DNA of 39,956 nucleotides from an uncultured archaeon (GCA_964458565.1 CAYWJO010000030.1:1-39956); one strand, 5' to 3'; counted from the first letter of the stretch, positions 1 to 39,956 are shown. Notes: generated by a model from the letters alone, not told the origin. Translations and numbers: made by a program.

Positions 1-2
1 AC

Positions 3-233
3 AATTGTACTGGTGCACTGAATCTCTACATTCAGCACTCTCTTCAGACAGACGATTCACTTGATTGTGACATATATGTAGATGCAGTCAATGTGCATAT
101 CGACCTTCCCGTGGGACATTCTGGTGTTCTTAAACTTCTTAATGGGTATCCAAATATCGGGACTGTCTATTACGTTGGATGGACTGAAGGATCGAATGAA
201 TACTGGATAGGAGAACGCCCTTCTTATCCTTGA
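3..233 (+). CDS. 3' end of a hypothetical protein (truncated by window edge)
   Basis: Frame 3 is open from base 3 to TGA at 231-233 (NCTGALNLYIQH...EYWIGERPSYP*). It is beta-strand-rich and not in the ORF track because it has no start in the window. Confidence 0.5.
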   Translation, partial: NCTGALNLYIQHSLQTDDSLDCDIYVDAVNVHIDLPVGHSGVLKLLNGYPNIGTVYYVGWTEGSNEYWIGERPSYP

Positions 234-365
234 GTCCTTATGTCCTTAGGAGCAATCTACACCACAGTCTGGTTGTCTGCTTGATAGGGCGAGAATAGGT
301 GTCTCTCTAGCAGAACAGAGAATCCATGCAAGACTCTATATGATTTCAAATGTACTATATCACAG

Positions 366-629
366 GTGCTGTATAGATTGTTGGATTTGATTCTTCTCAT
401 CGTTAGTGGCCTAGCAATATTGATAGCTGTTTCATGGTATTCTGGAAGAAGACCATATGATGACCCATCAAAATCTCGGCATACAATGCTCTACAGTCAT
501 GACTCCCGAGATATAGCATCAGAGGTCTACTATCCAACATATAGAGATACAACCATGGTCTTCCCACGAAGTAAGAGAGAAGAGAGAAAGAAAACAAAAA
601 CACACGATCAACAAAAAAGGGATCTCTGA
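366..629 (+). CDS. small hypothetical protein with N-terminal transmembrane helix
   Basis: GTG start, hydrophobic N-terminus (LLDLILLIVSGLAILIAVSWY) and basic tail. No family recognised. Confidence 0.4.
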   Translation: MLYRLLDLILLIVSGLAILIAVSWYSGRRPYDDPSKSRHTMLYSHDSRDIASEVYYPTYRDTTMVFPRSKREERKKTKTHDQQKRDL

Positions 630-673
630 AGTGGATACTCAGAGTTATAACACACCCCTGAGAATCCGGACTT

Positions 674-1015
674 ATGCTTGAATTGAGATTCTATGACATT
701 TCGAAAGAGGAATGGACCCCTATTAGAGAAGAGCTCACAACCGGGATAAGAGGTATCACATTACTTCATAATGAATTAAAAGGAATTCATATCACTTTAA
801 CAGAAGTGCAACCTGGGGGTTCCTTTGAACCACACATTGATTCATATGATCATGTCTTATTTTGCCTCTCGGGGGCGGGAGTAGCAAGGATTTCTAGTAA
901 AGAAATCAAAATGATGGAAGGACGAGTGATTGAGATTCCTTCAGGCATAGAACATAGCTATGAAAATACCGGAACTGATACTCTGGTTCTCTTTACTATG
1001 AACATCACGCAATGA
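674..1015 (+). CDS. cupin domain protein
   Basis: Cupin motifs PGGSFEPHIDSYDHVLFCLSG and IPSGIEHSYENTG; 113 aa. Confidence 0.85.
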   Translation: MLELRFYDISKEEWTPIREELTTGIRGITLLHNELKGIHITLTEVQPGGSFEPHIDSYDHVLFCLSGAGVARISSKEIKMMEGRVIEIPSGIEHSYENTGTDTLVLFTMNITQ

Positions 1016-1118
1016 ATCAGAATATTCGTCTATGAACGAATTCAGTACTTGTCGTACATCGATATCCTTATACTTATTCAGAAAACCGAGGGATTACGAC
1101 CTTTAGACGTGACATATT

Positions 1119-2234
1119 ATGGATGCTCATGATGTTTATCTGCACAAGATAGTGACCGTTGTTCCAGAGAAGTTCTATACGCAGGAATTTGCACTTGAAT
1201 TTCTTTTGAAACTAGTAGGTGACGATGAGAAAAAGCGTAGTTTGTTAAAACGGTTATATGCAGGTACACAGATTAAGAAGCGCCATACTGTTATTGATGA
1301 TTATGATAAAGATCCATCTGAGTATACATTCTATCCGAAGAACCCAACATTAAAGCCAGAACCCTCAACTGCAACAAGAAATGATCTCTATATCAAAGAA
1401 GCAAAACGATTGACATTCAAAGCATCGAAGGAACTATTGGAAAGCACACCTGAGTTTGATAGGAGTAAAATCACCCATGTCATTACAGTCAGTTGCACTG
1501 GGTTCCTTGCACCAGGACTCGACTTCTTCTTAACACGTGACTTGGGGCTCAATCCCCAAGTACATAGATTGAATATTGGATTCATGGGGTGTCAAGGCGC
1601 TTTTCCCGCGATGAAGATGGCACGTGATATCTGTCTTGCTAATCCTGATGCCCGAGTACTTGTCGTTAACGTAGAGCTATGCTCAATACACATACAACAA
1701 AGAGAAGAACTTGATGTGGTTGTTTCAAATGCGATTTTCGCTGATGGAATTTCTGCAGCACTAATATCAGCTCACAAGGATGATGTGAAGGGTAACAAAT
1801 ACAGCATGAAGAAATTCGCAACTAGCTTTGCAGCTGAAACTGAAAACGATATGGCATGGACCATTGGTGAGCATGGTTTCTTGATGAAGCTATCAGTTTA
1901 TGTTCCACAAATAGTCAAGGATAACATCAAGCCACTTATGGATGAATTATTTGATGCTTCAAATATCAAGCAGGAGGATATCGACATCTGGGCTATTCAT
2001 CCTGGTGGAAGATCGATATTAGAAAAGTGTGAGGAATCTCTTGGGATAACTAAAGAGGACTTAGACGCATCATACCGTGTAATGCATGAGTATGGGAATA
2101 TGAGTTCAACAACTATCATGTTTGTGTTAAAGGACATTCTAGAAGACACAAAGAAAATTGGTAATGTTTTTGCCGCAGCATTTGGTCCAGGTATAACCGT
2201 TGAAGCAGGACTTATGGAAAAGATTGAAGGCTAG
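1119..2234 (+). CDS. type III polyketide synthase (chalcone/stilbene synthase family)
   Basis: Cys-His-Asn triad: GFMGC158QG, AIH294PGG, YGN327MSS. Also TVSCTG, VELCS, FADG and FGPG motifs; 371 aa. Confidence 0.93.
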   Translation: MDAHDVYLHKIVTVVPEKFYTQEFALEFLLKLVGDDEKKRSLLKRLYAGTQIKKRHTVIDDYDKDPSEYTFYPKNPTLKPEPSTATRNDLYIKEAKRLTFKASKELLESTPEFDRSKITHVITVSCTGFLAPGLDFFLTRDLGLNPQVHRLNIGFMGCQGAFPAMKMARDICLANPDARVLVVNVELCSIHIQQREELDVVVSNAIFADGISAALISAHKDDVKGNKYSMKKFATSFAAETENDMAWTIGEHGFLMKLSVYVPQIVKDNIKPLMDELFDASNIKQEDIDIWAIHPGGRSILEKCEESLGITKEDLDASYRVMHEYGNMSSTTIMFVLKDILEDTKKIGNVFAAAFGPGITVEAGLMEKIEG

Positions 2235-2278
2235 CAATCCAGTTGCATGCCTTCAGCAACAGAGAGTTCTGAGTAATC

Positions 2279-2491
2279 TTAGAGGCGATTTAATGATCCC
2301 AGTATCATGAAAACGATGATCGACACAGGATCAAAGATGAGATATAAAATATTCAATGGTCCATCAAGTCCGCCTGGTGACATTGGAATGATATTTTGCC
2401 AACGCATAAATGACCATACCAATCCCAGAATGAAGTAGACAAGTATTATTATTCCGATTTTCTTAGCTATTCCCAATATGAGTGGCTCCAA
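2279..2491 (-). CDS. small membrane protein (2 TM)
   Basis: 70 aa with two hydrophobic stretches; fills the gap between convergent genes. Confidence 0.55.
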   Translation of the reverse strand: MEPLILGIAKKIGIIILVYFILGLVWSFMRWQNIIPMSPGGLDGPLNILYLIFDPVSIIVFMILGSLNRL

Positions 2492-2566
2492 ACCTTTTCC
2501 ACACTCTTCGATTTTCTCTAAAATAAAAGCATCTAGGATTGATTCTGAAGTGAAGAGTTACTCCAA

Positions 2567-4048
2567 TCATTCTTGGTTCTCTTCATCTTCAGGTCTATAT
2601 CCAAGTCGTCTACTAGGATCAATTCTCAGTCTTTTAGAGTCTCCCTCATTTGCATCATCATATCTCGTTGGTATCGATTCAGGTTCAGCTGCTTCTATTT
2701 CAACTTCGGGTTCCGCATTGCCAATATCAATTGTTGTTTGGCTTTCAGCCACTTCATCTTCTGCTATAGGACTTTCAGCCGATTCTGATGATTTTTTTGA
2801 TTCTATGTCATTGAATGATTCTCTTCTTGTAGTTAGAAACTCAAAGGGTTCCTGCAACGATTTTGTAATCTTTAACCTCGCTTTATACTGCTTGAGATTC
2901 CAAAGGATATCGAGTTTGCTTTTAGTTAGAGAACCCCTATCACTCAAATAACTTGATTCAGACATTTTTGAAAAGTCTGAGAATTGCTTGCCACCAGTGG
3001 GCCGTTGTACGAATATTATAGTTCCCGTGATAAACGTGAGTAAACCAGTGGACAGTAACTCGCTAGGATAGGACATCATGTTTGCCATGTAACTCTGTGC
3101 AGCACCAATAACTATCAGTATCAGACCAAAGATAGTAGCCGGAGTTTTATTGATGAATGTCTTACGTGAAAATGAATGCCACAGATCCGACATGATGAGT
3201 CGGATTCGATTTTCTTTATCTACAATTTCAGTTGAATCATCCTCAAATACAGCATAGTGGTGATAATAATCCCAACAAGCACTCTCAAGTGTCCAAATAT
3301 TATCAGGGCTTTCTCGATAATATAGGAAAATAGGGGCGTAATCCATCCTGTGACATGTAATTCCTATACCAATAAAGCAGAGAAAATATTCGAAAATCAG
3401 AACTACGAGGAAAAGAATTAATCCCGCATAGGTAATGAAACCTATTTGATACAACATATCTTGTGTTGTTGCATGAAAATAAAAAACCGTCAACCATGAG
3501 AACAATCCAAAGGGAGCAAGCAAGGTCGTTCCTCTAATATGGTATTCAGTTTTCTTGTGATCTCTCCAATCCATTACATGTTGCATTACAGGGAATAACC
3601 AGAGAGGTATGCATACTGTTAGGACGAGGGTAGCTAAATACCAGATAATACCTCCAAAATATCCAAGAATTGTTGGAGAGTAGTATGCAAATAAGAGTGC
3701 AAGTCCTGGTACGAGGATATTCCAGAAAACGCTCACACCACCTCTTTGGTGTGTGAAGAGATATAGATATTGAAAACAACGTTCTCTTCGTCCGCTTTCT
3801 TGATCTTTCCTTTCAAGAACTCTAACGAGAGTACCTCCCCAAATCTTACTCCTAAGCTCAGCACGAATCTCCGATCCTACAACATCGATAATTGGGGCGT
3901 TACGAACTATCTCCTCATCTATACCTGGCTGTGTTGTTATATCCTCAATATCAGGATTTAACGACTCATCAATTTCCAAGGTGCTTCCACGTAATTTCTC
4001 TATTGCAGTTCCGAATGATTTTCTTGGCCACTTCTCCTGATCATCCAC
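2567..4048 (-). CDS. hypothetical multi-pass membrane protein with acidic C-terminal tail
   Basis: 493-aa ORF with about 6 hydrophobic segments and conserved-looking soluble motifs (FQYLYLFTHQ, HRMDYAP, WDYYHH, LWHSF). Confidence 0.7.
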   Translation of the reverse strand: MDDQEKWPRKSFGTAIEKLRGSTLEIDESLNPDIEDITTQPGIDEEIVRNAPIIDVVGSEIRAELRSKIWGGTLVRVLERKDQESGRRERCFQYLYLFTHQRGGVSVFWNILVPGLALLFAYYSPTILGYFGGIIWYLATLVLTVCIPLWLFPVMQHVMDWRDHKKTEYHIRGTTLLAPFGLFSWLTVFYFHATTQDMLYQIGFITYAGLILFLVVLIFEYFLCFIGIGITCHRMDYAPIFLYYRESPDNIWTLESACWDYYHHYAVFEDDSTEIVDKENRIRLIMSDLWHSFSRKTFINKTPATIFGLILIVIGAAQSYMANMMSYPSELLSTGLLTFITGTIIFVQRPTGGKQFSDFSKMSESSYLSDRGSLTKSKLDILWNLKQYKARLKITKSLQEPFEFLTTRRESFNDIESKKSSESAESPIAEDEVAESQTTIDIGNAEPEVEIEAAEPESIPTRYDDANEGDSKRLRIDPSRRLGYRPEDEENQE

Positions 4049-4242
4049 AGCGATTACCCATAAGGTAATTTGATTAGGTTACTTATAGAATTTATCACCA
4101 ATCGTTTTAGATTCTAATGATAGCTGAGAATGAAGTGGGGTTGTGCAAGTAGGGATTTAGAATCACAAATAGGAGTACTATGATTTCTGATGATGATTCT
4201 TATCTCGACTATTTGGAATAAGCACAGCAGAATCTCTTTAGT

Positions 4243-4530
4243 TCATTTTTCTTTCTTGTAAAGTTCAACGCTTTGCGCGACTTCAATGATTGGAGCAAAC
4301 CTAAATCTAACCTCAGGCATGTAATGGAGCACAAATCGAGAGAGATGTTCAGGATCATCAGTTTCAACTATTTGGAACCCTTCTGGACCATCTACCATCG
4401 CATAATTCTTCGAAATAAACTTGGGGTATTTTTCAGGATTTGCCTTTATTTCTTTCCGAATTTCATTCAGCTTCTTGATTACTTCTTCACGCTTCTCAGG
4501 GTCGAATTCCCAAAACATGATATATTGCAT
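4243..4530 (-). CDS. DUF3303-like small protein
   Basis: ATG at 4530 is preceded by a GAGGTGA RBS. The pattern MQYIMFWEF...GFQIVETDDPEHL...RFAPII is typical of this archaeal ferredoxin-fold family. Confidence 0.65.
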   Translation of the reverse strand: MQYIMFWEFDPEKREEVIKKLNEIRKEIKANPEKYPKFISKNYAMVDGPEGFQIVETDDPEHLSRFVLHYMPEVRFRFAPIIEVAQSVELYKKEK

Positions 4531-4820
4531 TGTATCACCTCGAATTTGATTGTTAAGTATCTGACAGACCAAGAATAAGAGCGTTGCGAAGCTGGGTTGG
4601 ATGACGTTTCACTTGTTCTACACCACTGATGTCAGAAGATAATGTTTTTATGCTATTAACGAATACGAAGTCCATGTAACATGTCTATGCGATAACGTTT
4701 CAGAGTGTAATCTGAGACTATCAATAGGACATGTAATAATTAAGATGTTGCAGTTTGAATTCCAGGTCAAATGGATTCTCAAATGATATACTGCAACCGT
4801 TAGATAATGGAGGAACAAAC

Positions 4821-6461
4821 ATGAGTCAGCAAGTACCAATTCTCGTGTTGAGAGAAGACACAGAGAGAACACGCGGTCGTGATGCACAGAGAAATAACAT
4901 CATGGCTGCAATAGTGATTGCAGAAGCAGTCAAATCAGCACTTGGACCCCGTGGGATGGACAAGATGCTGGTTGATAGCTTTGGTGATGTTACAGTAAGT
5001 AATGATGGTGCAACTATTCTCAAGGAAATGGATGTACAGCATCCAGCGGCCAAGATGATTATTGAAGTAGCTAAGACTGTAGACGCAGAAGTTGGTGATG
5101 GAACAACCACATCAGCTATTCTTGCAGGTGACCTGTTGAAGCAGGCAGAGGCTCTTCTTGATAAACAGATTCACCCAACTACAATTATCAGTGGGTATCG
5201 TAAAGCAGCTGAGCGAGCACTAGAGGTTATAGATGCATCAGCTGAGAAAGTCGACCCTGCGAGCGCTGATTACAAAAAAATCCTTGTCGACGTCGCCAAG
5301 ACTGCAATGTCAAGCAAGTTCATTTCAACATCCCGTGATTTATTAGCCAAGCTTGTTGTTGATGCAATTCTAGCGATAGCAAAGGATCTACCTGAAGGTC
5401 AAGAACTCGAGGTCGCTGATATTCCACGTCAGAAGCAAGAGGGTCTTCCTGTAGAGCGGACTGAACTTATCAGTGGTCTTGTTTTAGATAAGGAGATTGT
5501 TCATGCTGGAATGCCCAAGCGCGTTGAGAATGCCAAGATTTTAGTCTTAGAATCTCCGCTTGAGGTGACTAAGACTGAATTCGACACTAAGATATCAATA
5601 ACAGACCCCTCCGGAATGCAAAGTTTTCTGGATGAGGAAGAACGTATGTTGAAGCATATGGTTGACAAGATTGTCGAAAGTGGTGCCAATGTTGTGATTG
5701 CACAGAAAGGAATCGATGATGTTGTACAACACTATCTCGCAAAGAATGGTATTCTTGCTGTTCGAAGAGTCAAGAAGTCAGATGTTGAGCGACTTCACAA
5801 GACAACAGGAGCTACAATCGTTTCAAAGATTCAGAACTTAACAGCCGCAGATCTTGGAAAAGCTAAGCTTGTAGAACAGAGACGTGTTGGCGATGACAAA
5901 ATGCTCTTTGTCGAGGGTACTCCAAAATCATCAGTTGTAACAATAATTGTTCGAGGTGGAACTGATCATATTGTTGATGAGGTCGACCGTGCACTTAACG
6001 ATGCACTCTATGTAGTACGTGATGTTGTCTTGCATCCCTATGTCACCTATGGTGGTGGTGCGCTTGCCTCAGAGATATCTCATAATCTGCGAGATTATGC
6101 TTCAAAATTCGAAGGTCGTGAGCAGTACGCTGTGAATGCCTTCGCAGATGCAATTGAATCTCTCCCAATCACGCTTGCAGAAAATGCTGGCCTAGATCCC
6201 ATTGATATCATTGTCGGTCTACGAACTGCACATACAGCAGGTAAGACCACATACGGTGTTGATATGGACAAAGGCAAAGCTGGTGATATGAAGAAGGCGA
6301 GAGTTGTTGAATCCGCGCTAGTGAATCGTCAGATTGTTATGTCTGCTGCAGAAGCTGCACAGATGATTCTAAAAATCGATGACGTCATCTCATCAAAAGG
6401 TGGCGGCATGGGTGGTGGAATGCCTGGCGGTCCTGGCGGCGATATGGACGACGACGAGTAG
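4821..6461 (+). CDS. ths: thermosome subunit (group II chaperonin)
   Basis: [22 protein letters not shown] and GGM-rich C-terminal tail. Start reassigned to ATG 4821 after a GGAGG RBS. Confidence 0.97.
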
Positions 6462-6473
6462 AACTGAATTATT

Positions 6474-6505
6474 CGGGCTCTTTCGAGCCCGTTTTCGCAT
6501 TTTTT
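6474..6505 (+). terminator. hairpin plus T-rich tract after the thermosome gene
   Basis: CGGGCTC-TTTC-GAGCCCG perfect 7-bp stem followed by TTTTCGCATTTTTT. Confidence 0.7.
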
Positions 6506-6673
6506 GCTCTTGATTCACTTTTCGATGTCAAACCATTAGCTTTATCAATTCAGCAACTTCGTCCACAATAACCTTCGTGGGCCTAGATTCTGCTATAGCG
6601 AAGCTTCGAAATCTGAGTCTTCAGTAGCAATTCATGTGCTTATCTTGAAAGGTATGTTATGGGGTACGTAGCA

Positions 6674-7339
6674 ATGTCCAAAGATAACGAAAACGATGAT
6701 GCCATGTCTGATGAGGAAGTAGCTGACCTCGCTGCTACAATACTTCAGAACATCCCTGGCGTTGGACCCAAGACAGCTGAAAAGCTTTTAGAGAGTGAGT
6801 TCTCGGATTTGGAAAAAGTTGTTAATGCCGCACCCGAAGAATTAGCTGAGGCGATTCCAGGTTTCAGTGTTTCAAAAGCTGAAGAGGTCATCAGCGCTGC
6901 AAAACAACTACATCAAGATATTGCTGATGGTACGGTAGACCCATCTGGAAAAGCAAAACGCTCTAAGAGAAAGAAGGTTGTAGAACCTGATCCAGATATA
7001 CATGAGCTTCCCCCTGCACAAGAAATTAAGGAATCGGAGATTCGTACAACACTAGAAACAGGTTTAGATCGTGAAAGAGAAAAAATCGGTGTTCTTGCAG
7101 GTCCTAAATGGCTTACGAGGTTCGAGCGTGCACGAATTGTAGGAGCGCGTGCATTGCAGATATCTATGGGTGCTCCAATTCTTATTGATGCTAAAAAGGC
7201 TCCAAAGAGTCTATTCGCTTTAGCTGAAACCGAACTGAAGGATGGGAGACTCCCAATGACTGTTAGGCGAACATTGCCAACAGGTGAATATTTTGACATT
7301 AGTCTTTCAACTCTACTCAAAAATACACGTTTAGACTAG
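6674..7339 (+). CDS. rpoK: DNA-directed RNA polymerase subunit K/Rpo6 with N-terminal helix-hairpin-helix extension
   Basis: C-terminal [22 protein letters not shown]...[10 protein letters not shown] is the Rpo6/RPB6 signature. N-terminal HhH motifs [12 protein letters not shown] and [12 protein letters not shown]. Start is 6659 or 6674. Confidence 0.9.
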
Positions 7340-7415
7340 GTGTCCGTATTTTCATCTGGAAGCATAACCTCTAAATGTCACCTTATTTTCACTTTATGCT
7401 CCTGTGGTGTGAATT

Positions 7416-8744
7416 ATGCAAGAACTACTTCCAACACCTGATCTCGTAATACGTTGTCTTCTTGGTTTTGCAGTTGGAGCTCTTATTGGTGTAGAACGGC
7501 AAAAGGTTCTTACCGAAGAAACAACAGCAGGTGTAAGATCTTTCGGATTACACAGCTTACTTGGAATGTTATCTGCATACACCTCAGTTGCAGTTTCTAA
7601 TACGTGGATATTTCTATACGCGGTATTCATTTCTTCTGTGCTTGTGGCGATGCAACTTGGGTACAAACTCTTTCGAACTACGCGTAAAGGAACAACGACA
7701 TCTATAGTGTTTGCACTATCCTTCGTATTGGGTGCTCTTGTTGGATTTGATGTCATTCCTCCTGGAGATTTTATTGGTCCCCTCGAAGTACTAGCAATGA
7801 CAGTTGCCTTCTTGGTTTTTCTAGTACTTGGTTTTAAAGAGGAGTTTGCTGCTGCAGTAGAAATAATCACTAGGGATGAGATAATGAGCGCTGTTGAATT
7901 GGGGGTCATTATCCTGTTTCTTTGGCCACTACTTCTACCATACCAAACGATTCAACTTGGTCCAATCGCATTTCCACTGTTTAATACGTACGTGCTTGTA
8001 GTTGTCCTCCTCGCCATTAGCTTTATCAACTATATCTTGGTTAAAAAGTTCAAAGACCGTGGTGTATACTTCTTTGGATTTTTTGGTGGATTTGCCAATA
8101 GTGAAGCGACGGTATCCAGTTTAGCGGACTTCCATGTTAACACGGGACGTCAAAATCCAAGCAGGATATCAATATCTACACTTCTAGCAAATATTGCGAT
8201 GGTACTACGAAACGCCGTGATTGTAGTCATCTTGGATACGAGTCTGAGGATAGTAAGCTTCTATCTGATCCCGCTCTTGATTCTTGTTCTGGTTGGTATA
8301 GTTAGAATAATTGTTGAGTATAGAATGAAAACAATGCAAGAAGCAGAGAAGATTGACATAAAACTTGTTTCTCCATTTGAATTTGGACCAGCACTGCGAT
8401 TCGCAGCTGTCTTTACAATGATTTCTATTCTATCTCTTTTCCTTCAAGAAACTTTCAATGACCTTGGAATGATTATTGCAGCGGTATTTGGGGGCTTCGC
8501 GTCTGCTGGTGCGGTTGTGTTCATCGCATCAAGTTCTTTTGTTCAAGGTGGAATTACACTTTCCACAACAGTCTTTGCAGTCATTATTGCAACAACCATG
8601 TCAGTTCTCAATAAAATGATCTACGTATATGCTGCTGATCGAAACCGTAAGCTATTCGACTTGGTCACTCGCGATTCTTTAATCATGGCAGCTGGCGTTA
8701 TTGTGTATCTCATATTGCTAGGTATTGGATTCATTGGTGTTTAG
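7416..8744 (+). CDS. MgtC/SapB family membrane protein (DUF4010 C-terminus)
   Basis: GALIGVER...AGVRSF N-terminal motif, FFGGFANSEAT, and more than 10 TM segments. Confidence 0.85.
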   Translation: MQELLPTPDLVIRCLLGFAVGALIGVERQKVLTEETTAGVRSFGLHSLLGMLSAYTSVAVSNTWIFLYAVFISSVLVAMQLGYKLFRTTRKGTTTSIVFALSFVLGALVGFDVIPPGDFIGPLEVLAMTVAFLVFLVLGFKEEFAAAVEIITRDEIMSAVELGVIILFLWPLLLPYQTIQLGPIAFPLFNTYVLVVVLLAISFINYILVKKFKDRGVYFFGFFGGFANSEATVSSLADFHVNTGRQNPSRISISTLLANIAMVLRNAVIVVILDTSLRIVSFYLIPLLILVLVGIVRIIVEYRMKTMQEAEKIDIKLVSPFEFGPALRFAAVFTMISILSLFLQETFNDLGMIIAAVFGGFASAGAVVFIASSSFVQGGITLSTTVFAVIIATTMSVLNKMIYVYAADRNRKLFDLVTRDSLIMAAGVIVYLILLGIGFIGV

Positions 8745-8893
8745 AAAGGAGCACAACACTTAAAGTGGAACTGAGGTAGGAGTCATCTGGTGACAATAAT
8801 GAGCGTTGGTGACTCTGTTCATCTATTTCAATAGGAACAAGATTAAGTTAGTCTGCCAGCTCTATCGCTGTAAGATGTTTCGGAGGTTAATCA

Positions 8894-10201
8894 ATGAGTG
8901 ATCTCAGAACAGTTAGAGGCATGCGGGACCTGATGGGTCCTGAGATGCGAATACGTGACTATATTGTTGCGACTTGTATCGAAGTCTTCCGATTATATGG
9001 ATACGAACCTTTGGACTCTCCAGTGATGGAACTTTGGGAAACCCTTTCAGCTAAAGGTGGTGAAGAGGTTGAGGCTGAAACCTTCAAGTTCAAGGATAAG
9101 GGTGATCGTGAGGTAGGTCTAAGATTCGACCTCACTGTGCCATTAGCGAGAATAGTTGCTGGGAATCCTCATTTACCCAAACCATTCAAACGCTACGCAG
9201 TTGGAAAGGCTTGGAGATATGATCGTCCTCAGGCTGGAAGATATCGTGAATTTACACAGGCGGATGTAGATATTATTGGTTCTCCAAGTCCAGTAGCTGA
9301 TGCGGAAGTTGTTCTTGTGGCACTCGAAGCTCTTGAACGAATACTTGGGGTGGAATATCTAGTTAGAATCAATAATCGAAAGGTCTTGAAAGGACTAACA
9401 GAAGTAGCAGGAGTCCCTGATGAACTTGCGTTTGAATGTTTCAGAGCGATTGATAAGCTGGACAAAATAGGAGTATCTGGAGTTACTAATGAACTTGAAG
9501 AACGCGGAATCAAATCCAGTTCTACAGACCTCCTTCTTGATGCCATCAAATTGAACGGTAATGACCAAGAGATTTTAGATCAGTTCAAAGACATCTTAAA
9601 ATCATCGGAAATCGGAATAAATGGAACCGAAGAGCTCATGGAGATGGCGAGAATTTTTGAACGCTGTGAAGTGCAGAATCTTGTTGCATTTGATATGTCA
9701 TTAGCTAGAGGTTTAGACTATTACACTGGTCCAGTATTCGAAGTCAGATATCTTGGAACGCCTGATGTAGGCGCAATTGGTGGTGGCGGTAGATACGATC
9801 ATCTAATCGAACGTTTTGGTGGTTCATCAACACCTGCCACTGGAATCTCAGTAGGAGTAGGGCGTCTTATTGATGTACTTCTTGAGCGCGACTTTAATAA
9901 AATTCTAGAACAAACGCTAGATGTTTTCATCGCTCCAATTAAGAGTTCCATGGTGCGGTACGGAATGGCAATACAACGTGGACTTGCGAAGGCAGGTATC
10001 AGTTCAGAAGTGGATATCATGGACCGACCTCTAGGAAAGCTTCTCAGCTTGGCTGATGAGAAAGGTGCAAAATTGACCATAATCATAGGAGCACGCGATA
10101 TTGAAAAAGGAGAAGTTAGTATCCGTGATATGTCTGATAAAAGTACCAAGCAGGTGAAGTTGACACGTATTACTAAGTATGTTAGTAATATGATATCGTG
10201 A
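8894..10201 (+). CDS. hisS: histidine--tRNA ligase
   Basis: RGMRD, LRFDLTVPLAR, RYDRPQAGRYREFTQ, ARGLDYYTG and GGGRYD. Confidence 0.97.
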   Translation: MSDLRTVRGMRDLMGPEMRIRDYIVATCIEVFRLYGYEPLDSPVMELWETLSAKGGEEVEAETFKFKDKGDREVGLRFDLTVPLARIVAGNPHLPKPFKRYAVGKAWRYDRPQAGRYREFTQADVDIIGSPSPVADAEVVLVALEALERILGVEYLVRINNRKVLKGLTEVAGVPDELAFECFRAIDKLDKIGVSGVTNELEERGIKSSSTDLLLDAIKLNGNDQEILDQFKDILKSSEIGINGTEELMEMARIFERCEVQNLVAFDMSLARGLDYYTGPVFEVRYLGTPDVGAIGGGGRYDHLIERFGGSSTPATGISVGVGRLIDVLLERDFNKILEQTLDVFIAPIKSSMVRYGMAIQRGLAKAGISSEVDIMDRPLGKLLSLADEKGAKLTIIIGARDIEKGEVSIRDMSDKSTKQVKLTRITKYVSNMIS

Positions 10202-10289
10202 ACCGCAACTTGGTGGATTTGAGATTGAATTTCATACCTGACACAAAGGTTTTTGCCTAGATTGATTATGTTACTACCGGCGATTCAGC

Positions 10290-11129
10290 ATGACTCGGAT
10301 GCCAGTAGTTGCAGATCGGTTTTATGAAGGAACAAAAGAAACATTACTTAGTCGACTGAATGATTGTTTTACCAAAGGACTTGGTCCTGGACGTATTCCA
10401 GAAGGACCATCTGGATCCAAGAGGATGATAAAAGCCATCATTTCACCACATGCAGGATATATGTACTCTGGAATGACTGCAGCTCATAGTTACTTGAGTT
10501 TGTATGAAGATGGGTGGCCTGACCATATTGTTATACTTGGACCTAATCATACAGGTTTTGGTGCAAGGGCCGCTCTATGTAACGATGATTGGTTAACACC
10601 CCTTGGGATTGTACAATACGATTCGGAACTTGGATCAGCAATACTTGAAAATAGTAATATCGTAGAAAAGGATTGTATTGCCCATAGCAGTGAGCATTCT
10701 ATTGAAGTCCAATTGCCTTTTCTGCAGTTCATTTTCGGAGAAGGACTTAGTTTTGTACCAATCAGTATGATGGATTATTCATTCGAGGTATGCGAGTCAA
10801 TCGGTATGACTTTGGCAGATTTATCACAGGATATGGACATTCTTGTGATTGCAAGTTCTGACTTCACTCACTTCGAGTCAGCATCAAATGCTAAGAAGAA
10901 GGATGATCAAGCCCTTGAATATCTACAATATTTTGATCCCAAAGGATTCCTTGAATTTGTGCAAAAGCATCGGATCAGTATTTGTGGATCCGGTCCAATT
11001 ACGTCGGCAATGATATATGCCATTGAACTTGGTGCGACACAGTTTAGGCTATTGAAATATACAAATTCAGGGGATGTAACTGGGGACGACAAGAGTGTTG
11101 TAGCTTATGTATCAGCTGAGATGATATGA
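10290..11129 (+). CDS. MEMO1 family protein (AmmeMemoRadiSam protein B)
   Basis: PHAGYMYSG, GPNHTG, EHSIEVQLPFLQ, ASSDFTH, SICG and SVVAY. Confidence 0.93.
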   Translation: MTRMPVVADRFYEGTKETLLSRLNDCFTKGLGPGRIPEGPSGSKRMIKAIISPHAGYMYSGMTAAHSYLSLYEDGWPDHIVILGPNHTGFGARAALCNDDWLTPLGIVQYDSELGSAILENSNIVEKDCIAHSSEHSIEVQLPFLQFIFGEGLSFVPISMMDYSFEVCESIGMTLADLSQDMDILVIASSDFTHFESASNAKKKDDQALEYLQYFDPKGFLEFVQKHRISICGSGPITSAMIYAIELGATQFRLLKYTNSGDVTGDDKSVVAYVSAEMI

Positions 11130-11135
11130 TTCTAT

Positions 11136-12416
11136 TCAGAGAAGTTGAGATTTTTCTTCCTCCTTGTTCTTACCCGAATCTCCAGGTAGACCAATTGCAG
11201 TCGCAAGCGCTATGATGAAGGTAAAGGCTGCCGCTATACTAAGGCTTGATTCACCAGACCCGGATATATCAAACAGGGTTCCACCCATGATTGGACCTAT
11301 TACATATGCTCCATTCGACACAGCTCCAAACAGACCCATTATGATACCGTATGATCGCCTATCTGTTAAATCGGCAATAAGCGCTTGTATGGTTGGGCCT
11401 CGCATAGCTATAGCGATACCAAGGACTGCTCCAGCGATGTAGAAACCAGTGATATCTCGGGTTTGAACAAACAAGAGAAGTGAAATTCCTCCAACTACTG
11501 AACCGAAAACGATTAACCATTTCCGACCGTATTTATCAGATATTTTTCCAAATAGAACATTACCTATGATTGTAATGATACCAAAAACTCCAAAGAACAC
11601 ACCAATTTCAAACGGGGATATTGAATAGCGTGTGACTGCATCCAACATAAATGCTACCTCAAGAACCCCAATTGCAAACATATTAGCAAACATTGCCATG
11701 GCTAGAACTAGATATTCTCTTGGATGATTACTAAGCACCTCTCTTACAGGGACTACTTTTGTTTCAACAATATCCTTGCCACGTTTAATATCGTCTGATT
11801 TTGGTTCATGCACGAACCAAATTACAGCAAGAAGAGCTGCGATTGTAGCATATCCTGCAACGATGAATGGTAAACGAAATCCCAGAAATTCTGCTAAAAT
11901 ACCTCCTAATGTTGGTCCGATTACAAAACCCACCATGTTTCCCATACTGAGGTATCCCATCGCTGTCCCTCGGTTCTCTGGGATTGTAACATCTGAGACA
12001 TAGGCATTCGCTGCTGGAAAGAATCCTGCAGAGACCGCGCCTTCTACTGCTCTAGCGGCTATCATTATAATGACATTTCCTGCCCAAGCATAGACTACAT
12101 TAGCGACTGCAAATCCCATGAGTCCAAAGACAAGTACTGGTTTTCGCCCAATACGATCAGAAAATCTTCCCAAAGGACCAGCAAGTAAAATCCTGGTGAG
12201 AGCAAAGGAAGCTGCAAGGACTCCTAATTCGACTCCCCCCACCCCCAGCAATATAATGTAGAACGGAAAGATTGGGGTAACGATGCCAAAACCCGCCTGT
12301 AGGATACTAAGCGAAATCGCTAAAATAACGACTTCTCTTATTCCTTGACGGTGGCTGACTTCTATGTTATCAACTGTGCTCTCAGAAAGAGCACCCGCTT
12401 GAGTGGTGGTATCCAT
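11136..12416 (-). CDS. MFS transporter (DHA1/TetA-like)
   Basis: Motif A twice (GRFSDRIGRK, GKISDKYGRK) and about 12 TM. Start moved to ATG 12416 to avoid overlap with the upstream gene. Confidence 0.9.
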   Translation of the reverse strand: MDTTTQAGALSESTVDNIEVSHRQGIREVVILAISLSILQAGFGIVTPIFPFYIILLGVGGVELGVLAASFALTRILLAGPLGRFSDRIGRKPVLVFGLMGFAVANVVYAWAGNVIIMIAARAVEGAVSAGFFPAANAYVSDVTIPENRGTAMGYLSMGNMVGFVIGPTLGGILAEFLGFRLPFIVAGYATIAALLAVIWFVHEPKSDDIKRGKDIVETKVVPVREVLSNHPREYLVLAMAMFANMFAIGVLEVAFMLDAVTRYSISPFEIGVFFGVFGIITIIGNVLFGKISDKYGRKWLIVFGSVVGGISLLLFVQTRDITGFYIAGAVLGIAIAMRGPTIQALIADLTDRRSYGIIMGLFGAVSNGAYVIGPIMGGTLFDISGSGESSLSIAAAFTFIIALATAIGLPGDSGKNKEEEKSQLL

Positions 12417-12465
12417 TCTTTCCGCACTAATCTTCGGTTTTTTGAAACCCCTTTTCAGTCTACCT

Positions 12466-12996
12466 CTATAGCAGAGACTGTTTCTCAATAATTACTCTAC
12501 TAACTCCTTGAATTCCAGTAAGAGATTCAATGACATTTCCCGGTAGTGGTTTCTGAGTTATTACTTTCAAACACGGTTCTTGATAAACTGCCACATCCTC
12601 AGCTATGACTTGTCGAATCTGAATACCATGACCAGCTATTGTGGCTGCGACCTTGGAAAGAATACCCGGATTTTCTGGAGATTCTACGTATATTGTAACA
12701 ACTCCATATCCTAAAACTTGGCTGACTTTTTCTAATGATGTACCAGCTGGTCTGAGACGTGAAAAGAATGTCTTCAACTCATTGTCGTCCCATATCTCCT
12801 CAGTAGTTGCCCTTACAGTACGTCGATCTATTCCCAACGCATCTCCAATAGATTTCAGTGGTATCCTAATTGAACCACAGCGAATATCTCCCTTGCCCTG
12901 AACATGAAATCCATGACGTATCAGAGCTTGAGCAACAACTAGTCTTTGGGGTGACTCGTGAAATCTTGAACCTATCTTCTTCCACACGCTTCTCAC
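12466..12996 (-). CDS. ACT-domain regulator of amino acid metabolism (COG2150-like)
   Basis: N-terminal HTH-like IGDALGIDRRTV and C-terminal ACT (PGILSKVAATIAGHGIQIRQ). Confidence 0.8.
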   Translation of the reverse strand: MRSVWKKIGSRFHESPQRLVVAQALIRHGFHVQGKGDIRCGSIRIPLKSIGDALGIDRRTVRATTEEIWDDNELKTFFSRLRPAGTSLEKVSQVLGYGVVTIYVESPENPGILSKVAATIAGHGIQIRQVIAEDVAVYQEPCLKVITQKPLPGNVIESLTGIQGVSRVIIEKQSLL

Positions 12997-13063
12997 CGGA
13001 GTATGAATATAATACGTATCTACTTATGACTCTTGATTCATTAATGTTGTCGAATCACGCACT

Positions 13064-13597
13064 TCAGTCAATCAAATGCTTTTCCATTAGCACCTCATCT
13101 ATATAACCATCTGGCATTTTAAAATGAGCTTTCCTTATGCCCACCTTCTGATATCCTAATGAGCAATATAATGCATTTGCTATCTTGTTGTTATGGAATG
13201 TGCTTAATATTATCTTTTCATAACCCTCTGACCTGGCTAATTCTTCTGCAGTTACCATTAGGGCTCTACCAACTCCGATATTACGAAATTCCTTTTGAAC
13301 GATAATTCCCAATTTTGCAACATGCTCTGATGCCATCCATTCCTCTGGTTGCAGTGTCAGATGACCAGCATATTTATTCTCGACAAGAGCCAAAATGATG
13401 ATTTCTCTAGTGTTATTCGTTCTAGCAATCCAGCTCACCCAATCTTGAACTGCAGCGCTTGCATGCAGTGAGGGTAACCATTTTCCTTCATCTACAACCC
13501 TTTTGAAACCTTGATGTAGTAATGATGCATCATCAGTATCTGCAGAACGAATAATGATTGGTCGATTATCCTTTGTGAGGTAGCTCCAAGTTTTCAC
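13064..13597 (-). CDS. GNAT family N-acetyltransferase
   Basis: Motif A FRNIGVGRALM and motif B NKIANALYCSLGY. Confidence 0.88.
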   Translation of the reverse strand: MKTWSYLTKDNRPIIIRSADTDDASLLHQGFKRVVDEGKWLPSLHASAAVQDWVSWIARTNNTREIIILALVENKYAGHLTLQPEEWMASEHVAKLGIIVQKEFRNIGVGRALMVTAEELARSEGYEKIILSTFHNNKIANALYCSLGYQKVGIRKAHFKMPDGYIDEVLMEKHLID

Positions 13598-13780
13598 AAT
13601 TACATCCCGTCTTGATATTTGATTTATTGTTTAGATAGAGTTTAGAATGTTTCATTCTCTTTGTTTTAAGTCCACGAAATTACAAGTGCAATATTCGATA
13701 GTACATTGTTGTTTTTTATTATACTGAATTTTGACATCTCCAGCCTGGTTGGTTTTTTAACTAGCTCCTTTAATGATTCA

Positions 13781-14764
13781 CTATTCACAATTGCTCGCCT
13801 CTATATTAGTAGATGATTTTGATGTTTCTGAATCGTTTCTCTTTGTCATTCCAGACCATTCCACATGTCGAACACCTACATCTCGTGCGATTGTGACTAG
13901 GTGCTCCATGGTTTCTCTACTTACAAGATCCGCGTCCTTGAGGGGGTATTCCAATCCAAATTGTGTATACTTACCTACAGCCATCTTATTGAATGCAAGT
14001 AACTCGTATCTTTCTATATTAGGTATCTTCTCAAGAATGAATTTCGAGATTTCTCTGATGTTTCCTTCATCATCAGTGTAACCTGGGATGATTGGTGTTC
14101 GCACCCAAACGCGAAGACCACTCCTACTCAGCATCTCTGCATTTGATAGAACAGTTTCTAAAGGCACTCCAGTGAATTTTTCATGTTTCTCAGGATTCAT
14201 ATGTTTGAGGTCGAATAGAACAACATCTACATGCTTGAGCGCGTTCTGAAATACAGATTCGCTGCTATAACCGCATGTATCCAAAACAACCTGGACTCCA
14301 CTCTTTCTAAGCGCATCAGCGAGTTCGTTCATGAATCCAATCTGATGAGTTGGTTCACCTCCGGATAATGTGACTCCTCCGTCTGAAGTTTCAAAGAATA
14401 CTTTGTCACGTACAAGTTCCTTCACGAGATCATCAACAATCCACTCTTTCCCCATGATCATAAGAGCACCCGTTGGACAAACTTCCTCACAGATAGAACA
14501 CACATTGCAGGTGTTACGATTGATTATCATCCCCTCTTGAGACAATTCCAATGCATGCTCGGGGCATGTGTCTACACATGCTTGATCAGCTATACACTTG
14601 GAATGATACCAAACAAGCTCAGGTTGTGAGTCGAGGTTTTCTACATTGTGACACCATTCACAACGCATGGGGCATCCTTTCAGGAATACAGTAGTTCTTA
14701 TTCCCGGCCCGTCCTCAGTAGAACCCCGCCGTATATTGGTAATGATTCCTTTTATTTTTGACAT
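13781..14764 (-). CDS. glycyl-radical enzyme activating protein (radical SAM with ferredoxin insert)
   Basis: EDGPGIRTTVFLKGCPMRCEWCHN, two ferredoxin-like Cys clusters, GGVTLSGGEP, DTCG and RTPIIPG. Confidence 0.93.
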   Translation of the reverse strand: MSKIKGIITNIRRGSTEDGPGIRTTVFLKGCPMRCEWCHNVENLDSQPELVWYHSKCIADQACVDTCPEHALELSQEGMIINRNTCNVCSICEEVCPTGALMIMGKEWIVDDLVKELVRDKVFFETSDGGVTLSGGEPTHQIGFMNELADALRKSGVQVVLDTCGYSSESVFQNALKHVDVVLFDLKHMNPEKHEKFTGVPLETVLSNAEMLSRSGLRVWVRTPIIPGYTDDEGNIREISKFILEKIPNIERYELLAFNKMAVGKYTQFGLEYPLKDADLVSRETMEHLVTIARDVGVRHVEWSGMTKRNDSETSKSSTNIEASNCE

Positions 14765-14856
14765 TAGTGTACGTGCTCCGTTCTCGAAATGATTTCTTCT
14801 TAGAGTTTCGTTCGACCTAGGTGAAAGATGAATTGTATTGCAGCTATTCTAATCAT
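14764..14856 (-). pseudogene. decayed 3' remnant of a glycyl-radical enzyme (PFL-family) gene
   Basis: Minus strand reads MIRIA..[+1 frame YNSSFT]..LGRTKL*EEIISRTEHVH*. This matches the GRE C-terminal consensus VRVAGYS..F..L...Q.EII.RTEH. Its TAA overlaps the activase ATG (TAATG). Confidence 0.75.
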
Positions 14857-14976
14857 ACAATATAAGCAAATTGAAATGGTGTACGCTTACTGTACTTGCG
14901 CTAGCTTTAAAAACGGGACAAATTCCCTTGCCCAAACGACCAGAGTCAGAGCACTGTGTATTAGGAAGGCTCCATA

Positions 14977-17148
14977 ATGAGAAAAGTAAGTAGAATAGCA
15001 ACCCTCCTAGTGATCTCAATAATGATGCTTAGCATCATTCAGATTCAACCAATGAATTACGGACAAAATACCGACATGAAACAGACTATGCCTTATCCAG
15101 ATCATATCATAGCTGTTTTTGATTCGCAAAACATCACAGTAGAGGATATATCCCCTGCAAATGGTAGCTTGGTGTCAGGATCTCTGGGTATCGATTTCAA
15201 TCTTACTTCTGATTATGGCCCTCTTAATCTGACCTTGTTTGTAGATGATGAAATCTATCCTGATTATAACTTAACTGTAGTCGGAACTGGAGTACAAACA
15301 GCAACAGTGGACACAACGACCTTATTTGAAGGATTATCTAATTTCACGCTTTTCTTCGAGTATATTCATAATGTAACATACGATCGAGAGAGTATATACC
15401 TGAATTTTATTGTTGACAACGATGGAGAATCAATTACAAGCGATGTCATAACTCCCCTTAATGGTAGTAGATTATCTGGTCTTGTACCAATGGAACTAAA
15501 CATTTCCTCCAATTATGGTCCACTAAATCTAACAATCTTTGTCGATGGTGAAATTCTATCTTCCTATTCACAATACCTAATCGGTACTGGTCACCAGGTA
15601 ATTGGAATTGACACAAACAACCTTAGAGAGGGGCTTCTTAATTTCACCTTACAATTCTGGTACAACTCATCTGGAACATATGACTCTAAATCATACTTCT
15701 TGGAATACATCGTAGACAATGATGGTGTACCGATTACAGTGTTGTTAGTAACTCCCACGCTCGGTAGCACAATCTCTGGAAATGCAACGATAACTATCGA
15801 TGTTGGATCTGAATATATTCCCCTTTCCGCAACTCTCTATATTGATGGGACGACTGGAACAATCGACGGATTGTCTGTTAACAATGGTTTAATCGACTTT
15901 GAAGTTGATACATCCTCACTACTTGAGGGCTCCCACAATTTCACCTTCATGTTTGAATTTAATTCGTCAATCAGTCAAAGACTAGTCCTTGATTTTGTGG
16001 TTGACAATCATGGTTTTCCTGATATCGCAATAATCTCACCTGCTGAGGATGGTATCTTTACAGGTATAGATGACATGACAGTAAATATTACCTCCACTTA
16101 CGCTCAGGTGTATGCAAATGTCAGTGTGGATGGAGCGATTACCCCTGAATACAATCAAACACTTGTCAATTCTGGCGTGCTAGTTATGACTTTCAATGGT
16201 AGTAGATATGAGAATGGTCTCCATACTATCGAAATTATAGTCTGGACTGAAGAAGATGTTCTCTATCAAGCCACTGATACGAGAGAATTCAACTTCTTAG
16301 ATTATATCCGATTTGACATAGTTGGTGTATCTCAATTTACTCGGATTGCAGGAAATCAAGAAATTGGTATACGAGTAGCTACACCTTATGCAACTGCAAC
16401 ATTGGATGTGTTCGAAGATGGAGTCCCAATTCTAGAGCTTACGGATGTATCTCTCGCTGAAGGAAATAACAATATCATTCTAAACGTCACTGACACAAGT
16501 GAGGGTGATCATAATTATACATTCATTGTTAGTGATGATTTTGGACATTCTTGGACATTCACGATCCCCCTCATTGTGGACAATCATGGAGTACCAACTG
16601 CAAGATTTGTTTCACCCACTGATGATATCGTCATTGGTGTAGTTGAGTTCACTGTGGATATCGACACAACTTGGGATGAGCTCACGATGTCAGTTTATGT
16701 CGATGATGTTCTCATTGAAGGTTTAGAAGACATTACTGTATATGATGGTGAGAATAGTTTCATCCTCGATGTTAGTACTTTCTCTAAGTGGCAACATAAG
16801 ATTACACTTGAATTTGAAACTCCTGAAAATGAAACCACTTCAATTGAGGAGATCTTTGGATTTGCTAGTATCAGAATAGAAGAAGTTGCAAGTCTTGCAA
16901 TACTTTTAGCTATTGGATTTCTAATACCAATCATTCGTTGGCGTCAGGGTCAACCTATTCGTCCCATCTTGATTTTGGACCTTATATTTCTTGGATTCGC
17001 TGCCGGATTATTCCTAATTATAGGCGTAAGTTCAGTTTCTACAGCTATTTGGCACTTCAATCTGACAAGTATATGGACAATAGGTGGACTTCTGGTCTTT
17101 TGCAATTGGGTATATCCATTGTTATCCTCTCTCGGTGAGGAAGATTAG
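14977..17148 (+). CDS. cell-surface protein with about 6 tandem Ig-like repeats, N-terminal signal/anchor and C-terminal TM helices
   Basis: Repeats of about 95-100 aa (I.SP.NG..SG...L.VDG...DT..L.EG..NFT...VDN), many N-x-S/T sequons and about 3 C-terminal hydrophobic helices. Confidence 0.85.
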   Translation: MRKVSRIATLLVISIMMLSIIQIQPMNYGQNTDMKQTMPYPDHIIAVFDSQNITVEDISPANGSLVSGSLGIDFNLTSDYGPLNLTLFVDDEIYPDYNLTVVGTGVQTATVDTTTLFEGLSNFTLFFEYIHNVTYDRESIYLNFIVDNDGESITSDVITPLNGSRLSGLVPMELNISSNYGPLNLTIFVDGEILSSYSQYLIGTGHQVIGIDTNNLREGLLNFTLQFWYNSSGTYDSKSYFLEYIVDNDGVPITVLLVTPTLGSTISGNATITIDVGSEYIPLSATLYIDGTTGTIDGLSVNNGLIDFEVDTSSLLEGSHNFTFMFEFNSSISQRLVLDFVVDNHGFPDIAIISPAEDGIFTGIDDMTVNITSTYAQVYANVSVDGAITPEYNQTLVNSGVLVMTFNGSRYENGLHTIEIIVWTEEDVLYQATDTREFNFLDYIRFDIVGVSQFTRIAGNQEIGIRVATPYATATLDVFEDGVPILELTDVSLAEGNNNIILNVTDTSEGDHNYTFIVSDDFGHSWTFTIPLIVDNHGVPTARFVSPTDDIVIGVVEFTVDIDTTWDELTMSVYVDDVLIEGLEDITVYDGENSFILDVSTFSKWQHKITLEFETPENETTSIEEIFGFASIRIEEVASLAILLAIGFLIPIIRWRQGQPIRPILILDLIFLGFAAGLFLIIGVSSVSTAIWHFNLTSIWTIGGLLVFCNWVYPLLSSLGEED

Positions 17149-17149
17149 A

Positions 17150-18001
17150 TCAGATTAATTTCGTTACAGGGATATCCCTGTAACGATTCACAGTCCATTT
17201 TCCAAGTTTCAGATATGTTTCTTGGGAATCAGTAGGTATTACTGTAAAAACGGAACTCGCTCGTAGCTGAACGCCTACCTTTGCGGTTCTAGAGATGACC
17301 ATATCAAGAAAATCAGTACCTCTCTTGTTGACATCAGCTACAAATTCAGCCTTTCCATCATCGTTTTTAACAATGACCCCATATCCAATTTTCTTGCTAT
17401 TCGTTTCAAATTCAAAAAGACGTCCTGTTTTCTTCTCATCAACTATCTTTCGTAAGAGAGTTGACATTCTCCCTGGTGTAGATTTATTCACGAAGAAAAA
17501 TGCGTTTGGTATCTTTTCGGATGTGTCTACTCGAATTGTATTTACTTTTTTAGAAATCTTAGTTGGAAGGGATTTGGGCTTAATCTCAAGTGTTTGCAGG
17601 GAGCCTCTGGCAAAATACTTCACTTTCATCCAGAAATTATACGCTTCTGGTGGAGTTGTAATAAACACGCGGCTTACATTCTTCTCTCTCAATACCTTTT
17701 CTGCCGCTGAAACAAGACTTCGTCCAATACCATGTTTCTTTTGATAGCGCACATCTACTCCAATATCTTCAATTATTCCAAGTTTCTTACTAATGGGATT
17801 GCTTTCAATACGAAAGATGATTTCTCCAATAACAATCCCATCCATTTCAGCGACTAACCAGCCCCAATTCTTAAAACCAGTCGATCTATGAATATCCTTG
17901 ATCTGCTCAACAGTTGTATATCCAACATCCCAATGCGTTCCCTGATATACTGTTAAAAGGTGCTTACAATCTTTCATGAGCCCCTTTCTTATTGTGACCA
18001 T
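17150..18001 (-). CDS. GNAT family N-acetyltransferase with C-terminal extension
   Basis: IGVDVRYQKKHGIGRSLV motif A and AYNFWMK. Confidence 0.8.
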   Translation of the reverse strand: MVTIRKGLMKDCKHLLTVYQGTHWDVGYTTVEQIKDIHRSTGFKNWGWLVAEMDGIVIGEIIFRIESNPISKKLGIIEDIGVDVRYQKKHGIGRSLVSAAEKVLREKNVSRVFITTPPEAYNFWMKVKYFARGSLQTLEIKPKSLPTKISKKVNTIRVDTSEKIPNAFFFVNKSTPGRMSTLLRKIVDEKKTGRLFEFETNSKKIGYGVIVKNDDGKAEFVADVNKRGTDFLDMVISRTAKVGVQLRASSVFTVIPTDSQETYLKLGKWTVNRYRDIPVTKLI

Positions 18002-18064
18002 CTTTGAACCCCGGACGAGTCTATGAATGTCAAGGAAAAAATAAGACTATGTATGACAAACGAT

Positions 18065-18985
18065 TCAAAGATTTTCCGAAATAAGGAGTGTTCGTTCCAC
18101 CAGTCTTGTCACTGATTTCCCAAAGAGATACAAGATTGGTTCGACACCAATACCTCCTGGAACATGAATTCCGATGAATTCCCCTACAATATTTCCAACA
18201 TCCCGTTCAGTAACACTCTTGATGATATCTTCAACATCCGTGTCTGGATTCTCTAGTTTAATAATATCAAAGCCATGCTTTTCAGCCATCCTAACAGTTT
18301 GTTGGTTCCCCGCAATGCAGATACAAGAACGCAAGTGTTCCCATTTTGTTTTTGCCCATAAAAGCAATTCTGCAGTGTGTCGCGATGCACCAAATCTTGG
18401 ACTTACTAATACTCTTGCATATCCTTCTACAGTTGTGATTCTACCAGGAATAGCAAGCACATCCGATGTTGATTTTGCATCTTCCTCGCATACAACCAAA
18501 TTTGTACGAACTTGAGGGATTATTTTCGCAAAGTGTCTTGATTCTTCCAGTATTCGAATAGCACTCATCATCAAATTTAGCAGTCCTGCTCGATTTACGA
18601 ACTGATTGTTTGCGCCGGATAACAACTCAGTACAAATTTGGCAATTCGATTCTCTCAGAGTTGGGACTGCATCCTTATGCCTTTCACAGATTTCGCCACC
18701 AATCCTCGATAGCATACAAACTTCGCAAACTTTTTTGACCAGAAATACGTCATCCACATTTTCACTTTGAATTATTTCTGCAAGTTCATTAACTAGAATA
18801 TCTATAGATTCATGATATCTTGTTGTGATGGATTCACTGAGGTATTTACTCACTGCTGGTTGTGTTATGTGGAGGATATCTGATATCTTGGTTTGTGAAA
18901 ATCCCCTATCATTAAGTTCTCTTGCAAGTTTGGCACGAACTTGGAACAAATATTCTTTCTGCACAATCTCACACGGCGGTTTCAT
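18065..18985 (-). CDS. thiR: ThiR-like regulator (HTH plus ThiN thiamine-phosphate synthase-like domain)
   Basis: MKPPCE...GFSQTKISDILHITQPAVSKYL HTH, and ThiN motifs IPQVRTN, IPGRIT, PRFGASRH, GGIGVEP. Lies divergent from the thiamine-type ABC operon. Confidence 0.85.
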   Translation of the reverse strand: MKPPCEIVQKEYLFQVRAKLARELNDRGFSQTKISDILHITQPAVSKYLSESITTRYHESIDILVNELAEIIQSENVDDVFLVKKVCEVCMLSRIGGEICERHKDAVPTLRESNCQICTELLSGANNQFVNRAGLLNLMMSAIRILEESRHFAKIIPQVRTNLVVCEEDAKSTSDVLAIPGRITTVEGYARVLVSPRFGASRHTAELLLWAKTKWEHLRSCICIAGNQQTVRMAEKHGFDIIKLENPDTDVEDIIKSVTERDVGNIVGEFIGIHVPGGIGVEPILYLFGKSVTRLVERTLLISENL

Positions 18986-19008
18986 CTGTTTCACTCTTTA
19001 GGAAACTA

Positions 19009-19049
19009 TATATCTTAGTTTTATAACTTTGTTATATAACTCCGATATA
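19009..19049. promoter_or_regulatory. candidate ThiR operator: three tandem TATAAC-N3-GTTATA-type palindromes
   Basis: TATATC-TTA-GTTTTA (19009), TATAAC-TTT-GTTATA (19022, perfect arms) and TATAAC-TCC-GATATA (19035), at 13-bp periodicity between the divergent thiR and thiB. Confidence 0.7.
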
Positions 19050-19064
19050 AAGGTGTTGAGGAAG

Positions 19065-20186
19065 ATGGCAAAGTACCCTCGTAGAAGAAACCCTCGAATG
19101 ATTATCTCCATCGTAGTAATTACAATCACCATTTTAGTTGCATCTGTTTCCATCATGAATTTTTATCAGAGTGAACCACTAACTCTAAAGATTTATACAT
19201 ACGATAGCTTTTTGATTTGGGGTCCTGATCCAGAAGGAATTGATGAGATTGTATTTGGTCCATTTGAAAGAAGGTACAATGTGAATGTAAGCATAGAGCG
19301 ACTTCAGACCGATGCAACAGGTATTATCACAAGATTGGCTGCTGAATCATCAAATCCTGTTGCAGATGTAGTGATTGGTATAGATAATATCCTTATACTC
19401 AAAGAAATCACAAAATCCGTACTCGAACCATACATTTCGTTGAATCTCAATCAGATTAATTCTACACTTGTTGATTATTTGGATCCAGAGCATTATGTCA
19501 CACCAATCGATTTTGGTCTTGTAACACTCATCCATTCTCTAAGCTCGATTAACTCCACGTCAAATCCTGATATTCAAAATATGACTTTAGATACCTTGGC
19601 AGAATACGCTGATGCTCTGGTGACTGAGAATCCTCATCTAAGCAGCCCTGGCTTAGCATTTTTACTATCTGAAATCGCCATTTCTGAGAAACTACTCCAT
19701 CAGGACTGGGAGGATTGGTGGGTCACAGTAAACGCAGACATTAGTGTTCCACCTGGATGGACTGAAGCTTGGAGTGTGTGGTATGAATCACCATCACGTC
19801 TTTTCCTAAACAGTTATGGAACCGATCCCGCTTATTCAGCATATTTCTATGGCGCTCCTCCAGATACTGCTGCGCTTCCGTTACATCACAATGGAACCGA
19901 TTATGCATGGATGCAAGTTGAGGGAATCGGATTAGTCAAAAATAGTCCAAATCCTGATATTGCTCGATTGTTCATAGATTATTGTCTGAGTGAGGAAGTT
20001 CAGCAATACATTGGAGTTAACCAGTGGATGTTACCAGCTAATCCTTCAGTAAACTTAGATCCTGTTTTTGAATTTGCTCTTCATCCTGAAGAAGTGACAA
20101 TCCTAAACAGCTTATTACCACAGACTGAAATTGCAGCAAATTTGGATTTATGGCTTGACCAATGGGATTTGATACGTACGGGGTAA
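19065..20186 (+). CDS. thiB: thiamine ABC transporter substrate-binding protein
   Basis: IYTYDSF, ADVVIGIDN, SSPGLAFL, SYGTDPAY, QVEG and NQWMLP, with an N-terminal TM anchor. Start placed at ATG 19065. Confidence 0.88.
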   Translation: MAKYPRRRNPRMIISIVVITITILVASVSIMNFYQSEPLTLKIYTYDSFLIWGPDPEGIDEIVFGPFERRYNVNVSIERLQTDATGIITRLAAESSNPVADVVIGIDNILILKEITKSVLEPYISLNLNQINSTLVDYLDPEHYVTPIDFGLVTLIHSLSSINSTSNPDIQNMTLDTLAEYADALVTENPHLSSPGLAFLLSEIAISEKLLHQDWEDWWVTVNADISVPPGWTEAWSVWYESPSRLFLNSYGTDPAYSAYFYGAPPDTAALPLHHNGTDYAWMQVEGIGLVKNSPNPDIARLFIDYCLSEEVQQYIGVNQWMLPANPSVNLDPVFEFALHPEEVTILNSLLPQTEIAANLDLWLDQWDLIRTG

Positions 20187-20192
20187 TAGTAA

Positions 20193-21836
20193 ATGAATAA
20201 TAAGAGATGGAAGTTCTTCCCAATCTTAGTCATATCTATCCCACTCTTGTTACTGATTGGTTTCATCGTATACCCTGTGGTATATGTGATCTTACGTGGT
20301 TTGTTACTTGAATTGGATACAAATCCGTTTGAGGTGCTAACTTCTGTTTTGACATATCGTGCTTTTACCTTCAACATAGTTGAAACCCTTTTGAGCGTGG
20401 GTCTCACAGTATTACTTGGTCTTCCAGGGGCATTCCTTTTCTCTAAAATAAAATTCCGTGGAAAAGGAATTGTTCAAGCACTACTCATTGTCCCATTTAT
20501 TCTTCCACCCATTGTGGTCGTGGTAGGGTTCATCCGTGTCTTTGGCTCAAATGGATGGCTAGATTCGATTGCGATGCAGATGCTGGGAAGTTCGACATCA
20601 ATAATCGATTTATCATCCGGTCTAGTTGGTATTGTATTAGCCCACGCGTTTTACAATATCCCTCTTGTGATACTTATGGTGTCTGCCTCACTGAACCAAC
20701 TCGATAGTGAACTTGAAGAGAGTGCAGAGATTCTTGGTGCGACTACATTCCAGAAATATCGGAGAATTATTTTGCCTCATATACTGCCTTCACTTCTTGT
20801 GGCAAGCCTTCTAACAGCGCTGTTTTGCTTTGTTTCATTCCCAATCGTACTAACACTCGGAGAAAGTCGATACAAGACACTTGAAATCATGATATATGAT
20901 TCATTCTTGGCCGTTGATTATGGGAGAGCAAGTGCTATTGCCATGGTGCAAATAATCATCACTTTGATGATCGCATATTCATACTTTCGAATTTCAAAGA
21001 AAGTTACACAAGAGGGGTCATCATCACCTTTTAGCAAGAAAGTATCATTGGGTGAATTGACTTTAAAAACAAAGGCAGTATTATTGTTCTATTTTTCAAT
21101 TCTAATTGTGCTTGTAGCTGGTCCTATCATTGCTATCATTCAAGCCGCATTCTATAATCCGTATTCGCATGAATATACACTTTCTGGGATTGAGAATGTG
21201 TTCTCGTCAGGCACCATGGGAGGTCTAACACCTCTCATTAATTCTATAGTATATGCATCCTTGGCGACAATTCTTGCAGTTCTCTTAGCAATTCCATTGG
21301 CATATTCACGAAGATATAGATTCTCTTGGATTCCTGAAGTAAGTACCATGTTAGTATTGCTTCCGCTTGGAATATCTTCAATCACACTAGCTTATGGATT
21401 AATGATTGCCATTGCAGTTCCACTAGAGATTATTTGGCCTGTCATTGTAATAGCTCAGACTCTCATTGGACTCCCATTTTGTGCTAAATCTATAGAATCT
21501 TCAGTAATGAAAATGGATGAAGCATTATTGGAACAAGCAGATATTCTTGGTGCATCCAGAATGCAAAGGTTACTCTATGTCGAATTACCATTGCTCACAC
21601 CCGGTATTGTCGTAGGTGCTGTTTTCGCTTTTGCTATGGCTATTGGGGAAATGTCTGCGACTCTATTCATAGCTCATCCTCAGAACTATACCCTTGCAGT
21701 TGTTATCTATACATACCTATCAGCAAGACGATTCGTAGATGCTGGAGCTGCAGCATTGATTCTCGTCATTGCTTGCGTACTCTCATTCATCATAATTGAT
21801 CGGTTATCAGAATCAAGCTTTGGAGAGGTAATTTAA
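20193..21836 (+). CDS. thiP: thiamine/iron-type ABC transporter permease
   Basis: Duplicated permease halves with EAA-like motifs (LEESAEILGA, LEQADILGAS) and LAHAFYNIP. Confidence 0.85.
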   Translation: MNNKRWKFFPILVISIPLLLLIGFIVYPVVYVILRGLLLELDTNPFEVLTSVLTYRAFTFNIVETLLSVGLTVLLGLPGAFLFSKIKFRGKGIVQALLIVPFILPPIVVVVGFIRVFGSNGWLDSIAMQMLGSSTSIIDLSSGLVGIVLAHAFYNIPLVILMVSASLNQLDSELEESAEILGATTFQKYRRIILPHILPSLLVASLLTALFCFVSFPIVLTLGESRYKTLEIMIYDSFLAVDYGRASAIAMVQIIITLMIAYSYFRISKKVTQEGSSSPFSKKVSLGELTLKTKAVLLFYFSILIVLVAGPIIAIIQAAFYNPYSHEYTLSGIENVFSSGTMGGLTPLINSIVYASLATILAVLLAIPLAYSRRYRFSWIPEVSTMLVLLPLGISSITLAYGLMIAIAVPLEIIWPVIVIAQTLIGLPFCAKSIESSVMKMDEALLEQADILGASRMQRLLYVELPLLTPGIVVGAVFAFAMAIGEMSATLFIAHPQNYTLAVVIYTYLSARRFVDAGAAALILVIACVLSFIIIDRLSESSFGEVI

Positions 21837-22888
21837 TGGTCCAGCTTGAATTAGTAAATCTCAAACGAATTTTCCCTGACGGAACACGAGTGGGACCAAT
21901 CAGTCTCTTAATTGATGATGGCGAATTTATGACTCTCTTAGGTCCAAGTGGTTCCGGAAAAACAACAACATTACGGATGATTGCTGGTTTCATTGAGCCA
22001 GGTGAGGGATCAGTGAAGTTTGATGGCCAGGATGTGAATAGCGTACTTCCAAGAGACCGTAATATAGGAATGGTCTTTCAATCGATTGCACTATTTCCGA
22101 ATATGAATGTCTTTCAAAACATTGCGTTTGGTCCAGAGATGGATGGTTGGGGTCATGGGCAGGTTGTTAGCCGAGTAGAGGAACTTGCAGATTTACTTGG
22201 AATTAGAACCCTCTTGATGCGTAAGATCACTGAAATAAGTGGTGGAGAGGGCCAGAGAGTCGCACTAGCTCGTGCATTAGCTAGAGCACCAGGTCTCCTA
22301 TTATTAGATGAACCCCTTTCCGCTCTTGATCCTCATCTAAGAGTGAGATTACAGCGAGAAATTCGTAGAATACAAAAAGAACTTGGGATCACAACAATCT
22401 ATGTAACTCACAATCAGGATGAAGCGTTTTCAATATCTGATAGAATCGCTATCCTCGACGACGGCGTCATCAAACAAGTTGGAACCCCTGGTGATATCTA
22501 TTCAAATCCTGCTAATGCGTTTGTTGCGTCGTTTATTGGAGATGGCAATGTAATTACATGCTTCGAAGTTGATAGCCAATCTAACGGATCAACAATCATT
22601 GTAGAAAACAAATCCTATCGAATTGGTATTGATTCATCTAAACCATTGGTTAAAATTACAGTCAAACCAGAGGATGTTAGAATATCAGATGCGACTTCAG
22701 GAACAATGGTTGGTACAATTGAATCAATTGTCAGGCTGGTTCGTAATTGGGAGCTAGGAATCATAATTGAGGGTCAACGAATTATAGCTTTGTCTGAGGT
22801 TATACCAAATGGATTTACAGAGTCTGAAGTGGTTGGACAACAGGTGTCAATTTCATTTGAGGAGGATTCGGTTCGTATTCTAACTTGA
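21836..22888 (+). CDS. thiQ: ABC transporter ATP-binding protein
   Basis: GPSGSGKT, ISGGEGQR, LLLLDEP and VTH. Start overlaps the permease stop (TAATG). Confidence 0.88.
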   Translation: MVQLELVNLKRIFPDGTRVGPISLLIDDGEFMTLLGPSGSGKTTTLRMIAGFIEPGEGSVKFDGQDVNSVLPRDRNIGMVFQSIALFPNMNVFQNIAFGPEMDGWGHGQVVSRVEELADLLGIRTLLMRKITEISGGEGQRVALARALARAPGLLLLDEPLSALDPHLRVRLQREIRRIQKELGITTIYVTHNQDEAFSISDRIAILDDGVIKQVGTPGDIYSNPANAFVASFIGDGNVITCFEVDSQSNGSTIIVENKSYRIGIDSSKPLVKITVKPEDVRISDATSGTMVGTIESIVRLVRNWELGIIIEGQRIIALSEVIPNGFTESEVVGQQVSISFEEDSVRILT

Positions 22889-22931
22889 TTTTTACTTTTC
22901 AAAACTCATTATTGGTATTTCATTAAATTCC

Positions 22932-24026
22932 TTAATCATTTTCATCGTTATCGATTTCTGGGTTTGGTCCTAATCCCTCCTGTGAACTGTCTCCACTCTC
23001 TTCGGGGCCATAATCCTTATCATCAGAATCGTGGATTGGCGAGGGATGTATGCCGAGACCCACAGTACTCGTTTTATTATCAACTACAATCACTTTCTCA
23101 ACCAGAGTTGCTATACTATAACGTATGTAGTCACCTGACCCTATCATATCAGGTACGTCATATTCTCGGATAAGCAACGAGATCATACTAGCGACTGAGT
23201 CATTCCGCACGAACATCAATACAATTGTAAAATTCAATACAACGGCAAATAATGGACCAAGAAATACAAGAAGTATGAATATTGCCACCCAAATATCCGT
23301 ATTCAATGTAATCTCAATGACTACTAGGATAAGATCCAGTCCTGCCACAAATTCAAGAATATCTTCTAGATCATCTCCAACATTACTCAATGACCTATCT
23401 TTCTTATCGAGATGGAACAAACCAGAATCTTTCAGTAACCAAGGGCCGTAGTAGAATTGCATCAATGTGAATGGCAGGATTACAGTGCTGATGAGCATTA
23501 CTTGTCCACCAAATCCAACTAGCTCTATTCCTGACTGTACCATGTCAAACCCAATGATTGTCAACCCTATTCCCGTAACTAAAATCGAACCATATATTGA
23601 CCTTCGTAGAACACGGCTCCAGCTTTGACTTGGGGGATCCGGACTGATAAAGTACTCTCCAATCCCCCTCTTGAAAAACTGATGTATCTTCAAAGGTAAG
23701 AATACAGCTTTTGGCTTTTTAATCACAATAATACAAATTATTCCTGCTAGGGCTGCTACTCCAAAGGATATAGCTGTTAGTTCAGCTGCATATCTAGCGA
23801 TATCCTGAGCGCTGTATCCTATAGATATGTCAATCAGTTCTAGTACACCAAGCTGATCAAGGAAGACGAGTAGACCATAAGTTGAGGCAACCATCAATAA
23901 AGATGAAAACACAATTCCCATCAATAATTGTGTCTTGGGTATCGAACCCGCATCATCCATCATCTTTCGATAGTGCTCAGTTGTGTCTAACATCATTCGA
24001 ATCACCCAACTATATGTAGCAAACAA
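22932..24026 (-). CDS. hypothetical multi-pass membrane protein with acidic tail
   Basis: 364-aa ORF with about 6 hydrophobic segments. Exact start uncertain. Confidence 0.7.
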   Translation of the reverse strand: MFATYSWVIRMMLDTTEHYRKMMDDAGSIPKTQLLMGIVFSSLLMVASTYGLLVFLDQLGVLELIDISIGYSAQDIARYAAELTAISFGVAALAGIICIIVIKKPKAVFLPLKIHQFFKRGIGEYFISPDPPSQSWSRVLRRSIYGSILVTGIGLTIIGFDMVQSGIELVGFGGQVMLISTVILPFTLMQFYYGPWLLKDSGLFHLDKKDRSLSNVGDDLEDILEFVAGLDLILVVIEITLNTDIWVAIFILLVFLGPLFAVVLNFTIVLMFVRNDSVASMISLLIREYDVPDMIGSGDYIRYSIATLVEKVIVVDNKTSTVGLGIHPSPIHDSDDKDYGPEESGDSSQEGLGPNPEIDNDEND

Positions 24027-24217
24027 TAGTATCTCCTAAATAATAATTGATTGTGTGCGATACTCACACACAATTTTGATAGTGGGATTTAGCATAACAA
24101 TGCTGATATAGTGCAAACTAAGATAGAAGAATTGTTGGTAGAGCTGACAAAAGAGATATCAGCTCCGCATATACTTTGACTGTAAAAGTCAGTACTCAAA
24201 CGAAGTTGTGATTTACG

Positions 24218-25132
24218 ATGGTGATCGGATACGACGTTGCTGAAGATGGAACTCTTTCTGAAGTGGAGCTTACAAAAGAGACATTGGATTCTACCAAAGT
24301 TGTCTGTGTTATAGATGATGAAACAAAAAGTATCTATCTTTGGAAAGGCAGTCAAGCTGGAATCAGGAGAAAGTTCATCGGAGCACGGGTAGCTACCAAC
24401 CTTCGAACAGAATACGGATTTCACTTCAAGGTGAGGCCATTAGACGAAGGTGAAGAACCACCTACATTCTTTTCTGCTCTTAATGGGAGTACGGCCGCAA
24501 CCAGAGTTTTGAAGCCTGGTGAAGCAGCTCCACCTCCAACACCTCCCCCCAGCAAGACGACACCAGCGAAAACAGAAGAAATTGAAACTACCACGAGGAC
24601 TCCTGTGACTACGACCACGCCTCCTCCTACACCCCCTCCGACGAAAACAACCTCACCTCCTCCAACTCCTCCTCCCACAACTACAACCACAACTCGTCCT
24701 CCTGTTTCTGCACCGCCAATTGCATCTCAGGAGATCGACGAGATGATAAAGGAGCTCGAAACTGTTGACCCTCCTGATGGATATCAAAGGGAATTATTAA
24801 TTGTCAATAATGTTCTTTACACCGTTGCAGAGCATAAAATTACAGTTTTCGGACAAGAGAAAGTTGAACGCAGATTCGAAAAGGTCAAGGATCCACCAGA
24901 AGGCACATTCATGGCTGAAGGATTCATACCAAGAGTCATTGTGAAAGACGGGCGCGTTCTTGGAATCGAATTATTGAAAGGCACACCTGACGCTATACTC
25001 AGTCCAATAAAAGCTGAGATGAAAGAGCGCCTTAGTGACCTTATTACTTTCTTCAAAAGTGAAGTTGATGAAGTTCCTGAGGATGATGGCAAAAAGGGTT
25101 CGAAAAAGAAGAGTAAACTTGTCGCTAAATAG
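24218..25132 (+). CDS. gelsolin-like domain protein with Pro/Thr-rich linker and unknown C-terminal domain
   Basis: LDSTKVVCVIDD...IYLWKGSQA...LDEGEEPPTFF matches the gelsolin repeat pattern (L.S.D.f.lD, iy.W.G, v.eG.E...F). PPPTPPP occurs three times. Confidence 0.85.
   Translation: MVIGYDVAEDGTLSEVELTKETLDSTKVVCVIDDETKSIYLWKGSQAGIRRKFIGARVATNLRTEYGFHFKVRPLDEGEEPPTFFSALNGSTAATRVLKPGEAAPPPTPPPSKTTPAKTEEIETTTRTPVTTTTPPPTPPPTKTTSPPPTPPPTTTTTTRPPVSAPPIASQEIDEMIKELETVDPPDGYQRELLIVNNVLYTVAEHKITVFGQEKVERRFEKVKDPPEGTFMAEGFIPRVIVKDGRVLGIELLKGTPDAILSPIKAEMKERLSDLITFFKSEVDEVPEDDGKKGSKKKSKLVAK
24530..24718 (+). repeat. low-complexity Pro/Thr-coding repeat (three PPPTPPP units)
   Basis: CCN/ACN-rich tract inside the gelsolin-domain gene. 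Confidence 0.85.
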
Positions 25133-25218
25133 TATAATCACATTTTATCTCACCTCTTTTCAGACTAAACAGATTTTTATTCATCAGTAGTCCAATCACC
25201 TTAGAGTGTGTATATCAA

Positions 25219-25605
25219 ATGTCATCTCACCTTGACCCACAGAAAGAGAAAGAGCTCGTAGAATTACTTATGGGCTTAACTAACTATGCAGACCTCGATG
25301 CTATTGCAGTTGTAAGTAAGCAAGGAGTAAAATTAGCCTATTTTGCCACTGAAGAATCTGATGCGGACCCTGACCTGATGGCTGCGGTAAGTGCAGCATT
25401 ACTTATGACTGGTGAGATGGCTGCATCGAAATTAGATCTTGAAGAGCTTTACGAAGTAGTAATACGAGGGAAGAATGGCTTTGTTGTTCTCTCACAAGCT
25501 GGTGAATTTCTTTTAATGGGTTCAGCAAAGGATCTCACATCAATGGGTCTTGCAGTTACACAGATGCGGCGGTACGCGCGTGAAGTTGGTGAATTATTAG
25601 GATAA
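25219..25605 (+). CDS. roadblock/LC7 domain protein
   Basis: AIAVVSKQG, DLMAAVSAALL, EVVIRGKNGFVVL and SMGL; 128 aa. Confidence 0.9.
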   Translation: MSSHLDPQKEKELVELLMGLTNYADLDAIAVVSKQGVKLAYFATEESDADPDLMAAVSAALLMTGEMAASKLDLEELYEVVIRGKNGFVVLSQAGEFLLMGSAKDLTSMGLAVTQMRRYAREVGELLG

Positions 25606-25692
25606 CTTGTTGTAAACAAAGTCCAAGTACCAAATCCCCTTCAAAACTCAAATATAGTGGATATTTTTCCACAAGGCATGAGGAAATCCTCT

Positions 25693-26892
25693 ATGAAAAT
25701 TGAAATAGCTCCTCGTGCAGCAAATCTGCGATACGCCATTCGAGATATTGTTGTTGCAGCTCAGAGATATGAGAAAGAAAAGGGAGAAGCACCACTTTAT
25801 CTCAATATTGGGGATCCCATTAAGTACGATTGGAAAACTCCTGATTTTATGGTTGATGCCTATTGCGAAGCGTTGAGAGAAGGGATTAATGGGTATGCTC
25901 CGTCTCAAGGGTTAGAGGAGCTACGAATAGCAGCAGCTGAGAAGGAAAAGCGTGTCAACGGTATTGATATCGATCCTGATCGAATTATCGTGACGAGTGG
26001 AATTTCAGAGGCAATTCAATTTCTTGCAGGTGCCTTGGTCCTTGGAGATTCCGAGTTTCTTATTCCTGGTCCTTCGTATCCTCCCTATATCTCATTCATA
26101 AGTTATTTTGGAGCCAAACCCGTAACTTATCGAACGGTGGAAGAAAATGATTGGAATCCAGATGTTGATGATTTAAGGAGCAAGATAAATGAAAAAACCG
26201 CCTGTATCGTTGTAATAAATCCAAATAATCCCACAGGTTCTGTATATGAGTCAAAGACCTTATCGGAGATTGCTAACATCGCTGGTGAGTTCGGAATACC
26301 CCTTGTGTCAGATGAAATCTACGATCAACTTACGTTTGAAAAGAAACAGACTCCAATGGTAAAAGCAGCAAAGGATGTTCCCATCATTGGTTTTAATGGA
26401 GTCAGTAAGGTGTATGTTGCACCGGGTTGGCGTGTGGGTTATGTATACTTCCATGATGACAATGGAGAATTGGACCCTCTCTATGATGCGATGATTCGTC
26501 AGGCACGAATCAGAATATGTACTAATGCTCCAGCCCAGAAGGCAAGTGCAATAGCTCTCAATTGTGATGGAAACCACCTTGTAGAGATGAAGTCTCGCTT
26601 ATTACAACGAAGAAATCTTATTGTTAACCGTCTCAATTCAATCGAATCAATAAGTACAACAACTCCTCAGGCTGCTTTCTATATTCTTCCCAAGATAGAC
26701 CTTAATGGACGTTGGGAGGACGATAGTCAATTTGTGCTTGATGTTCTGAATGAAACAGGAGTTGTATTTGTACCTGGTTCAGGATTCGACCCAGTATATG
26801 GATCTGGTCATTTTAGGAGTGTATTCCTACCTCCACCTGAAATGATTTCCTTAGCTATGGATAGACTTGAACAGTTCATGGATCGTAGATGA
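25693..26892 (+). CDS. PLP-dependent aminotransferase class I/II (alanine aminotransferase-like)
   Basis: YAIRD, LNIGDP, NPNNPTG, SDEIY and SKVYVAPGWRVG. Start placed at ATG 25693. Confidence 0.92.
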   Translation: MKIEIAPRAANLRYAIRDIVVAAQRYEKEKGEAPLYLNIGDPIKYDWKTPDFMVDAYCEALREGINGYAPSQGLEELRIAAAEKEKRVNGIDIDPDRIIVTSGISEAIQFLAGALVLGDSEFLIPGPSYPPYISFISYFGAKPVTYRTVEENDWNPDVDDLRSKINEKTACIVVINPNNPTGSVYESKTLSEIANIAGEFGIPLVSDEIYDQLTFEKKQTPMVKAAKDVPIIGFNGVSKVYVAPGWRVGYVYFHDDNGELDPLYDAMIRQARIRICTNAPAQKASAIALNCDGNHLVEMKSRLLQRRNLIVNRLNSIESISTTTPQAAFYILPKIDLNGRWEDDSQFVLDVLNETGVVFVPGSGFDPVYGSGHFRSVFLPPPEMISLAMDRLEQFMDRR

Positions 26893-26897
26893 ATCAA

Positions 26898-28652
26898 CTA
26901 CTCATCTAAGCTCTGAATGATTTTCTTCAAAGCTTGCATTGCTCTGTATACTTCATCGGGTGTATCAGGTTTATCTCCCATTTTGAGAATTGCATTCTCT
27001 GATAGAGCTCTTATGTCCTGATGAACTCTTTTAATCGAATCAAGTACGCCATTTAATGATGTCCTGATTCTTGTTCTGGTCGCTGCTAAATCGGGGTCAT
27101 CTGTTGAGGCAGCACTAGGTATCTGAGACTGAATTGAAGTGAGTGTTGTAGTTAAATCACTCATTCTGGAAGTGATTTCATTCAACTTTTCAGAGAAATC
27201 ATCTACTCTTCTTTTCTTGATGTCCCACTCTTGCCAGAATTGAGGCGCTTCTGTCTTGATTTGTTCCTCTTCAGAATGGATCGTCTTTCGTATCCTATCT
27301 CGAATTTGAACAAGGGCACTCTCTACAGCTCTTTTCTTATCTTCTTCTCTCTTATTGCTGATACTCTCTATAAGACTATCATCACCAAGCATTGCATCTA
27401 TCTCATCAATAATGTCATTTACTGTATTTATTCTAGCTTTGGCGAGTTCGATCTCTGAATTTTCCACTTCATTTCTTACAGAATCTAACGCTTTTGAAAG
27501 AACTGAAGCTACCTTCTCTAGTGGTTCGGATTCCAATTTGCTGTCAAGGATTGATGCAGTGAGGATTCCAACACGACCCTGAGTTACATCGATTGCCTGG
27601 AGAATCTTTGATGATTCTTTGGTGTCTCTCAATACAAGTGTTCCTGGTCCCGCTTGAAGTGAATACTCCGTTTTGAGTTTGTCAGTATATGATCCTCTTA
27701 CCATAATAGAGAGTTCCATAATTTTCGGAATCTCTCCAGTTCTTGTGGATTTAGCTGTGATATCCATGTTTACGGATTTTCCCGGCGGTATCGTTGGGAA
27801 TCTTTTTGATTTTTCCCCAGCAACGATTGTGAGATCTCCATCCAAGAACCACTCAGCTTTAAGATCCAGAGCATCGCCTTCTCCTGTATTATGAATAGTG
27901 ACTATCATGGGTATTTGTTCACTAAACGTCATGTCAATGGGTATATCTAGCTGAGCTGAAATTTTTGGTGACTTCAATCTTCCGCGAAGAATTTCCCTAA
28001 CCCTGTTTAGTCCTTTGTCAACATAAGGAATGAACTCATTAGCTCCAGAACTTGCGAGAGCTGCCTTCAATTCTGTCACTGTAGCATTTTCAGCCTCAGC
28101 AAACGCTGAGATATCAACCGATTGTATTGCTGATTCTAGCATCTGTGGAATTTGACTCAATCTCACCACAGCTGGAAATTTCAGCTTTGACGCATTTTCA
28201 GCTGAATAGGTTCGAGCTTTGTAAAATCCATCAGCTTCTCGACCGACCATTATAAACATCATACATGCTGCCATAGCGATTGCGGTGCCTTTTCTGACTT
28301 CACTATCCTCTCCCCACATTAGGTATTCTCCCGAAGATTTGAAGAGATCCTCAGCAGCTAGAGTATACGCATCGATTGCTTTTGGTGCTTTTCCCATATC
28401 GGAATAAACATCGCCTGCAGCACACATATTTAGAGCAGCATTCTTGTAACTTTTTGATGCTCTAAATTTGTCAGCAGCTATATTGAAAGCATCCGCAGCC
28501 TTTTCGTAAAGTTGCTCTGATTCCTGTAAGTTACCTTTTCTTTCAGCAACTTCAGCAGCTCTCAGATATTTCTTACCAGCTTCGGTGAAAGAATCTCTAA
28601 GAGACTCCTTCGTAGCAGCTTCTATTATCTGTCTGATTTCTTCATCTGACAT
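26898..28652 (-). CDS. alpha-SNAP/TPR-like solenoid plus CARDB/Ig-like domain plus coiled-coil protein
   Basis: Ala-rich helical repeats (AADAFNIAADKFRASKSYKNAA, YSDMGK), a central beta-sandwich pattern (VTIHNTGEGDA...IPPGKS...SYTD) and a heptad-rich C-terminal half. No signal peptide or TM. Confidence 0.7.
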   Translation of the reverse strand: MSDEEIRQIIEAATKESLRDSFTEAGKKYLRAAEVAERKGNLQESEQLYEKAADAFNIAADKFRASKSYKNAALNMCAAGDVYSDMGKAPKAIDAYTLAAEDLFKSSGEYLMWGEDSEVRKGTAIAMAACMMFIMVGREADGFYKARTYSAENASKLKFPAVVRLSQIPQMLESAIQSVDISAFAEAENATVTELKAALASSGANEFIPYVDKGLNRVREILRGRLKSPKISAQLDIPIDMTFSEQIPMIVTIHNTGEGDALDLKAEWFLDGDLTIVAGEKSKRFPTIPPGKSVNMDITAKSTRTGEIPKIMELSIMVRGSYTDKLKTEYSLQAGPGTLVLRDTKESSKILQAIDVTQGRVGILTASILDSKLESEPLEKVASVLSKALDSVRNEVENSEIELAKARINTVNDIIDEIDAMLGDDSLIESISNKREEDKKRAVESALVQIRDRIRKTIHSEEEQIKTEAPQFWQEWDIKKRRVDDFSEKLNEITSRMSDLTTTLTSIQSQIPSAASTDDPDLAATRTRIRTSLNGVLDSIKRVHQDIRALSENAILKMGDKPDTPDEVYRAMQALKKIIQSLDE

Positions 28653-28749
28653 CGGGACCTACTCCATATAATCTTGATTGGCTCCCCTTGGCTATCAGTT
28701 TTGCCTTCGGTCTTTGACATGAGCAATTCCAACTTGGAGCCACCATTTT

Positions 28750-29040
28750 TCAATAGACTTCACGCGGTGAGTGTTTGAGTCGGTCTGGAAGACCACCACC
28801 ACCACCCATAATCTCCAGTTCGTACCCTTGACCAATTCTTCCCTTTCTAGAAGTCTGAAATCCAGATTTCTGAATTGATCTTGCGTTTCTTTCAGCGGCT
28901 CGTTTTTGAATCATACTCACACCACTTTGTACTGTGAGAATGAGTTTCTTCTGCGCATCATCCACCTTGAGAGTTATCTCACCAGATGGCTGACCTGCGC
29001 TCTCATGAAACTGGTTTTCCCGGTATTCGAGAAATGTCAT
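28750..29040 (-). CDS. small hypothetical protein, possible degenerate gelsolin/ADF-fold
   Basis: ATG 29040 gives 96 aa; the longer track ORF overlaps the upstream gene. KVDDAQKKLILTVQSGVSMIQKRAAERNARSI parallels the gelsolin domain encoded at 24218. Confidence 0.6.
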   Translation of the reverse strand: MTFLEYRENQFHESAGQPSGEITLKVDDAQKKLILTVQSGVSMIQKRAAERNARSIQKSGFQTSRKGRIGQGYELEIMGGGGGLPDRLKHSPREVY

Positions 29041-29197
29041 TTTGTCTGAATCCCATCCATTTGTCGTTTCTGTACGATTTCTAACCCGGTCGCATATTAG
29101 GATTTGGCCGATGAAGTCAAATAGGATATTTAACAAAAGAAGATGAAATTGGTGGAAGCTCTGGACAGTAAGTCCAGAGACCACTTCGATTAAACTA

Positions 29198-29473
29198 TTA
29201 GTCCGGAGGTGGAGGTGGTGGAGGTGTGTCCTCTTGTCTTGTATCAATTTTTGTTAGTACTGAATCACGTTTCTTCTTGGTAAAGAAGAAACCTGCTACG
29301 ATGAGGAGCAGTCCGACAACTGCTAGACCAGCTCCGCCAAGTAGTCCATAACCACCAAGCAAATCCGTTCCTTGGCTAGCTAATAGTGCGATAACGGCAC
29401 CGGCAATCAACACTAGTACTCCTAGGCACACTGGGCCCGACCGAGTGTATTCGCGCCATGTAAGATACGCCAT
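29198..29473 (-). CDS. small 2-TM membrane protein with C-terminal poly-proline (P7)
   Basis: Two hydrophobic helices, then KKKR and ...EDTPPPPPPPD*. Start placed at ATG 29473. Confidence 0.75.
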   Translation of the reverse strand: MAYLTWREYTRSGPVCLGVLVLIAGAVIALLASQGTDLLGGYGLLGGAGLAVVGLLLIVAGFFFTKKKRDSVLTKIDTRQEDTPPPPPPPD

Positions 29474-29570
29474 TGTTAAAATTCTCCCAAATCGAGACAA
29501 TTACTCGCTGTCTCGTCTTTACAAAGTAATCCTGATGGAGCGATTTAAGATTGTCGCCGATATCTCTTTG

Positions 29571-30452
29571 TTACAGTTTTAGTCTAAAAGTGACCCTGCA
29601 TCCAATGCTAGAAGTGTTAACATTGATTTCAGCACCTATTCTTTCTTCTATCTTGGCAGCAAGTATTTCGTGAAATGTACACGGATATCCTGGTGGAAAC
29701 CTCGATCCATCTGGATCCATTTCGCGGTATTTACGAAGTAACTCGCAAGTCCCAGTTTCTAATGTGACATTGTCTGTACCAGTCTTTGGCAACTGTCCCT
29801 CTTCAGAACATCCCAATATCATCTCTGAAAATTTTAAAACTGGATTTGCAGGGTCCTCTGAGCGTCCCCATTGATAGACAAGTTCTTCCGCAGCTTGTGT
29901 AAACATTTGTTCGAGATGACCTTCCGGAAGAGCGGCACCATACGCAGCAATTCTTGCGATTAATCCTGCCTGTGAATCCATTGCACTTTTCCAGGCTTGC
30001 TTTGGAGTTACTGTTTTAAAATCTGGTAATTCACCGATTCGAGTATCTGCTGATGATTCTGATTCTGGGATTATAGTACTTGCTGTGTCTACTACAGGAA
30101 TTCCTGATTCTTGGATAGTATGTGATATGATTTCACCATCATCATCTGTTCTCACTAAATCGTTTAATTCATAATTTGGACATACTCCTGAAGTTTGGTA
30201 TTTTCGTGCATATTGCATCATTCTTCCAGCACACTGGGCAACTGCGTGTCTGCTTAATCCTTCAACTCGAATATGTCCATAAACAACTCCAACTAAGCTC
30301 TCTAGCTCTAATTGAAGGGTAGTTTTTTCAGCTATTATCTTCTTCCCCCGGAGTACTCTAACCGCCCATTTTTCATCCATAACGCCAGCTTGTGCACCAT
30401 AACTTGTGTTTGTAATTCCAATGATTGGTGAAACAGGATAGAAATCGCTCAT
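29571..30452 (-). CDS. two-domain hypothetical protein with C-terminal V4R-like domain
   Basis: ATG 30452 follows a GAGGTAG RBS. C-terminal TLETGTCEL...PCTFH...GCRVTFRL resembles the V4R Cys pattern. Acidic linker. Confidence 0.65.
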   Translation of the reverse strand: MSDFYPVSPIIGITNTSYGAQAGVMDEKWAVRVLRGKKIIAEKTTLQLELESLVGVVYGHIRVEGLSRHAVAQCAGRMMQYARKYQTSGVCPNYELNDLVRTDDDGEIISHTIQESGIPVVDTASTIIPESESSADTRIGELPDFKTVTPKQAWKSAMDSQAGLIARIAAYGAALPEGHLEQMFTQAAEELVYQWGRSEDPANPVLKFSEMILGCSEEGQLPKTGTDNVTLETGTCELLRKYREMDPDGSRFPPGYPCTFHEILAAKIEERIGAEINVNTSSIGCRVTFRLKL

Positions 30453-30681
30453 GGTATAGACTACCTCATCTTGAACGTAGAAAAGAAGACGGTGGTTCCT
30501 CAAAAGAATATTGTTCATGTATTCTATCTTATTATTCGTCTAGTTTTACTCTCAATGTGATAATAGAATGTGAATGATCATAGAATGGGGATGCTTCCAT
30601 GGGTTTCTAAGCATGGCTAGAAGTCCCCACCTTTATAGGCATATTCCTAACCCAGTGGGGATAGAATGTTATGGACGCCTT

Positions 30682-32871
30682 CTAAACATATCCTGGAGGA
30701 AGTTGCCTTTCACCACTAGGTTGTCTACGAAGGACGCGATCCGCTATTACCTCAAAGCCCTTCTCAATTTCAGGTGAAATGCTTGGCCTAACCTCAGTCA
30801 TCGCTTTTTCGAAATGCTCCATTTTCACTGGTTTGGATTTCCAATCGTCTCTTATCGCTGCCATTGCTGCCTCTCTACATATTCCTTCAATGTCAGCTCC
30901 CGAGTATCCCTCTGACTTATCTGCAAGATTTTCCAAGTTTACACTCTTATCCATTGGCATATCTTTCGTGTGTACTTTGAAGATTTCTAACCGAGCATCT
31001 CTATCAGGTGGTGGTACAAACACGACTGCATCAAATCGACCTGGACGAAGTACTGCTGGGTCTAGCATGTCAGCCCTATTTGTAGCTCCAATCACGAGTA
31101 CACCCTGTAATGCTTGCATCCCATCAATCTCAGCGAGAAATTGATTGACAATTCTCTGAGTCACACCTGTATCATCCCGGAGGCCACGTGCACTCATTAT
31201 CGCGTCAATCTCATCAAAGAATAATACACATGGTGCAGTCTGCCTTGCTTTCTTGAATATTTCACGGATTGCTTTCTCAGATTCTCCTACATACTTGTTG
31301 AAAATCTCGGGACCCCTGACAGAAATGAAATTCGCTTCACTCTCTGTCGCAACTGCTTTTGCTAAGAGGGTCTTTCCTGTCCCTGGTGGTCCGAATAGGA
31401 GAACACCTTTTGGTGCTCTAATCCCCATTTCTTGAAAGACTTCAGGATGTCTTAACGGTGCTTCAACAGCTTCTTGAAGTTGAGATTTGACCTTCTCTAG
31501 TCCACCAACATCATCCCATCTTACATTTGGTTTTTCAACCATGACTTCTCTCAATGCAGATGGGCTGATCTCCGAAAGGGCGGCATCGAAGTCGTTTTGA
31601 GTTACATAGAGATTCTGCAAAACATCTGTGGGGATATCCCCTGTATCGGGGTCCACATGCGGTAAGGCTCGTGCTAGAGCATGCATTGCTGCCTCACGAG
31701 CTAACGCTGCTAGGTCTGCCCCTACAAAACCATGACTAACCGAGGCCAGTTTCTCAATATCCACTCCTTCTTCAAGTGGCATAGCTCTAGTATGTATCTG
31801 GAGAATTTCCAGACGTCCTTTTTTATCTGGTACTCCAATCTCAATTTCACGATCAAATCGACCTGGTCGTCTCAGGGCTTCATCCACATCATCTGGCCGA
31901 TTTGTTGCACCAATCACTATTACCTGACCCCGCCCTTCAAGACCATCCATAAGGGCAAGGAGTTGAGCAACAACTCGTCTTTCAACTTCACCTGTTACAT
32001 CAGCTCGTTTCGGTGCAATACTATCCAACTCGTCAATGAAGATGATACTTGGTGAATTCTTCTCGGCTTCTTCAAATACCTCTCTTAGCTTTCCTTCAGA
32101 CTCTCCATAAAATTTCGACATTATTTCTGGTCCATTTATGACCTTGAAGTTTGCACCTGATTCATTCGCAACTGCTTTTGCTATCAACGTCTTACCAGTT
32201 CCTGGTGGACCCATTAGAAGTACTCCTTTTGGTGGTGAAATACCAAGACGCTTGAAAAGGTTCGGAGATTTCATTGGTAATTCCACCATCTCCCGTATTT
32301 TTTGTAATTCCTTGGAGAGTCCTCCGATATCCTCATAGGTGATTTGTGGTATCGTCACATCCTCTGGCTTTGTTGGTTTTGTCAATACTTCCAAAACTGT
32401 TTCTGATCCTACCTTGACATGTTTGCCAGGAGTAACTTGTGTGACAACAAATTGTAGACCCTGCCCAATTGAGGTAATGATCATTAGGTCTCCACGTGTG
32501 ATTGGTCTATTCATTATCTGCTGTTTGACATAGTTTTCAAATCCTGGTTGAAATCTTACTGGTTGACTAGGCGCAATGACAACACGTGTTGCCTCAATTA
32601 CATTAATTGGACGAATCTCGACACTTTCTCCTAGTCTAACCCCTGCATTATTGCGAATGAGACCATCCATTCTAACCATGTCAAGTACTTCGTCTTCTTT
32701 CAGGCTTGGCCAACAAACTGCAACAGTTTCCTTTGTCCCCTTCAGCAGCACGTGATCCCCTGATCTAACACCAAGTTGATTACGAACTTCCGTATTTAAT
32801 CTGATAATACCTCTGCCTTGGTCCTTTGGCATTGCTGCTGCTACTTTTAATTTCATTATTTCTTCAGTCAC
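30682..32871 (-). CDS. cdc48: CDC48/p97/VAT family AAA+ ATPase
   Basis: N-domain plus two AAA modules (GPPGTGKT twice, FIDELD/FFDEID, RPGRFD twice). Confidence 0.97.
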
Positions 32872-32885
32872 TAGAATCTACCCCA

Positions 32886-33296
32886 CTACAGCATGGGCAC
32901 ATACCATTCCTCTGTTGATGGCATCGCTCCTCTTTTCAATGTCACTTCAAGAACTCCATTTTTCAATGAAACAAAGGAGTTTTCTGGATCCGCATTAAAT
33001 GGAATATCATCCACCAATGTTATGCTCTTACCCCTCCAAATCTCTATTGCAACATTCATCCCTTTTACTCGTACAATAGGTGCAACAATGTCTTCAACTC
33101 TATCTACCAGAAGGAGTATACTATCATCAAATTCAATTTTCTCAATCCCTGACTCATCTACTCTTGGTGCTTGATCTTTCTGTTGCATCTGATTCACTCT
33201 GAGCTCGAATCCTTCGTTTCCATTTGGCATAGCACTGCTACCAAAGAATTGCTCAATCATTTTACGGAATATGTTTTGGAAATCATCATCTATCAT
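32886..33296 (-). CDS. Hsp20/alpha-crystallin family small heat shock protein (divergent)
   Basis: SLKNGVLEVTLKR motif and AGGAGG RBS. Lies directly upstream of cdc48, a common archaeal pairing. Confidence 0.75.
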   Translation of the reverse strand: MIDDDFQNIFRKMIEQFFGSSAMPNGNEGFELRVNQMQQKDQAPRVDESGIEKIEFDDSILLLVDRVEDIVAPIVRVKGMNVAIEIWRGKSITLVDDIPFNADPENSFVSLKNGVLEVTLKRGAMPSTEEWYVPML

Positions 33297-33311
33297 GAAC
33301 TTATCCTCCTA

Positions 33312-33370
33312 GTAGTGGAAGCCCCGGGCAGCAGTTGCTGCCCTAGAGTCACCAAAGGGGCTTCTTCTGC
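33312..33370 (-). promoter_or_regulatory. GC-rich nested stem-loop immediately upstream of the hsp20-cdc48 RBS
   Basis: GAAGCCCC (33318-25)/GGGGCTTC (33357-64) encloses GGGCAGCA/TGCTGCCC (33326-43). Confidence 0.5.
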
Positions 33371-33540
33371 AAGTGTGTGTTAGTGCCCCAAAATTTATCT
33401 AGGGACCACATAGGCACATAGATACTAGGGACCATTATGCATATAAGCTTTGTGAAGTAACATTATCTGAATGTGAAGATAGGTCACAAGGAATATGTTC
33501 TTATTGCTTAAAACAGCAGCACTCCATGAGCTGGTAGTAA

Positions 33541-34461
33541 ATGGTAAGCTGTTCTTTATGTGGCAAGGAAGAACTCCTATACAAATGTCATTATTGCGGG
33601 TCAGGATTCTGTTCTGAACATCGCTTACCAGAGAGCCACGGATGTCCAGGAATACTTCGTGCACAAGACGATGCAAGGACAAAACTTGCTGATTCATTCT
33701 CAGGATACTATGATTATGATGATGAGGAAACACCTACATTTGTGACTGCATCAACTCCACAAAAAAAGCGGAGGAAACGCAAAAGATTCTCAGAAAGCGA
33801 AAAACGAGACCTATTGATTGCTTCAATTCTTGTTTGTCTTGTAGCCTTTTCTATGCTGGGTTCTGGAGCCTCAATTGGCATCATTGCAGCTTTTGGTAAT
33901 CTTCCTATTTACATTCAATATGGAACTATTTGGTTTCTCTTTGCTTTGATTCTGCTGTTTCTTGGTTCATTTATGATTCATGAGATGGCACATAAATTCA
34001 CAGCACAGCATTATGGAATGTGGAGTGAATTTAGGATGACTACAGCAGGATATTATCTATCCGCGGTAGCTATACTATTCTCAGTACCAATATTTGGCAC
34101 AGGAATTGTCTACGCGACTGGTGCAAGGAGTGCTGATGACAATGCGAAGGTGAACATCGCAGGGCCACTTAGTAATCTAATCTTTGGATCAATACTTGCG
34201 GCCTTGTCTATCTTTATTCCCTTAACTTATGGTGGACCCATACCCTATACTAACGTTAACCTTTGGTTAATTATGAATCTGCTTCATTTTGGTATAATAC
34301 TCAATGCAATGTTGGGTCTTTTCAATATGCTACCTTTCCAACCATTTGATGGTGGTACCGTCTTTGGATGGGACCGGCGTGTCTGGTTAATCCTAACCGT
34401 AGCACTTGCTATGACTGCTATTTTTGGATATTTGTTCATGCGTCCGTTCCTCTTCCTCTAG
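33541..34461 (+). CDS. AN1-type zinc finger plus M50 (site-2) intramembrane metalloprotease fusion
   Basis: CSLC...CHYCGSGFCSEHRLPESHGC, plus HEMAH, AGP and NMLPFQPFDG. Confidence 0.9.
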   Translation: MVSCSLCGKEELLYKCHYCGSGFCSEHRLPESHGCPGILRAQDDARTKLADSFSGYYDYDDEETPTFVTASTPQKKRRKRKRFSESEKRDLLIASILVCLVAFSMLGSGASIGIIAAFGNLPIYIQYGTIWFLFALILLFLGSFMIHEMAHKFTAQHYGMWSEFRMTTAGYYLSAVAILFSVPIFGTGIVYATGARSADDNAKVNIAGPLSNLIFGSILAALSIFIPLTYGGPIPYTNVNLWLIMNLLHFGIILNAMLGLFNMLPFQPFDGGTVFGWDRRVWLILTVALAMTAIFGYLFMRPFLFL

Positions 34462-34527
34462 GTGTTGCACATGTAACACCACGATTCAAAGCAATACATG
34501 CACAACACCTCTTGAGGAATAGTCAGA

Positions 34528-36069
34528 TTGCTGTCCGCAACAGGAAATACACCTGAGATTGTAGAGTTATCGGTATCATCTTGGTTCTATCGGAATCGTG
34601 CAATTGCCGGTTTTGAGAATCCTGCTAGATCTCTTTATGTTTCAATCAGGGAACTCCTTGAAAATAGTCTTGATGCCTGTGAGACAATCAATGTTCTACC
34701 AGGAATTCGTGTTGTTCTAACAAATAAGGACGAAACCACAAGTGAGGACCTTTTTTCTGCTGACCCCCAAGTTCTAAATCTGACCGTTCGCGATAATGGA
34801 CCTGGAATACAAAAAGAAAATGTTCCAAGACTGTTAGGTAAAATGCTTACAGGAACGAAATTTCAATATAAACAAAGTAGGGGTACCTTTGGCTTGGGGG
34901 GCTCTCTAGCGTTACTATATGGTCAAGTTACGACGCAGCAACCTATTCGGATTAAAACCGGTTTGATTGATTCTGATTATTATACAATTCTACAAATGCG
35001 TCTTGATATAGAAAAGAATACACCTATCATTATCGATGAATCACAAACACCGAAGCCCATTTCAGAACATGGAACAAGTATTTCCTATTCACTAAAAGGG
35101 GATTGGTTGAGGAGCAAGAAGCGCATAATTAGCTACTTTGATCAAACAAGTGTTATGGTGCCTTATTCCTCTTTGCGTTTCGAAACTCCTGACGGTGAAG
35201 TATTTGCATATCCTCGAGTTTCGGTTAATATGCCTCCTGCACCTAAAGAGATGCTTCCCCACCCGCGGGGAATAGATGTAGAAATGTTGAAACAAATGGT
35301 TGTTGAAACTAAAACTAGAACCCTACTCTCATTTTTAACATCATCATTTCAACAGATTGGAAAGAAAACAGCAACTGACTTTCTGATTGAGACCCAGCTT
35401 GACGCAAAGAAGAATCCTTCGAATCTCAACCTCGATGATTTTCTAAGAATGATGGATGCATTTGAAACATTTCCAAAATTCAGAGCTCCTTCCGCTGATT
35501 CGTTAGCGCCTGCTGATGAAGAATTACTTACTGCTGGATTGTCACGTTTAAACCCTGAATTTATAGTAGCACGACAACGAGATCCCAACGTATATTCAGG
35601 CCATCCGTTCATAATCGAGGTTGGCATTGGATACGGAGGCGCCCTCTCTTCAGGTTTATCACTCCTTCGTTTTGCGAATCGGATTCCCCTCCTTTACGAC
35701 GAAAGTTCTGATGTATCTAACCGAATTATTAGAAATTTGAATCTGAAGAAATATGGATTGAAACAAGATGATCCATTGGTATTTCTCGTCCATATGTGTT
35801 CAACAAAAGTGCCCTACAAAACTGTTGGTAAGGAGTATATCGCTGATGTTGATGTTGTACGAAAGGAAATCAGTCTGGGTTTAATGGATTGTCTGAGACG
35901 ATTAGGTGAACTGGTGCGAAAGAAACACAAAGCTACAAGAAAAATGCGAAGAGAGAATCGTCTCACTAATTATTATTCATTCATCGCAAATACTTTGGAA
36001 TCAAGTTCCAAATCCTCTGTTTCACTGGCTAAATTATTCTCTTCATTGGAGGTGAATAAAAATGAGTGA
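34528..36069 (+). CDS. top6B: DNA topoisomerase VI subunit B
   Basis: GHKL motifs RELLENSLDA, DNGPGI and SRGTFGLG; PHPRG; RFANRIPLL; STKVPYKTVGKE. Confidence 0.93.
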   Translation: MLSATGNTPEIVELSVSSWFYRNRAIAGFENPARSLYVSIRELLENSLDACETINVLPGIRVVLTNKDETTSEDLFSADPQVLNLTVRDNGPGIQKENVPRLLGKMLTGTKFQYKQSRGTFGLGGSLALLYGQVTTQQPIRIKTGLIDSDYYTILQMRLDIEKNTPIIIDESQTPKPISEHGTSISYSLKGDWLRSKKRIISYFDQTSVMVPYSSLRFETPDGEVFAYPRVSVNMPPAPKEMLPHPRGIDVEMLKQMVVETKTRTLLSFLTSSFQQIGKKTATDFLIETQLDAKKNPSNLNLDDFLRMMDAFETFPKFRAPSADSLAPADEELLTAGLSRLNPEFIVARQRDPNVYSGHPFIIEVGIGYGGALSSGLSLLRFANRIPLLYDESSDVSNRIIRNLNLKKYGLKQDDPLVFLVHMCSTKVPYKTVGKEYIADVDVVRKEISLGLMDCLRRLGELVRKKHKATRKMRRENRLTNYYSFIANTLESSSKSSVSLAKLFSSLEVNKNE

Positions 36070-37198
36070 TACACTTCAGAAGAGAGAACAAGTGATTAAT
36101 CTTATTGACCATGTCTTCGACGTTATATCAGAAACAATTGAGGACGGATTCTATCCTGAAATTGGTTACTACTCTTCCTCCAAGAGAAATGTGATGTATA
36201 GACCAGGTGCCGGATATATTCCCGTTGACGAACGACCTTCTTTCATTGATGGGAGAAAGGTGGAAAGTGCAAAGACTCTTGCAGGGGTCGTCTATGGTCT
36301 AGCTAGATTCAAAGAGCATCTAGAGCAGAATATGTCAATGAGCCTACGAGACTTCTATTATATGCACAAGGTCAAGCATGTTCAAGATATTCTAAAAATA
36401 TCGGATCAGAATGAAACAAACCGATTGATCAATCTATGTGAAAGAATCCTCCGTTTAGAAGGATCATCAGTTTCTCGAGAAGAATTCGGAGTTGTGAGTT
36501 CTCCTAAGGGAACATTTTATGGTGACATAACATTATCAGATCTTTCTGGCAAGAGTATCAACTGCGCAAATGCTGGAGAATATGGCTGGTTCATTTCATC
36601 ACGACCATCTGATGTTAAGATCCATGATGCGAATATCAAAGCAGCAATATTCGTTGAAAAAGAGGCAATGGCACGTAACTTGATAGAACTTGAAATTCCT
36701 GAACGAATGAATGTTGGTATAGGATCTCTCTTCGGTCAACCAGGTCGAAATATGCGTGCTTGGATTCGAAGATTGGCAGATCTCAACATTCCGATTCTTG
36801 TACTTGTAGATATGAGTCCATGGTCTCTAAGAATCTTTTCAACTATCAAATCTAACTCTATTGAACTTTCAAATATCCGAGGATTAGCAACTCCTGAAGC
36901 TCATTTGATTGGTATAGCAACAGATGATTTCTGGAAGCAAAAGGGGTTTTTGAGTGATATCGAACATTCACTTGAGCCAATGTCTAAATCAGACATAAAT
37001 TGCGCTCAGCAAAATAGGAAAATTCCTGCAATCTCAGAAGACTGCATTCTAAATTATGAGAATGAACGGATGCTAAAGAAACGAAAGAAGGGTGAACTTG
37101 AAGCCTTCAAATCCTTTGGACTTCCTCTCGTTGAGCTCCAGAATAAGTATTTGAATTACATCAGATCAAAATGCAATGAACTAGATGTGCGACTTTAA
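36062..37198 (+). CDS. top6A: DNA topoisomerase VI subunit A / Spo11-like (divergent)
   Basis: SLRDFYY, FVEKEA, GQP, GELEA. Overlaps the top6B stop. TOPRIM DxD reads DMS. Confidence 0.88.
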   Translation: MSDTLQKREQVINLIDHVFDVISETIEDGFYPEIGYYSSSKRNVMYRPGAGYIPVDERPSFIDGRKVESAKTLAGVVYGLARFKEHLEQNMSMSLRDFYYMHKVKHVQDILKISDQNETNRLINLCERILRLEGSSVSREEFGVVSSPKGTFYGDITLSDLSGKSINCANAGEYGWFISSRPSDVKIHDANIKAAIFVEKEAMARNLIELEIPERMNVGIGSLFGQPGRNMRAWIRRLADLNIPILVLVDMSPWSLRIFSTIKSNSIELSNIRGLATPEAHLIGIATDDFWKQKGFLSDIEHSLEPMSKSDINCAQQNRKIPAISEDCILNYENERMLKKRKKGELEAFKSFGLPLVELQNKYLNYIRSKCNELDVRL

Positions 37199-37268
37199 TT
37201 CGCTCATATATTTATCTACAAACCTATAATAACATGAATGATTGTATTCTTGTCCGAGGCGAGTTGTT

Positions 37269-37982
37269 ATGTCTGAAAAGAAAGAGAATATCATTTCTCA
37301 ATTTGAGACAATGAAAGTAAGTATTTCTCAAGCATTTGATGATCTCGAGAAACTTGAGAAAGAAACTGAAGAACTAAGGACTGCGAGACGAGAGGCTGAA
37401 GAAAAGGCTTGGGCTTCCGAAGAAGAGGTAAAGAAGATAACTTCTGAACTTGAACAGATTAGAGGTGAAAAAGAAAATGCTCAATCCGAAATTACCACCT
37501 TGGAGGAGAAAGTCGAATCCTCAAATAATACGATCCAATCATTAGAAGCGGAATTAACCTCACTTAGGTCTAAGGCCGACGAAGTCGAATCTAGTAAGAA
37601 CGAAGCTGTAGATGCCTTGAGGAAGGAACGTGATGAATTAAAAGCCGAAATGGATGAGATTACAAGTCGTCTTACACGCGTTTCTGAGCTATATCGAGAG
37701 GCATCAGATGAGAAAGAAAAACTTCAGGAGAAGGTAGATGTTAGTGATTTACTTTCAATCTATATCATGCTTCTCGAAACTGTATTCTATGGAAAACCTC
37801 ATGCAAGAATTCTGTATATGTTGCATGATACCAAAGTTCCAATAAGTCGAAAGAACATCGCACAAAGCTCTGGTATTCAACCCGCAGTTGTACAGAAAGC
37901 AATCTTCGATCTAGTAAATGCTGATTTGGTGTCTTATAACGAAGACACTCAAGAAGCAAAGCTAATCAAGGAAATCCTTTGA
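37269..37982 (+). CDS. coiled-coil protein with C-terminal winged-helix-like domain
   Basis: About 160 aa of E/K-rich heptads, then PHARILYMLH...ISRKNIAQSSGIQPAVVQKAIFDLVNADLVSY. Start placed at ATG 37269. Confidence 0.75.
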   Translation: MSEKKENIISQFETMKVSISQAFDDLEKLEKETEELRTARREAEEKAWASEEEVKKITSELEQIRGEKENAQSEITTLEEKVESSNNTIQSLEAELTSLRSKADEVESSKNEAVDALRKERDELKAEMDEITSRLTRVSELYREASDEKEKLQEKVDVSDLLSIYIMLLETVFYGKPHARILYMLHDTKVPISRKNIAQSSGIQPAVVQKAIFDLVNADLVSYNEDTQEAKLIKEIL

Positions 37983-38009
37983 ATTGGTACAATTAAACAA
38001 GAAATTTAG

Positions 38010-39017
38010 GTGTGGCATTTGGCTCGAAGGGTCAACTATGGAAATGATTTACGAAGACATGTAAAGCGCTATCAACTTCAGACTAAGCTGAGCACGATAT
38101 TTTCAATACTCGGCGAAGATGCTCAAAGTGTTGTAGATTGGGCGCACGAAGAAGGAAAACGCAGCTTAAAGGAACGAAAAGAGAAAACCACTCTCGGAGC
38201 TGAAATCTTTGACCTCCTGGCGAATGAAGCTGCGATACGTTTGGTCGTAATGAATCATCAAAGAGGTCGCATGATAACAAAGAGTGAGATTAGGAAAAAA
38301 ACCGGTGTGAGGATGGAAATGCCTGTTTTATATCGCCAAGCAGGATTGAGACATCCTCAAGAAGCTCGAAATCTTAGACATAACATCTTCCATAATGCTT
38401 TTGAAAAATACATATTGAAACTGTTTCCAGATGTCGAAACACATGTGCCAGTAACTGGTGAAGGTTTGACACCTGATTTGATTGTTAATCATCAGAAACC
38501 TGATTGGACAATATCAGTAGAGTACAAAGGCTATCGATCAATCACTCTTCTAAGCGAATCAGAGATTCTGAAGGGAATGCGATATCAAGCTGAATGGGGA
38601 ACTGCATGGTTGGTAACAACTACAACCAAGAGTGTCAGAAGCATATATGGGCCTAAACTTTCTGCTCAAGAAATAATTCAGAAGGGAATGGAGCGATTAG
38701 AACGCCTTTCTAAAAAGCCTAATTATACAAATGAGCAGAGAGAGAATAGAGGTATTGCCAGAAAAGGTATGAAACACCTTGAGAAGCAAAATGACTCGAA
38801 ACTCAAATGTGATTTGATACAGGCTGAAGATTTGATTGAATCATGCAGGAAAGGTAAGCCTCTAAGTGGTCTAGCAATTACTACGGGATTTGAGTTTTGC
38901 GAGATGTTGAGGAATGAAGGATTCGTTGAAGAGGCTGATGATGTTCTGCGTATAATGAAAACTCCAACAAAAATGTTGACGAGTGACAAAGTCACTGCAA
39001 TACGTCTTATTGAGTGA
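38010..39017 (+). CDS. putative PD-(D/E)xK nuclease-fold protein
   Basis: FEKYI...LTPDLIV...ISVEYKG...Y...AWLVT pattern; basic protein. Confidence 0.65.
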   Translation: MWHLARRVNYGNDLRRHVKRYQLQTKLSTIFSILGEDAQSVVDWAHEEGKRSLKERKEKTTLGAEIFDLLANEAAIRLVVMNHQRGRMITKSEIRKKTGVRMEMPVLYRQAGLRHPQEARNLRHNIFHNAFEKYILKLFPDVETHVPVTGEGLTPDLIVNHQKPDWTISVEYKGYRSITLLSESEILKGMRYQAEWGTAWLVTTTTKSVRSIYGPKLSAQEIIQKGMERLERLSKKPNYTNEQRENRGIARKGMKHLEKQNDSKLKCDLIQAEDLIESCRKGKPLSGLAITTGFEFCEMLRNEGFVEEADDVLRIMKTPTKMLTSDKVTAIRLIE

Positions 39018-39098
39018 TACAAACCTTCTACTCCCAATCTTTATTTGCGCATTCTGCTCTGTGATGATTGAAGAAATAATGATCTTTCGAGAGAGGCG

Positions 39099-39497
39099 AT
39101 GATTTTGAACCATCAGACGGGCAATCAGATAGAATCTATGCTCAGAGGGATGTTAAAGGATTTGACAAACAATTCGCCGGTTTTGGGTGCCGCCATTTTC
39201 TCAATCGAAGGACTTCCTCTTGTAAGTCATTTTTATGGGGGAACTGAGGAAGTGGCAATTGCAGCAATGGTTGCGAGTATGTACTCAGCAGCTGAACAGA
39301 GTGTTCGAGAGTTAAAACAAGGAAATCTCAAGAATGTAATAGTCCAAGGTGAATTTGGAACTACCGTTGTTATTGCAATTCCTGATGGATACTTGCTATG
39401 TGTAACTGCATCGGAGAATGCGAAACTTGGGCTTGTTTTCAATGATGCAAAAAAAACTGCGCGAGAAACTGGACGCGTTATTCGTGAATTATTATGA
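39099..39497 (+). CDS. roadblock/LC7 domain protein (MglB-like)
   Basis: AAIFSIEGLP, IAAMVASM, VIVQGEFG and AKLGLV. Confidence 0.9.
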   Translation: MILNHQTGNQIESMLRGMLKDLTNNSPVLGAAIFSIEGLPLVSHFYGGTEEVAIAAMVASMYSAAEQSVRELKQGNLKNVIVQGEFGTTVVIAIPDGYLLCVTASENAKLGLVFNDAKKTARETGRVIRELL

Positions 39498-39956
39498 CTT
39501 CACAATCATTTCCCTTTGATCGTCATCCATGCTGGGCTCAGAATAGGCAGAATATAGTTGCCAGGATACATTTGCCTGTAGCACCTAAGTGCAACGTACG
39601 CTGTATATATTGCGATCCAACAATGAATACTTCTTGTCATATATCAAAACCCGGTCAATCCAGTAAAGTTATGTCTGTTAATGAAGCTGTTACACGTACT
39701 ATTCAGTTAATGGATGATAACAGGAATATTGGCTTTGTTGGAATTTCTGGTCCTGGTGAACCACTGTACAATGATGCGACCTTTGAATCACTACGAATCA
39801 TTCGTGAGCTTTTTCCTGAGATAGATTTCTGTCTAAGTACAAATGGTCTCTTGCTGGAAAGTACTCTATCTGAATTGCTTGAACTCAGAATCAGAACGAT
39901 ATCAGTTTCGATGAGTGCCATTTCTCCTATGACTTCTTGGTTGATATACAAGTGGA
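39494..39956 (+). CDS. NifB-like radical SAM protein (5' part, runs off window)
   Basis: Open frame from ATG 39494 (ATGA overlap with the roadblock stop): RHPCW...RIHLPVAPKCNVRCIYC...GISGPGEPL...CLSTNG. Missing from the ORF track because it has no stop in the window. Confidence 0.85.
   Translation, partial: MTSQSFPFDRHPCWAQNRQNIVARIHLPVAPKCNVRCIYCDPTMNTSCHISKPGQSSKVMSVNEAVTRTIQLMDDNRNIGFVGISGPGEPLYNDATFESLRIIRELFPEIDFCLSTNGLLLESTLSELLELRIRTISVSMSAISPMTSWLIYKW

Follow-up and report, generated by a model that had tools for sequence, protein, structure and literature searches.

The SNAP family (alpha-, beta- and gamma-SNAP and yeast Sec17; PF14938; structures 1qqe, 9cru and 2ifu) is built of antiparallel, Ala-rich helical hairpins stacked on one another and ends in an NSF-activating C-terminal tail. 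One study describes the C-terminal part of SNAP as the part that stimulates NSF (PMC2139964). SNAP, NSF and the SNAREs are among the components of eukaryotic trafficking with the least clear prokaryotic roots, and an Asgard SNAP would matter. The literature on Asgard archaea combined with alpha-SNAP, Sec17 or soluble NSF attachment protein yielded no description of one, and Eme et al. 2023 make no mention of SNAP or TPR. Two broader groups of folds are also relevant here. One comprises the generic TPR-like solenoids (TPR_12, CTPR and PPR designs, the SHNi-TPR of NASP, KLC and Get4). The other comprises Ig domains of the CARDB/MG/TRAP-beta type (PF07705, PF05753, PF01345 and PF10633), which usually occur outside the cell or in a lumen, as parts of secreted or membrane proteins.

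The locus studied here lies in a window of 39,956 nt, the whole stretch of DNA that was analysed, with a G+C content of about 40% throughout. A preliminary description had proposed an alpha-SNAP-like protein with an Ig-like sandwich and a coiled-coil C-terminus, and the reading frame and its tripartite layout are borne out. The ORF list and the translation give a gene of 584 codons plus a TAG stop on the minus strand (26898..28652), and the AlphaFold2 (AF2) model shows a solenoid, an Ig-like sandwich and a helical C-terminus. The start codon is sound because the aligned orthologues have the same MSDEE... N-terminus. A TATA-like ATTATAT stands 14-20 nt before the ATG, too near for the usual archaeal spacing, so we claim no promoter. 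The protein can be classed as a TPR scaffold, unusual for its cytoplasmic Ig domain of the CARDB type. We consider it probable that it serves as a soluble, non-enzymatic scaffold or adaptor specific to Asgard archaea, whose TPR-Ig core would bind a partner and whose helical tail would space or oligomerise the molecule.

The whole-protein AF2 model, computed from a 30-sequence alignment, has a mean pLDDT of 87 but a pTM of only 0.49, and the relative orientation of the domains is therefore uncertain. Modelled alone from a 59-sequence pan-Asgard alignment (the target N-domain and 58 family members), the N-domain reaches a pLDDT of 94 and a pTM of 0.89. It comprises residues 1-228 (27969..28652, minus strand) and forms an alpha-alpha solenoid of 11 helices. 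At the level of fold this is a TPR-like solenoid, as seen both in the antiparallel hairpin stack and in the TPR-type sequence matches, and the Foldseek and VIA neighbours of the domain are helical-repeat proteins throughout. The solenoid passes straight into an eight-stranded Ig-like beta-sandwich (residues 229-343; 27624..27968, minus strand), which carries a conserved N-x-G-x-G-x-A motif. An antiparallel three-helix bundle follows (residues 344-424; 27381..27623, minus strand), and the protein closes with four long amphipathic helices of 43, 42, 32 and 18 residues (residues 425-584; 26901..27380, minus strand).

Conservation falls off along this architecture. Mean pairwise identity is highest in the second half of the solenoid (67% for residues 111-228), followed by its first half (59% for residues 1-110), the Ig domain (52%), the three-helix bundle (48%) and the tail (28%). 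The invariant residues are concentrated between positions 160 and 260 and include an IPQ motif (168-170), R219, R223, P229 and the N-x-G-x-G-x-A of the Ig domain. The protein is most strongly conserved over the later half of the solenoid and the beginning of the Ig domain, and this region is therefore likely to be a ligand-binding or rigid functional core. The tail is charged and quick to evolve, and its length varies across the family, with indels in the alignment. Most Thor orthologues end in K-K-x-E-L-x, a short basic-acidic tail with Leu at or near the penultimate position (last 10 columns of the alignment); this extension is missing from the target (window 26901-26930) and from its three closest relatives.

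The structure of the sandwich resembles CARDB, MG and TRAP-beta domains, and by sequence the assignment is borderline: CARDB scores 19.6 bits against a cut-off of 22.7 and TRAP_beta 15.8 bits against 22.4. Across the family, Pfam returns sub-threshold matches to CARDB, TRAP_beta, DUF11 and NEW3. Unlike the usual CARDB-type domain, this one sits in a protein with no signal peptide or TM segment, and none was detected in any of the 59 aligned sequences (target N-domain and 58 family members), which makes the earlier label "cytoplasmic" reasonable. The sole hydrophobic helix of the target (119-137) is a buried helix of the solenoid in the model. Since CARDB-type domains are usually extracellular, a non-classical localisation may nevertheless apply. 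A TRAP-beta orthologue (PF05753) was ruled out, as no hydrophobic segment is fit to act as a signal peptide or TM anchor and the score is below cut-off. No catalytic family matched the target in Pfam or NCBIfam at E <= 10, and the NCBIfam scan returned nothing meaningful.

The C-terminal 240 residues are all-helical, as anticipated. Seven helices of 18-43 residues are predicted with short turns between them, and they form a three-helix bundle followed by long hairpins instead of a single continuous heptad rod. A SNARE consists of a 53-residue motif, usually with a C-terminal TM anchor; the target has no match to PF05739 or PF00957 at E <= 10 and no TM segment. The only related matches are an insignificant one to Syntaxin-6_N in one orthologue (16.9 bits against 29.4) and one to syntaxin Habc at E 0.03-0.19. 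The SNARE-motif models, which the preliminary description had suggested for the C-terminal helices, were equally negative for the genome as a whole: although the assembly is 93% complete, neither PF05739 nor PF00957 exceeds its cut-off, and the best E values (0.11-0.12) equal the noise of control genomes. The two Cdc48 genes of this genome are of ordinary type, and the combination of SNAREs with an NSF-type ATPase, the partners of a SNAP, was not found. Matches of the C-terminal helices to TIP47, apolipoproteins, syntaxin Habc and spike HR1 (E 0.003-1) were set aside as compositional helical similarity. Whole-model Foldseek matches to INTS7, COPI, STAT, Sec63/Brr2, AlkC and arrestin superpose at an rmsd of 17-25 A, a "helices plus sandwich" coincidence, and BBS9, returned by VIA, was rejected at 61 A. 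No link was found to the large TRAPP subunits (TRAPPC8/9/10/11), whose architecture the preliminary description had compared with that of the target.

The resemblance to SNAP was the central claim of the preliminary description, and part of it is real. Both strings that it quoted occur in the target, where residues 52-80 read AADAFNIAADKFRASKSYKNAALNMCAAG and residues 83-88 read YSDMGK, and PF14938 aligns in the same register, residues 46-106 on model positions 28-88 of 282 (28335..28517, minus strand). The match has an E value of 6.9e-4 and scores 19.6 bits (19.0 in the genome-wide scan), short of the curated Pfam cut-off of 25 bits. TPR_12 does slightly better (E 9.8e-5), and the matches to TPR_12, TPR_2 and TPR_8 are likewise all sub-threshold, so that the comparison of SNAP with generic TPR reveals no robust SNAP preference in the target. 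SNAP is nonetheless the commonest Pfam match among the Thor orthologues (19 of 30 at E <= 0.01, compared with 10 of 30 for TPR_12), a point in favour of descent from the SNAP lineage. Only one of the 17 orthologues scanned singly, P0006, exceeds the PF14938 cut-off, with 33 bits.

The same alignments argue against such descent. PF14938 covers 61 of its 282 positions in the target and at most 105 in any orthologue, never extending past model position 143, and neither the target nor its orthologues match the full model with its C-terminal helical bundle. The registers, moreover, are inconsistent. Among 12 orthologues in which residues could be paired one to one, the offset is -18 in seven, +2 in two and about +42 in three; these differences are shifts of one or two helices, and the PDB and structural alignments add further registers. 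Shifting of this kind is characteristic of a repeat-class resemblance and not of orthology. The Pfam match to SNAP is absent from eight non-Thor family members, including those of the Baldr-, Loki- and Kari-labelled clusters. When the target N-domain is compared with all PDB sequences by phmmer, Sec17 is the sole match (E 0.02), whereas a pan-Asgard N-domain profile loses it and finds designed PPR/CTPR proteins in the lead (E 2.5e-4). As for the generic TPR solenoids, their single-repeat matches all fall below cut-off, and the best-conserved half of the target solenoid (111-228) matches no repeat family.

In the structural comparison with the isolated N-domain as query, Sec17 occupies Foldseek ranks 1-18 (E 7e-5 to 7e-4) and leads CTPR and KLC by one to two orders of magnitude; below it come CTPR, alpha-SNAP, KLC, RapH, Get4 and gamma-SNAP. 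VIA overlays residues 49-225 on the C-terminal half of Sec17 with an rmsd of 4.0 A (145 residues) and on that of gamma-SNAP with 3.8 A (140 residues). These structural matches belong to the evidence in favour of a SNAP relationship. Both proteins are antiparallel stacks of Ala-rich hairpins, yet they differ in what comes next: in the target a 228-residue domain runs directly into the Ig domain at residue 229 and then into helices, leaving no free SNAP-type tail, and the C-terminus with which SNAP stimulates NSF (PMC2139964) is replaced by that Ig domain.

The specificity of the SNAP model also has to be considered. It matches proteins in 11 of 14 control prokaryote genomes, above cut-off in two of them, and the ESM-Atlas neighbours include TPR clusters from Methanobacteriota, Bathyarchaeota and Nitrososphaerota that carry PF14938, so that many non-Asgard archaeal TPR proteins are hit. 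Within the target's own genome, three other ORFs outscore the target. The SNAP HMM is therefore specific neither to eukaryotes nor to Asgard archaea. A SNAP label assigned through PF14938, which a few database entries of this family carry, is unreliable evidence, given that the HMM cross-matches ordinary archaeal TPR proteins. The target is no orthologue of SNAP. All that links its first four or five helices to SNAP is a loose class of hairpins, Ala-rich and TPR-like, to which both belong.

Elsewhere in the same genome, two SNAP-HMM-positive ORFs stand side by side (G000:C9:72226-74150; loci L002, L006 and L079). One, on the minus strand, encodes 259 residues and covers most of PF14938 in two pieces (9-258; 25.5-27.3 bits). 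The other, on the plus strand, is a 436-residue TPR + Ig ORF that probably belongs to a "TPR + two Ig" family. The best SNAP match of the genome is listed for a 616-residue ORF (C2:92712-93473, 26.3 bits). The "TPR + two Ig" family (about 416-436 residues) resembles the target in coupling a solenoid at the N-terminus to an Ig domain of the CARDB type but has a second Ig domain in place of the three-helix bundle and tail, and we regard it as a distant paralogue and a separate family. Its 436-residue TPR + Ig member on G000:C9 matches the Ig part of the target family's profile at E 2.5e-7 and the SNAP HMM weakly.

The target family itself is sharply delimited. A word-indexed search returned about 210 close homologues of about 590 residues each, annotated as "hypothetical" or "TPR repeat protein"; nearly all of the named ones carry the label Thorarchaeota, and a few bear Hermod-, Loki- or Promethearchaeota labels. 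An exhaustive HMMER search added remoter relatives of 437-700 residues that align over most of the family profile. The named members in 20 remote clusters come from Baldrarchaeia, Wukongarchaeota, Lokiarchaeota, Hodarchaeales, Kariarchaeaceae, Heimdallarchaeota, Odinarchaeota (one label) and the "Asgard group". No non-Asgard name occurs among the named close homologues or the named members of these 20 clusters, and, as far as seen, the family is Asgard-restricted among its named members. Of 301 genomes sampled from the phylum, 216 match its profile at E <= 1e-5; within the GTDB family of the window the figure is 67 of 76. Multi-domain matches (E 1e-13 to 1e-94) extend to about 15 other GTDB families, and some families of the phylum have only weak matches or none. 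The target's genome has one full-length copy. No longer fused forms of the family were found, although this is weak evidence. The preliminary description had named two outcomes that would tell against it, hits to generic TPR proteins with no preference for SNAP and a wide spread of homologues outside Asgard archaea; the first is what we observe, in that no robust SNAP preference exists, but the family is not widespread outside Asgard. Its broader suggestion of a eukaryotic-signature-like adaptor or tether keeps the idea of a non-enzymatic adaptor, and the Asgard restriction stands as well; the links to SNAP, TRAPP and SNAREs are not supported.

The genes around the target, for a Roadblock/LC7 protein, Cdc48, an AN1-M50 protease and gelsolin, are of the sort expected in an Asgard archaeon. 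Across genera of the window's GTDB family, a syntenic block runs from ABC transporter genes through a membrane protein, gelsolin-X, Roadblock and an aminotransferase to the target, and then on to a 96-residue protein, a poly-Pro membrane protein, a 315-residue protein (termed V4R-like in the preliminary description), cdc48 and hsp20. This Thor block is family-level synteny and not evidence of an operon. In 25 non-Thor Asgard loci, the neighbours are RuBisCO-like, AcnX, LSM, pyruvate kinase, HD, BacA, glycosyltransferase, PadR, S26e and CBS genes. They are unrelated, heterogeneous housekeeping genes, and no neighbour is conserved across Asgard lineages. The 315-residue gene directly follows cdc48 in the window (30519-30681) and at L050 and L051; most other Thor genomes sampled have about 2.5-3.5 kb of extra DNA between the two (e.g. 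L039:11591-14382).

The 96-residue gene (28750-29040, minus strand) begins the case for a cytoskeletal role, in which the target would act as an adaptor that helps to organise actin or membranes together with the 96-residue protein, and perhaps with gelsolin and the poly-Pro membrane protein. This gene is separated from the target, upstream of it, by 97 nt, is co-oriented with it, adjoins it in 14 of 15 Thor loci sampled and is the only neighbour that still does so in the rearranged genome L045. A homologous domain of about 80 residues is found in proteins of 248-282 residues encoded 2.2-2.5 kb from the target in four genomes of a distant Asgard family, which has only three copies per genome. 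All four, however, belong to one genus; they thus represent one event, and one that emerged after many comparisons. The remaining Asgard families examined show no neighbour of this kind. A 51% identical paralogue of the 96-residue protein lies at G000:C22:34937-35209. BLASTP and phmmer against the PDB detected no similarity of the 96-residue protein to gelsolin or to any solved structure, and a gelsolin likeness was rejected on that ground.

A bona fide Asgard gelsolin is nevertheless encoded 1.8 kb from the target (24218-25132, plus strand). The first 88 residues of this 304-residue protein match Thorarchaeota ProGel (7c2f, E 5e-15) and other Asgard 2DGel structures, although no Pfam family matches it at E <= 0.01; a Pro/Thr-rich linker and a C-domain of no assigned kind follow. 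Asgard genomes carry many genes for gelsolin, Roadblock and similar proteins, and their proximity may therefore be due to chance. Taking both sides together, we consider the cytoskeletal role unlikely.

A second alternative places the target in protein quality control, as a TPR-type co-chaperone or protease adaptor that would present clients to a metalloprotease or unfoldase. Here the pertinent neighbour is Peptidase_M54 (archaemetzincin), whose gene adjoins the target gene at its 3' end, or overlaps it there, in three genomes from two GTDB families, probably Baldr-like (L054:7389-7937, gap 24 nt; L061:6482-7039, gap 0 nt; L068:5967-6545, gap -8 nt). This arrangement suggests that M54 and the target orthologue are co-transcribed in that lineage. 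The linkage is confined to probably one class (Baldr-like forms of 454-463 residues) and does not occur in Thor or the other families examined. In the Thor genomes the run of genes includes hsp20 and cdc48 and lies beside the AN1-M50 protease. Co-chaperones that combine TPR, a sandwich and helices do exist, SGT1 being an example. The sandwich of the target, on the other hand, is of the Ig/CARDB type, no CS/p23 chain appears among the structural matches listed, and no match to a chaperone family was found. We therefore judge a quality-control function distinctly unlikely.

Two Asgard families have a further recurrent neighbour upstream of their target orthologue (L058:10130-12070; L067:4256-6196; L071:11272-13563), a protein of 646-764 residues with an N-terminal TrmB-type winged helix and a long helical region. 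One of these families also has a 1009-residue TRAP_beta/CARDB protein (E 1.6e-8) and a PRC-barrel protein. The recurrences of the 96-residue domain, M54 and the TrmB-type protein are all lineage-limited, and none generalises across the phylum. The cytoskeletal and quality-control roles are thus each weakly suggested by neighbours of limited range.

The remaining alternative returns to SNAP. A highly diverged SNAP-lineage adaptor would dock a Cdc48/NSF-type AAA+ ATPase onto a helical-bundle substrate, and its partner would be the product of cdc48, which lies on the strand of the target, 2 kb upstream here and 2-5 kb upstream in most Thor genomes sampled. This linkage is only family-level synteny: it is missing from L045, the one rearranged Thor genome, and from every one of the 25 non-Thor loci examined. 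As, in addition, nothing in the genome matches a SNARE or synaptobrevin model over cut-off, we hold this reading to be very unlikely. The Cdc48 of the window (30682-32871, minus strand) ends in ...LPPGYV, which we take to resemble an HbYX-type (hydrophobic-Tyr-X) C-terminal motif; motifs of this type dock AAA+ unfoldases on the 20S proteasome. A very remote but real SNAP relationship with a Cdc48 link is possible at a very low probability. A genuine and very ancient kinship of the N-domain with the SNAP lineage, which would make the family a pre-eukaryotic SNAP-like adaptor coupling a Cdc48-type AAA+ unfoldase to a helical-bundle client, seems highly improbable. If it were true, the NSF-SNAP-SNARE disassembly module would have an archaeal precursor in this family, conserved throughout Asgard archaea, Hodarchaeales included.

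Taken together, these data favour a soluble Asgard scaffold or adaptor. In this model, a TPR-like solenoid coupled to a CARDB/MG-type Ig sandwich would form the core of the protein, which would work through protein-protein binding. The three-helix bundle and the variable, charged tail would most likely serve as a spacer and/or a self-association module, and the tail may oligomerise. The target is a strongly conserved single-copy protein, pan-Asgard in range and apparently confined to these archaea, and its cytoplasmic Ig domain is unusual. It makes a reasonable subject for interaction and structural studies in cultured Asgard strains.
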